Assembly: GCA_041691135.1 (NCBI GenBank) | Contig: JBEPVF010000005.1 | Location: forward strand, 21,639 to 85,638 | Length of the DNA stretch: 64,000 nucleotides | Source: Candidatus Peribacteria bacterium | GTDB taxonomy: Bacteria > Patescibacteriota > Gracilibacteria > Peribacterales > Peribacteraceae | Reading direction: 5' to 3' | Part shown: one piece after another, positions 1-64,000 of the stretch | How the letters are laid out: every line of letters starts with the position of its first letter | Numbering within the stretch: the first letter of the stretch is position 1 | Made by a program: the position numbers and the translations under genes | The notes under the pieces: model-generated | Databases searched by the model: none | What the model was told of the DNA's origin: nothing | The model's input: the letters and a program-made list of their open reading frames with translations, nothing else

Positions 1-326
1 ACCGTTATCTCTTCTCCTTTGCCCGATTCAAGCGCGCGGGCAATCTCCTCCGTCGTCATCGATGGACGCAAAATGAAATTGCCGGCCTTGAGTGACGCTT
101 CAACTTTGTGCAGTTTTGAATAGATGCGGAACATCAATTCCGACCGGATCAGATCTTTCTTCTTGAGGATGCTCGCAATGCTTTTCAGCGATACGCCTTG
201 GGGAATCGTCACACTCACCCGTACGTCGTCGTGCGAATTGATCGGCGATAACGAATGATGGTAATAGGCCAAACCAAGAAGGCCGATGATGACAATCGCC
301 GCAATGAGCGATGTACGTTTTTTCAC
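1..326 (-). CDS. mltG: endolytic transglycosylase MltG (5' part, truncated by window edge)
   Basis: Manual translation from GTG at 326: short basic N-terminus, TM helix, VTIPQGVSLKSIASILKKKDLI, LKAGNFILRPSMTTEEIARAL; typical MltG/YceG N-terminus. Confidence 0.85.
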   Translation of the reverse strand, partial: MKKRTSLIAAIVIIGLLGLAYYHHSLSPINSHDDVRVSVTIPQGVSLKSIASILKKKDLIRSELMFRIYSKLHKVEASLKAGNFILRPSMTTEEIARALESGKGEEIT

Positions 327-361
327 AGCCAGTATCGTAGCATGAGTTGCATTACGGTTCC

Positions 362-658
362 CTACTTTTCTTCCGGCATTGCCAGGCCCATCTGGCTCAT
401 GATGCCCTGCATCTTTTCGGCCGAGACGACCTGCGCCTTCTTGAACGCGCGGTTGAGCGCATCGGTCAGGAGAGACGGAATCGACTCGCGAGGAACTTCG
501 GGTGCGATGGTAATACTGACAACTTCCTGTTCACCCGAAACGACAACCTTCACCCCTTGGGCTTCGGCTTCGACATGAATATTCTTCAGTTCTTTCTTAA
601 TGCGCTTGGCGTCCCGCTGCATCTTGAACATGTCGCGGGCTTGAGAGAAGGAGACCAT
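362..658 (-). CDS. YbaB/EbfC family nucleoid-associated protein
   Basis: 98 aa, VEAEAQGVKVVVSGEQEVVSITI...LLTDALNRA pattern. Confidence 0.88.
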   Translation of the reverse strand: MVSFSQARDMFKMQRDAKRIKKELKNIHVEAEAQGVKVVVSGEQEVVSITIAPEVPRESIPSLLTDALNRAFKKAQVVSAEKMQGIMSQMGLAMPEEK

Positions 659-700
659 AGAGAGGAGGGAAATCGCGAGGAGTGTAGGACAAATCCTTTC

Positions 701-904
701 CTATGTCAGTCCCAATAGACTCCTGATTCGTTCAAGAACTCGAGATTTTCTGGCGATTACCGGTGGTGCGTCTGGCTCTAACTCTGAGAGCCGTTCGGAT
801 CCTTTTACTGGCCTTCCTCCCCTGATAAGACGCAAGTTGGCCCTTCCATCGCCATGAGACGGATCATTGTCCTGTATGGGAACATTATCAGGTGCGAAAT
901 CCAT
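701..904 (-). CDS. small hypothetical protein
   Basis: ORF from internal ATG (MDFAPDNVP...), co-oriented with neighbours; no recognisable motif. Confidence 0.4.
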   Translation of the reverse strand: MDFAPDNVPIQDNDPSHGDGRANLRLIRGGRPVKGSERLSELEPDAPPVIARKSRVLERIRSLLGLT

Positions 905-1009
905 AATTAAAAAAAGGAAGTAGTACGGCGCACAGTGAACTCTCAGATACATCAAAGATCAAATAATTCAGTTCGAATATTCCTCAGAATATTCTCCAAC
1001 CGAAGGCTA

Positions 1010-3619
1010 TTACCGTGTGATACCAATCCTGTCCTCGATCTCCTGATTCACAAATACTTTCTTGCGGCCGTACTTCATGCGGCTGTATTCCTTGATGAGT
1101 CCGGCCAGTTTTTCGTTGCGTTCGGATTCGTCGTAGATCGTACCCATCGAGAACGGTCGCGAACTGGTGTTGTTGACGTTGAGCTTCACATAGCAATGGA
1201 AGTTGGGAATGCCGATCACATCCTGCTCGCTGAGCACGGGCGCGAATTCTTTGGCCATGTACTCGGCATCTTCGGCGCCGATCTTGAAGCTGAGGATCGT
1301 ACCGACGTTACCGAAGACCGCATCGCGCATCTTGGTACTGGCCTGTCCGTATTCTTCGGTTTTGCCGACCAGCTGTCCGATGTACTGGTGCGCCATAATC
1401 AAACCGAGTTCGTATTTACGTGCTTCGGACAGAATCGTGGCAAACGCATCGGTGACGAAGTTCTGGAATTCGTCGACGTACAGGTAGAAACGCTTGCGCT
1501 CAGCCTGTGGCATGTCGGCGCGGCTGAGGGCGGCCATGTTCACTTTATTCACGAAGATCAATCCGAGCAGTTGTGCATTCACGTCGCCGATTTTTCCTTT
1601 GGATAAGTTCACCAGCAGAATCTTGCCCGTGTCCATGATCTCGCGGATGTTAAAGGCGCTCTTTGGTTGTCCGATGATGTTGCGCATGGTGGTGTTCGTC
1701 ACGAACGGGCCGAACTTGGCCGAGAAGTATGGAATCATTTCCTCTTTTTCGCGCGCGCCGGTCTTGGCAATTTCATGTTCCCAGAAACTGCGCACCACGA
1801 CGTTCTTGCATTTGCTCACTTTGTACCGCTGGAATTCGTCGTCCACGAATAGCCGCGGAACGTCGATGAGCGTCGCACCTTCTTCTTCGTCATCCATCAA
1901 TGTCAGACAACCGTTGCGGAAGTAGTGTTGAATACGCGGGCCGAAGATCTCGTTTCCGAACAGTTTGATGAAGATTTCCATCGCATCGAGTGACGCACGG
2001 TCTTTCTCTTCATCGGTATGCGCTTCGAGTAGGTTGAGACCCATCGGACGTTCGCTATCGGCCGGATCGAACAGGATCACGTCCTTGGCACGCTCCTTTG
2101 GTATGTGTGCAAGCACGTCCTCGATCAGGTCGCCGTGCGGATCCACCACACATAATCCGGCACCGCGCGCCACATCCTGACGCGCCTGGTAACTGATAAG
2201 CGCGGATTTACCCGAACCGGATTTACCGATGATGTACTCGTGACGGGTGCGGTCGTTGTCGAGGAAACGAATCTCGGTATCGATGGCGCGGTAGTTATTG
2301 ACTCCGAGCAGGATGCCTTCTTTGGGAACGTTTGGTGGTGGTGGCAGCACTTTGTAACTGATCCATTGAATGATCGGAATCTTGTTGTAGCGACTGTCCG
2401 GGAAGTGGTACAGACCGGCCAGCTCTTTCTCCACCATCAGATCACGCTTGTACAAGTATCCGTTAAGACGATTCTTCCAGAGCCAGTGCATGAACGGTGC
2501 GTTCCACGACAAAGGGAAAAAGTCGACGAGAATGCGGTGGTTATTGAACCAGTTGCCGTAGATGTCTTTGAACACGTTGAACGCCACCTGCATGTTGTTG
2601 GTGATGTCGAGCGCCCGCGCCCATGTCCGTCCCGATGCAAGCAAACGCACCGAGCAATGGAAGCCGCTCATGCCCGCTTTTTCGCCCATACGTTTGTACA
2701 GTTCTTCTTCGGGTTGAATCATGCGGACGAAGGAATCACCATGATCGGCGCCCGGTGCGAAACTCGATCCTTCGGTTCCAGTCGTAATGCCGCCGATCAC
2801 ACCCATCAAGGTGGAAAGAATCGGAATGTGCGCCGCCCAACTGTCATTCTTGCCTTTGAATTTGAGTGACGCGTAGCGCTTAACCGCCCTGCTCCATTTA
2901 TCGCTGAATACCGGCGTGATCACCAGCTGGATCGCCGCCGTTTCGTCCACGTCCATTTTACTGAGCACGTTGGCGATATCATTCAACGGATCATCCTGCA
3001 TCTGATCGTACATGCGGATCGGAAAAATAAATTTCTTGCGCGTGACCATGTTGTAGCCGACCAGCTTGTAACCTTTCTGCCAGATTTCCGGCGTGTGCTG
3101 ATGGCGCACTTCGGCATCCGGATAAAAAGCAGTGATCTGTTTCTCGACGATCGATACGAGGTTCGGCTGGGTGATGACATAGAACGTGAGTTCGCCTCCT
3201 TCGACGTACATTTCAAAACTGATCGTGGCGTACCGGAAAATCCAGAAGTGCATCAATCGCCAGAAGGTGAGATCTTTGACCTCCCACAGCGCACGGTACA
3301 ACTGTTCCATGATGGCGACTTTCTCTTTGAAATCCTTCTCGGTCCGTTTCTCCTGATCAATCTTACTGTCGGTGCGAGGCAGCAGCACTTTCATGTGCAC
3401 CAGCTTGTGCGACATGGTGAGTGCGTAGACGAAACGTGTGTGGAAGACGAAAAAGCGCCACAGGAAATAGGCGCCGACTACACTGGCAAGGAATTCGGGC
3501 GGATGCGCCAGAAAAAGCAGCCACAGATAGTTCCACACATTCAGATGAAATACCCAGGTCGCCGCAATAATGCAGATCCATACGAAGGGCCAGGCGAAGA
3601 GTTGCAGAAAGGGTACCAC
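1010..3619 (-). CDS. TrwB/VirD4-like (type IV coupling protein/HerA-related) membrane-anchored ATPase
   Basis: N-terminal TM segments, Walker A GKSGSGKS, DPHGDL, Walker B LYVDEFQNF, SEARKY..LIMAHQY. Confidence 0.85.
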   Translation of the reverse strand: MVPFLQLFAWPFVWICIIAATWVFHLNVWNYLWLLFLAHPPEFLASVVGAYFLWRFFVFHTRFVYALTMSHKLVHMKVLLPRTDSKIDQEKRTEKDFKEKVAIMEQLYRALWEVKDLTFWRLMHFWIFRYATISFEMYVEGGELTFYVITQPNLVSIVEKQITAFYPDAEVRHQHTPEIWQKGYKLVGYNMVTRKKFIFPIRMYDQMQDDPLNDIANVLSKMDVDETAAIQLVITPVFSDKWSRAVKRYASLKFKGKNDSWAAHIPILSTLMGVIGGITTGTEGSSFAPGADHGDSFVRMIQPEEELYKRMGEKAGMSGFHCSVRLLASGRTWARALDITNNMQVAFNVFKDIYGNWFNNHRILVDFFPLSWNAPFMHWLWKNRLNGYLYKRDLMVEKELAGLYHFPDSRYNKIPIIQWISYKVLPPPPNVPKEGILLGVNNYRAIDTEIRFLDNDRTRHEYIIGKSGSGKSALISYQARQDVARGAGLCVVDPHGDLIEDVLAHIPKERAKDVILFDPADSERPMGLNLLEAHTDEEKDRASLDAMEIFIKLFGNEIFGPRIQHYFRNGCLTLMDDEEEGATLIDVPRLFVDDEFQRYKVSKCKNVVVRSFWEHEIAKTGAREKEEMIPYFSAKFGPFVTNTTMRNIIGQPKSAFNIREIMDTGKILLVNLSKGKIGDVNAQLLGLIFVNKVNMAALSRADMPQAERKRFYLYVDEFQNFVTDAFATILSEARKYELGLIMAHQYIGQLVGKTEEYGQASTKMRDAVFGNVGTILSFKIGAEDAEYMAKEFAPVLSEQDVIGIPNFHCYVKLNVNNTSSRPFSMGTIYDESERNEKLAGLIKEYSRMKYGRKKVFVNQEIEDRIGITR

Positions 3620-3675
3620 GGGAAAGGCCGCGTGAGCGTTCGGAATTAAGTGAGAGAATACAGCATAATCCTTTT

Positions 3676-3684
3676 ATTATAGCA
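3676..3684 (-). promoter_or_regulatory. extended -10 promoter element TGCTATAAT
   Basis: Exact TGnTATAAT just upstream of the ATPase gene. Confidence 0.6.
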
Positions 3685-3812
3685 GAAAATCGGCTTTTGA
3701 GGTAGGGCAGGCTGAGCGAAGAATTCTCCATCCTACGCGCTGCATTCTAAACGAATTTGGCATGGGCAACTTCATTCCGACTTGAGAAGTAACCGCGAAA
3801 GTCTGGGCATCC

Positions 3813-4877
3813 TCATTGGCATTGCGCCACGTGCATCTTCATCTCACGCCGTCCCCCTGTTTTGGCGCTGAAAATAAACGTGTAATCCCCTTCTGTCGAC
3901 GGCGTAAAGGAATATTCTTCGCCCTTTACGATCCAATTTTCAACGGAAGAGCGCATGCCGTCGGGATACTGTACGGAACGCACGACGAACGAATCGGAGG
4001 CTTGTAACGTAAGCGTCGATCCCAGGCGCAGAACATTCGGCACACCAGGAGTCAGGATGACACCGCGTCTGATTACCTGGTGATACTGTACTTGCTGACC
4101 GCATCCGTTCACCAAGTTCACATCGCCCAGCCGCTGGAAGGTCGCCATGATCTTTCCCTTGGAGCGATCGGCAATACTCGTAAACGCCGCCAAACTCAGA
4201 TCCATATCGCGGCCCGGCACGAACGGCCCACGGTCGTTGATGCGCACGGTCACGCTTTTCCCATTGTCGACATTCGTCACCTTCACGAGCGTATTGTAGG
4301 GAAATGTCCGATGGGCAGCCGTCAGCGTGTTCATGTCAAATTTTTCGCCGAACGCGGTGCCCGCCCCCTGGAATTTTTCGGAATACAAACTCACTTCATG
4401 CTGTTCATTCAGCAGAAGTTCATCGAACTTCATCATTAATGTTGTCAGCTCGTCGGTAGTGAGAGACTTGTCGACGATCGTCTTTTTCCCGTCACCATCG
4501 GTCAGAACAAAATCGCCAAGCGGATAGCGATCGAGAAGCACCGGAAGATTGTCGACAGTCAGCTGATCGATGTCATCCACATTGCGCGTGCGCATCAGCC
4601 ACAGGAGCGCCGTCTCGACGTTGAGCGATTGATCCGGATGAAAAGCCTCCGCCTCGTCGATGAGGCCGCGTTTCTCGGCATAGGTGATTTCAGTAAAGCC
4701 AGGATCCCCAACGGGCACATCGGCGAATACCGCCTTTTTGCTCGTCTCGGCCGGCCGATGAATGGCATTCCACAGCAGCAAAAATCCATCTCGCCGCGTG
4801 ATCGCCGTATCAGTGGCAAAGGCAGAGAGCGGAAGAAAAAGAAGAACGAGAAAGATCGCAGAAAACTTTTTTAACAT
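3813..4877 (-). CDS. rlpA: septal ring lytic transglycosylase RlpA family protein with SLH-like N-terminal domain
   Basis: Signal peptide; FADVP SLH-like segment; TAAHRTFPYNTLVKVTN..VRINDRGPF..DLS DPBB motif. Confidence 0.85.
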   Translation of the reverse strand: MLKKFSAIFLVLLFLPLSAFATDTAITRRDGFLLLWNAIHRPAETSKKAVFADVPVGDPGFTEITYAEKRGLIDEAEAFHPDQSLNVETALLWLMRTRNVDDIDQLTVDNLPVLLDRYPLGDFVLTDGDGKKTIVDKSLTTDELTTLMMKFDELLLNEQHEVSLYSEKFQGAGTAFGEKFDMNTLTAAHRTFPYNTLVKVTNVDNGKSVTVRINDRGPFVPGRDMDLSLAAFTSIADRSKGKIMATFQRLGDVNLVNGCGQQVQYHQVIRRGVILTPGVPNVLRLGSTLTLQASDSFVVRSVQYPDGMRSSVENWIVKGEEYSFTPSTEGDYTFIFSAKTGGRREMKMHVAQCQ

Positions 4878-5044
4878 AGATGTCCATGGTGTCTTTTGAA
4901 GGGACGAAGGTCAATTGACAAGAGGACGGCTGATAGAGGAGGAGTCATGCAGATCGCTCTATGAGCATTTGCAAAATTTTCAGTATGGCGCTGCCGCTTT
5001 CTGCGCGGTCGGTGGAAGCTGGTCGATTCATCGCTGAAGGGTGC

Positions 5045-5140
5045 TCCCTCACCCCGGCCCTCTCCCTCCTTCCCACGCCGCAAAGGGAGTTATGACAGTT
5101 CGCGCATTACTCAGCACCAGAAACCTGCCGGGAGAGGGAG
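5045..5140. repeat. palindromic repeat CCCTCACCCCGGCCCTCTCCC...GGGAGAGGGAG
   Basis: Complementary arms around a ~60-nt insert; resembles a widespread bacterial intergenic palindrome family. Confidence 0.55.
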
Positions 5141-5188
5141 CTGTGTGTTGTGTGTGTTGTGTCTAACGAAGCTCTCTCAAATAGTTCT

Positions 5189-5237
5189 AGGCGGCTACAG
5201 CCGCCGAGCCTCTTCGCCTGCTCGCTATTCCAGGTAA
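5189..5237. repeat. dispersed repeat with GGCGGCTACAGCCGCC hairpin, copy 1
   Basis: 40 of 49 positions identical to 63952-64000 by manual alignment. Confidence 0.8.
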
Positions 5238-5403
5238 TGACCCCCTCCGCCTATGTGGTGGAGATAGGTGGTTACGAACTGTGACACAGTGAGGTGGGTC
5301 ATAGGCGGTGCGCTTCTTTTTGGTTCTTTTTCTTGTCGCGGGGAAACAAGAAAAAGAACACCAGTGGTGACTGGGAAGGTTGGTGTAAGCAAACACCTCA
5401 GAG

Positions 5404-5425
5404 CCGCGCCAAAGCATGACGCTCT
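5404..5425. repeat. REP-like palindrome, distant copy of the RAYT-flanking repeat
   Basis: CCGCGCCAAAGCATGACGCTCT, one mismatch to 40624-40645. Confidence 0.8.
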
Positions 5426-5456
5426 GAAAGTAAATGTTTACTGTTCTCTTATTCTT

Positions 5457-6812
5457 TTACAACGCATCCCATCCCTTCGCCCTTACCAAATTGTAAAGCT
5501 GAGAACGCAGATCCTGATGGAGGAATGACAAGGTCGCCGGGCCGACATTACCTGCGCCTTTGTCCGTATCGTTCTTCACGATCCCGACTGCTTTCTGAAA
5601 AGCCAACACCGCCTGTCTGGTCACATCGCCGAACAGTCCGCTGACTCTGCTCTTCGGAAAATACCCGCGATCGGCGAGCATCGTCTGCAGACGCTTTACT
5701 TGTTCACTATGATCACCTTCGACCAGGAACGTCTGGATACTCATATTTTTCTGCGCAATCAGTTGATCAATGTGGTGGAGCATAAGAATTTGTGCTGCCC
5801 GCGCTGCGACGATTTTACTGTTCCAGAGGATGAAGATTTTTTTCTGCGTCAGCGGTCCGATACGGCCTGCCCCGACCGAAGCCTCACTGCCGATCAGCTG
5901 ATGGTCTTTTTGGAAGGCAACGATGGCCTGAAAAAGTTTATCATCATATAAACCGTCGGTGCGGCCGTGGTAATAGCTAAGGAAGCGCAACGTGCGTTGC
6001 GCCGCCATGATGTCATCGGCAGAACTTCCGCGTTCGACAAACACATCCAGCGGCGGTTTCGCTTTCAATCGTTCCTGTGCCGCCTGCAACATGGCCGCTG
6101 TGTTCTCGGTCAATTGATCACCTGATTCGTCGATTCCGAAATCTTTCTGAAAAGCAACGAGCGACTTCTTCGTATCATCACCGAACAAGCCGGTGATCGA
6201 GCGCGGAAAGTAGCCGACATCTTGCAGATTCTGCTGCAACAGACGCACCGCCGGTGAGCGGTCACCCACTTTCGCGTCCATCGACAGTAAATTCACCTGA
6301 TCAGTCATGTAACTCTGGAGCAACGAAACCGGTGACGGAAGTGCGCCGAGATCGACCAGCTCTTTGGGCTGATCACTGCCGAGCGGATACACGGTGCCGC
6401 GTATGCGTTGCACACCAAATGCCAACGCACGCGCAAGTCCTTCTTCGCCGGCTCCGGCCCAGACGTCCAAACGATGGACGCCGGCATCGGTAACTTTAAT
6501 TGCACCACCGCGATCGGTTACTTTGAGCGTACCGATCCCGGGAAGTAAGATCACCGTACCGAACGGATACTCCGCCGGCGCGGCGAGCATGCCGGGATAC
6601 ACGGGCGTGCCACTGGCTCCGTTCGTGCCGTTGCCATTGAGCTCTACATCGGCCTCGTAACTTCCCTTCACATAGCAGCACTGATTGGGCAGCGGCGAGT
6701 AGTAAGCGGTGATGACGAAATCCTGCGCGTATGGTTCAGCTGACTTTGCAACGGCAAGGTTCGGAATCAAGAAGCCCAGCAGGAGCATCACGGAAATCCG
6801 TCGAGTGACCAT
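5457..6812 (-). CDS. 3D-domain protein with multiple peptidoglycan-binding domains
   Basis: Signal peptide; ITAYYS, AAP..PFGT, DRGGAI, RLDVW (3D motif); repeated LQ..L...GYF..TGLFG..T...FQK PG_binding_1 units. Confidence 0.85.
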   Translation of the reverse strand: MVTRRISVMLLLGFLIPNLAVAKSAEPYAQDFVITAYYSPLPNQCCYVKGSYEADVELNGNGTNGASGTPVYPGMLAAPAEYPFGTVILLPGIGTLKVTDRGGAIKVTDAGVHRLDVWAGAGEEGLARALAFGVQRIRGTVYPLGSDQPKELVDLGALPSPVSLLQSYMTDQVNLLSMDAKVGDRSPAVRLLQQNLQDVGYFPRSITGLFGDDTKKSLVAFQKDFGIDESGDQLTENTAAMLQAAQERLKAKPPLDVFVERGSSADDIMAAQRTLRFLSYYHGRTDGLYDDKLFQAIVAFQKDHQLIGSEASVGAGRIGPLTQKKIFILWNSKIVAARAAQILMLHHIDQLIAQKNMSIQTFLVEGDHSEQVKRLQTMLADRGYFPKSRVSGLFGDVTRQAVLAFQKAVGIVKNDTDKGAGNVGPATLSFLHQDLRSQLYNLVRAKGWDAL

Positions 6813-6942
6813 GGATGTGGATGTGAAATGTGTAACTGGTTATTGTATCACAAAATTGCCGGTTTTAACAGGCCATAGAAATGCGAAATTCCTGTACGAC
6901 AGGACGAAAACACGAGTTCGCAGGCTGATAAATTTTCGATTA

Positions 6943-7662
6943 TCAGTCCATGACCTGCATCGTCTCGACGATTGATTCGAAATACACCGTGCGGCCGCCG
7001 CACATCGAGAACTCATAATTGAACTTCTTTCCAATCACGACAACCGTCGGATATGCACAAAGACCGTTCACCGTGTATTCGACAACTGTCTGCGAACCGA
7101 TTTTCTTCCGGCGCGGATCGGTGAGTTCACTCGAACCGATCGTGGCCAGATCATGCTCGCGCTTCTTACGCAGATCGGCCAAGAGTTTATCGGCTGTTTG
7201 TGCCGGCACGAAACGAATTCTCTGTTCCCGGCAGACAGCTCCACCTTCGCAACCCGACAGCGGACCAAACACTACTGCTTGCGTCGATTCATCATATGGA
7301 TTGATCCGATACTGCGCAGTCCCCCAGGCCGGATTGTACGGTAACGACACGCGCAGACCTTTGTCGGTATTTTCGTAGAGAGTGGTGGACACCGGCGGCT
7401 CACCGTTGATGGAGGCGCCGCTTTTCACATCATCCGGAAGTAAATAGATTGCATGGGACTGTTCAATGCTCTGTGGACGCAACAATGTGCGTGTTTCCTC
7501 CGCGGCTACTGACGATGGTGCCGACGCCGACAGTGCTGCATCGGAAGAAGCGACTGATGAATCCGTTTGCACGTCCCACACGGATGTCGTACTGCACGCG
7601 CTCAGGAAAAAGAGACCGACCAGAAGTACAACAGAAGAGAACGGACGTGAAGCGATGCGCAT
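6943..7662 (-). CDS. hypothetical lipoprotein
   Basis: Lipobox LSAC after hydrophobic stretch; Ser/Ala-rich linker; start moved to the internal ATG. Confidence 0.65.
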   Translation of the reverse strand: MRIASRPFSSVVLLVGLFFLSACSTTSVWDVQTDSSVASSDAALSASAPSSVAAEETRTLLRPQSIEQSHAIYLLPDDVKSGASINGEPPVSTTLYENTDKGLRVSLPYNPAWGTAQYRINPYDESTQAVVFGPLSGCEGGAVCREQRIRFVPAQTADKLLADLRKKREHDLATIGSSELTDPRRKKIGSQTVVEYTVNGLCAYPTVVVIGKKFNYEFSMCGGRTVYFESIVETMQVMD

Positions 7663-7699
7663 ACATGGCATGATACGCAGCGGGCCACACTCTGCAAGA

Positions 7700-8695
7700 T
7701 CACTCCATGATATATGTATCCTCGACACGCATTCCGAATTTCCCGGGAAAATACACGCCCGGTTCAATGGTAATCACTTCGCGTTTCAGAATTTTCTGAT
7801 CCGGCGCGCGGCTGGAAAGACTCACTCCTTCGTGGATTTCGAGACCAACTCCATGCCCCAGCGAATGGCAGAATTTTTCTTCCAAATGCTCACGGCGGAG
7901 CACGGCGCGCGCGGCTTCATCAAGCGCTCTGGTCGATGCTCCCGGTTTGGCGAGCCGCTCGGCGGCGCGCGCGGCTTCGTTGAGTGCCTCATAAACGCGA
8001 CGCTCTTCGCGGGTGGGGGCAGCCGTAAAGAACACTTGGCTGGCATCGCTGCAGTATCCGTCGAATTTTGCACCGACATCAATCTGTACCAAATGCCCCT
8101 TCTTGAGCACACGTGTGGTGGGCATATGGTGGACATGCGCCGTATTCGAACCGAACGCGACGATCGTCGGAAATGCCATCCCCTCCGCCCCGAGTTCCAA
8201 CGCCCACATCTGCAATTGTCGTGCCAACTTTTGTTCGGTAATAGAGGTGCGCAAACTGCCCGGCACCCGACGCAACAATTCACGCGTGATTTTTTTGGCG
8301 CGCCTGATCAGTCGCAACTCATCATCATCTTTCGATCGGCGATATTCTTGAATCACTCCGGCGGTGCGGACGAATGTGACGGACTTGAATTTCTTTTTCC
8401 ACCCCGCGAACCGGGTCACACTCACCTCATCTGCTTCGTAGCCACATGCATCGAGCGTGCGCATCATTTTTTCGAACGCATCCATCGGCTTCACTTCGAT
8501 TCCGCGTTCGATAAGTTTCGCCGGATACGTGAGGAAGGGCAAATGCGTGAAATAGACATAGCGCTTGGGCAGCACCAAGAGCAAACCGCCGTCAGCCTCC
8601 TTCCCCAACAGATACTTGATATGGATCGGATCCGTTACGAGCAAAGCCGGTAGTTTCGCCGCCGTCAGCAGGGCACGTGATGAAGTGGGACGCAT
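7700..8695 (-). CDS. Xaa-Pro aminopeptidase (M24 family)
   Basis: IDVGAKFDGYCSD, HSLGHGVGLEIHE, TIEPGVY..GMRVED. Confidence 0.92.
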   Translation of the reverse strand: MRPTSSRALLTAAKLPALLVTDPIHIKYLLGKEADGGLLLVLPKRYVYFTHLPFLTYPAKLIERGIEVKPMDAFEKMMRTLDACGYEADEVSVTRFAGWKKKFKSVTFVRTAGVIQEYRRSKDDDELRLIRRAKKITRELLRRVPGSLRTSITEQKLARQLQMWALELGAEGMAFPTIVAFGSNTAHVHHMPTTRVLKKGHLVQIDVGAKFDGYCSDASQVFFTAAPTREERRVYEALNEAARAAERLAKPGASTRALDEAARAVLRREHLEEKFCHSLGHGVGLEIHEGVSLSSRAPDQKILKREVITIEPGVYFPGKFGMRVEDTYIME

Positions 8696-8902
8696 AACCA
8701 AATCTAAAGTAACTCCAGACCACTGTTTTGGGAAGCAAAATAGGCAGTGTGAATGGCTCACTAAAGAGCCAAACGCTATTTTTGCTCTCTTTACGACTCA
8801 TTGATAATCCCTTCCTCAGCCACTTCGCCCATCTCTGTCACCTCGGTCACTTTTATGCCTATATTTCGTCTTTACAGCAAATTGGTAAAATAGGTAGTTT
8901 TA

Positions 8903-8911
8903 TGCTATAAT
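8903..8911 (+). promoter_or_regulatory. extended -10 promoter element TGCTATAAT
   Basis: Exact motif 26 nt before the pilin ATG. Confidence 0.6.
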
Positions 8912-8937
8912 CAGATGATTTATTCCCCTCCTGCGCC

Positions 8938-9333
8938 ATGCGCACAACCTGTTCTCGTTGGCTCACCCGATCCAGCGCCGCCGCCTGCTCCTTCTTTGCT
9001 CCGTTGCTGGCGTACGCGCAAGTATTCGGGAACAACGGCAATAACCTGGATAGCGGCCTGAACCTAGCTCAGAATATTCACGGACCCGTCCACCGGCCGC
9101 TGCGCGATCTGGTAATTATCATCATCGTCAACTTACTGAGTTTTCTGGCGCTCGTCGCCGTCATCATGATTGTCGTCGCCGGCATTTTCCTGATCATCAG
9201 CGCCGGATCGGAAGAGCATAAGAACCGTGCCAAGAACATCATCCTGTACACGATCATCGGCCTTATCGTCATACTCTTAGCCAGAGTGATCGTTGCATTT
9301 TTCCTCGTCACCCTGGTGGCAGGCGGTCAATAA
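8938..9333 (+). CDS. TrbC/VirB2-like pilin
   Basis: Signal ending AYA, two hydrophobic helices around AGI.LI.SAG.EE...AK.II.Y.IIGL. Confidence 0.75.
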   Translation: MRTTCSRWLTRSSAAACSFFAPLLAYAQVFGNNGNNLDSGLNLAQNIHGPVHRPLRDLVIIIIVNLLSFLALVAVIMIVVAGIFLIISAGSEEHKNRAKNIILYTIIGLIVILLARVIVAFFLVTLVAGGQ

Positions 9334-9335
9334 TT

Positions 9336-12101
9336 ATGAGAAAACCACGCATCGTTTATCGTTGTTTTTCGCTCGCTCTCCTGCTCCTGGTGAGTCAGTC
9401 GTCAGTGGTGTCCGCGCAATCGCTGAGTAGTGACGCGACACTCCCGGTACCGCCGATGCTGCAAAATTTGAATCAGAACCCCAGCAGCGCAGGCATGACG
9501 ACACCGGTCATGCCAATCACACCATCGAGTGAGCACATCGCCATGCCCGCCGGCCAGATCGTCGAGATCATGGGAGCTGATGCCCAATTGGAATATTCAT
9601 GGACATTCAGCCGCGATGGAAATTTTTTGGGAGCCGCCCGGGGACATCTGTTCCGCACACGCGTGGTGCAACCCGGCACCTATTCGTTGCGCGTCGATGC
9701 CACCGATATGAATCATACAGTCGAGAGCCAGCAGGAATTTTTGCTCGACGTGAGTACGGTCACCGCCAATACATTTTCGGGTTCCGGCGTGCCGGTAGAT
9801 TTGTCTGTTCCGTCGGCTTCCTCGACGCTCTTCACAACGCAGCCGGCGACAACCGATCATCTGATCGATTTGCATGGCGCTTCGGTCCTGATGATTCAAC
9901 CGGCATCATCGGACATCGCAACCATCGATATCGATACGAATGCCAGCGTGGATAGTGACGGCAATGGAAATCCACAGGACGATCACGACACACTGGACAC
10001 GTTTTTCCATCAGGCCAAAAACCCGCTGTATATTTGGTTCTCCAACCGTCAGGTACAAGAACGTCCGCTGCGGGTTTTGATCACGCTCAACAGCGGACAA
10101 GCGAATGATCAGGATCTCACTCTTGTTAGTTCAGCGACACAGGCAAATCAATCGACTCTCACGGTACAAGCACAGCCAACTGGTCCGGCAACCGTGCAGT
10201 TTTCTCTCGTTCCGCCGCCTGCTCCCAGTGCAGGGAATCCGCTGCTCACCGAATGGTCGTTCGGCGACAGTACGCAAAGTCTGACTGAGCAGCCCATCCA
10301 TACCTATGTACGGAACGGAACATACGCAGTTACAGCGCAGGTGCGGAGCCTGACAACCGGCCGCATCGTGACGCGCGGCCAAACGTCGGTTGTGATCTCT
10401 GATGCCAGTGGAACGACAATCGGTGCATCCGTATCGAGTGCCGTATCGAGTGCATCCGTGGCTGCAACGACAAACGATTCAAGCGGATTACTGTGGTTGG
10501 TTCTCAAGATTGTCTTCTCCATCATTCTGATTGGCGGATTGTTTGGAGGATTGCTATGGGCGATCTTCCGTCTGTTACGCCGCCGCGGATTTCAATCGCG
10601 CTTGGACGACACACTCGACTCGCCTGCGTCTGATCGTGCAAGTTCAGGCAGTCTGAAAGATGTCATTGATGTGCCGGCTGCGCCATTAACTCTGCGACGC
10701 TCGGAGGAGACCAAACCGGTACAGACTGCACCTACACCCGCACCGAAAGCAGAACCGCCTCGACCTGTACCACCTCCTGCTGTCACTTCTACACCTGCAT
10801 CGTTTACACCTGCAGCTTCAAGCAATGCCGCTCCTACTCCTGCATGGCTTCAGAAAGGGCTCGCCACGAATGACGAACAAAAAGCACCGCTCGATACGGT
10901 GCCCGCTCCGCTCCCGACATCGCCGAATGTACGACCGGAACCGGCATCGACACCCGCATGGTTGCAGCCGAAATCATCGCCGCCTTCAGCCCCGCCCGTA
11001 ACGCCTGCTCCACTTTCCACTGCACCGAGCCCCGCCCCGACCATCGACGAAACTGAAGCGCCCGCTTGGCTGAAGAAAGGCTTGAACACGTCGACAGAAT
11101 CAAATGCACCGTCTTCTTCGACACCTATTGCGGCGCCCGCAAAGCCCGCTGTCCCCGCTGAGCCGTCGAACCCCTCGCCACCTCCATCACCCGCACCAAA
11201 GCCGTGGACTCCTCCACCAGTGAGTAGCCCTTCAGCTGCACCGACTGCCCCTCCGATCGCAACAACGACTACGCCGGCGCCCGTTACACCTCCGTTGAAC
11301 CAGACTGTGCGTCCTGTCCCGCCGCCAAGTCCAACTCCAGCAACAACCACGACGCCGGATACTCTTCCTTCGTGGTTACAAGATGCATCGCCTTCTCCGT
11401 CTGCCACAGTTCAAACGCCTGCTGCTCCGAAGCCGACCGAACCACCTGCCGAGAGTACAAAGCCAGCGCCGGTTCCTCCGCCGTTGCCAGTCGCAACCAA
11501 GCCGATACCCGCGCCTCAGCCTACTGCCGCATCAAACACACCTGCAACACCCAAGACGACCGCATCTGCTGAATCGTCTGCTCCCACGTCTCCTGTCGTC
11601 TCCGCTCCTGCAACCGCACCAACTCCATCGATAGAACCACCCGCTCCTGCGCCAGTGCCTGCTGCGACTACACCTTCTATTGCTCCACCCGTGCCTCCGC
11701 CAACTGTGTCTCCCAAAGACAATCAGGAACAGGAACACGATGAGCGCGAACGTGAACGCAAGCGCCGCAAGCGTCAGCGCTACCGGGAAAATCTGAAACG
11801 CCGCAAAGAAGCCGGTGAAGTAAGCAATGAAACAGACGATGGACCAGACGAAGACAACGGCCCTGCCCCTACAGCACCGACATCCGATTCCCTGACCCCG
11901 CCCGCTCCACCATCCCCGAGCAGTCCTAGCCCAACCGACGTCAAACAACCGTCCACGCCCGTTGCAAGTCCGGCACTCCCACCGAGTCCCTCCGCACTGG
12001 AAGATACGGATGATGACGTCGCATTCGTCGTCCGTGCCGATAGCCTCGATCCGAATAATTCGAGCCCTGCGGTGCAAGATCAACCGTCCATTGAGGAATA
12101 G
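9336..12101 (+). CDS. PKD-domain surface protein with TM helix and long Pro-rich tail
   Basis: Signal peptide, DSDGNGNPQDD acidic loop, WSFGD..HTY..NGTYAV PKD motif, TM helix, Pro-rich region with P[AS]WL repeats. Confidence 0.8.
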   Translation: MRKPRIVYRCFSLALLLLVSQSSVVSAQSLSSDATLPVPPMLQNLNQNPSSAGMTTPVMPITPSSEHIAMPAGQIVEIMGADAQLEYSWTFSRDGNFLGAARGHLFRTRVVQPGTYSLRVDATDMNHTVESQQEFLLDVSTVTANTFSGSGVPVDLSVPSASSTLFTTQPATTDHLIDLHGASVLMIQPASSDIATIDIDTNASVDSDGNGNPQDDHDTLDTFFHQAKNPLYIWFSNRQVQERPLRVLITLNSGQANDQDLTLVSSATQANQSTLTVQAQPTGPATVQFSLVPPPAPSAGNPLLTEWSFGDSTQSLTEQPIHTYVRNGTYAVTAQVRSLTTGRIVTRGQTSVVISDASGTTIGASVSSAVSSASVAATTNDSSGLLWLVLKIVFSIILIGGLFGGLLWAIFRLLRRRGFQSRLDDTLDSPASDRASSGSLKDVIDVPAAPLTLRRSEETKPVQTAPTPAPKAEPPRPVPPPAVTSTPASFTPAASSNAAPTPAWLQKGLATNDEQKAPLDTVPAPLPTSPNVRPEPASTPAWLQPKSSPPSAPPVTPAPLSTAPSPAPTIDETEAPAWLKKGLNTSTESNAPSSSTPIAAPAKPAVPAEPSNPSPPPSPAPKPWTPPPVSSPSAAPTAPPIATTTTPAPVTPPLNQTVRPVPPPSPTPATTTTPDTLPSWLQDASPSPSATVQTPAAPKPTEPPAESTKPAPVPPPLPVATKPIPAPQPTAASNTPATPKTTASAESSAPTSPVVSAPATAPTPSIEPPAPAPVPAATTPSIAPPVPPPTVSPKDNQEQEHDERERERKRRKRQRYRENLKRRKEAGEVSNETDDGPDEDNGPAPTAPTSDSLTPPAPPSPSSPSPTDVKQPSTPVASPALPPSPSALEDTDDDVAFVVRADSLDPNNSSPAVQDQPSIEE

Positions 12102-12181
12102 CCGAAATGACCGAATCTCTGTTCACTTGGTCATAAATTGGTTTAGAATGCCAGCGCGTTTTCAGCGTACGCGCTTCGCAT

Positions 12182-12259
12182 GGCGAGTGTAGCTCAGTTG
12201 GTTAGAGCGTCAGGTTGTGGTCCTGAAGGTCGAGGGTTCGAGACCCTTCACTCGCCCCA
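12182..12259 (+). tRNA. tRNA-His (GUG)
   Basis: G-1 plus acceptor stem GCGAGTG/CACTCGC, anticodon arm TCAGG-TTGTGGT-CCTGA, GGTTCGAG T-loop, C discriminator, encoded CCA. Confidence 0.97.
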
Positions 12260-12294
12260 TTGCAAAAAGTAGATGAAAGTTACATTATATATTT

Positions 12295-12627
12295 ATGACA
12301 ATTGACCAAACACCAAGTGGAAATAATGAAAAAGAATTTGAAGAAGCGTATGGACAATATAATAGACTGTGCGGAGATAGCTCCATCGATCATGAAACCG
12401 CTGACTGGCTTTATGATTTAACAAAAACTGAACCCATCAAATTTATAAAAGAAGTGCAAATTATTTATGAAAGGATAGAAGCAGAAAGACAATTTGATAC
12501 ATTATGCGAACAAAGTCTCATAGATACTCAAACTGCTGAAGCATTAGAAAGATTAAAAGAAGAAAATCTCCAGGAATTCACTAATGAAGTAAGAAAACTA
12601 TCAGAAGAACTATTGAGAACCTTATGA
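12295..12627 (+). CDS. hypothetical acidic protein with internal duplication
   Basis: AT-rich 110-aa ORF; IDHETADWLYDL..KFIKEV resembles IDTQTAEALERL..EFTNEV. Confidence 0.65.
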   Translation: MTIDQTPSGNNEKEFEEAYGQYNRLCGDSSIDHETADWLYDLTKTEPIKFIKEVQIIYERIEAERQFDTLCEQSLIDTQTAEALERLKEENLQEFTNEVRKLSEELLRTL

Positions 12628-12890
12628 AAAGTTATTGATTTCTGTATTGATTATTTCCTAAGAATTGCAGTCTCATTTTAAAGTGAAATAGAAAGTAACC
12701 TTGCCTGTCGCACTTCCCATTCAATCTTCGCGGCATAGGAGAACTACGTTTTCTCTTATTTTACTTTTGCCAAAGAAGACTACATCGTCGCTGGCTTGGA
12801 GAATCGCCACTACGATGAACTCTGTGCTAACTTCCTCGCGAAGCCGGACTTCCCAAACCCCCTTTCCACTGGTAACATCCTTGACTAAGT

Positions 12891-14234
12891 ATGGCTGAGC
12901 CCCTTTTTCGCACACCCAAAGGCACGCACGATGCTCTCCCGGACGAGCAGACGTACATGACGTACATCAAGAAAGCCGTGCGTCACCGCGCTCGCCAAGC
13001 CGGTTATAAGCGCATCGATCCGCCGATATTCGAATATCGCAGCATCTTTGAACGTGGCATCGGCGCACACACCGATATTGTAGAAAAGGAACTCTTCACG
13101 GTGACCGGTAAAAAAAGTGAGGAGGGAGAGGGGCGTGAGTACGCCCTGCGCCCGGAATTCACAGCCGGCATCTGCCGATCGTACATCGAGCATTCTATGC
13201 AGCAATTGCCGCAGCCCGTAGAGCTGTACGCTATTGGACAGTGCTTCCGCTACGACCGTCCACAGAAGGGGCGCTTCCGGCAGTTCAGCCAGATCGATAT
13301 GGAAGTCATCGGTCTGCGCGATCCGAGCCTTGATGCGCAGCTCATTCATGTATTTTCCAAAATTCTGAGCGACCTCAAAATTCTCCCTCGCCTCACCCTG
13401 CAAGTGAACAACATCGGTACGGCCGAAAACCGCGCCGCCTTCGTCGAAGCATTGAAAGATTATTTCATCGGCAAAGAGCGCAACCTACCTGCCGACGATC
13501 AGCGCCGATTGGAAACAAACCCGTTGCGCCTATTGGATTCCAAGGAAGAAGATACTCAAATTCTTCTGCGCAGCGCGCCGAAACTCGATCAGTTTATTAC
13601 CGACGAGAGCAAACAATTCCATGCGACTCTGCTTGAATATCTCGAAGCACTCGGCGTGTCATTCATCGAAAATTCCCTGCTCGTCCGCGGCTTGGACTAC
13701 TACAACCAAACCGTCTTCGAATACTGGGATTCATCCACCGGCATGCAGAATGCCGTGGGCGGAGGCGGACGGTACGATACGCTGATCGAACTGCTCGGCG
13801 GCAAACCGACGCCCGGTATCGGCTTTGCAGCCGGCGTTGAACGGATTATCTGGCACATGAAGGAAGCGGGTGTAAAAGTGCCCAACAAAGATCAGGTGGA
13901 TGTCTTCGTGGCGCAACTGGGACCCGAAGCGAAAAAGAAGTGCCTCACGTTGGTATCGGAATTGCGCGAAAAAGGCATTCACACCGTCGGAGCGCTCGGC
14001 GAAGCGAGCCTGAAGAGCCAAATGCGCCTGGCCGACAAGTTCGAAGCACGTTACACGCTCCTCCTTGGCAAGCTGGAAGTGAAGGAAGGCACGATCATCG
14101 TACGCGACATGAAAGCCGGCAAGCAGAAGCAGATGAAGTTCGAAGAAGCGATCCCGGAAGTCATTTCTCTCATTGGAAAGCAAAATCTGGACACGTACGT
14201 TCTGCGTGACCATATGGGCGTAGAAGAGGACTGA
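12891..14234 (+). CDS. hisS: histidine--tRNA ligase
   Basis: PKGTHD, LRPEFTA, FRYDRPQKGRFRQF, LVRGLDYY, GGGRYD. Confidence 0.98.
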   Translation: MAEPLFRTPKGTHDALPDEQTYMTYIKKAVRHRARQAGYKRIDPPIFEYRSIFERGIGAHTDIVEKELFTVTGKKSEEGEGREYALRPEFTAGICRSYIEHSMQQLPQPVELYAIGQCFRYDRPQKGRFRQFSQIDMEVIGLRDPSLDAQLIHVFSKILSDLKILPRLTLQVNNIGTAENRAAFVEALKDYFIGKERNLPADDQRRLETNPLRLLDSKEEDTQILLRSAPKLDQFITDESKQFHATLLEYLEALGVSFIENSLLVRGLDYYNQTVFEYWDSSTGMQNAVGGGGRYDTLIELLGGKPTPGIGFAAGVERIIWHMKEAGVKVPNKDQVDVFVAQLGPEAKKKCLTLVSELREKGIHTVGALGEASLKSQMRLADKFEARYTLLLGKLEVKEGTIIVRDMKAGKQKQMKFEEAIPEVISLIGKQNLDTYVLRDHMGVEED

Positions 14235-14306
14235 CGGAAAAATCAAGAGTGATTTTTGGTGTTTCATCAGTCATAATACTTGCACGTATTCGTCAGACAA
14301 GAACTG

Positions 14307-15020
14307 ATGATCAGCATTGTTATCCCCGCCTATAACGAAGAACGGCGCATTGCCCGATGTCTGGACGCCTTGGCGCGCCAGATCACCGCTGAACAGATCG
14401 AGGTAATCGTCGTCAACAACGCATCCTCCGACCGGACAGCGGAAATCGCCGAATCATTTCAAGATCGCCTCAACGTGCGCGTGGTCTATGAGCCGGTACG
14501 CCGGCGCGGCGCGGCACGAGCTGCGGGTTGCGCGGTAGCACGCGGCGAAATCTTATTTGGTATCGACGCCGATAGCGTCCCCACCCCCGATTGGGTCGAA
14601 ACGTTCGTCGAGGCATTTCGCGCGAACCCAAAGGTAGTAGGTATCGCCGGCACCACACGCATCGAAGATTGCAACCGGCTAACCAACGTTGTGTACGATT
14701 TTGGCTGGCCTCTGTCGTTGTATCTGTATCGCCTATTCATGGGACACTTCAGTCTCAGCGGCCACAACTTCGCTGTCCGTCGTGATGCATATGAGCAGGC
14801 CGGCGGTTTCGATCCCACATTCGATGCACTCGAGGATGTGGACCTGACCAGTCGCGTCAGCAAGATCGGCAAAATCAAATTATTACGCCATCCCAAAATC
14901 CTCATTTCGGGCCGCCGCTTCCGCAAAGGTTTTCTGCGGGGCCTGTTCGAATATATCTCCAGCTACATCGAGATTTACTGGCTGGACCGCGGGACAGTGG
15001 AGATGAGCAGCTTGCAGTGA
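14307..15020 (+). CDS. glycosyltransferase family 2
   Basis: ISIVIPAYNEE, VVNNASSDRT, DAD, GGFD..EDVDL. Confidence 0.92.
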   Translation: MISIVIPAYNEERRIARCLDALARQITAEQIEVIVVNNASSDRTAEIAESFQDRLNVRVVYEPVRRRGAARAAGCAVARGEILFGIDADSVPTPDWVETFVEAFRANPKVVGIAGTTRIEDCNRLTNVVYDFGWPLSLYLYRLFMGHFSLSGHNFAVRRDAYEQAGGFDPTFDALEDVDLTSRVSKIGKIKLLRHPKILISGRRFRKGFLRGLFEYISSYIEIYWLDRGTVEMSSLQ

Positions 15021-15066
15021 GGTTTTTGCCATTCAAGAGAGAGGTGTTTTTGCTGACTCCGCGTAA

Positions 15067-15182
15067 GTGAAGAAACCCGACGGCGCTGAGGGAACCGACG
15101 AGGCGATTCGAGATTATTGTCAGTCGCTGCGTGTCTATAAAGAACCGAGGACAATCCTCGGCTTCTTCGGTTGCGTCGGTTC
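15067..15182. repeat. 9-bp-periodic inverted-repeat element, copy A
   Basis: GGAACCGA-type units on the left, TCGGTT-type on the right, core GATTCGAGATT..AGTCGCT shared with 17316-17439. Confidence 0.7.
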
Positions 15183-15184
15183 TC

Positions 15185-17245
<2,061 letters not shown>

Positions 17246-17315
17246 TTAGAGAAATTTGAGAGGGGAAGCAATGTGTAGAACGGCTTTTAGGTCAATTTTA
17301 TTGAACAGGAACAAG

Positions 17316-17439
17316 GTGAAGAAACCGAGGCAACAAAGGGAACCGAAGGAACCGATGATTCGAGATTGTTATTAGTCGCTTGATATCTCTCATTATAAAA
17401 CAAACAGATGATTTGCCTCGGTTCCTTCGGTTTCGTCTG
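17316..17439. repeat. 9-bp-periodic inverted-repeat element, copy B
   Basis: Same arms and central core as 15067-15182, same orientation. Confidence 0.7.
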
Positions 17440-17493
17440 ACAAATCCAATTCCCTTGCAATGACCCCGATTCTCCCTTAACCTTCCCCGGCCC

Positions 17494-17709
17494 ATGGCTA
17501 TCTACGCAATCAAGAAAGGCGAAGAAACGAACGACCGTCTGCAGCAGCGGTTTAAGAAGCAGGTCCAGAAGTCCGGTCTGCTCAAACTCCTGCGCGAACG
17601 GAATAGTTTCAAGCGTCCGCTGACGCGACGTCTGCAGCGTCTCCGCGCTCTCAAGCGCGAGTTCTATCGCGGTCTGAATAAGAAGAAACAGTTTTATTCA
17701 AACATGTAA
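17494..17709 (+). CDS. rpsU: 30S ribosomal protein S21
   Basis: 71 aa, basic, KKGEET..L..RFKKQVQKSGLL...R...F.RP. Confidence 0.8.
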   Translation: MAIYAIKKGEETNDRLQQRFKKQVQKSGLLKLLRERNSFKRPLTRRLQRLRALKREFYRGLNKKKQFYSNM

Positions 17710-17771
17710 TTCGGATCTGGAGGTCGCAGACGCTCTTTTGCCGTGCTCAAAATAAAAGGATTTTGTAATCC

Positions 17772-18599
17772 TCACAAAACAATATGCCATACCTCAAACA
17801 ACCCCCACATCGCTAATCCAACGAATGCGATGCTGCCCAGGAACGAGATGATGGGCTGTTTGACAATAAGGATGGTGCGTTCGGGCGAAAGGAAAAGGCA
17901 GATATTGAGCAACAGATGTCCGAGCAGGACGCCAATTGCAAAACCGTACACATGCACCACCGAGAAGAGCGGCACGTAACCGGCAAAATCATCGAGACCC
18001 AGAATGAACGGGATGCTGGCTGAAAAGAGGAGAAGATGCCACCAACTGGGCTGGGGCTTTGCGTTCAAGGTGGCGTGCGGCACGATACGATTGAGTACGG
18101 GAGCCGTGACGCGGTTGATGGCCGCAAGAACGCGCGAACAGATATCGACAGCCGTATGGAAAAGGCGCGGGTACCGGTTGTCCTCATCCCGTGCATGTTC
18201 CAGACCGTCTTCGGCCAACTTGAGCAACACGAGCGATGCCAGCAGGATCATGAGCGCCAGCAGCCAATCGATATCGCGGAAGAAACTCCAGATGGCCAGG
18301 ATTACGACGGTACCGAACGCATTGCCGGCGGCCGTACCACATTCGATCGCGATACGATTCTTCCAGCCGGGATTCGTCCGCATCAGATGGCCGATAAAAA
18401 TAGCAAAGTCGATCGACGTCTTGATGTAAATCGTCATTCCTACCAGCACATCGGTCCACAGAATCGTCAGTTGAATGGGTGCACCAAGGTGAACCATGTT
18501 CAAGACGATTATTTCGCCATGCAGTACCGCCCACATCAGCGCGAACACCACGACTGTGAGGAGCAGAGGAATCCCTTGCTGAAGCAATGTAGGACGCAC
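17772..18599 (-). CDS. integral membrane protein, CadD/LysE-superfamily-like
   Basis: Multiple TM helices; TSIDF and GLDDFAGYVPLF resemble CadD-family motifs. Confidence 0.6.
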   Translation of the reverse strand: MRPTLLQQGIPLLLTVVVFALMWAVLHGEIIVLNMVHLGAPIQLTILWTDVLVGMTIYIKTSIDFAIFIGHLMRTNPGWKNRIAIECGTAAGNAFGTVVILAIWSFFRDIDWLLALMILLASLVLLKLAEDGLEHARDEDNRYPRLFHTAVDICSRVLAAINRVTAPVLNRIVPHATLNAKPQPSWWHLLLFSASIPFILGLDDFAGYVPLFSVVHVYGFAIGVLLGHLLLNICLFLSPERTILIVKQPIISFLGSIAFVGLAMWGLFEVWHIVL

Positions 18600-18609
18600 C
18601 GAGTCGGTA

Positions 18610-20355
18610 CTAACGGACTAACTGAAGACCCTTGAGTAAGGTATCGTCGCGGCCGGTATTGTCCTGCGTAACACCGACATCCGGATCAATTCCCTGACCG
18701 TCGATCCCACGGTTGAGCGGCGTGAACCACTTGGCAATCGTCACTTTGAGCGTCGAGCCGTCATCGAAATTGAAAGTCCGTTGTACCGATCCTTTGCCGA
18801 AACTCTTCTCGCCTACCAATGTCGCCCGCTTGTAATCCTGCAGAGCACCAGCGACGATCTCCGACGCACTCGCCGATCCTTTGTTAATGAGCACGACCAT
18901 CGGCAACGTTGTCGGGAATATCGGATCCATCTCGGTCTTTTCGGTCTCTTCCGCTCCGTCATTCGTCTTCACGATGGCATAGGTCGAACCTTTGGGCATG
19001 AACGTCCCCATGACCACACCGGCTGTGTGGAGGAAACCACCAGGGTTGTTGCGCAAATCGAGCACGATACCCGTCGGGTTCTTAAGCGCAACAGCCTGCA
19101 TCATTGTGCGGAAGTTATCGTCGGTAATCTGACCGAATTGCATCAATTGAATTACTGCCACATTGTCGTTGTAACTGACATCAATTTCGGGAATCCTGAC
19201 CAGATCGCGCACTACATCCAGATCAAACTCCACACCGTTGCGGCGCAGGTGAAGCTTTACAGTGGTGCCCTTGAGGCCGCGTATCTTGTCGACCGCGTCT
19301 TGCAGGGGCAAATCGTTTAAACTGACGCCGTCGGCTTGGAGGATTTCATCGCCACCCTGAATGCCCGCTTTTTCGGCCGGCGAACTGCGAAGCGGCGCCA
19401 CCACTGTGAGAACCGAATGTCCGCCTGCATCCTTGCGCTGTTCGACAGTCGCTCCGATGCCGGTCACCTCACCGTTCAGTTGGCTCTCGAAATTCTTCGC
19501 CGAGCTTGGCGGCATAAAGACCGTGTAGGGATCTTTGACGCTCTCGGCCAGTGCCTCCGCCGCTTTGTATGCGGCCTGATCTTCATCCACCTTATCGTGA
19601 TAGTAGTAATCGTTATTCAAGATCTGCCACACCTGCTCCAAGGTGTCCTGATGCGGCAGTATTTGTTTGACAGATCCGGTCTTCGATCCGGTCGAACCGG
19701 GAAGACTGATCGTGATCGTCGGTATAGTGCGCGTGGGTGCGGCCACCGGTTTAGCCGATGCATTTTTGAGCAACTGGAGGGCATCCTTTTTCGAGAGCGC
19801 CATCTGCACGCCAAACGTATCGCTGCCTGCAGGCTGGAGCCAGTTACGACTGAGGGCGATTGCAATCGCCTTCCCTGTATCGGACGTCTGATCGACATCG
19901 GTAAAAGATCGCTGCGTCGCAGATGAATCGGTCAGCTTGCGCAGCTGTACGACGAAGAGCACAGCCTGACCGCGCGTAATCGCAGCGCTCAAATTGGCCG
20001 TACCGCCGATGGCATCCAGTGCACCAACATCCTGCGCCGTCTGAAGATACGGAAGGAGATCGGATGAGATGCCCCGGACCGTCAGATCTTTCCTGGTAGA
20101 AAGCGGCATACCGAAGGCCAATACAGCCTGACGCACGAATTCGGCGCGCGTGATGCGGGCGGCCGTGGCGGTGACGGTCACATCTTTGATCGTCCGTGCC
20201 TGGGCGCTCACCGGCACCAACGCAACACCTACACTGCCTATCAGAAGGAAAGCCGAAAGTCCGGAGGCAATGCCCGACGTAATACACGTGCGCAGGCGAA
20301 ACTGACCAGGTTGAGAAGCGTGTGTCATGCAAGATGGGGTGAGGCGGATAAGCAT
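18610..20355 (-). CDS. S41 family C-terminal processing peptidase with SLH-like and PDZ domains
   Basis: ITRAEF/ITRGQA SLH-like; DPYT, GIG, SPAEKAGI PDZ; DLRNNPGG, SASASEIVAGALQD, FGKGSVQ; exact start uncertain. Confidence 0.92.
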   Translation of the reverse strand: MLIRLTPSCMTHASQPGQFRLRTCITSGIASGLSAFLLIGSVGVALVPVSAQARTIKDVTVTATAARITRAEFVRQAVLAFGMPLSTRKDLTVRGISSDLLPYLQTAQDVGALDAIGGTANLSAAITRGQAVLFVVQLRKLTDSSATQRSFTDVDQTSDTGKAIAIALSRNWLQPAGSDTFGVQMALSKKDALQLLKNASAKPVAAPTRTIPTITISLPGSTGSKTGSVKQILPHQDTLEQVWQILNNDYYYHDKVDEDQAAYKAAEALAESVKDPYTVFMPPSSAKNFESQLNGEVTGIGATVEQRKDAGGHSVLTVVAPLRSSPAEKAGIQGGDEILQADGVSLNDLPLQDAVDKIRGLKGTTVKLHLRRNGVEFDLDVVRDLVRIPEIDVSYNDNVAVIQLMQFGQITDDNFRTMMQAVALKNPTGIVLDLRNNPGGFLHTAGVVMGTFMPKGSTYAIVKTNDGAEETEKTEMDPIFPTTLPMVVLINKGSASASEIVAGALQDYKRATLVGEKSFGKGSVQRTFNFDDGSTLKVTIAKWFTPLNRGIDGQGIDPDVGVTQDNTGRDDTLLKGLQLVR

Positions 20356-20463
20356 CGTTAGGTGCGCATTCTATCCGCATTCATGTTCAATTTCCAAGCA
20401 GGTTCACTTAAAAACAATTACTTTTAAAAGCACGAATATCGAAATTCGGCGGATTTCAAATTT

Positions 20464-21828
20464 TTACACCGTCGCTTCTTGAATAACGAACGTATCGGTC
20501 GAAAAGATGTGCCCACGTTCCTTTATATTCTCCCGCCGTGTGAAAAGGAAACTCAGCAACGAAAATCCGCCGGCCACATACAGCAATGATGGAAACAGCA
20601 GCAACGCGATAAAGTGAAGCGGCGAGCCGGGCGACGAATGGAACAGATCGCCGAAGGTGTGCGGATTACCGGGCAGCGCTTCGGGCAGCGATACGAGGAA
20701 GTTCGCCGTCGCATGTAACAGTGAAGCGGCAATGAGTCCGATCCAGAGCATCTGCCGACGGAAAATTTCTTTGCGCGGGATACGCAGGACGCGATGCAGC
20801 ACTTCCACCAGCCAGAACTTTTTTCCGCGCTGTTCGGCATCCTGAAGATATGGAACCGCGAACAAGCTTAATCCAAAGAAGTAGCCCATTACACCCGTGG
20901 AGACGATGTGCACCATGCTGGTCAGCACGGAACGTCCGGCAACGTTACCCAGAAAGCCGAACCAGTCCTGCTTCTGCGGCGAGTAGAGGTAGTCGTTTAC
21001 AAAACCCAGGAAGTAGCTCTGATTCAGCACATTTTCGGCAAACGCGAATCCGATGGCGACGATCACTGATAGCTGAAGGACATCGTCGATACTCGTGAAC
21101 ACCGAGTAGCCGCTCAGGCGCACAACCCAATACTTGCTCGTTTCTTCCAGAATGCCTATGAGTACGAACGTGAACGCCAATACGAGAATGGTGGAGATGA
21201 CGACCGACAGCTGAGGGTACGATGTGCGCACAAACGTCTCGATCGTCACATTAAAATTCTCCGGCACGATGCGGAAGAAAAAGAACTGCAATTCGGCACC
21301 GCGACGCAGCAGTGCGTCGTAGAACAAAATCGGCGCCGTCGACACCATGCCCGAAAAGAACATGAGCAGGACACGACTGCGTTTTTCGCGATGATACTTT
21401 AGAAACAATGCACTCCACACGAGCGCCGGCACAATCGCCACGGCAATCGCCAACAGGTGAGCGATGCGCTCGGCAATCGATTCGTTCCACAGAATGTGCA
21501 AGCCGACCCATAGAATAAATGAGCCGAGCACCGTCGCCTTCACATGCGGTTCACCCATCCCGAACATCAAACGCCACAGCAGAAACACAAAGAGCACTCC
21601 TATGCCCACCATGGCTGTATTCGATGCCGGATCGTGGTTCAGAATATATTCTGCGATGCGCAGGATCCCCATCGAGATGAGCGTGCCCAAAACGGCAGCC
21701 AGAATGTAATGATAATTCTTCCGCTTCGCTCGTCCGAGCAGATCTGCCACCATCACCGCCAGAACTGCCAGCAACACGATTATCGTCTTCGCATTGGCCA
21801 AGCCGACAATGAAGGACGTGAAGGGCAT
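20464..21828 (-). CDS. PrsW family intramembrane metalloprotease
   Basis: EETSK, GFAFAEN, MVH, LHATAN motifs. Confidence 0.88.
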   Translation of the reverse strand: MPFTSFIVGLANAKTIIVLLAVLAVMVADLLGRAKRKNYHYILAAVLGTLISMGILRIAEYILNHDPASNTAMVGIGVLFVFLLWRLMFGMGEPHVKATVLGSFILWVGLHILWNESIAERIAHLLAIAVAIVPALVWSALFLKYHREKRSRVLLMFFSGMVSTAPILFYDALLRRGAELQFFFFRIVPENFNVTIETFVRTSYPQLSVVISTILVLAFTFVLIGILEETSKYWVVRLSGYSVFTSIDDVLQLSVIVAIGFAFAENVLNQSYFLGFVNDYLYSPQKQDWFGFLGNVAGRSVLTSMVHIVSTGVMGYFFGLSLFAVPYLQDAEQRGKKFWLVEVLHRVLRIPRKEIFRRQMLWIGLIAASLLHATANFLVSLPEALPGNPHTFGDLFHSSPGSPLHFIALLLFPSLLYVAGGFSLLSFLFTRRENIKERGHIFSTDTFVIQEATV

Positions 21829-21965
21829 AAATCATATAATTATAGCACAATTTTGTCCTTTAATAAAGTAGCGGTTTAGGGCTGTTTCATGAATGATACG
21901 AGCTGAGATTAGCCAATTGCAGCCTTGCAATTCTCCATTCTTGATTTTCAATTCTCAACTTCCCA

Positions 21966-23381
21966 ATGCCTGCCCAATCCCTTGATCAGATCGTTTCCCT
22001 CGCCAAACGCCGCGGTTTTGTGTTTCCGGGATCGGAAATCTACGGCGGATTGGCCAACAGTTGGGATTACGGTCCTCTCGGCACAGAGCTCAAGAATGCG
22101 ATTCGTGACTGGTGGTGGGAGCGCTTCGTTCAGAAACGCCAGGATATGGTGGGCCTCGATGCGTCGATCATCATGAATCCGAAGGTCTGGGAAGCCAGCG
22201 GACATGTGGCGAACTTCAACGACGCGATGGTCGATTGCAAAAAATGCCGCGCGCGTCTCCGGGCGGACCACCTCATTGAGAGCGTTGATCCAAGCATGAA
22301 CGTTGAAGGCAAATCGCCACAGGAACTGACACAGATCATTCGCGACAAAGATATCCCCTGCCCCACCTGCGGTACACGCGGACAATTCACCGACGCGCGT
22401 CGCTTCAATCTGCTCTTCCGTACGCAACTGGGTGTGATTGAAAATGCGGAGAAGAATAATGATGTGTATCTGCGCGGCGAGATCGCGCAAGCCATGTTCG
22501 TCAATTTCAAGAATGTCCTGAACACCACACGCAAGCGTTTGCCGTTCGGTATCGCCTCGGTGGGCAAAGCATTCCGCAACGAGATCACACCGGGCAACTT
22601 CACGTTTCGCACGCTGGAATTCGATCTGATGGAATTCGAGTACTTCATCCGCGAAAATGAATGGGAGAAGACCTTCGATTTTTGGCTGGGCGAACAACAA
22701 GCCTGGCTCAAAGAAATGGGCTTCGATTCGTCCCGCCTGCGGGTTCGCCAACACACGGAGGAAGAATTGGCGCACTACTCCAAGCGCACCGTCGACGTGG
22801 AGTACCAGACGCCGTTCGGCTGGAAAGAAATGTTCGGTCTGGCCTACCGCACCGATTTTGATTTGAAGAACCATATGGAACAATCCGGTGAAGATCTGCA
22901 ATACACCGATCCGGATGACCCGACCCAGAAATTCATCCCGCACGTGATCGAACCGACATTCGGTCTGAGCCGTCTCACGCTGATGACACTGCTCGAAGCG
23001 TACGAAGAAGAAAAGTTGGCCGAGGACGATACACGCACCGTGCTCCATCTCCATCCACGCATCGCACCGATCCAAGTCGCCATCCTCCCGCTGAGCAAGA
23101 AGGAACATCTGGTCGACAAGGCACAGGAAATTTACAAACTGCTTAGCGATAAAACGAAGCTCCGACTCGATTTCGACATTACGGGTTCCATCGGCAAACG
23201 CTATCGCCGCCAAGATGAAATCGGCACGCCGAAATGCATCACCGTCGACTTCGGCACCCTGGGTGAGGATGCTGCGCAGGGCGAGAAAGATACGATGACG
23301 ATCCGCGATCGCGATTCGCTCAAACAGGAACGTGTATCGATCGACCAGCTTGTCAGTCAACTCAACTCTCTCCATGCCTGA
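21966..23381 (+). CDS. glyQS: glycine--tRNA ligase (alpha2 type)
   Basis: KRRGFVFPGSEIYGG, WDYGPLG, GKAFRNEITP, SIGKRYRRQDEIGTP. Confidence 0.97.
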   Translation: MPAQSLDQIVSLAKRRGFVFPGSEIYGGLANSWDYGPLGTELKNAIRDWWWERFVQKRQDMVGLDASIIMNPKVWEASGHVANFNDAMVDCKKCRARLRADHLIESVDPSMNVEGKSPQELTQIIRDKDIPCPTCGTRGQFTDARRFNLLFRTQLGVIENAEKNNDVYLRGEIAQAMFVNFKNVLNTTRKRLPFGIASVGKAFRNEITPGNFTFRTLEFDLMEFEYFIRENEWEKTFDFWLGEQQAWLKEMGFDSSRLRVRQHTEEELAHYSKRTVDVEYQTPFGWKEMFGLAYRTDFDLKNHMEQSGEDLQYTDPDDPTQKFIPHVIEPTFGLSRLTLMTLLEAYEEEKLAEDDTRTVLHLHPRIAPIQVAILPLSKKEHLVDKAQEIYKLLSDKTKLRLDFDITGSIGKRYRRQDEIGTPKCITVDFGTLGEDAAQGEKDTMTIRDRDSLKQERVSIDQLVSQLNSLHA

Positions 23382-23577
23382 AAAAGTTTCAGAGGAGCTG
23401 TGGTTTGAAATCCTGGCAGCGCATCCTTTAAGTGATCGCCACCATGCATTGATCGACCGTTTTCATACGCTGGAGCAGCAGTTTGCCGATGGTGAGGCAT
23501 CACCTATACAGATTGAACAAGCCCGTATTGATCTATTGCAAGCTCTACAGAGACCTAGTGCCCACTTGCGTGGTTAG
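23374..23577 (+). CDS. small hypothetical protein
   Basis: ATG overlaps the glyQS end (MPEKVSEEL...). Confidence 0.5.
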   Translation: MPEKVSEELWFEILAAHPLSDRHHALIDRFHTLEQQFADGEASPIQIEQARIDLLQALQRPSAHLRG

Positions 23578-23602
23578 CAGTTTATCTGTATAAATAGCCT
23601 AT

Positions 23603-23706
23603 CACATCCGACCGATCGCTGCGGTCCTGACGCGAAGTGTCACTCTGAGCTTGTCGAAGAGTGCCTTCCGTATCCTCCGCAACTCGGCGAAAAGACGTTG
23701 GATGTC
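23603..23706 (+). promoter_or_regulatory. probable rpsB (S2) leader RNA
   Basis: ACATCCGAC pairs with GTTGGATGT enclosing GAT-CGCTG..GGTC..CGGCG-AAAAGA; lies upstream of rpsB-tsf like known S2 autoregulatory leaders. Confidence 0.6.
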
Positions 23707-23849
23707 TGCCCTAAGGATTCCCTCATCATCGCTTTGCTTCGATTCCCCTTCTTCAAAAGGCGAGTCTCGAGTGGCGAAGTGTGAATACGGGAATACCACA
23801 GAGCCTCTCGTCATTCCTCTTTCTTACTTCACTCTTCCTTATTCTTCCC

Positions 23850-24557
23850 ATGGCTATTCCGTCCGAAAAAGTCCTCCTCGACCACGCCGTCCACTTCGGT
23901 CACCGCAAAGAAAAGTGGAATCCCAAAATGGCGCCGTACCTGTACGGTACCCGCAAGGGCATTCACATTTTTGATCTGGTTCAGACACGCGAACATCTGG
24001 AACACATGATTGCGGCATTGAAGAAACTACAGATGGAGGGCAAGACCATCCTGTTCGTCTCCACCAAACAACAAAGTATTCCGATGATCGAAGGCTTGGC
24101 TGAAGCGTTGAACCAGCCGATGGTGACGAAGAAGTGGATTCCGGGACTGCTGACCAACTGGCCCACGATGAAGCGTCGGATCCGTTACTACCTGGATTTG
24201 CAACGCTCGTTCCAGTCCGGGGAAATTGAGAAGTATACGAAAAAAGAACAGACCGAGCTGCGCAAAAAACTCACCAAGCTGGATATCGCTCTGGCCGGCG
24301 TGGCGAAAATGCCGGGCTTGCCCGATGCAGTCTTCATCCTCGATGCCGTGCGCGATCGCGTGGCCGTGGCCGAAGCTGCCACCCTCAAGATTCCGCTCTA
24401 CGGCGTATGCGACAGCAACGCCGACCCGGACCGCTTTACCACCTTCGTTCCGGCAAATGATGACGCCGTGAAATCCATCGAACTCATTCTCTCGACGATC
24501 GGCGAAGAACTGAATGATGCGAAGAAGAAAACGAATGCGGAGGAAGAAAAAGAGTAG
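23850..24557 (+). CDS. rpsB: 30S ribosomal protein S2
   Basis: VHFGH..KWNPKM, GIHIFDL, LTNW, PANDDA. Confidence 0.97.
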   Translation: MAIPSEKVLLDHAVHFGHRKEKWNPKMAPYLYGTRKGIHIFDLVQTREHLEHMIAALKKLQMEGKTILFVSTKQQSIPMIEGLAEALNQPMVTKKWIPGLLTNWPTMKRRIRYYLDLQRSFQSGEIEKYTKKEQTELRKKLTKLDIALAGVAKMPGLPDAVFILDAVRDRVAVAEAATLKIPLYGVCDSNADPDRFTTFVPANDDAVKSIELILSTIGEELNDAKKKTNAEEEKE

Positions 24558-24654
24558 TCGGCGATCAGGGTCATTGATCAGTTTGTATTCTGATCGCTGG
24601 CTTCTACCCACCGACCACCCATGCTACACTTTTACCTATTAACTCCATCCCATT

Positions 24655-25431
24655 ATGACTACTGTTTCTGCTTCTGAGGTTGCCGCTCTGCGCGCCCGCA
24701 CAGGCGTGTCCATTCTTGCCTGCAAGCAGGCGTTGGAAGAAGCCAATGGCGACCAGGAGAAGGCCATCGAAATCCTTCGCAAAAAAGGCATTGCCGGCGC
24801 CGTCAAAAAAGCTGACCGGGAACAGACCGAAGGCGCCATCTTCATCGCCGAAGACGGTGAGCGTGCCGCATTGGTGCTCCTGCGCTGTGAGACGGACTTC
24901 GTCGCGCGCAGCGACGACTTCATTCACTTCGGTCACAAAGTCGCAGACCATGTCCTGGCTGACGGCAAAGAGAAAGCTCAGCCTGTGCTCGATACACTGG
25001 TTCCCGAAGCGGTGCAGAAGCTCGGCGAGAATATTTCCATCAGCGAGATCCACGAAGTGGAAGCAACATCCGTCGGCACGTACGTGCACAGCAATCGCAA
25101 AATCGGCGTGATCGTCGGTCTGGATGTGGACGGCAAAGCCGATCTGGCCAAGGATGCATCGATGCATGCCGCTGCCATGAATCCGCAATACGTTTCTCCG
25201 GATGAAGTTCCGGCTGATGCGATCGCCAAGGAGCGCGAGATCTGGACTGAACAGATGAAGAACGATAAAAAGCCGCCGGAAATCCTGGAGAAGATCATGT
25301 TCGGCAAAGAGAAGAAGTTCCGCGAAGAGAACGCGCTCATCACGCAGCAGTTCGTCAAAGATCCCAGCCTCACAGTAGGGCAGTATCTGAATGGAGCGAA
25401 GGTGACGAAGTATGTACGGGTGACGGTGTAG
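24655..25431 (+). CDS. tsf: elongation factor Ts
   Basis: LRARTG..CKQAL, CETDFVA, GENI, MHAAAMNP. Confidence 0.97.
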   Translation: MTTVSASEVAALRARTGVSILACKQALEEANGDQEKAIEILRKKGIAGAVKKADREQTEGAIFIAEDGERAALVLLRCETDFVARSDDFIHFGHKVADHVLADGKEKAQPVLDTLVPEAVQKLGENISISEIHEVEATSVGTYVHSNRKIGVIVGLDVDGKADLAKDASMHAAAMNPQYVSPDEVPADAIAKEREIWTEQMKNDKKPPEILEKIMFGKEKKFREENALITQQFVKDPSLTVGQYLNGAKVTKYVRVTV

Positions 25432-25494
25432 TCTGTGTTTCTCAGAAGCCAGTAATCAGTAACATGACACTGGCTTTTTTTGGATTCCTAAAAC

Positions 25495-26904
25495 TTACCA
25501 CTTCTGCCACGGCATTTCGATCTGATCCAGCGGCACATCGTCTAAGTTCTGTTCGATGCTTTTAGCTCGTTTCAGGCCGAGCAGGCGGAGAATATTATTC
25601 CACAGCAGATATGTCAGGATCACCGTGATGATCAGCATCGTCACGCCGATCGTCCGGATGAGGACGTTGGTGTTTTTCGGAAGTTCCGTGATGGATGACG
25701 TCGGCGGGGTCGGCTGCACCGAACTTTGCGCGGCGGGGATCAGTTTATTTTTACACTGAACCGTACAATTTGCGCCGCCGTCACATTCTTCGTGCGCATC
25801 AAGCACTCCGTCTCCGCACCAGGCAAGTTTGCAACTCGTACGGCAGGCGTTCGCCGTTTTATCGGAATTGTCAGGACCGTTGTCGCACTCTTCGCCCGGC
25901 TCGCGAACGGCATTACCGCACGTCGGCACCGTGCAACTGAGCGAACATTTGCCTTTGCCGTTCTGCGCGCCATCGTCACATTCCTCGGTGCCCTGACGGA
26001 TGCCGTCGCCGCAACGCGGCAATTTGCAACTGGTCGTGCAACTGTCGCGTCCATTATCCAGTCCCAAATCACATTCTTCGTTCGCTTCGCGCAGGCCATT
26101 GCCGCATATGCCCTTTTGATCCGCGAGCAGACAGAGCATCGTACAACGACCCGTGCCGTTCGATAGTCCCTCGTCGCATTGCTCGCCACTGTCGAGCACT
26201 CCGTTGCCACACACGGGTGGGGTGACAATCGTCGCCGATGAAACCGCCGGCGATGCCGACGAATTCATTGCTGACGAAACGGCTGACGAGATGGACAATG
26301 CGACCGACGAAGAGGAAGACCCCAAGGAGACCGAGGAATCACTTTGACTGCTCTTCGAGGATGATAAAGCAATCGTTTGCGCGGCCACTGAACCCGATGC
26401 ACTGGCCGACGAAACGGTACACGCCGCCTGAAACTTGAGCGTGCATCCACTGATCAGCTTATGCTGGACATCGAAGACCGGAGGCTGACAATAATTGCCA
26501 CAGGTGTTGGCAACAAACCGGCGCTCGGTAGTCAGGTTGCCTGTGGCCGGATCATTGACGTACACAACTTCGACACGCGGCTCGCACTCCTCTCCAATCT
26601 GCCGTGACACCACACCATCACCACATGTGAGCAACTTGCATTCTTTGGTACAAGATCCCACGCCATTGAGTCGCCCATCATCGCACTCTTCGCCCTCATT
26701 CGTCTGCAACGTATCATCTCCGCAATGCAGCATTGCCGATGACACACTGCTACTCGCATCCAAACTCGGACAACCTGGGTAACCGTACGGCTTTCCCACA
26801 CATTCGTCCGCCGCCATTCCGCGCGGCGCCACGCTGCTCAGCAACGTGAGCATAGCCGTGAGCGCCAGAAACGTGGCTACCGGTAAGGGATGTTTGAGGT
26901 TCAT
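25495..26904 (-). CDS. Myxococcus-type cysteine-rich repeat (DUF4215-like) surface protein
   Basis: Signal peptide; seven CG[DN]x..E[EQ]C[DE] repeats; Ser-rich linker; C-terminal TM helix. Confidence 0.85.
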   Translation of the reverse strand: MNLKHPLPVATFLALTAMLTLLSSVAPRGMAADECVGKPYGYPGCPSLDASSSVSSAMLHCGDDTLQTNEGEECDDGRLNGVGSCTKECKLLTCGDGVVSRQIGEECEPRVEVVYVNDPATGNLTTERRFVANTCGNYCQPPVFDVQHKLISGCTLKFQAACTVSSASASGSVAAQTIALSSSKSSQSDSSVSLGSSSSSVALSISSAVSSAMNSSASPAVSSATIVTPPVCGNGVLDSGEQCDEGLSNGTGRCTMLCLLADQKGICGNGLREANEECDLGLDNGRDSCTTSCKLPRCGDGIRQGTEECDDGAQNGKGKCSLSCTVPTCGNAVREPGEECDNGPDNSDKTANACRTSCKLAWCGDGVLDAHEECDGGANCTVQCKNKLIPAAQSSVQPTPPTSSITELPKNTNVLIRTIGVTMLIITVILTYLLWNNILRLLGLKRAKSIEQNLDDVPLDQIEMPWQKW

Positions 26905-27014
26905 GAAATCCTGTAATTATAGCACAAATGATGGGATTTACTGAGGCAGGGGTATTGCTTTTTTTACATATAATTGTTTTGTATAATATACTGCACAAAT
27001 TAGGCTCGATTCGC

Positions 27015-27146
27015 CAAGGGAATCGATAGAAGCGAGGCAATCGATGTAACCAACAATTTCCAAAGAAGATGAGCGGCACACTTATCATTCCAAAGAAACT
27101 GCAGAATATCGTCGGTTTCTTCGGTTCCATCGGTTACATCGCCGTC
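27015..27146. repeat. 9-bp-periodic inverted-repeat element, copy C
   Basis: Left units GGGAATCGA/TAGAAGCGA/GGCAATCGA/TGTAACCAA; right units GTCGGTTTC/TTCGGTTCC/ATCGGTTAC. Confidence 0.65.
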
Positions 27147-27147
27147 C

Positions 27148-28314
27148 TCAGAGCTTGAACCATGCAAGCCATCTCACTAACCATCGAAATCTCGGCGGCG
27201 CTGTCACCAAACGGCTCTTCAAAATATCTCCGCGCAGTACTTCGCGCAGTTTCATCAGTGCCCGCTGATTCGGACCGGTGAGCAGGACGTTTACCTCACC
27301 CATCTGGTCGAGTGATGATGTCATTAAGTTTGCTGATCCGAGAAATGCCCGGGCATGATCGACGAGCAAAATTTTGGCGTGAAAAACACCCGGATACAGG
27401 AACACCTGCAGATTTTTTTTCGATCCCTTCGCCACCAGTTCGGCCACTGTCTGCATGTTCGCAAAATGATGCAGGAACTCCGTCCGTTCCGGCGTGATGA
27501 GCGTGATACGCACACCCTGATGACTGCGCTGAATAAGAGTCTGAACCACTTCCGGATCGGAGATATAACAGTGCTCGATGACGATCGATTCCTGTGCGGT
27601 GGTGAGCATTTCCATGATCGTCGGCCGCATTTCTTTATGTGAGTCCGAGTTCACTTTAAGCTGCACGCGTTCGCCGGTATCGGGAATATCTCCACCCGAC
27701 AAATACCGCTCTACGAAGCGCGATCCGCGTAGTTCGACCAGATAATCGTGCAACGCATAATGGTACTCTTTTGCGATGTTCATACCGGTGAGCAACAACA
27801 GTTTCCCATCAATGATGTACACCTTGGCGTGATCATTGTTGGTCGTGTAATTGATGCGAATCTTGGGATGTGTCCAAAAGCGACGCCACAGCGGTTCGTC
27901 TTCGTATTTTGTCGCGAAGAAATCGTTATGAAATTCAAATACGTCGCCGATAGCTTCCTTGTTGATAACCACGCGCACACCGGCATCGGCTCTTTCCAAC
28001 AGTACCGTCGCGATGCGGCGGCCGATCTCGTCATCGCGCCAGATAAACATCTGGATAAAGATCGAGTGCTTTGCTTCGCCCAGAAGTTTGGCGATGCGCG
28101 GAAATGCCTCCTGATCCACCCACACTCTCACCTCCAAAAACGGCGTGAGATTGCGGATCATTCCGGTCTGATGAAGAAGCAAATTGACGCGTGTCTGATA
28201 CAGAAGCCGCCACATTTGCACGCGCCGCTCCTTGGGCTTGGCAAACAAATAGCGCACTGCTCCGCGATAGATTGAACCGAGCCCCCGACGAAGTTGCTTC
28301 AACTGTTTAAGCAT
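27148..28314 (-). CDS. phospholipase D / cardiolipin synthase-like protein
   Basis: Two HKD motifs: HAKVYIID..TGMN and HAKILLVD..GSAN. Confidence 0.88.
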   Translation of the reverse strand: MLKQLKQLRRGLGSIYRGAVRYLFAKPKERRVQMWRLLYQTRVNLLLHQTGMIRNLTPFLEVRVWVDQEAFPRIAKLLGEAKHSIFIQMFIWRDDEIGRRIATVLLERADAGVRVVINKEAIGDVFEFHNDFFATKYEDEPLWRRFWTHPKIRINYTTNNDHAKVYIIDGKLLLLTGMNIAKEYHYALHDYLVELRGSRFVERYLSGGDIPDTGERVQLKVNSDSHKEMRPTIMEMLTTAQESIVIEHCYISDPEVVQTLIQRSHQGVRITLITPERTEFLHHFANMQTVAELVAKGSKKNLQVFLYPGVFHAKILLVDHARAFLGSANLMTSSLDQMGEVNVLLTGPNQRALMKLREVLRGDILKSRLVTAPPRFRWLVRWLAWFKL

Positions 28315-28486
28315 GTGTGGAGGGCCGTATTGTGGCTACATTCAGACAAAAAGCCAAGGATCGGGCGCACACATTTCCGACTCCCGAGATGCCAACTCAA
28401 GCAGAATCAGCTTATTATTGGTGTTTTTCCACTCTCTCAGTCACCCGGCTTTCCATCGTTTTCATCATCAGTTTTCCGTAAAACTG

Positions 28487-28495
28487 TGGTATAAT
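28487..28495 (+). promoter_or_regulatory. extended -10 promoter element TGGTATAAT
   Basis: Immediately upstream of the second ATPase. Confidence 0.6.
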
Positions 28496-28509
28496 GGTAC
28501 GATACCTTT

Positions 28510-30996
28510 GTGATGGGATTCTTCGTCGCCATCGGCCTTCTGCTACTGCTTGTCGGAGCGGCGTATGCGCTCGCCTGGCTCTCACGACTGCACGCCGATC
28601 ACCGGCGCGAGCAGGATCTGGTTTTCCTACAATTGCTGGTGCCAAAAAAAGAGAGCAAAGAAGATAAAGAAACCGAATCGGAGCAATTTTCGTCCGGCAA
28701 AGATTTTCGCGAAGTCCTCGGCGTGATGGACCACTTGTTCCAGTCGCTTCACAGTCTGTACGGCGGTACATGGAAGCGTCATTTCCGCGGTCAGCCGTTC
28801 TTCTCGGTGGAATACGCCGCATTGGCCGGCGAAATATTGTTCTATGTCGTGTGTCCGCGCCGTATCGTGCACCTTGTCGAAAAACAGATCACGTCATTCT
28901 ATCCCGACACGGTGATCGACGAAGTGGAGGACTACAATATCTTCACCGAAAAATCAGTCATCGACGCCCAGATCCTGCTGCCGTCGAAACCGTTTACCGC
29001 CGTCTTCAAAACGTATCAGCAACTGAAGAGCGATCCGCTCAACTCCATCACCAACGCGTTCTCCAAGCTGAACGTAGACGAGGGCGCCGCGGTGCAGTTT
29101 GTATTGCGACCGGCCCGTCAGGGATGGCAGAGCAAATTACAGGAGGAAGCATCGAAACTTATCAATCCCAAAAAGAAAGGAGCCAACTGGCTGAACCCGA
29201 TCAGCATTCTCTCCAGTTTGTTCGGCGCACTCACATCGGATGATGACATTTCAAAGCTCAATAGCAGCGATAGCGGCTCGAACGAACGCGTGTCGCAGAT
29301 GATCGAGGAGTACAGCAAATCGGTGGACGAGAAGGCTTCGAATCCCGGATTCGAAACGACCATTCGTATTGTGACATCAGCCAACAGTTTGGCCCGCGCC
29401 CAAACAGTCCTCGAGGGCATTCGCGCCGCCTTCACCCAATTCAACGATGTGCGTGGCAACAGTCTGGTCGCACCGAAACTGAAGGACCGACAATCATATG
29501 TGGAACGATTCATCAGACGATGTCCGCACCACCAGTGGCGCCATCGTATTCAGAAGCATCACATGCTCCTCGGTACAACCGAGCTGTCCAGCTTCTTCCA
29601 TCTGCCGAACATCAAGTACAACAAAGTGGAAACCATCAAGTGGCAGAACTTCAAGATGGCGCCCGCACCGAAGAATATTCCCGAAGAAGGTCTGCACCTC
29701 GGCATCAATACGTTCCGCGGCGAAAAGAAGAAGATCTTCATGAAACCCGACGACCGTTTCCGGCACTTCTACATCATCGGACAAACCGGGACCGGCAAAT
29801 CATCCATCATCCAGCTGATGGCCCGCCAGGACTTCAACAACGGCAAAGGTGTGTGCATCGTCGACCCGCACGGCTCGCTGATCGAAGACCTGATGCCCTT
29901 CATCCCCCGCTCGCGCGCCGACGATGTGATCTATTTCAATCCGGCCGACACCGAGCGCCCGCTGGGTCTAAATTTGCTGGAAGGAAAAACACCCGAGGAA
30001 CGTGACCTCATCGCGCTCGATGCGATGAACATGATGGTGAAAATGTTCGGCGAAGAGATCTTCGGGCCGCGTATTCAGGACTACTTCCGCAACGGTTGTC
30101 TGACGTTGATGGAAGATGAAGAAGAAGGCGGCGCCATCACTGACCTTGTGCGTCTGTTCACCGATGACGAATGGCAGAAGTATAAATTGACCAAAGTGAA
30201 AAATCCCATTGTCCGCTCGTTCTGGGAAAAGCAGATGGCCCAAACCGGCCAGCGCGAAAAGCAGGAAATGATCCCCTACTTCGCCGCCAAATTCGGTCAG
30301 TTCACGACCAATACGCTCATCCGCAATATCGTCGGACAAACCAAGAGCGCCTTCGACATCGCCGACGTGATGAACTCGGGCAAGATTCTGCTGATGAACC
30401 TGTCGAAGGGTCTGATCGGCGACATCAATTCGACTCTGCTGGGCATGATTGTGGTAAACAAAATCCAGGTGGCGGCCATGCGACGCCAACGCGAAGACGC
30501 GACGACTCGCAAAGACTTCTTCCTGTACATCGATGAATTCCAAAACTTCGTGACCCAGTCCATTGAATCGATCCTGTCCGAAGCGCGTAAGTACCGCCTG
30601 GGCCTCATTCTCGCACACCAATACATCGATCAATTGGAGAAAGACAGCAAGCTCAGCGGCTCGGTAAGCCTGAAGGGAGCGATCTTCGGCAACGTCGGTA
30701 CGATGATGTTCTACAAAATCGGCCCGCAGGATGCCGAAGTGTGTGCCAAAGAAATGGCACCGGTCTTCAGCGAGCAGGACCTGGTCAACATGGACGCCTT
30801 CAAGGGTGCCATGAAACTGAGCATCGACGGGCAGCCGTCACGACCGTTCTCGCTCGAAGTCCCCCGCCCGTGGCTCGACACAACGTATCCGAAAGACCAA
30901 CAGGCAGCCGAAGCATACAAGCAACTGAGTCGTCTCAAATACGGCCGTGCCAAAGATTTCGTGGACCGCGAAATCATAAGGCGTATCGGCATGTAA
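28510..30996 (+). CDS. TrwB/VirD4-like membrane-anchored ATPase (paralog of 1010-3619)
   Basis: N-terminal TM, Walker A GQTGTGKS, Walker B LYIDEFQNF; shares EIFGPRIQxYFRNGCLTLM and REKxEMIPYF with the paralog. Confidence 0.85.
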   Translation: MMGFFVAIGLLLLLVGAAYALAWLSRLHADHRREQDLVFLQLLVPKKESKEDKETESEQFSSGKDFREVLGVMDHLFQSLHSLYGGTWKRHFRGQPFFSVEYAALAGEILFYVVCPRRIVHLVEKQITSFYPDTVIDEVEDYNIFTEKSVIDAQILLPSKPFTAVFKTYQQLKSDPLNSITNAFSKLNVDEGAAVQFVLRPARQGWQSKLQEEASKLINPKKKGANWLNPISILSSLFGALTSDDDISKLNSSDSGSNERVSQMIEEYSKSVDEKASNPGFETTIRIVTSANSLARAQTVLEGIRAAFTQFNDVRGNSLVAPKLKDRQSYVERFIRRCPHHQWRHRIQKHHMLLGTTELSSFFHLPNIKYNKVETIKWQNFKMAPAPKNIPEEGLHLGINTFRGEKKKIFMKPDDRFRHFYIIGQTGTGKSSIIQLMARQDFNNGKGVCIVDPHGSLIEDLMPFIPRSRADDVIYFNPADTERPLGLNLLEGKTPEERDLIALDAMNMMVKMFGEEIFGPRIQDYFRNGCLTLMEDEEEGGAITDLVRLFTDDEWQKYKLTKVKNPIVRSFWEKQMAQTGQREKQEMIPYFAAKFGQFTTNTLIRNIVGQTKSAFDIADVMNSGKILLMNLSKGLIGDINSTLLGMIVVNKIQVAAMRRQREDATTRKDFFLYIDEFQNFVTQSIESILSEARKYRLGLILAHQYIDQLEKDSKLSGSVSLKGAIFGNVGTMMFYKIGPQDAEVCAKEMAPVFSEQDLVNMDAFKGAMKLSIDGQPSRPFSLEVPRPWLDTTYPKDQQAAEAYKQLSRLKYGRAKDFVDREIIRRIGM

Positions 30997-31007
30997 AATC
31001 CTACACT

Positions 31008-31052
31008 CGTCGGATTCTTCTTTGCCTCAATTCCGTCGGTTCCCTCGTTCAC
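31008..31052. repeat. partial 9-bp-periodic element (right arm)
   Basis: CGTCGGTTCCCTC is the exact reverse complement of GAGGGAACCGACG in copy A. Confidence 0.5.
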
Positions 31053-32239
31053 TATTCACTGACCGGTGTCGCATGCACCAAGTATCGCTGCTTGATGCTA
31101 TCAGGTGGCCAACACGTGTACAGAATCAACTCCTCGCCATCACCCTGGAAACGACTCATATCCGACGCATCCACCGTTTCTTTGAGCGTAACTTCGTACG
31201 TGTAGACCGTGCCATGGTAGTTAACATATACACGATCGCCGACGTTCAGTTTATTGATGCCACGGAAGACTTTCGTGTATTGAGAGATGTCCCATGGATA
31301 ACCACTGCTGTGTCCATAGATCATCACTTTCGTGCCGCTACCCGGATACCCGAACAGATTGCCCACACCGTATTTAAGCGGCGCCAGAATTCCTTCACTC
31401 GTGAAAGGATCGTCTGGACGCGCTATTTTGAGATCCAGAATATTGATCGATGGCAAACTGATGGCAAAGTAAGTCGATTCGGATGATGATGAGGCTTGCA
31501 CTACAGGCGTTGCTGTCGTAGTCGCCGGAGCATCGACAGGCATCGTAGTGGGATTTGAAATGATTGGCGTCGTACCCGAATCAGCCGGCATCGAACCGCT
31601 GGGGCCAGGGAACTCGGTGAGTTTTCGTTTTTGGATGCTAGCCAGACGGTAAGCGATATTGAAGAACTGGCCGCGCGTGAGAGCGTAACCCATGTACAAC
31701 GTATCCGATGGGGAGAACAGATTTTTCTGTTTGGCATCATTGATGTAGCCAACGTACCAATGATCACCCGAATCCTGTGGCAACTGCGCCGTGGCAAGCA
31801 TGACGGAACTCTTTTGATTGGCACGTAAGAGCAAAGCAATTGCCTCTTCGGTCCGTACCGGATATTCAGGATGGAACGTTCCATCCGGATAACCCGTAAT
31901 CAACCCGTCGGCAAAAGCAGCTTCGATGTACGGGGCGATCCAGGAACTCTGATCAATATCGCGAAACAATGGCAGTGGTGGCATGTGCGATGCGTAGTAC
32001 TGCACACGAGCGCGGGAAACCGGATCGATGTCCATCACCACTTTAAGCGCCTCCGCTCGGTTGATGGTGTTATTGGGCAATCCAGCACCGTTGACACCCT
32101 GAACTACCCCTTCTTGTACGAGATACGCATACGCCTCGTCATAGGGAGTTCCGGCCACATCATAAAAAGAAGCAGCGCTCCCTGCCAACGGTAGTAGTAA
32201 TAATATCAAGAGAGCCACAGATGAAAGCCCTTTTTGCAT
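31052..32239 (-). CDS. sortase with N-terminal S-layer homology domains
   Basis: INRAEA, GYPDGTFHP, LTRGQF SLH motifs; sortase IYGHSS, LYTCWPP, R. Confidence 0.88.
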   Translation of the reverse strand: MQKGLSSVALLILLLLPLAGSAASFYDVAGTPYDEAYAYLVQEGVVQGVNGAGLPNNTINRAEALKVVMDIDPVSRARVQYYASHMPPLPLFRDIDQSSWIAPYIEAAFADGLITGYPDGTFHPEYPVRTEEAIALLLRANQKSSVMLATAQLPQDSGDHWYVGYINDAKQKNLFSPSDTLYMGYALTRGQFFNIAYRLASIQKRKLTEFPGPSGSMPADSGTTPIISNPTTMPVDAPATTTATPVVQASSSSESTYFAISLPSINILDLKIARPDDPFTSEGILAPLKYGVGNLFGYPGSGTKVMIYGHSSGYPWDISQYTKVFRGINKLNVGDRVYVNYHGTVYTYEVTLKETVDASDMSRFQGDGEELILYTCWPPDSIKQRYLVHATPVSE

Positions 32240-32408
32240 AGGTTTATATAGTAATATAATTACAAAATAAGTCAATACTCACCCTACAACTCCCACCTAG
32301 GCATTGTAGACGTTAAAGGTGCCATTTCTTACAAAAGAGCACTTCTCAGCTTGTGTCCTTTGCCGCATACTCTCAGCCCAAACCGTAGGTCAGTTTCCTT
32401 ATTTTCTC

Positions 32409-33503
32409 ATGGCACTTCAGGTAGGTATCGTCGGATTACCGAATGTCGGCAAATCAACTCTCTTCAACGCTCTCACGCGGAGCCGTGGCGCACAGGCGGC
32501 CAACTATCCATTCTGTACCATCGATCCCAACGTCGGCATTGTCGAGGTGCCAGACGAACGACTTTCTAAGCTTGCCGAGTTGGTACAACCGGAAAAAGTG
32601 ATTCCGGCCGCGGTTGAATTCGTCGATATCGCAGGACTGGTAAAAGGGGCCAGTGTAGGTGAAGGTCTGGGCAATAAATTTCTGAGTCATATTCGCGAAG
32701 TGGATGCCATTTGCCATGTCGTACGCGCTTTCGGCGGCACCGATATTATCCACGTGGAAGGCACTGTCGATCCACAGCGCGACCGAGAAATTATCGAAAC
32801 CGAATTGATCCTGGCAGATTTGGATTCACTGACAAAAAGACTGGATAAGATCCAGGGGGCCGCACGCAGTGGAGATAAGAATAAAATTATTGAACAAGAA
32901 GTGGCTGTTAAAATTCTTTCAGCCCTGAATGAAAACAAAAAAGCCTCATCTATTCCTTTTAAAAAAGAACAGCAGGCGATTGCAAAAAGTTTTCAACTTC
33001 TCAGCAGTAAACCCATGATTTATGCCGTAAATGTGGCTGAGCAGGAGCTCAAAACATCAAGTATCGAACAGGCCAAAAAGAATTTGGGATTGGATACTGA
33101 TGCTTCTCTTGTATTAATTTCAGCAAAGATTGAAGAGGATTTGATGGAACTTTCTCCTGAGGACGCGCAAGTATTCCTCGAAGATCTTGGCGTGTCCTCA
33201 TCCGGATTAGATCGTCTGATTCGGGAAGCCTATCGAACACTTGGGCTTATTACGTACTTCACAGCCGGCGAAAAAGAAGTTCGCTCATGGACAGTGCGCC
33301 AAGGATCGACCGGTCCACAGGCAGCCGGTGTGATTCACACTGACTTCGAACGCGGATTTATCTGCGCCGAAACAATTGCCTACAACGACTACATCGCCGC
33401 TGGCAGTGAACAAAAGGCCAAGGAAATGGGCAAAATGCGCATTGAAGGAAAGGAATACATCGTAAAAGATGGTGATGTGATGCATTTCCGTTTCAATGTC
33501 TAA
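32409..33503 (+). CDS. ychF: redox-regulated ATPase YchF
   Basis: [36 protein letters not shown]-terminus. Confidence 0.97.
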
Positions 33504-33504
33504 C

Positions 33505-33804
33505 ATGCCATTTATTGCGCGAGAAGAACCGTTCATCTGCGGAAATTGCGGAGCATCCGTTGCCCCTCTCGGCCGTGGCTCCTACCGAAATCACTGTCCT
33601 CTGTGTCTCTATTCAAAGCATGTGGACCAAGACGGTCCAGGCGACCGCGCATCCGACTGCCTGGGATTAATGAAACCGATTGGAATGGATTTTCGCTCCA
33701 GTAAGGGGTGGATGATAATTCACATCTGTACTCTGTGTGGCAAAAAAATACTCAATAAGGCTGCGCCTGACGATAATTTAGAAAAATTACATGAACAAGT
33801 ATAA
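33505..33804 (+). CDS. RNHCP domain zinc-binding protein
   Basis: CGNC..RNHCPLCLYSKHVD..PGDRASDC. Confidence 0.92.
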   Translation: MPFIAREEPFICGNCGASVAPLGRGSYRNHCPLCLYSKHVDQDGPGDRASDCLGLMKPIGMDFRSSKGWMIIHICTLCGKKILNKAAPDDNLEKLHEQV

Positions 33805-34484
33805 TGATCATGAATACTTTTTTTGTTTCTATTTATACTTATCTGTATTCAAAAATTTAAATTTATTTCTATTTTTATTTTTAAATATATATAGACTATC
33901 TGCCATGCGAGGTTGGAATGAAGTAAAAAAAAGTAACCCATATGGTCTATTCCTTATCAAAATCAAAGCGGCATCTCTCTTTTCTATGATCACGCCAATT
34001 GCTAGCTGGTCTTCGATGGTATATCGCAAAAAAATATCCCACTTGTTCAAGATATTGATCATCACATGCGTTGGATGTTGAATGAATGTTACAAAATTTG
34101 AATTGCTATTTTTATCTTAAAGTTTTGAAATGTTATGATTTTTTGTGTCTGAGTTATTTGACGTAAAGCATTTTTGTCGAGAACAAAAATTGTTCAGCTA
34201 TTTTCTAAACTGCCTCTATTCGCCAATTCACCTTTTCTTGACAGTTGAATTAAACACGAAGAAATACTCTCTACAGAGCGCCGCACACATAGTCTTGAAA
34301 TAATATTTTGAACAAGTATCGTTTGCCCTTGTTCCGCCAGGTGCTTTTGGCCCCTGAGAAGTCTTCTTCCTGTTCGCGTATGCGTATCCACCGCGCTCTG
34401 CTCCTCATCTCTCTATTTGGGATCTTGTTTATCCCCGGTTTCTTCTAAATCAATCACGCCTGAAGCGTGCAGGGCTATCGGGTC

Positions 34485-34928
34485 CTACACCTCCTTCAGT
34501 AGCTGAGAAAGGTACCGCTCACTCGCCATTGGCTTGAGCGGTATTTTTTCCTGCACGTTCCCTTCTAGGACCACCACGAGTTGGTCTTGCTGCGTCGTCG
34601 GATGCGAGGAAACGGCGAGTAAAAATTGTCCTCTCTCGATCAATTGCTTTGTTTCGGAGCTTGCCGCTGTCGTATCTATCATTTGCTCCATTCCCAGCTC
34701 GGCGATATCACGTTCCACTTGGGAACGTAATGCTTTCTGCAGCTCCGGCTCCGTTTCCAGTGCAAATTTGAATTCAGCCAGGTGTTCATTTTTATTCATT
34801 TCATCGGCTAAGTCCTCCGGACCTTTTACTTTTTCACGCAATGCCGCGTATTCAATCGGGCTGCGCAGTCGGCGCTGAATGCGTTCGCGCACGCCGCTCG
34901 GCAAATTATCCAAAAATGAATCAGACAT
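34485..34928 (-). CDS. hypothetical protein
   Basis: Plausible helical ORF, no motif recognised. Confidence 0.65.
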   Translation of the reverse strand: MSDSFLDNLPSGVRERIQRRLRSPIEYAALREKVKGPEDLADEMNKNEHLAEFKFALETEPELQKALRSQVERDIAELGMEQMIDTTAASSETKQLIERGQFLLAVSSHPTTQQDQLVVVLEGNVQEKIPLKPMASERYLSQLLKEV

Positions 34929-35010
34929 GTACCTATGGTAGCCCACGAAATAGGTACTGCGACATGCCTCAACACTTCGGAAAGTGGAAGTCGGCCTCTA
35001 AGTGAGTAGT

Positions 35011-35208
35011 ATGACCCCAATGCTCACCTTCGTCGCCATCCTCGTCATTCTCTGGGCGTTCTATATTATCCTGCTGCTGGAACAAATCCGCGCACTACTT
35101 GCCAAATTAGTTGAAAAAGATCGCCCATTCGGCCCGCGTGTCGCTCCACCGCCACGCTCAATGCACGAAGCTCCGGATGAAGCGACTTTGCACGATGTAG
35201 AGCGATAA
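35011..35208 (+). CDS. small single-TM hypothetical protein
   Basis: N-terminal hydrophobic helix. Confidence 0.55.
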   Translation: MTPMLTFVAILVILWAFYIILLLEQIRALLAKLVEKDRPFGPRVAPPPRSMHEAPDEATLHDVER

Positions 35209-35377
35209 ACAGTTACTGAAGAGAAAAATCGCCTCTGTTGTTCAAATACATAACAGATTTATTTTGGCTCTTATAAGAAGAAAAAATAAAATAGATGATC
35301 TTCAACGTTCATTTCTTTGACAGGCAGAATAACGATGCGTATGGTGTGCGCGATTTTTCATCTTCCACTTCTTCATC

Positions 35378-35608
35378 ATGACAAACCCTAACCGATCGTA
35401 TGGCCAAGAAATTGCGGCTCAAGAAATGATAGAAGCCCCTGGTCCTGCTGATATGACAAATAGACTTGAACAAATACTGAATGGCCAGACAGGCTCTCTT
35501 CAAGGAATACAGAAGGTTATACTGGACAGGAAAGCTACACGAGCGCAACAAGCAAACTCGCAGCCTCAAATTAAAGCTGCAGAAAGGGCAGTGCTCGAAA
35601 ATGAATAA
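35378..35608 (+). CDS. small hypothetical protein
   Basis: 76-aa ORF followed by a terminator. Confidence 0.5.
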   Translation: MTNPNRSYGQEIAAQEMIEAPGPADMTNRLEQILNGQTGSLQGIQKVILDRKATRAQQANSQPQIKAAERAVLENE

Positions 35609-35624
35609 CTAACGTAGATTTTTT

Positions 35625-35654
35625 AAAAAGCCGAGGTTCCGCCCCGGCTTTTTT
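35625..35654. terminator. bidirectional intrinsic terminator
   Basis: AAAAAGCCGAGG-TTCCG-CCCCGGCTTTTTT between convergent genes. Confidence 0.8.
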
Positions 35655-35702
35655 CTCCGCTCCTCTTTATCTCCGCTATCCAATACATAGTGAATCAGCG
35701 TT

Positions 35703-38700
35703 TTAGCTGCAGCCGGACGTAGCACCGCAATCCAAACATAGTTCACACGAACCATTGCGCTTCATTTTGGTCGATCCGCAGCCGGTGCATACCGATCCGG
35801 TAAAGCCTTGTAACTTGGCTTGTTCCAGAGGCGAATCGAGGGACGTGGTAGTCGAACTGGTTGCCGTCACATCCACTTCTTCCGTCACCTCCATCGAAAA
35901 CAACGGTGCTTCTTCGACCGTTGTTCCTTCATCGATCACCGGCAAACGCATAGCGAAGGCATCTTTGCTCTTGGAGCCTGTCGCGTACGCGCGCTCGATC
36001 AATTCTGAGTTGTGGTACTTTTTGGCCTTCTCCTTGGCAAGGAATTTGAGTGCCAGCCAGCGACCCATGTAATCCATGATCGATTTGACCATCGGCACTT
36101 CTTTGTTGGTTGTCATACCCATCGGTTCGAAGCGGGTGTGGACAAGCTTTGCGCACAGCACCTCCAGCGGCACACCGTACTGCAGGTTCATCGAGAGCGA
36201 GAGCGCCAGCGTATCCATCACACCCGAGAGCGTAGATCCTTCTTTGCTCATCTTGATGAAGATCTCGCCCGGAGTGCCATCTTCGTACATGCCCACGTGG
36301 ATGTAGCCTTCGTGGCCGGCAACGTTGAATTTGTGTGCGATGGCGACACGCTCCTGCGGCAACTTGCGACGACGAGGGACCTCTTTGACTACGATCTTCT
36401 CGACGGTTTTGATCTCCACTTCTTTCTTGGTTTCTTTTTTGTCCGACTTATTGCTGAGTGCCTGGCTCATCTTGGAACCATCGCGGTAAAGCGCATTGGC
36501 TTTGAGCGCCAGCTTCCAGCTGAGGAAGTAGGCATTCTTGATATCTTCCACCGTGGCCTCGTGCGGCAGATTGATGGTCTTGGAAATGGCGCCCGAAATG
36601 AACGGCTGGCTGGCCGCCATCATACGGATATGGCCCTCGGCAGCAATGTAACGCTTACCGATCTTGCCGCACTTACTGGCACAATCGAATACCGCTAGAT
36701 GCTCATTCTTGAGCTGTGGTGCGCCTTCGACTGTCATGTGCCCACAGATCGTTACGTTTGCTTCCTCGATCTGCTGGGGCGTAAAGCCGAGCTTGTGGAG
36801 GACACTGAGTGACGCATCATTGATCTCTGCATCACTGAATCCCAACCGCTTGAGCGTATCGTCGCCGAGCGTCCAGCGGTTGAATACGAAACCGATCTCG
36901 AACACCGACGGCAGTTTCTTTTCGATATTGGCAATATCCTGATCGGTGAAGCCTTTGTCCTTCAGACTGGTACGATTGATATGTGGCGCACCTTCCAGGC
37001 TCAGCGTTCCCATCACATAACGCATGATGTCGCGCATTTCGGTATCCGTGTACCCAAGTGCCGTGAGTGCCGGAGCGACGGACTGGTTGGCAATCTTCAT
37101 GTACCCGCCACCGGCGAGTTTCTTAAACTTCACGAGTGCAAAATCGGGCTCTACGCCGGTCGTATCACAATCCATCAGCAGACCGATGGTGCCCGTGGGT
37201 GCGATAACCGTGACTTGCGCATTGCGGAACCCATGCTTCTCGCCTTCGATGAGCGCACGGTCCCAACACTCCTTGGCAGCTTCCAGAAACTCAAACGGAC
37301 ACACCTCTTGATCGATACCCACTGGCAACACATGCAAGCCTTCGTATTCCTTGACCGGCGCATCGTAAGCGGCACGACGATGGTTGCGGATCACACGGAG
37401 CATGGAATCGCGGTTTGCCTGGTAGCGCGGGAATGTGCCCAAGTGCTTGGCCATTTCGGCTGACGTCGCATAGCTCTCGCCGGTAAGGATGGCAGTGAGC
37501 GCACCGCAGAGGGCACGGCCCTGTTCGCTGTCGTATGGGATGCCCATGCGCATAAGGAGGGCACCGAGGTTGGCGTATCCCAAGCCAAGTGTGCGGAATT
37601 TGTAGCTCAGTTCGGCTATTTCGCGACTGGGGAATTGCGCCATCAGCACCGAAATTTCGAGGACAACCGTCCAGAGACGAATGGCGTGACGGTAGCGATC
37701 GATAGAGAATTCACCCGACGCCTGATCGTAGAACTTGAGCAAATTGAGTGATGCCAGGTTGCAGGCAGTGTTATCGAGGAACATGTACTCGCTGCACGGA
37801 TTGCTGGCATTGATGCGGCCATCTGCCGGACATGTATGCCATTCATTGATCGTCGTGTCGTATTGCAATCCGGGATCGGCACAGGCCCACGCGGCGTACC
37901 CGATCTGATCCCACAGCGTACGTGCCTTCAGCGTCTTGGATGGCACAGGGTCGCGACCTTCTTGTTTGGCTTTCTTAAGCTCCGTACGCCAGTACATGCT
38001 CCAGTCACCATCTTTCTCGACGGCTTGGAAAAAGTCGTGTGGTACGCGGACGGAGTTATTGGAGTTTTGTCCCGAAACGGTGAGGTACGCCTCGCCATTA
38101 AAGTCGCTGTCGTAACCGGCGGCTACAAGCGCGGCGACTTTTTTCTCCTCATTCACTTTCCAGTTGATGAATTCTTCGATGTCCGGATGATCGAGATTCA
38201 GGCACACCATCTTGGCTGCACGACGCGTGGTACCGCCGGACTTAATAGCTCCCGCAGCGCGATCACCGATTTTGAGGAAGCTCATCAGACCCGAGCTGCG
38301 ACCACCGCCCGATAACGGTTCGTTGGCACCACGGAGACTGCTGAAATTCGTTCCCGTACCGGATCCGAACTTGAAGAGACGCGCCTCGCGGACCCACAGG
38401 TCCATGATACCTCCCTCATTCACCATGTCATCGGCAACGGATTGAATGAAACATGCATGTGGCTGCGGATGCGTGTACGCATCTTCGCTTTTTTTCACTT
38501 CGCCGGTGGTCGGTTCAATATAGTAGTGACCCTGGGATGGCCCAGTGATGCCGTACGCGGTGTTGAGACCGGTATTGAACCACTGAGGACTATTAGGAGC
38601 CGACATCTGGTGCACCAACATGTAGCTGAGTTCATCTTCGAAGGCCTGCGCATCCTGCGATGTTTCGAAGTATCCGTGCTTCTCTCCCCACTGTCGCCAG

Positions 38701-39074
38701 CACCCGGCCAAACGACGCACTACTTGCTTCACACTGCGTTCGGGCCCCTTCACCACTTCGCCCTTGTCGTCGCGCAGTGCATTGCCCTGATCATCATATT
38801 GAGGCACACCAGCCTTGCGGAAGTACTTGCTCACGACAATATCCGTCGCCACCTGGCTCCAGTCGGCAGGGATCTCCGCCCCTTCCATTTCAAATACGAC
38901 TGATCCATCGGTGTTGGTAATACGCGAGACACGCTTGTCATACGTCACTTCCTCCAACGGGTCCGACCCCGGCGTCGTAAAGACACGCTCAACAGTCAGT
39001 CCGCCATTTTTGGCGAGGCTGGTATCGAGTGGCGTTTCGGACGAAGAGACGGGAGATGCAGAGGAAGGGTTCAT
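35703..39074 (-). CDS. nrdJ: class II (adenosylcobalamin-dependent) ribonucleotide reductase
   Basis: PNSPQWFN, HACFIQSV, TTRRAAKM, ASNPCSE, IAPTGT, SGAISKT, C-terminal Zn ribbon ending GCS. Confidence 0.95.
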   Translation of the reverse strand: MNPSSASPVSSSETPLDTSLAKNGGLTVERVFTTPGSDPLEEVTYDKRVSRITNTDGSVVFEMEGAEIPADWSQVATDIVVSKYFRKAGVPQYDDQGNALRDDKGEVVKGPERSVKQVVRRLAGCWRQWGEKHGYFETSQDAQAFEDELSYMLVHQMSAPNSPQWFNTGLNTAYGITGPSQGHYYIEPTTGEVKKSEDAYTHPQPHACFIQSVADDMVNEGGIMDLWVREARLFKFGSGTGTNFSSLRGANEPLSGGGRSSGLMSFLKIGDRAAGAIKSGGTTRRAAKMVCLNLDHPDIEEFINWKVNEEKKVAALVAAGYDSDFNGEAYLTVSGQNSNNSVRVPHDFFQAVEKDGDWSMYWRTELKKAKQEGRDPVPSKTLKARTLWDQIGYAAWACADPGLQYDTTINEWHTCPADGRINASNPCSEYMFLDNTACNLASLNLLKFYDQASGEFSIDRYRHAIRLWTVVLEISVLMAQFPSREIAELSYKFRTLGLGYANLGALLMRMGIPYDSEQGRALCGALTAILTGESYATSAEMAKHLGTFPRYQANRDSMLRVIRNHRRAAYDAPVKEYEGLHVLPVGIDQEVCPFEFLEAAKECWDRALIEGEKHGFRNAQVTVIAPTGTIGLLMDCDTTGVEPDFALVKFKKLAGGGYMKIANQSVAPALTALGYTDTEMRDIMRYVMGTLSLEGAPHINRTSLKDKGFTDQDIANIEKKLPSVFEIGFVFNRWTLGDDTLKRLGFSDAEINDASLSVLHKLGFTPQQIEEANVTICGHMTVEGAPQLKNEHLAVFDCASKCGKIGKRYIAAEGHIRMMAASQPFISGAISKTINLPHEATVEDIKNAYFLSWKLALKANALYRDGSKMSQALSNKSDKKETKKEVEIKTVEKIVVKEVPRRRKLPQERVAIAHKFNVAGHEGYIHVGMYEDGTPGEIFIKMSKEGSTLSGVMDTLALSLSMNLQYGVPLEVLCAKLVHTRFEPMGMTTNKEVPMVKSIMDYMGRWLALKFLAKEKAKKYHNSELIERAYATGSKSKDAFAMRLPVIDEGTTVEEAPLFSMEVTEEVDVTATSSTTTSLDSPLEQAKLQGFTGSVCTGCGSTKMKRNGSCELCLDCGATSGCS

Positions 39075-39093
39075 AAGACGAAAATGGTAAGAA

Positions 39094-39141
39094 ACACAAT
39101 ATGTAGGTTCTGTTATGGAACAACCATACAAGATATTGGAT
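39094..39141. promoter_or_regulatory. tandem NrdR boxes
   Basis: acaCAATATGTAGgtt (39094-39109) and ataCAAGATATTGgat (39126-39141), starts 32 bp apart, matching acaCwAtATaTwGtgt upstream of nrdJ. Confidence 0.85.
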
Positions 39142-39330
39142 CAGACACCGAGGGTCAAGACTGGCGTTCCATGAGGAGACAGATCGTAGATGACGGCTGT
39201 GGATTGAGCAAAAATTGAAGTGAGTTTTGTAGACATTTGATAGCTCCAACACAAAGCAAAAATCTGAGCAAAGGAAAAGTGAGACCAGTTCATGTCATCG
39301 TCATCTGACATCCCCTACACTTGATCTCCT

Positions 39331-40026
39331 ATGAGCCAAAAAACTGATGTGCATCTGCTGGTTATCGTCGCCGGCACGAATGATCCGAGCAACTGCGATA
39401 CGCTTGCCGAGAGCTTTATAAAGGGCATACACGAAGGAGAAGACGTGATAGTCGAGAAAGTTCGTCTGAAGGATCTGTCGATCGATCACTTTAGCCTTGA
39501 GTACTACAAACCGGATGCGGACCAAGGCAAAGACTTCACTGAGTTGCAAAAGAAAATCGAGAGCGCGGATGGCATTGTGATTGCCAGTCCGATATGGAAC
39601 TTCGCCGTGCCCGCGCACCTCAAAAATCTGATCGATCGCATGGGTAGCTTCTGTCTGGATCCAGAGACACACACCAAAGGGCTGCTGGGCAACAAGCCGT
39701 TCCATCTGATTCTTACCGCCGGTGCCGGCATGTTCGTATGGAACACCGTGATGGAAAATTCGACCAGCTTCCTGCGCGAAGGCATCAAATACTTCGGCGG
39801 CACCGTGATCGGCACTCATTTTGAACCGAAGTGCACGTTGCACGATCGCACCTTCGGTTTGGTGGTCGATAAGCGGCCAGAGTCACTTATGGCAGTACAA
39901 AAAAAGGGCAAAGACTTCGCGTTGATCGTAAAGAATTTTGCTGCAAACGGATCGTTGCCAGCTCTCAGCAAAGGCAAGAGCCTATTCTACAATACGGCAC
40001 AGTGGGTGGTGAAGCGGATGACGTGA
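39331..40026 (+). CDS. NAD(P)H-dependent FMN reductase / flavodoxin-like protein
   Basis: ADGIVIASPIWNFAVPAHLKNLIDR. Confidence 0.88.
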   Translation: MSQKTDVHLLVIVAGTNDPSNCDTLAESFIKGIHEGEDVIVEKVRLKDLSIDHFSLEYYKPDADQGKDFTELQKKIESADGIVIASPIWNFAVPAHLKNLIDRMGSFCLDPETHTKGLLGNKPFHLILTAGAGMFVWNTVMENSTSFLREGIKYFGGTVIGTHFEPKCTLHDRTFGLVVDKRPESLMAVQKKGKDFALIVKNFAANGSLPALSKGKSLFYNTAQWVVKRMT

Positions 40027-40105
40027 TGTTCTATGGAGAGGGAGAACATACTTTTAGCTTTGGATCAGACAAAAGGGAGAGAGGAACAAATAATTTTTAT
40101 AATTA

Positions 40106-40126
40106 AGAGCGCCATGCTTGGCGCGG
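40106..40126. repeat. REP-like palindrome, left of RAYT
   Basis: AGAGCGCCATGCTTGGCGCGG, inverted relative to the right copy (one T shorter). Confidence 0.8.
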
Positions 40127-40144
40127 ATGGACGATAATAATTTC

Positions 40145-40591
40145 ATGTCTCAACGCCATCCCGTCCAGAATGAGCGAATGATGTTAGTCACAACCAATAC
40201 AAAAAACAGGGAGAAAATTTTCATCGATCCTGTCTATGCATATATAGCTTTGGAATCGATTTACCGTACACAAGAACGGCAACCCTTCTTTCTCTATGGA
40301 TTTGTAATTATGCCAGACCATTGTCATTTGCTTATCCGAGTACCTGAAGAAGGAGCTATTTCTCGAGTTATGTATGCATACAAAAGAAGTGTGTCATTCG
40401 AACTAGGAAAAGGTCCGATATGGCAACCACGATTCCATAGTAAAATCGCTGAAAATCCATCTGGAGCACTGCACTATATCCATTGGAATCCGGTAAAAGC
40501 TAAATTGTGTGAAATGCCAGAGAATTATCCTTGGTCATCGGCCTATGGAAAATGGGATGTGATGGAATTGGAATGGATATATGGAATATAA
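40145..40591 (+). mobile_element. REP-associated tyrosine transposase (RAYT, Y1/IS200-like HUH)
   Basis: FVIMPDHCHLLI (HUH), IWQPRFH, YIHWNPVKA, YPWSS; flanked by inverted palindromes; AT-rich. Confidence 0.9.
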
Positions 40592-40623
40592 GGCAAAAGA
40601 AAATTGTTCATTGTTGCCTACAA

Positions 40624-40645
40624 CCGCGCCAAAGCATGGCGCTCT
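40624..40645. repeat. REP-like palindrome, right of RAYT
   Basis: CCGCGCCAAAGCATGGCGCTCT. Confidence 0.8.
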
Positions 40646-40662
40646 CTAGGGTATTTTTATTA

Positions 40663-41664
40663 TTATTTTCCCACCAACACCACCTCCTCATCCATTATTC
40701 GAGCACCTTTGAACAAATCCCATGTTCGCTTTCCACCTTCAACCAAAATACTTGTGAGTCCATGGAATGAAACAGCTGGGGTCAAACATACACCCCACAG
40801 AGCTTGCCAATCGAACATGCCATCGCGCATTTCAATGGAAACAATGCGAACACCTTTGGACTCAATTCTCTTCTGCTTTTCCTGATCAATCGATGTATGG
40901 CTACAGGTGATTATTATTGTCCGCTCTCGTGATGCACCAGTGCAAACTTTGGCATCTTCCTGTACACGCAAATGCGGGTCCAGAACAATGCGATACGGCT
41001 GATACTGTTCTACTTTTGTATTCATATTTGAACCCTCTGCCAAGCGACTATCAAGTATTGGATCATCATTGATAATTGTCTGCACCCCCACAAGGATGGC
41101 ATCGGATGCCGCGCGGAGAAACGTATGGGTCCACACGTCCTGTGCAGCCGATGTGATCTTCAGTGGTTTGCCATCGATTTTTGCGACTTCGCCACTCGGT
41201 GTTCGAGCCGATTTCAGCGTGATCCATGGCCTGTTCTTCCTGCGCACAGAGATGAAACCGCGATTGAGCTTTTCGCATAGCGCGCGCTCAGTCGATGCTT
41301 CGCAATGAACTCCGGCTGCTTCAAGGGTTTTGATTCCTTGGCCGGCAACGCGGGGATCGGGATCGAGCATGCCATAGACAACATGTTTGATGCCTCTCTC
41401 GAGAATGATATCGGTGCATGGCGGCGTTTTCCCCTGGTGACAACAAGGTTCCAGGTTAACATAAAGTATATCACTTGATCTAATTTCTTGATCAAACTTT
41501 TGCAATAGCTCTCGCTCTGCATGTGTTTTTCCATACTCTGAATGATAGCCTTCGGCGATGATCTTTTCGTCACGAACAAGCACTGCACCAACCAGGGCGC
41601 CGTTGCCGACATGGCCACGGCCAAGAGAAGCGAGTTCCAGACATCGGTGCATGAAGGATTGCAT
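40663..41664 (-). CDS. ribD: riboflavin biosynthesis deaminase/reductase RibD
   Basis: HAE, LEPCCHQGKTPPC, DAILVGVQTIINDDP, ILVEGG. Confidence 0.93.
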   Translation of the reverse strand: MQSFMHRCLELASLGRGHVGNGALVGAVLVRDEKIIAEGYHSEYGKTHAERELLQKFDQEIRSSDILYVNLEPCCHQGKTPPCTDIILERGIKHVVYGMLDPDPRVAGQGIKTLEAAGVHCEASTERALCEKLNRGFISVRRKNRPWITLKSARTPSGEVAKIDGKPLKITSAAQDVWTHTFLRAASDAILVGVQTIINDDPILDSRLAEGSNMNTKVEQYQPYRIVLDPHLRVQEDAKVCTGASRERTIIITCSHTSIDQEKQKRIESKGVRIVSIEMRDGMFDWQALWGVCLTPAVSFHGLTSILVEGGKRTWDLFKGARIMDEEVVLVGK

Positions 41665-41692
41665 GGAACGATTCTAAACTAAATTCATGCAT

Positions 41693-41737
41693 AAAAAACC
41701 CCGTACCCTCTTCTTCGAAAAGGAGATGGTACGGGGG
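41693..41737 (-). terminator. intrinsic terminator after hisI
   Basis: Minus strand ACCCCGTACC...GGTACGGGG followed by TTTTTT. Confidence 0.75.
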
Positions 41738-41760
41738 TGTGATCAGTCAACAGACAGAGG

Positions 41761-42516
41761 TCAGTAAACTTGGCTGGGATCGAAGAGACGATCATGAACA
41801 ACCATCATCGTACCTCCAAGATATTGACGATGGAAACAGCTTCGATAGCCCTGATGACAGGCTCCGGTCCCCTTTTCCTGTTCGACATCGAGCAAGATAG
41901 CCGGCCCCAGAGGGTCAAAATGAACGCGCCTCACTTTTTGCACATGTCCACTCTGTTCACCTTTGCGCCACAGACGACGGCGACTTCGTGAATAGTAGTG
42001 GGCGAAGCCCGTGTCGAGCGTCGCCTGAAACGCCGCACGGTTCATGTAGGCCAACATCAGCACCTCTGGCCAATCTGTCACAGTGACAGGAATGAGTTGG
42101 CCTCCATCGAGAAATGTGACCGGATTGTCCTCATGAAAATGAGATCTCCAGTCGAATCTACGAGGATTTTGTGAGGCCTGCGGAAGGATCTCAAGAACGA
42201 TGCGCACGGCGTCCGCATCACAATCAAGATATACCTGTTTAATATGATGCTCGTCCGTCAACTGAAGAATTGGGAAGTTCCTCGAAAAACGGAGCCCGAC
42301 CTGTTCGTGATAGAGAAATTGTTCAAGCCTTGAGGCGCAAAGGAAGATGCTTCCTGTGCCATTTCCGTCGTGGTAAGTCGGGTGAATGTACCGCAAATTG
42401 CGGAACAACGCCTTCCACCCTGGTTCGTCGATCCAGCGCTGGAAAACAACGTTTTGATCGATGCACGCGATGACCGGAATCATCTTGTTCTCAAACTGCT
42501 CGAAGTTCGGGCGCAT
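41761..42516 (-). CDS. hisI: phosphoribosyl-AMP cyclohydrolase, tandem two-domain form
   Basis: C-half: LMLAYMN, YYSRSR..LWRKGEQSGH, ACHQGYRSCF; N-half: IPVIA and LDCDADA; AGGAG ribosome site upstream. Confidence 0.88.
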   Translation of the reverse strand: MRPNFEQFENKMIPVIACIDQNVVFQRWIDEPGWKALFRNLRYIHPTYHDGNGTGSIFLCASRLEQFLYHEQVGLRFSRNFPILQLTDEHHIKQVYLDCDADAVRIVLEILPQASQNPRRFDWRSHFHEDNPVTFLDGGQLIPVTVTDWPEVLMLAYMNRAAFQATLDTGFAHYYSRSRRRLWRKGEQSGHVQKVRRVHFDPLGPAILLDVEQEKGTGACHQGYRSCFHRQYLGGTMMVVHDRLFDPSQVY

Positions 42517-42741
42517 GGGACTCTCCTGTAAATGCCGCTGTTGCGAAAGACCGATCACACTTGCTTCGAATCGCCGAGATTCGAAACTTTTTCAATTCGC
42601 CTTTGCGAAAAGCCTCCAACGAGGAGGGGGCGAGATCGATCGATTACTTTGGATTAATTAACTACATCGACACCGGCCCCTCATCGCTGAAGAGTCGGTA
42701 TGAGGCCGCTGTATGAGAATAAAATTTTGAAGCACGGGGCG

Positions 42742-42790
42742 ATGGTACTAGTTACTTTTTATTGTGTCAACGTATTACTACGATGATACG
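42742..42790 (-). promoter_or_regulatory. sigma70 promoter TTGACA-17-TACCAT with abutting palindrome
   Basis: -35 at 42765-42770, -10 at 42742-42747; CGTATTA-N6-TGATACG at 42771-42790. Confidence 0.7.
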
Positions 42791-42814
42791 ATTATGTTTT
42801 CTAATAAAAAAGTA

Positions 42815-43828
42815 TTAGGGCTGTTCATTGGTAAAAGGAAGCACTTTATACACTTCTGAGCTACGCCCTTTTTTCCCTCTCATCAGGGGACTGACTAGAG
42901 GATCTTTTACGCCTCTGCGAGCAAGCTCATGATTTGTTGCCATTTCTTCTGCTGCAGGAACGGCAATCATTAATGAGGATAACTCTGAACCATCGCGCGT
43001 CAGGACCCTGCTTATAGTAGGCCCCGACATTCCTAAATCCTCAAATTTTCTGACTTCTGAAGCAGGGACATGAAAAGTGAATGTTACGAATAAGTTTTGC
43101 TCAAGGGCAGATTCAATTTCAGATCCCAACATTTGTAAAGCAGCCCGAGATGACGCAGAGATCGTTTGCACATTCGTGACAAATAAATCCGTTTGTATAT
43201 TACTAAGGTCAGCAACACCTACATTGGGATAGAACGCCTCATTTCGCACAATCTGCAGACAATTTATTCTCGCTGTCTCACCCGAACCTACAATTTCAAA
43301 AGCAGCTGTATTCAGATCGTTATTCTCTGCCCTTGCTTCCTTCACTCGCGTATCTGCCCCTTTCGTCCTACGCACCCGAGCGTTGATTCCCCATTCTTGC
43401 AATAATTTGTCTAATAGGTGGGGGAAGCTGGTAAATATTCTCCTGTCCGTCAAATCAGACGGCTTCTGAACAGGATTTTCCACAGGGGCCAGTATGTTGA
43501 GCGAACATTGTCCGGCGTTGAGAGGTAACAATTTTGTAACGCTGGGGCTGAAACCATATTCACCGGCTTGCAATCTCGCTTCTTCCAAGACATCGGCGCC
43601 AAATATGATGCCAGCACTGACATTCCTCGTATTCTCTAATGCAATGGCCAATGCATCTGGGCCTTCGATTCCCCTAAAGACAAAATTTCCTTCTCTGATC
43701 TCATCCTCACGATCAAACTTTCCACGAGCAAGGTTCGTGAATTGAGCTCTTTCGGCTAGGTCGCGTAAACTGCTGCGAGACCCATCCTTGAATGATGATT
43801 TGGGAACGATTACTAATTGTTCTTTCAT
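42815..43828 (-). CDS. hisG: divergent long-form ATP phosphoribosyltransferase
   Basis: GIIFGADVLEE, RIFTSFPHL, EIVGSGETARINCL, C-terminal GMSGPTIS..RGVKDPLV correspond to HisG motifs; context with hisI. Confidence 0.75.
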   Translation of the reverse strand: MKEQLVIVPKSSFKDGSRSSLRDLAERAQFTNLARGKFDREDEIREGNFVFRGIEGPDALAIALENTRNVSAGIIFGADVLEEARLQAGEYGFSPSVTKLLPLNAGQCSLNILAPVENPVQKPSDLTDRRIFTSFPHLLDKLLQEWGINARVRRTKGADTRVKEARAENNDLNTAAFEIVGSGETARINCLQIVRNEAFYPNVGVADLSNIQTDLFVTNVQTISASSRAALQMLGSEIESALEQNLFVTFTFHVPASEVRKFEDLGMSGPTISRVLTRDGSELSSLMIAVPAAEEMATNHELARRGVKDPLVSPLMRGKKGRSSEVYKVLPFTNEQP

Positions 43829-43863
43829 AAAAATAGTTGGAAATTACTTAATAAAACAAACGT

Positions 43864-44292
43864 TCACTTCTGCAGATATTTCTGCAGCACCGTCACCGGT
43901 ATTACTTTCTGCGGACCTGTATCGGCAGGTTTTGCTTCATTCATATCAGTTTTTTCCACCGATGCAGGCTTGCTATGCATGCGATGATGCCGATGAGCGT
44001 TCAAAAATTTACGGTAGCCACCCGGCCCGTTCTCGATAAACTTCGCCACACGTGTGACAGTCGTCGTTGATGCGCCGGTTTTCTTAGCCACCTCGCGATA
44101 ACTCATCCCCTGTGCAATCAATTTGGCTACCTCCAACCGCTCACTCCAGGCCTGGAGCTCGCTGAGCGTTCCGATGTCGCGCAAAAGATCGGCCATTTCT
44201 TGCTCCGTTTTGCAGGAAATAAAAGCACTGCACAATGTGCGGAACCAGGGTTCCTTGCGATAACTGTCGTCGGTGAAGCGTACTTTGGACAT
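43864..44292 (-). CDS. YerC/YecD (TrpR-like, HisR-type) regulator
   Basis: LLRDIGTLSEL..WSERLEVAKLI..SYREVAKKTGASTTTVTRVA; start at MSKVRF. Confidence 0.88.
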   Translation of the reverse strand: MSKVRFTDDSYRKEPWFRTLCSAFISCKTEQEMADLLRDIGTLSELQAWSERLEVAKLIAQGMSYREVAKKTGASTTTVTRVAKFIENGPGGYRKFLNAHRHHRMHSKPASVEKTDMNEAKPADTGPQKVIPVTVLQKYLQK

Positions 44293-44314
44293 AGAGAATC
44301 GAGGTAAGAGGGAC

Positions 44315-44364
44315 ACAGTATGCGCCGAACGAATATGTGTCAATGTTTTATCACATTAAAACAT
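44315..44364 (-). promoter_or_regulatory. sigma70 promoter TTGACA-17-TACTGT with abutting palindrome
   Basis: -35 at 44338-44343; ATGTTTTA-TCACAT-TAAAACAT at 44343-44364. Confidence 0.7.
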
Positions 44365-44413
44365 AGTACTGGCCCAAAAGTCATACATTCAAGCCATACA
44401 CGTCTTATTATGT

Positions 44414-44962
44414 ATGATCCCCTCCTCCCTTCTATCGGCCACTGCAGCGTCGAGTACGAGTGATTTACTGGCATTCTTAGACCATCAGCACCATTCATGT
44501 GAGCGCACCAAAAAAGCCTTTGAGGCAGGTATGTATGTCGAAGCGCTGTATTTATCGATAGCTCAGTTGCACGCCGTTCTACGAAAAGCTCTGTGGGTGC
44601 AATCACAGCTGACTGCATTCGAAAGTTCAGTTGATGTGACGAGCGATCCAGATTTACAGGCAATGATTCAAGATTCAACCGATATGATGCCCGAAGGAGT
44701 GCACGACCGGCAGCTGTACTACGCTGCCGAAAAATTCGGTGTGCTGAAACCGGACATTGGGAAACAGTTGGCCGAAGTTTTTGAGCGGGTCAAACTGACA
44801 CTACGGAGTCTGTTCAGCGATTCCACGACTGCCGCAACTGTATCGTACGATGACCTACGAGAACCGGCGAAAGAATTCCTCGAGCAAGTGGAGACAACCA
44901 TTGATGACTTACAAAAACAGTCACTGCTTCTTACGGAGCATCTGGAAAATAATCTCCCATAA
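44414..44962 (+). CDS. hypothetical helical protein
   Basis: 182-aa ORF with plausible composition. Confidence 0.65.
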   Translation: MIPSSLLSATAASSTSDLLAFLDHQHHSCERTKKAFEAGMYVEALYLSIAQLHAVLRKALWVQSQLTAFESSVDVTSDPDLQAMIQDSTDMMPEGVHDRQLYYAAEKFGVLKPDIGKQLAEVFERVKLTLRSLFSDSTTAATVSYDDLREPAKEFLEQVETTIDDLQKQSLLLTEHLENNLP

Positions 44963-44968
44963 AGGTCC

Positions 44969-44996
44969 GCACCCGTCAGTTTGAACCGACGGGTGC
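44969..44996. terminator. GC-rich hairpin between convergent genes
   Basis: CGCACCCGTC...GACGGGTGCG; no U-tract. Confidence 0.4.
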
Positions 44997-45004
44997 GCCG
45001 GTCT

Positions 45005-45250
45005 TCAGACCAGTAGCTCATCGACAGCTAGCTTGACTGGCTTCTTTCTGTCGCGGAGCCTGCACTGATCGACACAAAGAAGATTGATCGAGCTACACGC
45101 CAGGACCAACCACGCCGATCCCAATTCGTACGTTACAAAGTACGATTCGGAAACCGCTCCTGATTTGTAGAGGTTGTAGCAGCCAACCTGTCCTGTAATC
45201 AGCAAGACTAGGGAGGCAAAGAACAATAGAACTGCCCGCATTTCTCTCAT
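45005..45250 (-). CDS. small membrane hypothetical protein
   Basis: Two hydrophobic segments; start uncertain. Confidence 0.4.
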   Translation of the reverse strand: MREMRAVLLFFASLVLLITGQVGCYNLYKSGAVSESYFVTYELGSAWLVLACSSINLLCVDQCRLRDRKKPVKLAVDELLV

Positions 45251-45337
45251 TCGAGTTCTCCAAGGCCCAAAGACCGCATCCGTATCACCTAAGCGATACA
45301 CGTGCGGTCATTGTAGCAATAAATCAGAGTAAACCCT

Positions 45338-47440
45338 TTATTTTCCTCCGGCCCTCGCGGCCACGATTTCTTCAACCTTATTCTTCGGCATTTTGGCGTA
45401 GTGGCTTGGCTCCATGGAGTAGCTGGCACGTCCCTGGGTCATCGAGCGCATATCGGTGGCGTAGCCGAACATTTCGGATAGCGGCACATTTGCATTGATC
45501 ACTTTGGCAGTACCGCGGTCACCGGTCTCGAGGATGAGTCCGCGACGCGCATTGAGGTCGCCCATGATATCGCCGAAGAACTGCTCCGGCGTGACGACTT
45601 CCACTTTCATGATCGGTTCGAGAATCACTGGGTCTGCCTTTTTGGCTGCCGCCTGGAAGCCGATGGATGCGGCCATTTTGAAGGCGAATTCGTTGGAGTC
45701 GACATCGTGGTACGAACCGTCGGTCAGATCCACGGCTACATCCACCACCGGATAACCGGCCAGGATGCCGCGGCTCATTCCTTCCTGGAAACCCTTGTCG
45801 CATGGCGTGATGAACTCGCGGGGAATGCGGCCCGACACGATGTTGTTGATGAATTCGTAACCCTTGCCCGGTTCCTGCGGAATCAGCGTGAACACGACGT
45901 GACCGTACTGACCGCGGCCGCCGGATTGCTTGACGTACTTCTCCTCGTGTTCGACTTGCTTCTGAATTGTCTCGCGATAGGCCACTTGCGGCTTGCCGAT
46001 GTTACTCTCCACTTTGAACTCGCGGCGCATGCGGTCGCAGATGATATCAAGATGCAGTTCACCCATGCCGGAGAGGATCGTCTGACCGGTCTCGTCATCG
46101 GTGCGGACGCGCAGCGTCGGATCTTCTTCGACCAACTTACTGAGGGCGATGCCCATTTTCTCTTGGTCAGCTTTGGTTTTCGGTTCAACAGCGATGCTGA
46201 TCACCGGCTCGGCGAAGGTGATGGCCTCGAGCTGGATTGGCTTGTCCTCGTCGCAGATGGTATCGCCGGTGCGCGTTTCCTTGAGTCCGATGGCGGCGCC
46301 GATATCTCCTGCTTCGATCTTGTCGATTTCCTGGCGTGAGTTGGCATGCAGACGAACGATGCGGCCGATACGTTCTTTGTTGCCGGTTCGGGCGTTGTAC
46401 ACGTAGCTGCCCGATGTGAGCACACCGGAGTACACGCGAATGAAGGTCAGTTTTCCGACGAACGGATCGGTGGCGATCTTGAAGGCGACGGCGGCCAATG
46501 GCTCATCCGCGCTGGCTTTGCGTTCAAGTACATCGCCGGATTTTGGATCAATTCCTTTGATAGGCGGAATATCGAGCGGCGCCGGCAGATAGTTGACAAC
46601 GGCATCGAGCACCAACTGCACACCCATATTCTGCAGCGATGATCCGCACAGAACCGGATAAATTTTGTTGGCGACGGTGGCGACGCGGATGCCTTCCATC
46701 AATTCGACATCAGTCAAAACTCCATTGTTGAGGTACTTATCGAGCAGGTCGTCCGACGAGTTTTCGGCGACCTTCTCCATCAACTGACTGCGGTATTCCT
46801 TCACTTGATTCATCATGTCCTCCGGAATCGGAATCTCTTTGCGCACATCACCCATCTTTCCCTCGAACGTGTAGGCCTTCATGCCGATCAGATCGATGAT
46901 GCCCGAGAATTCGGACTCGGCACCGATCGGCAACTGAATTGGCACAGCGTTTTTGCTCAGACGGTCGTAGATCGAATCGAGTGACATGTAGAAATCGCCG
47001 CCGGTCTTGTCCATCTTGTTGACGAATGCCAAGCGTGGCACATGGTATTTGTCGGCCTGACGCCACACGGTTTCGGACTGCGGTTCTACGCCCTGTGATC
47101 CGTCGAAGACGACTACGCCTCCGTCGAGCACGCGAAGCGAACGTTCCACCTCGGCTGTAAAGTCGACGTGTCCCGGCGTGTCGATCAGGTTGATCACCGT
47201 ATCGCGCTCCTCGGTTTCGGTGTGGTACTTGCTCTTCCAATGGGCCTGTGTGGCAGCAGATGTAATCGTGATACCGCGCTCACGTTCCTGTTCCATCCAG
47301 TCCATCGTCGCTTCACCTTCATGCACTTCACCGATTTTGTGCGTGCGTCCGGTGTAGTACAGGATACGTTCGGACGTCGTCGTTTTACCGGCATCGATGT
47401 GCGCGATAATTCCAATGTTACGAAGATTCTTGAGATCCAT
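45338..47440 (-). CDS. fusA: elongation factor G
   Basis: [36 protein letters not shown]. Confidence 0.98.
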
Positions 47441-47559
47441 GGTACGTATGAGAAAGAGATGGAAAACTGCCTCCGAAGGTCTTTGCATCTGGAAGCAGAC
47501 TCCAAAGCCCTTAAAGCCGCAAAACTATAGGGAAATGACCATTAGATTGCAATTAAAAT

Positions 47560-47916
47560 TCAAGCAACTAAAGCCATAGGAAAGACCCGTTTCATTTCAC
47601 TATTTAGGTCCCGTATAGCATGCAAAGCTTCGTATGTAGACTTAAGAGGACTCTGCTGCGTTTCCAACGCTGTCTTTGCCTGATCGAGAAGTTCCAAAAC
47701 ATTGTCGCGAATGGCCGAATGAAGGCGGTAGAAGTCTGCATGATGTACAGCTATCAGTTCACAGAGACGTTGATGAAATACTTTGACCGATTCTTGGGTG
47801 TGATCGGGTGTATGACGCAGATCGCTCTCAAATCTTGTCGTAGCTCCTTTGAGAACAGCGTCTTTATAAAGTGTTAAAGTAAGGTTATCAGACATATCTT
47901 CTACTGTATCACGCAC
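47560..47916 (-). CDS. hypothetical protein
   Basis: Co-oriented ORF between rpsG and fusA. Confidence 0.55.
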   Translation of the reverse strand: MRDTVEDMSDNLTLTLYKDAVLKGATTRFESDLRHTPDHTQESVKVFHQRLCELIAVHHADFYRLHSAIRDNVLELLDQAKTALETQQSPLKSTYEALHAIRDLNSEMKRVFPMALVA

Positions 47917-47930
47917 AGCCTGCTCTCACA

Positions 47931-48368
47931 CTAGATCATAATTTCTGTAATTCGATGCAGCACAACAAACACAAAGATGCCTGCCATTAACGGGAATACT
48001 ATCGAGCGCAATGGTTGGGCTACTGTGGTTCTGACCGTTGAGATAATCCTTAACGGCCTTTTAGTTGTTATAGATTGTGCTACGTCATTCCTGATCAGAA
48101 GCTGAATACGTGACTCGATGGCAGTCTGAATGCGATGCCGAATCACCGGACTCACCGGATCGACCTCGGTAGCACCTCTCAAGGGCTCCAGCTCGGCACT
48201 CAGTTCCTGGAACACGCTGTCTGGAATCGTCGACCAGCCCATCTCTTCGAGCACGCTGGGAACAATCAATTGCTGTTCCTGCAGACGACAGAAACACGTC
48301 TCGCATTCCATCTCAATAATCTTCCTGGCAAGACCATTTTCCCATGGATTGAACGTCTTCTTCGGCAT
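47931..48368 (-). CDS. hypothetical protein with C-terminal TM helix
   Basis: ORF preceded by a consensus promoter. Confidence 0.6.
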   Translation of the reverse strand: MPKKTFNPWENGLARKIIEMECETCFCRLQEQQLIVPSVLEEMGWSTIPDSVFQELSAELEPLRGATEVDPVSPVIRHRIQTAIESRIQLLIRNDVAQSITTKRPLRIISTVRTTVAQPLRSIVFPLMAGIFVFVVLHRITEIMI

Positions 48369-48403
48369 AAGTGTGAGTGTTTGTATGAAAATTGAGCGAA
48401 AAT

Positions 48404-48431
48404 ATTATACTCTTTTTGACAAGATTGTCAA
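48404..48431 (-). promoter_or_regulatory. consensus sigma70 promoter TTGACA-16-TATAAT overlapped by palindrome
   Basis: -35 at 48426-48431, -10 at 48404-48409; TTGACA-AGAT-TGTCAA at 48416-48431. Confidence 0.65.
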
Positions 48432-48480
48432 TGGTCTACAGCTGGGACATTTCTTCACCTCTGCCGCCGATTGTTTGTAT

Positions 48481-49137
48481 TCATGAATACAAGCCATTTG
48501 AGGTGTAGTTGTCCAATAAAAATACCAAATTACTTATGTAACGATAGTTAAGATCGAACGGTGTAGTACGTGCGAGGGTAGAAAGATGCGCTTGGCATTC
48601 TTGAAAACGTTCTTGTGTCCATAGACGCGGAAAATGAGTAGCAAGCTCATTTGCCATAAGTAACAATTCTCGGGCTTTGTTGACTTGTTCGGACGAATCA
48701 TTCGATCTTTCAGCAACGATCACATCCCCGAGTATCCTTTGGTATGTACTCAGTACATCCTCTCCTACATCCACATTGTCGACAGGATCAGGTATGAAAA
48801 TATTTTCTCTCGCACAGAGATTCAATGCCTTCTCAATTTTGCGTAAAAAAATCACCACTGAGGAAGCTAGTGTCTGTTCTGTGTTTCTTGGCGCTGAATG
48901 TAGCTGTGCGACGGTCGCAGAAGCCTGTTCCACGATATACGCTAATGCAGTGGACTCTGAATCTTGTTGCAATAATCGGCAAAAGCCGTCACGAAATCTG
49001 TCGATGTATGTGCCAAAAACGGCAATCGTGTCGGGTGAATAATCAATCTCATATCCATTGAAAGCGGAGGCTATCAAATTTGTTCCATTTGTCAGCCGGT
49101 TGATTGCCACTTCGCTCTGGGCAGATCGCATAAGCAA
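48481..49137 (-). CDS. hypothetical helical protein
   Basis: 218-aa lower-GC ORF. Confidence 0.6.
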   Translation of the reverse strand: MLMRSAQSEVAINRLTNGTNLIASAFNGYEIDYSPDTIAVFGTYIDRFRDGFCRLLQQDSESTALAYIVEQASATVAQLHSAPRNTEQTLASSVVIFLRKIEKALNLCARENIFIPDPVDNVDVGEDVLSTYQRILGDVIVAERSNDSSEQVNKARELLLMANELATHFPRLWTQERFQECQAHLSTLARTTPFDLNYRYISNLVFLLDNYTSNGLYS

Positions 49138-49206
49138 AATACTAGCAAATTCAAGCTAAACCACAACCAGCACCACCATGCGCACTGTTACTTCACCTGT
49201 TGCCTC

Positions 49207-49659
49207 TTATTTGGCAAGGTGAGCGAATGCCTTATTCGCCTGTGCCATCTTCAGCACATCCTGCTTCTTTTTGATGGCGGCACCTTGATCGGCGGAGGCA
49301 TCGAGCAGTTCGAGAGCGAGCTTGTGGGCCATCGGCACGCCTTTGCGCGAGCGGGCAGCCGTGAGTATCCATCGGATTGATAAGGCTTGCTGACGCTTGG
49401 GGTTCACTTCGACCGGCACCTGGTACACCGAACCTCCCACGCGCTTCGGACGCACTTCTATCACCGGCGTCACATTCAGTAATGCTTTGTTGAAGACTTC
49501 CAAAGGAGCTTCCTTCGTGCGGGTTTTGATGATTTCCAGCGTATCGTGGAAAATGCCGCGCGCGATCGACTTCTTGCCCTGCATCATCAGACAGTTGATA
49601 AATTTCTCGATGAGCGGATCGGAACCTTCGGGGATGTATTGCTTTACTGCTTTCGCCAT
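49207..49659 (-). CDS. rpsG: 30S ribosomal protein S7
   Basis: GKKSIA, RVGGSVYQVP, MAQANKAFAH. Confidence 0.97.
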   Translation of the reverse strand: MAKAVKQYIPEGSDPLIEKFINCLMMQGKKSIARGIFHDTLEIIKTRTKEAPLEVFNKALLNVTPVIEVRPKRVGGSVYQVPVEVNPKRQQALSIRWILTAARSRKGVPMAHKLALELLDASADQGAAIKKKQDVLKMAQANKAFAHLAK

Positions 49660-49694
49660 AGTGATAAGGAAATGATGAGAGGAATAACGTTAAA

Positions 49695-50126
49695 TTATTT
49701 TGCGACAGCGGCCTTCGGCCTCTTGGCGCCGTAACGGGAACGACCCTGCTTGCGATCGCGAACGCCTTCGGTATCGAGCACGCCGCGAACGATGTGGTAG
49801 CGGACTCCCGGCAAATCTTTCACACGGCCACCGCGGATCAGGACCACGCTGTGTTCCTGAAGGTTATGGCCTTCTCCCATGATGTATGCGTTCACTTCGT
49901 GGCCATTCGTCAAACGCACGCGGGCGATTTTACGCAGAGCGGAGTTCGGCTTCTTCGGCGTCATTGTCTTCACTTTGATACACACACCGCGCTTGAACGG
50001 CGATCCTTTGGCCAACGGCACTACGCGCATGTTCAGCGTGTTGAGAGTCGATTGGAGCGCAATGGCTTTCGACTTGCGGCGCTTCTTCTGACGCGGCCGG
50101 CGGATGAGCTGATTGGCGGTAGGCAT
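49695..50126 (-). CDS. rpsL: 30S ribosomal protein S12
   Basis: [22 protein letters not shown]. Confidence 0.98.
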
Positions 50127-50187
50127 GGGGTGGGAATGGTAGAGGGATGCGGATGGGAAGTAAAGATGTCAGAAAGGGCGTATAGAT

Positions 50188-53100
50188 CTATCGATCAGCA
50201 GATTCTTCTGCAGGCCGGATCTCATTGCCGTCTTCATCCAGCGATACGAAGCGCTTGCGGTATACCTCACCAGTGGGGATCAGGCGGCCGATAATGACGT
50301 TTTCCTTGAGGCCGGCAAGCATGTCGATGCGGCGGGTGGTGGCGGCTTCGACCAGCACGCGGATGGTTTCCTGGAAAGATGCGCCGGCCAGCCATGAATC
50401 GGTAGCCAGGGCAACGCGGGTAATACCCAGCAGCAACTGTTCGTAGGTGGAATTGCGGCCTCCTTTCACTTTGATGACGCGGTCATTCTCGTGCTGCAGT
50501 TCGCCCATGTCGGCCGTTTCGCCGGGGAGGAACTTGGTGTCGCCGGCATCGATGATACGAACCTTGCTGAACATTTTTTTGACGATGATCTCGAGGTGTT
50601 TGTCGTTGATCGTCTGACCTTGCGAGGCGTAGATGTGCTGCACTTCGCGGACGATGTAGCTCTGAACGGCGTACGCACCCTTCTTCTCGAGCAGTTCCTG
50701 CAAGTTGTAGTGACCGACGTTGAGCGCTTCGCCCGCTTCGACGACGGATCCCGTCTTCACCAGCAATGACTCGCGGGGTCCGAACTCGTGGCTGCGTTCC
50801 TGAATTTCATCGTGGCGGATGCGGACGATACCGTGTTCGATCTCGCTGATTTTGCCGCTGATCGTCACCTTCATCGTTGATTTGTCAGTGAGTGATTTGG
50901 CGATGACGGCGCGCTCTTTGACGGCCTGGCCTTTCTTCACCACCACTTCGAAGCCTGACGGAATGAAGTACGTATCTTCGCCGGGCTGCTCGGCCACAAT
51001 GAGCACGAACGTCTTGCCGCCCTGGTGTGTCACCTTCACGCGACCGGCGATATCCGAGAGCGTGGCAGGTGTGCGCGGACTGCGCGCTTCAAATAATTCT
51101 TCGACGCGGGTCAGACCTTGCGTGATGTCAGCTCCTTCGGCGACTCCTCCCATGTGGAAGGTACGCATGGTGAGCTGGGTGCCCGGTTCGCCGATGGACT
51201 GTGCGGCGATGATGCCGACCGGCGTTCCGATCTGCACCGTCTTGTTGTTGCTTAGGTCGCGGCCGTAACACTTCACACAGATACCGGCGCGTGTCTTGCA
51301 CGTCATCACCGATCGTACCTCGACGTTATCCACTTTCTGCTCATTGATCTGCTCAAGCAGCGGCGTGTCGATTTCTTCGTCCTTGTGCGCGGCAACTTTA
51401 CCGTTGATCTTCAGATCACGAGCCAGTGTGCGACCGAACAAACGATGATCGAATTTCTCGCCGATGGCGGCCGATTCCTCGCGGGTGATGATGTGACCGA
51501 CTTCGGAACCGCAGTCTTCTTCGCGGATGATGATGTCCTGCACAGCATCGACCAGACGGCGTGTGAGGTAGCCGGCTTCGGCCGTCTTAAGAGCGGTGTC
51601 GGACTTACCTTTGCGTCCTCCGTGTGTGGCGATGAAGTATTCCAAGACGTTGAATCCCTCCTTGAGGTTACTCTGCACCGGCAGTTCGATCGTGCGTCCG
51701 GACGGGTTGGCAACGAGTCCTTTCATACCGGCCAGCTGCGTCACTTGTCCCCAGTTACCACGAGCGGCGCTGTCGACCACGTAGGTGATGTCGTTCTCTT
51801 CGTGCAGCAAGAATTCCTGGATCATCGCCGTGGTCACTTCGTTCTTCGTCTGGCTCCAGATGCGAATGGCATGACTGTAGCGTTCATCGGCGGTCATCAG
51901 ACCGGTGTAGTAGAAGTTGTTGATGCGCTGGATTTTCTCATTCGCCGCCTCGAGCAATTGCTTTCGCGCCTTCGGCACGATGATGTCGGACGACGCGATG
52001 GAAATACCCGAGATGGTGGCGAATTCGAAGCCGATGTCTTTGACGCGGTCGGCAAAGGCGACTGTTTCGTCGCGACCGACGATCTCGAGCGATGTGGCGA
52101 TGAGGTCGGACAAAATTTTCTTCTTCATCGTCTTGTTCACCAAACCCAACGCTTCCGGCACCGTCTCCTGGAATTTCAGGCGGCCCACGGACGTCTCGAT
52201 TATTTCGGTCGGCTGGCCCTCCTTATTCAGGTGGGTGTAGCGCACTTTGATCTTGGCTTGCAAATTAACGATACCGCGGTCGTAGGCCATAAAGGCTTCC
52301 TCCGGTGATGCGAAGACCATACCATGGCCGGTCTTGTTGTCGTGCCACTGCGTGAGGAAGTAACAACCGAGCACCATGTCTTGTACCGGGTTGATGATCG
52401 GCTCGCCAGCGGATGGCTTGAGCACGTTGTTGGCGGCGCTCATCAGCTCGGCAGCTTCCTGCTGCGCCTTGGCAGATAACGGCACGTGCACGGCCATTTG
52501 GTCACCATCGAAGTCAGCGTTGAAGGCGGCACACACCAGCGGGTGCAATTGAATGGCCAGACCTTCGACCAGCTGCGGTTGGAACGCCTGGATACCCAGA
52601 CGGTGCAGTGTCGGCGCGCGGTTGAGGAGCACGTACTTGTCTTTGATCACGTCTTCAAGAATGTCCCATACTTCCTTGGTTGATTCCTGCACTAGGCGCT
52701 CAGCGGACTTCACGTTGTGTGCCAGCTCGCCGCGGATGATGCGGCCGATGACGAACGGCTTGAACAGTTTCATTGCCATTTCCTTCGGCAGACCACATTG
52801 ATTCATGCGCAGGTGCGGACCGACGACGATCACCGAACGACCGGAGTAGTCGACGCGCTTTCCAAGCAGGTTCTGGCGGAAGCGACCCTGCTTTCCCTTC
52901 AACATGTCCGACAGCGAGCGCAGCTTGCGGCGGTCACCGGCGGTGAACAGCGTCTTGCCGGCACGGGCCGAGTTGTTGAGCAGCGTATCGACTGATTCCT
53001 GGAGCATGCGTTTCTCGTTGCGGCAGATGACTTCCGGCGCACCGATCGACATCAGTTTCTTCAAACGGTTGTTACGGTTGATGACGCGGCGGTACAAGTC

Positions 53101-54090
53101 GTTGAGGTCGGATGCGGCGAAACGGCCGCCATCCAGCTGCACCATCGGGCGCAGATCGGGCGGGATGATCGGCAAACGCGTGAGGATCACCCATTCTGGC
53201 TTGATGCCAGCTTGCATAAAGGAGCTGACGAGTTTGATGCGCTTCATAATTTTCTTCAGTTTCTGACCCGAGCTGCTCTCGCGCTCTTTATTAAGATCTT
53301 CGACCATCGTATCGAGCTGCACTGATCCGATGATCTCGCGCAATGATTCAGCACCGGTACCGGCGCGGAACACATGTCCGAATTTCATGTTCATTTCGCG
53401 GAACTTCAGTTCGGAAAGAACCGAACCGACGTGCAAATTCTTGAGGTCATCCATCGCATCTTTCTGATTGGCCTTCAATCCTTCGAGCTTGTCGGCCACT
53501 TCCTTATCAAGAGCATCGAGCTGCGCACGTGTGGCATTGCTCTCCTGCAATTTCTGCTTGGCCTCATCGTATTCGCGCTTGATCTGATTGCGGCGATTGT
53601 CGGATGCCTGGGTGATTTCCTTCTCGGCCTCAGCCTTGGAATCGTCATCGACGGCGATCACGATGTATGCGGCGAAGTAGACGATCTGTTCGAGCGTCTT
53701 GATCGGCAGGTCGAGCAACAGACCGATACGTGACGGCGAGCTGCGGAGGAACCAGATGTGCGTGACCGGCACGGCCAGGTTGATGTGGCCCATGCGTTCG
53801 CGGCGGACAATGCTGCGCGTCACCTCCACGCCGCATTTCTCGCAGACGACTCCCGAGTAGCGCACTCCTTTATACTTGCCGCAGAAACACTGGAAGTTCT
53901 TGGTGGGTCCGAAAATACGCTCACAGAACAGGCCATCCGGTTCGGCGCGCTGCGTGCGGTAGTTGACGGTCTCGGCTTTGGTCACCTCGCCACGCGACCA
54001 TGCAAGCATGTCTTCCGGCGAAGCAATGCTGAGCGCGACGGCGTCGAACGAATCGGTAGCGGCGGACTTAGGCTGATGAGGAGCGGGCAT
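50188..54090 (-). CDS. rpoC: RNA polymerase beta' subunit
   Basis: [46 protein letters not shown]. Confidence 0.99.
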
Positions 54091-54236
54091 ACTGGGAGAG
54101 AGGAATGGAAGCTAAATTTACATATGAAATTCCGCTGCTCCCCCTATGCGTTCGTCTTAAACGCGAGGCGGAACATCGGTGAATGTGGCCCTATTATAAG
54201 GAGTAAGCCGGTGTATGCAAGGAAATATCCTCTTTT

Positions 54237-57200
54237 TTATGCCTGCAACGCCGCTTTCAGATCCAAGGCGACGGTAGCCAATTCCTCATTCGTCGTTACA
54301 TGTCGACGTTGCACACCCCCACGTACCCACAACATTCCTTTGTCTGACTTGGGAAACCAATACTTTCCTTCTTCGTCTTTTCCAGCCAATTTGGCTAGCA
54401 TATCGGGATGAAGAGCTTTCGAGAGCAGATCGTGGTCGTAACACAGATCAAATCCTGATGGATCGGTTGTCTTTTCGATCCATATTGTTTCTGCTGTTCT
54501 AAGTAATTCCTTATTCTTCTCCCACTCCACACCGTTACTGCCACCTGTCGCATTATTCGGCTTCGCCAAAACGTAACGCAATTCAATGGCAGGCATCTGG
54601 TTCGCTATGCGGCTATATTCCATAAATGCCTTATTGAACTCCGAATCACCTCTTTGAGGCCCGGCATATTTTAACGCTTCGGCTTGGAGCGCGACTGCCT
54701 GCTTTATAGTATCCGAATTCAGATTCTGGTTCCGTTTAGCTATTTCTACTAGGTACCGCGCTTTCAAAGTCAGATACCAAGGATTGGTCGGCTCCTCGTT
54801 CAAACGAGTATCAATCTTTTTTTCCTGATTTTCCAGGTCCTGTATCGTCGTATTCGCATCGGACGTCAGCGACTTTGCAATTTTATAATCAGCATCCACA
54901 GGTTCTTGCAGTGCTGCTTTCGCATCTTTCTTTACTTCTTTGTTTTCGCCAGCAGGTTTTTCCTGTTGAGCAGGTGCAGCTGCCGGCTCAACATCAGGTT
55001 GCTTCTTTTCCAAATTTTCCACACTAGCCCGGAGCGTCTTTATAAATTCTTCTTCCCAATGTAATGAACCAACGGTTGTTCTTCCGATTTCTTTGTCGTC
55101 TTTTAAAATAATTAGATCCGCTTGTAAGACACGAAGGCTCTCATCACGAATGATAATGCCAAGTTGTTTGGCCCTCTTAAACAATGGTTCATGTTTTGTT
55201 TCAAAGCTGTATTGAAAAGTTGCAGGTTCCTCCATGTATGTTTTGTTCGCGACAAATTTGTCACCATTCTCGCTGGGCACTTCCGGCTTCGGTACAGGCT
55301 GCTCTGCGGGCACTACCGCTGGTTTTGGCTCTGCCGGAACTGGTGCTTCCGGTTCAGCTGCGCCGGGCGCCACAGGGGCAGGTTTTTCGTCTTTAGCTTT
55401 GGGATTTGGCAGGTTTTTCAAATCAATCTCATTCATCGTTTTGAGAATGTCCTTCTCGAGTTGATTGAGAGTGACAGCATCAAAGTCTCTGCGCTGATAA
55501 GAAGTGATAATGTCCTGCAATGATTGATATTTTTTAAAATCGAGCGAGCGCAATCCAGCCGTGATGGCAATTTTTTCGATACCACCATGATCCTCGACCA
55601 CTCGGATAACAGGGGCATCGCTTTTCAGTTCCTTTTGGAAAAATTCTTTTGCACGCGGGAGATTTCGGAGCTCTTCGAACAAGTAACGACGAACAGTGAA
55701 TTCGGAATTCGTTTCCTCCATCGCAAATTTAGTTTTCTGAAAAATGTCGGCCAGATTTGACTCTCCTTTAGAACTAACATTCGCAAAATTAATAGGAATT
55801 TTCTGCAACTCCGCAAGGATCTCGCTGTGTATTGCCTTGAGTACCTGCGCGTCGAAAGGCGCCTTATTCGTATATTTTTCCAGAATGTTTTTTAGCGTCG
55901 GAATGCTCTGAGTATCAAAAAACTTTCCCATATGTCCGATACCGATTTTTCCTACTTTTCCATCTCTTTCGGCCACATAGATTCCTGGACCAAATGTATC
56001 CAGTTTTGCGAAGAATTTTTGCTTCACCGAATCGGGAAGTTTGGACTGGTCAATGTACGTAACAGCCTGAAAATCAGGGTTGGGCGATTCAAGATACTGA
56101 TGTTCAGTCTCGCCGATGACCATTTCAATTTTTTGTTTTAAAAATTTCTGTTGATCATTGTTGTCAGGAGTTTCTTTTGGAATTGGTTGTATCGCATCCG
56201 GATGGACTTGCTTCGGTTGCATGTTGGACTGCACAGGCGGAACCACATTGGGCACTTCCACCGATGCTGCGGGCTTTTCGGCTACCGACTGTTTTGGCTT
56301 CTGTGGCTCAGGAGTCTTTTCTTCCGGTTTTACATTCTCGGGCTGCACGGCAGGCTTGGCAGCATCGGCCGGTTGCGACGCAGGTGAAGGAGGTTTGTCG
56401 TTATTTTTTGGCTTCGGTTGGTCATCCGGCAAAGGAACAATCGGGGGTGGCTCGGCAGCGGGAACTGCAGGACGCGCTTCGGGCTCAGCAGCTGGCAGCT
56501 GAGGAAGTGTTGGTTTCGGCATCGCCGGAACGGGCCGCTCGGCAGACTGTGGTGCAGGCGGAGTTTGGATTTCCGGAACCACAGGAGATGCTGGCGGAAC
56601 AGCAACCTCTTGATCAGGCATACCACCATCGATCCCGACTTGTGCGCTAGGCCGTACTTCCCGTTGTATTTCACCTACCTCTTTAGGAACTAAAATATCT
56701 TTACGCACATACACCTGACGTCGTTGATCGAAACCGATGACATGAAATCCGGATCCTTCTTTCAAGTGGATCGTCCACCGCTTATACGGTTTACCATCGA
56801 TCACGACCGGCTCCGGCTGCTCTTTGCTGTAGCGACGGCCAGTCGCAGGATCGACGGAAAAGCTGTCGCCTCGCAGTTCGCCGCCGACGTCTCGGCTTAG
56901 ATCCCACTGGATCATCTGCACATTGGCAGGAACATCGATATCGTACGTTACGAATGATCCTTCTTTGCCAACAGGCTTGGCCGTCATATTTGTCTCTTTT
57001 TGCTCTTTCAATTTTTGATACCACTCTTTGAGCATCTGTGCGTTGGCATTCTGGAGCGCAGGATCGATGGCGCCCGGATTAAGACGTGCGAGAACATCTG
57101 CAATGGTCTTTTGCTCATTCTTTTCAATATTGTCGGCATTGTCTTTCAAAATTTGTCGTGCTGTTGCAATATATTTCTTGATACGCTCGCGCTGATCCGG

Positions 57201-57380
57201 CTCGACGCCCGATGCAAAATCGTCGATGACATGCGACAGCTGATTGATGTCTTCAACAAGTTTGCCGAGTTCTTCCACCGCTTTTTTACCATCGGCATTT
57301 TCCGCCTTCGGCGCCTCTATGGGCTCGGGAGCCTCCGCGCTTAGATATGCCAACCGTGACTCAGCGAAAAAACTTCTCAT
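54237..57380 (-). CDS. large hypothetical modular protein (Pro-rich linkers, internal duplicated domain)
   Basis: Start MRSFFAESRLAYL overlaps the upstream stop (ATGA); no Sec signal or TM seen. Confidence 0.75.
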   Translation of the reverse strand: MRSFFAESRLAYLSAEAPEPIEAPKAENADGKKAVEELGKLVEDINQLSHVIDDFASGVEPDQRERIKKYIATARQILKDNADNIEKNEQKTIADVLARLNPGAIDPALQNANAQMLKEWYQKLKEQKETNMTAKPVGKEGSFVTYDIDVPANVQMIQWDLSRDVGGELRGDSFSVDPATGRRYSKEQPEPVVIDGKPYKRWTIHLKEGSGFHVIGFDQRRQVYVRKDILVPKEVGEIQREVRPSAQVGIDGGMPDQEVAVPPASPVVPEIQTPPAPQSAERPVPAMPKPTLPQLPAAEPEARPAVPAAEPPPIVPLPDDQPKPKNNDKPPSPASQPADAAKPAVQPENVKPEEKTPEPQKPKQSVAEKPAASVEVPNVVPPVQSNMQPKQVHPDAIQPIPKETPDNNDQQKFLKQKIEMVIGETEHQYLESPNPDFQAVTYIDQSKLPDSVKQKFFAKLDTFGPGIYVAERDGKVGKIGIGHMGKFFDTQSIPTLKNILEKYTNKAPFDAQVLKAIHSEILAELQKIPINFANVSSKGESNLADIFQKTKFAMEETNSEFTVRRYLFEELRNLPRAKEFFQKELKSDAPVIRVVEDHGGIEKIAITAGLRSLDFKKYQSLQDIITSYQRRDFDAVTLNQLEKDILKTMNEIDLKNLPNPKAKDEKPAPVAPGAAEPEAPVPAEPKPAVVPAEQPVPKPEVPSENGDKFVANKTYMEEPATFQYSFETKHEPLFKRAKQLGIIIRDESLRVLQADLIILKDDKEIGRTTVGSLHWEEEFIKTLRASVENLEKKQPDVEPAAAPAQQEKPAGENKEVKKDAKAALQEPVDADYKIAKSLTSDANTTIQDLENQEKKIDTRLNEEPTNPWYLTLKARYLVEIAKRNQNLNSDTIKQAVALQAEALKYAGPQRGDSEFNKAFMEYSRIANQMPAIELRYVLAKPNNATGGSNGVEWEKNKELLRTAETIWIEKTTDPSGFDLCYDHDLLSKALHPDMLAKLAGKDEEGKYWFPKSDKGMLWVRGGVQRRHVTTNEELATVALDLKAALQA

Positions 57381-57658
57381 GCGTCGAATGACGGAAGTGA
57401 TTTTTGCTCTTCGCTGTGCTCGGCAGATTCGCGCATGGTTCGAACCTCGCGCTTCAGACAATGATCACAATCTTTCAGTTGTCTTGTCGCCTCGGCCATC
57501 AATGCATCTTTACGCTGTTGACCCTTCGTCAATTCTTCGATCACCGCCGTACGAGCTGCCGAAGAGAGCTTGCGAGCGCCCTTGGCCATCCTGTCCAAAA
57601 ACTCCTGCCCCACACAGGTGAAGCTAGGAAGAGCCGCTGTAAATTCTTTGGCTGTCAT
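57377..57658 (-). CDS. small helical hypothetical protein
   Basis: Follows extended -10 at 57678-57686; similar to 58950-59270. Confidence 0.7.
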   Translation of the reverse strand: MTAKEFTAALPSFTCVGQEFLDRMAKGARKLSSAARTAVIEELTKGQQRKDALMAEATRQLKDCDHCLKREVRTMRESAEHSEEQKSLPSFDA

Positions 57659-57722
57659 TATGGGGAGAAATCCCATAATTATAGCACAAAAATGATGTTT
57701 TAACCAGCAATGCGATTATGTC

Positions 57723-58943
57723 TTATTGGGTATTTCCACCAGATTTTTGGCCTTCAATAGCTTCCTTACGAGCCTTTGCCACTCCATTAGACTGACCTAC
57801 TTTTGGCACTGCATTGGGAGCTTTTTCCTGGTTTGTTCCGGCCTGGTTGGTAACCGCTTTTGCTTCGTTACAAAAAGCACCGCGCGTCCATCTGAGCCAA
57901 GAATTCACTTTATTCTGACCGTCTGGAATTTTGATACGATATATATTATTCGGACCTCTCTCAATGACAGTGGCATTATTCAATCCTAAGTGATCTGCAA
58001 TGAGCTTCGTGCGAAACAACTGGCGAATTACATCATAATGCATACTTTCCAAGGCTATTGTTCCATCCTTTCCGCGAAGAATTTTTACCGAAGCCATAAA
58101 AGTCTCCATAGCGTTGTGATTATTTTTCATGGAGTCAGGAAGATCATCATGAATTTTTTTCAGTTCAGCCTGAAGAGACGGATCTTCCGAAAAGTCTTCG
58201 AACTTTTCTTTTGCACTTACTGTGTGGTTTTTCTCAAAATTCTTAAAATAATCATCTTTATCAACTACGCCATTCCATTTATTCGAAGCAAGAACTGCTT
58301 CGGTTTGCCTCTCCATCTGTGTACATACTTCTGCAGCATTGTCAGTCTCGAATAATGCAACCATAGGGATTTGATAGACGCCTTTTTCATCAAGGCGAAT
58401 CACACGATCACCTCGATATAAATTTCCAGCTTGATCCAATTGATATCCAACGGATTGATTGACTTTTGCGACATCAGCATTGGCATCAGTGAAGCAGAAA
58501 ATTTGATTACCTTCTCGATAAAACCTCACGGTCTTCGACATGCGACCTAGGGGGGTGTCATCCAAAATACTTGCATCGACTTCCTTTATCCTATCGCGAA
58601 GTTCGTCTGATTTCTTATTGAGCATTTCAACGTCTTTATCGAGATTTTCGTTGCCTTCAGCAGCCTTTTCCTTCCTATCGGCTTCGGGTTGCTTTGCATT
58701 CTTTATAGCTTTTTTTTGAACTTCGGCCACTTGAGGTGTTTCCGGAGCGCCTCCTTTTTTAGGATCCAGGTCCTGAGCTTCTTTTTTTGCCTTCTTGGCC
58801 GCGACATTATTATTGTCGATTACTTCTTGTTTTTCATTCGGTCCCACTGGCCCAGCAGGCATGGAGTCCGCTTGAGGTCCCAAATGAAGTAAGCGCCGCT
58901 CTTTTACAAGAGACAACTGTGGGATATAGAGTCGAGTATTCAT
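57723..58943 (-). CDS. hypothetical charged protein with N-terminal ERRLLHL motif
   Basis: 406 aa, AT-rich, 6 nt after the upstream small gene. Confidence 0.75.
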   Translation of the reverse strand: MNTRLYIPQLSLVKERRLLHLGPQADSMPAGPVGPNEKQEVIDNNNVAAKKAKKEAQDLDPKKGGAPETPQVAEVQKKAIKNAKQPEADRKEKAAEGNENLDKDVEMLNKKSDELRDRIKEVDASILDDTPLGRMSKTVRFYREGNQIFCFTDANADVAKVNQSVGYQLDQAGNLYRGDRVIRLDEKGVYQIPMVALFETDNAAEVCTQMERQTEAVLASNKWNGVVDKDDYFKNFEKNHTVSAKEKFEDFSEDPSLQAELKKIHDDLPDSMKNNHNAMETFMASVKILRGKDGTIALESMHYDVIRQLFRTKLIADHLGLNNATVIERGPNNIYRIKIPDGQNKVNSWLRWTRGAFCNEAKAVTNQAGTNQEKAPNAVPKVGQSNGVAKARKEAIEGQKSGGNTQ

Positions 58944-58949
58944 AGGAAT

Positions 58950-59270
58950 TTAGGAAGATAAAGATTGTTCTAAAGCTGTCATCATTGCTGCCTCCTTGGC
59001 ACGATCTTCCTCTTCGGATCGTTCTCTCATATCGCGCTTATACTCAGTGACACCATTATGAAATGCATTTAAATACTTCACTTTCCGCTTCTCATACAGG
59101 GCAAACGCTCGTTCATATTTTTGCATCCGTGCGGTGCGTTCAATAATTGATTCATCCCTGTATTTCTGATCCAGCTTCTTGACGTTTTCACTCGTTAACT
59201 CCGACTCGATATCTTCCATCAACGCATCGTAGACCTCCGTGCCTGTCATAAGTGTGGCTTGATCCGACAT
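58950..59270 (-). CDS. small helical hypothetical protein
   Basis: Follows extended -10 at 59297-59305; similar to 57377-57658. Confidence 0.75.
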   Translation of the reverse strand: MSDQATLMTGTEVYDALMEDIESELTSENVKKLDQKYRDESIIERTARMQKYERAFALYEKRKVKYLNAFHNGVTEYKRDMRERSEEEDRAKEAAMMTALEQSLSS

Positions 59271-59375
59271 GAAATTTGATGTGAATGTTCGTCTCTATTA
59301 TAGCAAATTTTCATACCTATGACAATTCTGCATTATTTGATCTAACGGGAGCATTCTTTTGAACAAATTTTGTAC

Positions 59376-59669
59376 TCAATGTACAGCTTCCTGGAGATTC
59401 TGCTTAGCCTCATTAAGCTGCTGGATGCCTTTATTGAGCTTATCTGCCCGTTCCTGCAATTTTTGGGCTTCGGTTTGAGCGGTCGTGATCCCCTCTTTTG
59501 CCAGCTCGGTCGCGGTCTGGACGGTAGTTTTGGCCGTATCGACTGCTTGGGTGGCAGTCCCCGTTACATCACCCAAAAACTTGGTGGCACGCGCTTGGCG
59601 TTCTTCGGTAGTGCCACTACAGGCCGTAAGCAAAAGTATGGCTGATCCGATCAGAACAAGTTTCTTCAT
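59376..59669 (-). CDS. small lipoprotein
   Basis: MKK + hydrophobic stretch + LTAC lipobox; Thr/Ala-rich helix. Confidence 0.8.
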   Translation of the reverse strand: MKKLVLIGSAILLLTACSGTTEERQARATKFLGDVTGTATQAVDTAKTTVQTATELAKEGITTAQTEAQKLQERADKLNKGIQQLNEAKQNLQEAVH

Positions 59670-59739
59670 ATCACGATGAAATCACAAAGTCGGATGAGTC
59701 GCCATTGCTGAGTGGTCTGCACTGATTTCTGATCACTCT

Positions 59740-60126
59740 TTAGGCGATATCGGTCGGCACTTCTTCGTCTTCGATACTTTCGTCGCCATACTTGTTGAAG
59801 AGCTTTTCGAATGAGCCGCTGCACTGATCCAGCGCTTCACGCAGCTGGGTGATCTCATCTTCGTTCAAATGGAGAGCGGAGGATGCGTTGACCATGCCGA
59901 CTTTCTTGGTAGCTGGCGTTTGAATCTTATCGGCGCCCTGCAAGGAAGCATGGAGAACGATGTACGCATCGCAAGTATCGCACTTCAGCTGAAGGAGCAG
60001 GAAATCATCGGCCGCCAAACGGACTGACGAAAAATCGACGGGCACGCGCTTGCTGCACTGCGGACAACGCATCTGCTGGTAGATTCTCTGGATAATCTGC
60101 TGAAGAGTATGTGGGTCGAGATCCAT
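59740..60126 (-). CDS. hypothetical zinc-ribbon protein
   Basis: CPQC...CDTC; start MDLDPHT. Confidence 0.7.
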   Translation of the reverse strand: MDLDPHTLQQIIQRIYQQMRCPQCSKRVPVDFSSVRLAADDFLLLQLKCDTCDAYIVLHASLQGADKIQTPATKKVGMVNASSALHLNEDEITQLREALDQCSGSFEKLFNKYGDESIEDEEVPTDIA

Positions 60127-60205
60127 AGAATTGGAGTGTAGCACCGGCTTTTCGGCTGTCCACCAGCTCTCCTCTTTTTTCCGTCCGGGCGCTACCATCC
60201 TATCC

Positions 60206-60736
60206 ATGGCATCCGTAGCCCGAGCATCGGCCGAACGGCAAAGCGCGGCCGGGGTGCTGAGCACCTTGGTCATCGTGACGCTCGTATTGATACTGGCATC
60301 ACAGGGAAGAAAATCGCGAGCGGAACTTCCCACTACTCCCCCGGCACCATCAGTCAGCTTGGCTGTCGATCACACCGCGCCTCTCAGTGTCACGATCGTC
60401 GCGGGCAATCGCAACGATAAGAGCATCGTTGATCTATCGCACGACGGCGCGCAGGCGGTGAGCATCACGTTGCCTTCCACTTGGAAAATCCGCGAAGTCC
60501 GCCACGCCGCATTGATCGACCTGCGGTCGGGGCCTGACGAGAACGGACGTACCATTTGGTCAATTCCGCCGAAGGCCACTGTCTCTTTCGAAGCACCCGA
60601 ACGCATCAGCTCGATCCGCATCACGAACCCCACCAAAGTGCCGCTTCAAATCGCACTCACACTTCTCGATCTCGCGACCGGCAAAAAGGACGAGACGAGT
60701 ATTCTCCTGAAAGACGCACCGGCTACGATTCCCTAA
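60206..60736 (+). CDS. hypothetical membrane-anchored beta-rich protein
   Basis: N-terminal TM helix, beta-strand-like remainder. Confidence 0.65.
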   Translation: MASVARASAERQSAAGVLSTLVIVTLVLILASQGRKSRAELPTTPPAPSVSLAVDHTAPLSVTIVAGNRNDKSIVDLSHDGAQAVSITLPSTWKIREVRHAALIDLRSGPDENGRTIWSIPPKATVSFEAPERISSIRITNPTKVPLQIALTLLDLATGKKDETSILLKDAPATIP

Positions 60737-60781
60737 ACAAGTAATTTTCAATTGTACATTATTAATCTTTCATTCCGTACC

Positions 60782-61552
60782 ATGCTCACCCTTCCCGTCC
60801 CCACTGCACTGCTCAAACCCAGCGATGATCTGGCCATCGCCATCGCCAACAGTGTTGTATTACAGACAGGTGATATTGTCATCGTGTCATCGAAAGCGGT
60901 TGCGACAGTAGAGAACGCATACATTCAGCTCGACCACATACAGCCGTCAGCAGAAGCGATTGAATGGAGTGAAAAAACAAGACGGAGCCCGGCCTTCTGC
61001 CAGGCTGTGCTCGACGAAACGACCGCGCGCGGCGGCAAAGTGGTGGGCCATTGTCCCGGTGCATTGCTCACCGAACTGTGCCCATCGGGTCTGGGCCACG
61101 GCAGTATTCTGATCGCCGATGCCGGTCTGGACGAATCGAATGCACCGCACGGCATCACCGTCGGCTGGCCGATTGATCCAGTGACATCCACGAAAAAACT
61201 ACGCATCGCTCTCGAAGCAACTCTTCAGTCGACTGGCAACGTGGCCGTCATCATGACCGACTCGTGTGTGCATCCCCGGCGCCGCGGTGTCCTTGCCTTC
61301 GCACTCACCGTAAGCGGCATCGATCCGCTGCAGAGCGAGGTCGGCAAGTTGGACGTGTTCGGCAAACCGCTCCACATCACCACCGAAGCCATCGCCGATC
61401 AACTGGCAACCGTCGGAAACTTCCTGATGGGCAACGCCGGACAATCGACTCCCGCCGCCATCATCCGCGATCACGGTCTGCAACTGAGTGCGGCCGAAGG
61501 ATGGGTCCCCGCCATCGAACCCAGCGAAGACCTCTTCCGCGGGATACTCTGA
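60782..61552 (+). CDS. coenzyme F420-0:L-glutamate ligase (CofE)-like protein
   Basis: GDIVIVSSKAV, AGLDESN, VIMTDS..PRRRG, DVFGKPL, IADQLA..MG. Confidence 0.88.
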   Translation: MLTLPVPTALLKPSDDLAIAIANSVVLQTGDIVIVSSKAVATVENAYIQLDHIQPSAEAIEWSEKTRRSPAFCQAVLDETTARGGKVVGHCPGALLTELCPSGLGHGSILIADAGLDESNAPHGITVGWPIDPVTSTKKLRIALEATLQSTGNVAVIMTDSCVHPRRRGVLAFALTVSGIDPLQSEVGKLDVFGKPLHITTEAIADQLATVGNFLMGNAGQSTPAAIIRDHGLQLSAAEGWVPAIEPSEDLFRGIL

Positions 61553-61619
61553 TCAAAAAAGAACTTCCATACTTCCCAAATTATTAATTCCGCCATTTCA
61601 TCCGCTATAGTTCGCACTC

Positions 61620-62339
61620 ATGCCTGTTCCAACTTATACAGTTCGCTGCACCGAGAACACGCTGATCGCCCGCGACGTGTATCAGGTGCGATTCGCCAAG
61701 CCGGAAGGATTCATGTTTAAACCAGGACAGTTCATCCTGTTTGATGTGCCGCATCCGGATAATAAGGAAGACATCCAGGCCCGCGCCTACTCCATCGCCT
61801 CCACGCCTGACGAACCGGATTTGCTGTTCGCCATCAAACTCACACCGGGCGGCCGGATGAGCCGGTGGCTGGTCGAGAAAATAACGCCAGGCAAAAGCAG
61901 CTTCGTGATGAAGGGTCCGTTTGGGACGTTCGTAGTGGACCCGAATCCCGACAGAGAATTGCTCTTTCTGTGTACCAGCACCGGTAACGGTCCGTTCCGA
62001 TCGCAGATAAAAGCGGCGCTGGAGGCCGGCGATCGCCGTCCCATGGATCTGATCTACGGCGTACGAAGCGAGGAAGATCTGTTTTGGGAACAAGAATTCA
62101 CGCAGCTCGCAAACCAGTACGATACGTTGTCATTACATTTCTGTCTCAGCCAGGGGTCCGATGCGTGGACCGGTCACCGCGGACGCGTGCAAACATTGAT
62201 TCCGCAGGTTGTCCGAGATTTTTCGCGCAAGAGTTTGTACGCCTGCGGCAGTCCGGTGATGACGAAAGAAATCAAGGAATTGGCACTGACACAGTGGGGC
62301 ATGACGAAGAAGGATGTGCATGTGGAAGGATATATATAG
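61620..62339 (+). CDS. FAD-dependent oxidoreductase (ferredoxin-NADP reductase family)
   Basis: FKPGQF, RAYSIAS, GGRMS, GPFGTF, STGNGPF, YACGSPVM. Confidence 0.9.
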   Translation: MPVPTYTVRCTENTLIARDVYQVRFAKPEGFMFKPGQFILFDVPHPDNKEDIQARAYSIASTPDEPDLLFAIKLTPGGRMSRWLVEKITPGKSSFVMKGPFGTFVVDPNPDRELLFLCTSTGNGPFRSQIKAALEAGDRRPMDLIYGVRSEEDLFWEQEFTQLANQYDTLSLHFCLSQGSDAWTGHRGRVQTLIPQVVRDFSRKSLYACGSPVMTKEIKELALTQWGMTKKDVHVEGYI

Positions 62340-62455
62340 GCAGAAGCCAAATACCAACATTAAAAAAAAGTGGGATATCAGTCATCTGTTGGCAGTTGGG
62401 ATTTTTCCCAAGGATAATTTAGTATTTGCTCCTGCCTCAGAGTACAATCAGCTCC

Positions 62456-63214
62456 ATGCGCACTCATCTTCTTGTTGTCGGACTCGCTTCTCTTTCGTTG
62501 ATCGCCGCTGTGTCGCCGGAAAATATCCGTCCTCAAGCACCGCAGATCATCCCTGTTTTGAACGTTACCAAGCAGGAAGGACTCAAGCTGCATGCCGAGC
62601 AACGGGCACGGGCACGACAAACGAGTGCCACGAGCGTAAAGAGTTCTTCTTCTAGTTCATCTGCAACAGTAATCGTACCTTCCGGTACCTGCAGTCCCGC
62701 CGGCTATAAGTCCGTCAAGTTCGCATTGACCGCCGACATTCCTTCGACTTGGAGTTACTTCATGGACGGCACGGTCAGACGTGCGACTGATGCTGACTAT
62801 TTGCAGCATCCGTTCTTCAGCATCGCCGAAGATGGCGTGACGTACAGCAATACCAATGGCAACCAACTGGACGCCATCAAAGTATCCGGTGCCGACATCG
62901 ACACACGTATCCAGTCGCTCAAGACGAACAATCCGAATGGCACCTGGTCACAGGAAATAATCGACGGCCGCACGGCAGACGTCTTCACCTTTGCACCAAA
63001 TGACAACGGACAACCCGGTAATACGCTGTACTTCCTCAGTTGGAACGTCTCTACTTCCGCATTCAATCAAAGCCATCCGTACGATCTGGGCCTCGTCTTT
63101 CAGAAACAGCCCGGCAACGCCTCATTCAACTGCGGCGTGCAGCACTTCTTGACTACGATCGACCTGGATGCGTTCGCACAGAAATTCTTGAGCGACTATC
63201 CACGCGTTCAGTAG
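62456..63214 (+). CDS. hypothetical exported protein
   Basis: N-terminal hydrophobic signal, poly-Ser linker. Confidence 0.65.
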   Translation: MRTHLLVVGLASLSLIAAVSPENIRPQAPQIIPVLNVTKQEGLKLHAEQRARARQTSATSVKSSSSSSSATVIVPSGTCSPAGYKSVKFALTADIPSTWSYFMDGTVRRATDADYLQHPFFSIAEDGVTYSNTNGNQLDAIKVSGADIDTRIQSLKTNNPNGTWSQEIIDGRTADVFTFAPNDNGQPGNTLYFLSWNVSTSAFNQSHPYDLGLVFQKQPGNASFNCGVQHFLTTIDLDAFAQKFLSDYPRVQ

Positions 63215-63235
63215 CAGAGCATTCTGACTCTTTTT

Positions 63236-63841
63236 TCAGCCCAGAGCTTTGCCGTCTGCAATCATCTGCAAAACTTTCGGATACCATTCTTTCTCCAGTT
63301 CCTGCACGCGGACTCTGAGTGTGTCTTCGGTATCAGTCGGCAATACCTCACATGACTTTTGCAGCAATACACGACCGGTATCGACACCGGTATCGATATA
63401 GTGAATCGTCATGCCCGATTGCGTCTCGTCGGCAGCCAGGACTTCGCGATGCGCGTGCACACCGGGGTACTTGGGCAACAGTGACGGATGGACGTTAATG
63501 ATCCTGTCCTTCCAGGCACGGACAAACGGCTCCGATAGCAGCCACATCCAGCCGACTGCCGCAATGTATACGGCTGATCTGTCAGGGATTTTATTTGAAT
63601 ACAAAATTTGCTCTATCTCTGCAGTGAGCCGAGCGTCATACGCCTCGCGATCCTCACCTTTTGACCGCGCTACCACACGCACTGGAATCCCAACCGCATG
63701 CGCCTTCTCCACACATCCACGATCCGGACTATCGGTCACCAGCGCCAAGCATTCGGCATCGAGCGACCTATCGGCAATGCGATCGATAATCGCCTGGAAG
63801 GTGGTGCCGCGGGAGGAACTGAGGGCGATAAAGGGAAGCAT
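63236..63841 (-). CDS. purN: phosphoribosylglycinamide formyltransferase
   Basis: SSRGTTFQAI, INVHPSLLPKYPG, SGMTIHY..GVDTG. Confidence 0.93.
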   Translation of the reverse strand: MLPFIALSSSRGTTFQAIIDRIADRSLDAECLALVTDSPDRGCVEKAHAVGIPVRVVARSKGEDREAYDARLTAEIEQILYSNKIPDRSAVYIAAVGWMWLLSEPFVRAWKDRIINVHPSLLPKYPGVHAHREVLAADETQSGMTIHYIDTGVDTGRVLLQKSCEVLPTDTEDTLRVRVQELEKEWYPKVLQMIADGKALG

Positions 63842-63951
63842 AGTCCGTGCCGGAGAGTAGCATTCATTACAAAGAGAGCCAAAGAAAAGGATTCAAGTGA
63901 ATCAAGGGAATGACATTCTTTCCTCTCCGAACTTTCTTGCTCGCCACTCCC

Positions 63952-64000
63952 AGGCGGCTACAGCCGCCTAACTTCTTCGCAGGCTCACAATTCCAGACAA
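63952..64000. repeat. dispersed repeat with GGCGGCTACAGCCGCC hairpin, copy 2 (runs to window edge)
   Basis: 40 of 49 positions identical to 5189-5237. Confidence 0.8.

Follow-up and report, generated by a model that had tools for sequence, protein, structure and literature searches.

HisI, the phosphoribosyl-AMP cyclohydrolase (PRA-CH), is a textbook enzyme whose active site lies across the interface of a homodimer. Single-chain pseudo-dimers of homodimeric enzymes are exemplified by the pepsin-type aspartic proteases, as compared with the retroviral ones, and by ADAT2/ADAT3, as compared with the TadA homodimer. In these, a site at the interface of a symmetric dimer has been turned asymmetric after duplication, and one working site remains. 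According to the passages of PMC8102479 that concern PRA-CH, the catalytic zinc site draws Cys126 from one chain and Cys142 and Cys149 from the other, His143 acts as the general base, and a second metal is bound by the aspartates in the Cys126 loop. The WTKGETS and SRS segments hold AMP, and the canonical HisI is described in the same passages as a tightly intertwined, swapped dimer. The premise of the preliminary description of the locus studied here, that the zinc site of HisI is composite across subunits, agrees with this account.

Among the his genes, elongation by tandem duplication and fusion is described for hisA and hisF, which consist of fused half-barrels with two paralogous modules per chain (PMC1963479 and PMC7284861, in the passages on these genes). 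A HisI pseudo-dimer or an elongation of hisI was not described in the main texts of the literature searched, and the search also returned nothing on Peregrinibacteria with ATP phosphoribosyltransferase and nothing relevant on Peribacteria with histidine. In the accessible text of PMC7284861, on gene elongation in the his genes, hisI is mentioned twice and neither mention concerns elongation, and in that of PMC1963479, on his gene fusions, the passages on duplication, as judged from 12 of 14, concern hisA/hisF and general points. The terms “tandem” and “two copies” are absent from the accessible text of PMC1963479, which was searched for these, for “duplication” and for “hisG”.

The protein studied here, P0001, is encoded in a window of 64,000 nucleotides from a Candidatus Peribacteria bacterium, which is the whole stretch of DNA that was analysed and to which all positions below refer. 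We consider it likely that P0001 is a tandem-duplicated, fused HisI in which two complementary halves form one composite site of the interface type. Its C-terminal half (C-half) resembles the homodimeric HisI of Methanobacterium thermoautotrophicum (PDB 1ZPS) in sequence, and the two halves combined give the same set of catalytic residues. As in the homodimer (PMC8102479, in the passages on the site), the site would be made from two HisI-type modules. However, P0001 is one chain with unequal halves in which only one of the two symmetric sites is possible, and its N-terminal half (N-half) lacks the strands with SRSR and WxKGExS and the CH-x5-C loop. The bifunctional HisIE and plant HISN2 proteins (PDB 6J22, 6J2L, 7BGM) also contain HisI within a longer chain, and the C-half matches them with E-values from 2e-10 to 3.5e-7, but the partner in P0001 is a second, degenerate HisI rather than HisE, and PRA-PH was not found in the genome. 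Whereas the elongation of hisA and hisF is universal and ancient, that of HisI belongs to one lineage, and its halves have complementary losses in the active site. The pepsin-type and ADAT2/ADAT3 pseudo-dimers share with P0001 the proposed change from a symmetric to an asymmetric site, but they have other folds and another chemistry and are comparable by analogy only.

Architecture of P0001

The open reading frame of P0001 runs on the minus strand from an ATG at 42516 to a stop codon at 41761-41763 and encodes 251 amino acids. Its features, all on the minus strand, are as follows.

41761..42516, minus strand: the whole reading frame, tandem HisI~HisI (PRA-CH PF01502, 106.3 bits, cut-off 27; NCBIfam NF000768, 133.1, cut-off 126)
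42521..42526, minus strand: Shine-Dalgarno sequence GGAGAG, 4 nt 5' of the ATG at 42516
42127..42516, minus strand: N-half, residues 1-130, a very diverged, truncated HisI-derived domain (hhalign against HisI)
42208..42228, minus strand: LDCDADA, residues 97-103 (D98, C99, D100, D102), the metal loop kept in the N-half, invariant in 18 tandem rows (17 distinct)
41764..42126, minus strand: C-half, residues 131-251, a HisI domain that is complete except for the DCDxD loop (PRA-CH, 98.1 bits alone, residues 127-251)
41980..41997, minus strand: YYSRSR, residues 174-179, the phosphate-binding SRS region (from the translation; role as in the relevant passages of PMC8102479)
41944..41973, minus strand: LWRKGEQSGH, residues 182-191, the WxKGExS site for the nucleotide phosphate and adenine (from the translation; role as in the same passages)
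41899..41919, minus strand: FDPLGPA, residues 200-206, a degenerate remnant of DCDxD (C to P, D to L, D to P; from the alignment)
41833..41862, minus strand: ACHQGYRSCF, residues 219-228, with the zinc ligands C220 and C227 and the general base H221 (from the translation; roles as in the same passages)
41693..41736, minus strand: terminator-like GC-rich hairpin (41699-41736) followed by a six-U tract (41693-41698), found by folding about 25 nt past the stop

The whole protein is assigned to HisI/PRA-CH by the curated cut-offs of both PF01502 and NF000768, and the C-half alone reaches 123.5 with NF000768, slightly below its cut-off of 126. Upstream of the corresponding ATG that opens the N-half, AAGGAGA is found in five of the six tandem relatives described below. 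The hairpin after the stop codon has a folding energy of -25.4 kcal/mol (z -3.2) and was also recorded as inverted repeat I1; it is visible by folding and was not picked up by a consensus terminator scan. The preliminary description had placed a reading frame at 41761-42516 without naming the strand; the frame exists, and the strand is the minus strand. The small family of tandem proteins and the missing histidine genes described below also go beyond that description. Its claim of a protein about twice as long as a normal HisI holds, as the single-domain HisI matches P0002-P0005 are 143-150 amino acids long and cover 47-49% of P0001. The motifs that it had assigned to the two halves were likewise recovered from the translation: the N-half has a HisI-like start, MRPNFEQFENKMIPVIA at residues 1-17, and keeps LDCDADA in the absence of SRSR, WxKGExSG and CH-x5-C, and the C-half contains YYSRSR, LWRKGEQSGH and ACHQGYRSCF, with FDPLGPA in the place of DCDxD.

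The start of P0001, MRPNFE, is closely similar to the MRPDFER N-termini of single-domain HisI proteins in related genomes. When searched alone, the N-half gave zero matches in Pfam, where the C-half scores 98.1 bits, and only a 19-residue match over the DCD stretch in NCBIfam (E 0.046). However, an alignment of the N-half to a profile of 27 HisI sequences with hhalign covered 83 colinear columns with a probability of 82.8%, an E-value of 9.4e-6 and a score of 37.7, which was reached by none of 200 shuffled sequences (mean 12.3, sd 2.4, max 20.2). When LDCDADA was masked, just the N-terminal 37 columns of the N-half aligned, and the score of 18.4 fell inside the range of the shuffles. The homology of the P0001 N-half thus stands on two blocks in colinear order, one being the HisI-like N-terminus and the other the DCD hairpin. 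A BLASTP comparison of the N-half with the C-half (E 0.46) was too weak for use, and a repeat between the halves at the DNA level was not found. A phmmer search of the N-half against 1.84 billion representatives returned itself and a single weak, repeat-like match of 403 amino acids, and the ESM Atlas gave no usable match to it. Compared with the N-halves of other tandem proteins, it aligns significantly over the 21-column DCD hairpin only. The alignments disagree on the register of its first strand, which hhalign places at residues 12-18 and MAFFT at residues 44-50, and both the N-half and the linker are longer than in the tandem relatives.

The C-half matches the HisI profile with a probability of 100% and 1zps_A with an E-value of 2.6e-30. 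In an alignment of P0001 with 93 HisI homologues, it holds 47 of the 55 columns that are conserved at 85% or more. Three of the eight columns that are gone correspond to residues of DCDxD (C202P, D203L and D205P), a motif in which the cysteine and the last aspartate are present in 93 of the 93 homologues and the middle aspartate in 91. Taken together, this indicates that the C-half is a well-maintained HisI domain whose loss is confined to the metal loop. The magnesium-binding D-x-D-x-D is not found within this domain, which has D201 only, and DCDAD comes from the N-half. The three zinc cysteines and the general-base histidine are all present in P0001, with C99 in the N-half and C220, H221 and C227 in the C-half, and no single domain holds the full zinc set, as the C-half has a proline at the position of the DCD cysteine. 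The substrate segments SRSR (S176-R179) and WxKGExS (W183-S189) are both in the C-half and are invariant across the homologues.

Recurrence and descent of the reciprocal split

In the first protein search with P0001, the best 120 of 977 matches cover about 36-61% of the query, P0001 itself aside. The view of P0001 as a singleton was overturned by a whole-genome search of the same bacterial family, which identified six further genomes with tandem proteins. PRA-CH was found in 48 of the 200 genomes of the family, and the stop-to-stop frames around every PRA-CH match were scanned with the HisI profile. Seven of these 200 genomes, from six genera, have the tandem split: the genome of the window (G000) and G136, G126, G049, G051, G199 and G012. 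In the latter six, HisI lacks the DCD cysteine, and about 100 in-frame residues upstream carry DCDxD, in G012 in the form of NCYQD.

Across 52 HisI domains from the family and a few from the class, the DCD cysteine is absent in eight, and an upstream half with [DN]C[DY]xD accompanies seven of these eight, as compared with none of the 44 domains that have the cysteine. The eighth domain without it comes from G035, a genome of a different bacterial family, and its CH motif is reduced to the last cysteine, the C and H being gone too. Such a loss in both motifs, with the last cysteine left, is seen in one HisI-HisG fusion from another family of the class (L006). The single-domain relatives differ in the magnesium aspartates, with sequences such as NC[NY]xD and DCPPED. 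A C-terminal extension of the G012 protein looks like HisE by eye and was rejected as such, having zero match in Pfam.

A profile built from six tandem proteins retrieved 16 full-length tandem proteins, including P0001, from a collection of 5.8 billion proteins, and in all 17 distinct database proteins have the reciprocal split. Two of them, recorded as coming from a “Candidatus Peribacterales bacterium” and a “Patescibacteria group bacterium”, are annotated just as phosphoribosyl-AMP cyclohydrolase, a plain label that is explained by the fact that Pfam detects the C-half only. Throughout the alignment of 18 rows (17 distinct), the invariant residues are D98, C99, D100 and D102 in the N-half and S176, R177, W183, K185, G186, E187, S189, G190, Q193, C220, H221 and C227 in the C-half. 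Outside DCDxD, the N-half varies freely among the tandem proteins. In two of the 17 proteins (P0134 and P0135), the loop of the C-half has a cysteine that is one column off the canonical position and lacks the aspartate. The linker between the halves is short in the tandem relatives and conserved in length.

A profile of the family N-halves (17 rows, 16 distinct tandem proteins, P0001 excluded) matched canonical HisI with a probability of 98.8% and an E-value of 7.7e-17 over 78 colinear columns, and still with 94.9% when the DCD columns were masked. Both halves are thus homologous to the same domain, the N-half with 82.8% on its own and 98.8% as a family and the C-half with 100%. The duplication and fusion that the preliminary description had proposed are supported by the N-half profile, and the reciprocal loss by the distribution of the upstream motif and by the complementary residues that are invariant in 17 distinct proteins.

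A phylogeny was inferred from the 52 HisI domains, which fell into three classes, with all seven tandem proteins in one of them (class C). The C-half of P0001 clusters with four tandem proteins (SH-aLRT 89). A tree in which all seven were forced into one clade was not rejected (p-AU 0.27, and 0.44 without G012), and a single origin of the tandem HisI is therefore compatible with the data. In the single close pair, G049 and G051, which has a dS of about 1, each half gave a dN/dS of 0.05. At larger distances, the non-synonymous change in the N-half is about twice that of the C-half.

Gene neighbourhood and the histidine pathway

The gene for P0001 is preceded on the same strand by two genes that are recognised by Pfam.

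42815..43828, minus strand: long-form, diverged HisG-like gene, 337 amino acids, the upstream neighbour (Pfam HisG, 47 bits, partial, 16-126 of 158)
43864..44343, minus strand: TrpR/YerC-like regulator gene that heads the module (Pfam Trp_repressor, 72.5 bits)

The HisG-like protein is 15-25% identical to the HisG proteins of the relatives. A hisG gene adjoins the tandem hisI in all seven tandem genomes, and a TrpR/YerC-like gene adjoins the hisI-hisG pair in 16 of the 20 class-C loci that were fetched, in addition to the window of this genome. The syntenic tandem locus consists of fusA, followed further on by the TrpR-like gene, hisI and hisG, with ribD after hisG in G199 only. The order is trpR-hisG-hisI in the window, as compared with trpR-hisI-hisG in G126 and G199, the tandem loci for which reading frames were listed, and in G012 hisI lies directly after trpR.

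The genome of the window is 1.74 Mb in size, 92% complete and encodes one PRA-CH. Among sequencing runs, one DNA data set was listed as its possible source, and no RNA data set. A profile search of this genome identified no PRA-PH, no Histidinol_dh and no IGPD, and His_biosynth (HisA/HisF) was matched with only 20.7 bits, below the cut-off; HisA/F was searched in this genome and in five relatives and IGPD in this genome. Co-occurrence of hisI with hisE, hisA, hisF/H, hisB and hisD, as would be expected of a member of the pathway, is not seen there. In the family, hisD was found in 19 of 200 genomes, the seven tandem genomes not being among them, and PRA-PH in 42 of 200, with just one marginal match of 20.9 bits among the tandem genomes. 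Four other genomes of the genus gave no match to hisI or hisG. By contrast, G180 and G211 contain a full his operon, which includes a HisIE-type gene, as well as the class-C hisI-hisG pair on a separate contig. Since the pair coexists with the full operon in these two genomes, it is a paralogous module and not simply a leftover of the pathway. The absence of hisD and hisE, together with the presence of the module beside a full his operon in two relatives, suggests that the role of the tandem hisI is probably something other than ordinary histidine synthesis.

Structure models, proposed composite site and alternatives

The structure of P0001 was predicted with AlphaFold2 from an alignment that covers the C-half only. 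In 10-residue blocks starting at residue 131, the C-half has a pLDDT of 82-97, in most cases above 90, and the N-half, for which there were no aligned relatives, has a pLDDT of 26-63. The homologue in G126 was modelled with the tandem family in the alignment and has a pLDDT of 95.4 and a pTM of 0.91 over 226 residues. Its N-half is predicted to contain strands at 15-22 and 28-35, a helix at 36-48, strands at 62-68 and 75-80 and then another helix, with DCD placed in the hairpin between the last two strands. This order of strand-strand-helix followed by strand-strand mirrors the C-half, except that the two short strands with SRSR/WxKGE and the CH-x5-C loop are absent. The model suggests a single-chain, intramolecular packing as a pseudo-dimer. 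A Foldseek search with this model gave 1zps_A as the top match (50% identity; TM 0.80 on the target). This match concerns the C-half only and is hence uninformative on the fold of the N-half.

We propose that a tandem duplication of an ancestral hisI was followed by fusion of the copies into one chain, giving rise to an “elongated” HisI. The N-half would then have shrunk to strands 1 and 2, helix 1 and the DCDxD β-hairpin, and this hairpin would supply the magnesium-binding aspartates and the first zinc cysteine, C99. The C-half would have stayed a full HisI with SRSR, WxKGExS, C220, C227 and H221 retained and its own DCDxD lost. Since the zinc site of HisI spans the dimer interface, the two halves could pack like a dimer and rebuild exactly one canonical site, and the mirror site, which lacks every ligand, would be dead. 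The chemistry is predicted to be that of the HisI reaction, in which the ring of an N1-phosphoribosylated adenine nucleotide is opened at the N1-C6 bond by zinc-activated water. The tandem HisI and its diverged neighbour HisG would work together in a module that starts with the TrpR/YerC-like gene and stands outside the ordinary histidine pathway. What the data show of this explanation, which we consider likely, is the homology of the domains, the reciprocal motifs and their conservation, the gene context, purifying selection and the lack of other his genes. The packing of the halves within one chain, as suggested by the model of the G126 homologue, and the metal binding, catalysis and substrate of the protein are what we infer from these observations. 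As the other his genes are missing, HisG is weak (47 bits) and the magnesium aspartates vary in the relatives, the catalysis could also be relaxed or changed.

One alternative is that the composite site is intermolecular, with different chains complementing each other, N-half to C-half, in a swapped dimer or a higher oligomer, so that each dimer would have two sites. The canonical HisI is itself a tightly intertwined, swapped dimer according to the passages of PMC8102479 on its structure, and the linker and N-half of P0001 exceed those of the relatives in length. However, the monomer of the G126 homologue is modelled with confidence as one unit, and the linker is short and of conserved length in the relatives, which makes this arrangement unlikely.

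It is similarly improbable that the protein is a pseudoenzyme, that is, a nucleotide-binding or regulatory protein that has ceased to open the ring and is kept for binding HisG or its product. The missing remainder of the histidine pathway, the strong divergence of HisG, the changes that the relatives tolerate in the magnesium-binding aspartates and the loss of zinc ligands from both motifs of the L006 fusion, where the last cysteine is left, would all fit such a role. Against it stands one full catalytic set that is invariant in the 17 tandem proteins and includes the base histidine and the three zinc cysteines, none of which would be needed by a mere binder. Furthermore, strict conservation in the N-half is limited to DCDxD, and the rest of it changes fast.

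If hisG and hisI were instead drifting towards pseudogenes after the loss of the his pathway, with the N-terminal part as a leftover, their absence from four other genomes of the genus, the weak HisG in this genome and the N-half of P0001, which has no detectable relatives in a single-sequence search, could be explained. We regard such decay as very improbable, since the frame is intact with a Shine-Dalgarno sequence and a terminator, 47 of the 55 conserved columns are held in the C-half, dN/dS is 0.05 for both halves in the related pair, and many genera have conserved the module, which occurs alongside the full his operon in G180 and G211. Finally, that the N-terminal 130 residues are an unrelated extension with a chance match to LDCDADA would agree with the lack of a Pfam match, the BLASTP E-value of 0.46 between the halves and the non-significant similarity of P0001 after masking of the motif, but is scarcely credible given that no shuffled sequence in 200 matched the hhalign score, that the N-halves of the family match HisI both with and without an invariant DCDxD motif (98.8% and 94.9%), and that the upstream motif occurs only where the C-half has lost its own (7/8 as compared with 0/44).

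A tandem-duplicated, fused HisI with one composite site would be a clean and datable example of how duplication, fusion and reciprocal degeneration lead to a single composite site, in a split design found across a small set of related bacteria, all uncultured. In these bacteria, which have small genomes and lack the other steps of the histidine pathway, its first and third enzymes are kept as a regulated pair. This retention, together with the presence of the hisG-hisI pair alongside a complete his operon in two genomes, points to an unrecognised use of the PR-ATP/PR-AMP chemistry. Tentatively, the TrpR/YerC-like gene, hisI and hisG might constitute a separate two-enzyme pathway in which ATP (or ADP/AMP) and PRPP are converted to a ring-opened phosphoribosyl-adenine nucleotide without HisE. 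If this somewhat doubtful possibility were true, the asymmetric, one-site HisI would be an adaptation to another substrate or to direct work with HisG. PurH was considered as a sink for an AICAR-like product and set aside, as it is present in 156 of the 200 genomes of the family and does not discriminate. Fusions of HisI to HisG occur in sister lineages.

Genes beside the tandem hisI

The tandem hisI gene (window 41761-42516, minus strand), whose N-half keeps DCDxD and whose C-half keeps CH-x5-C, lies in a module with a hisG-like gene and a TrpR/YerC-like gene. The following features surround it in the window:

40118-40591, plus strand, gene for an IS200-like Y1 transposase (39 bits against Pfam Y1_Tnp)
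42815-43828, minus strand, strongly diverged HisG-like gene (Pfam HisG, 47 bits, partial match)
43864-44343, minus strand, Trp-repressor-family (YerC/YecD-like) gene, adjoining the hisI-hisG pair

The Trp-repressor-family gene adjoins the hisI-hisG pair in 16 of 20 retrieved loci of class C, the class in the HisI domain tree that holds all seven tandem proteins of that tree, and is found at six of 10 class-B loci, but at only three of 25 other loci. The HisG-like protein shares 15-25% identity with HisG from the relatives, and its PRPP-loop region reads ...EIVGSGETARINCL, as compared with ...IVEATETGxSLxRNGL in the relatives. About 1.2 kb separates the transposase gene from the module's hisI end, and the transposase gene is flanked by ribD and an FMN-reductase gene.

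Altered metal motifs and C-terminal ends in class-C HisI

Single-domain class-C HisI proteins from the same bacterial family contain NCNxD or NCYxD (loci L005, L032, L036, L039, L042, L044 and L052) or DCPPED (L017 and L043) in place of the universally conserved DCDxD, such that the cysteine is retained while the Mg-binding aspartates are altered. Most genomes with these variants lack hisD; a full his operon is present in the exceptions, G180 and G211.

Variants also occur among the tandem proteins. The 440-aa relative in genome G012 (L010:1189-2508) has NCYQD as its N-half motif and an insertion within its SRSR..WxKG segment. Its C-terminus is extended by about 200 aa, for which a Pfam search gave no match. 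In three others, namely the one from genome G136 (L049:1629-2312) and the database proteins P0127 and P0130, tails of the type ...GIDGQYVLGHRTMGIRVGRII replace the conserved ERVFDPxQVY C-terminus, which points to a frameshift common to this subgroup or to an alternative C-terminus within it.

Frames combining HisG matches with HisI or HisE-like matches

In several genomes of a second HisI class, there are HisI-HisG fusion proteins, in which the PRA-CH (HisI) and HisG matches share one open frame. These were identified in G191 (contig C10, a 522-aa frame), G148 (459), G128 (460), G187 (442) and G056 (467), and as a 355-aa protein in G035 (L006), which belongs to another family of the class. In the G035 fusion, DND replaces DCD and AVED replaces ACH, so that both metal motifs have lost Zn ligands and the last cysteine alone is left. 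Genomes in which PRA-CH was not found carry open frames of 468-651 aa that combine a weak HisG-like match with a match similar to PRA-PH (HisE), for example in G162 (C1:314113-315213), G193 (C34), G107 (C61), G093 (C4), G120-G123, G092, G045, G149, G094 and G020, and these may be HisG-like/HisE-like fusions.
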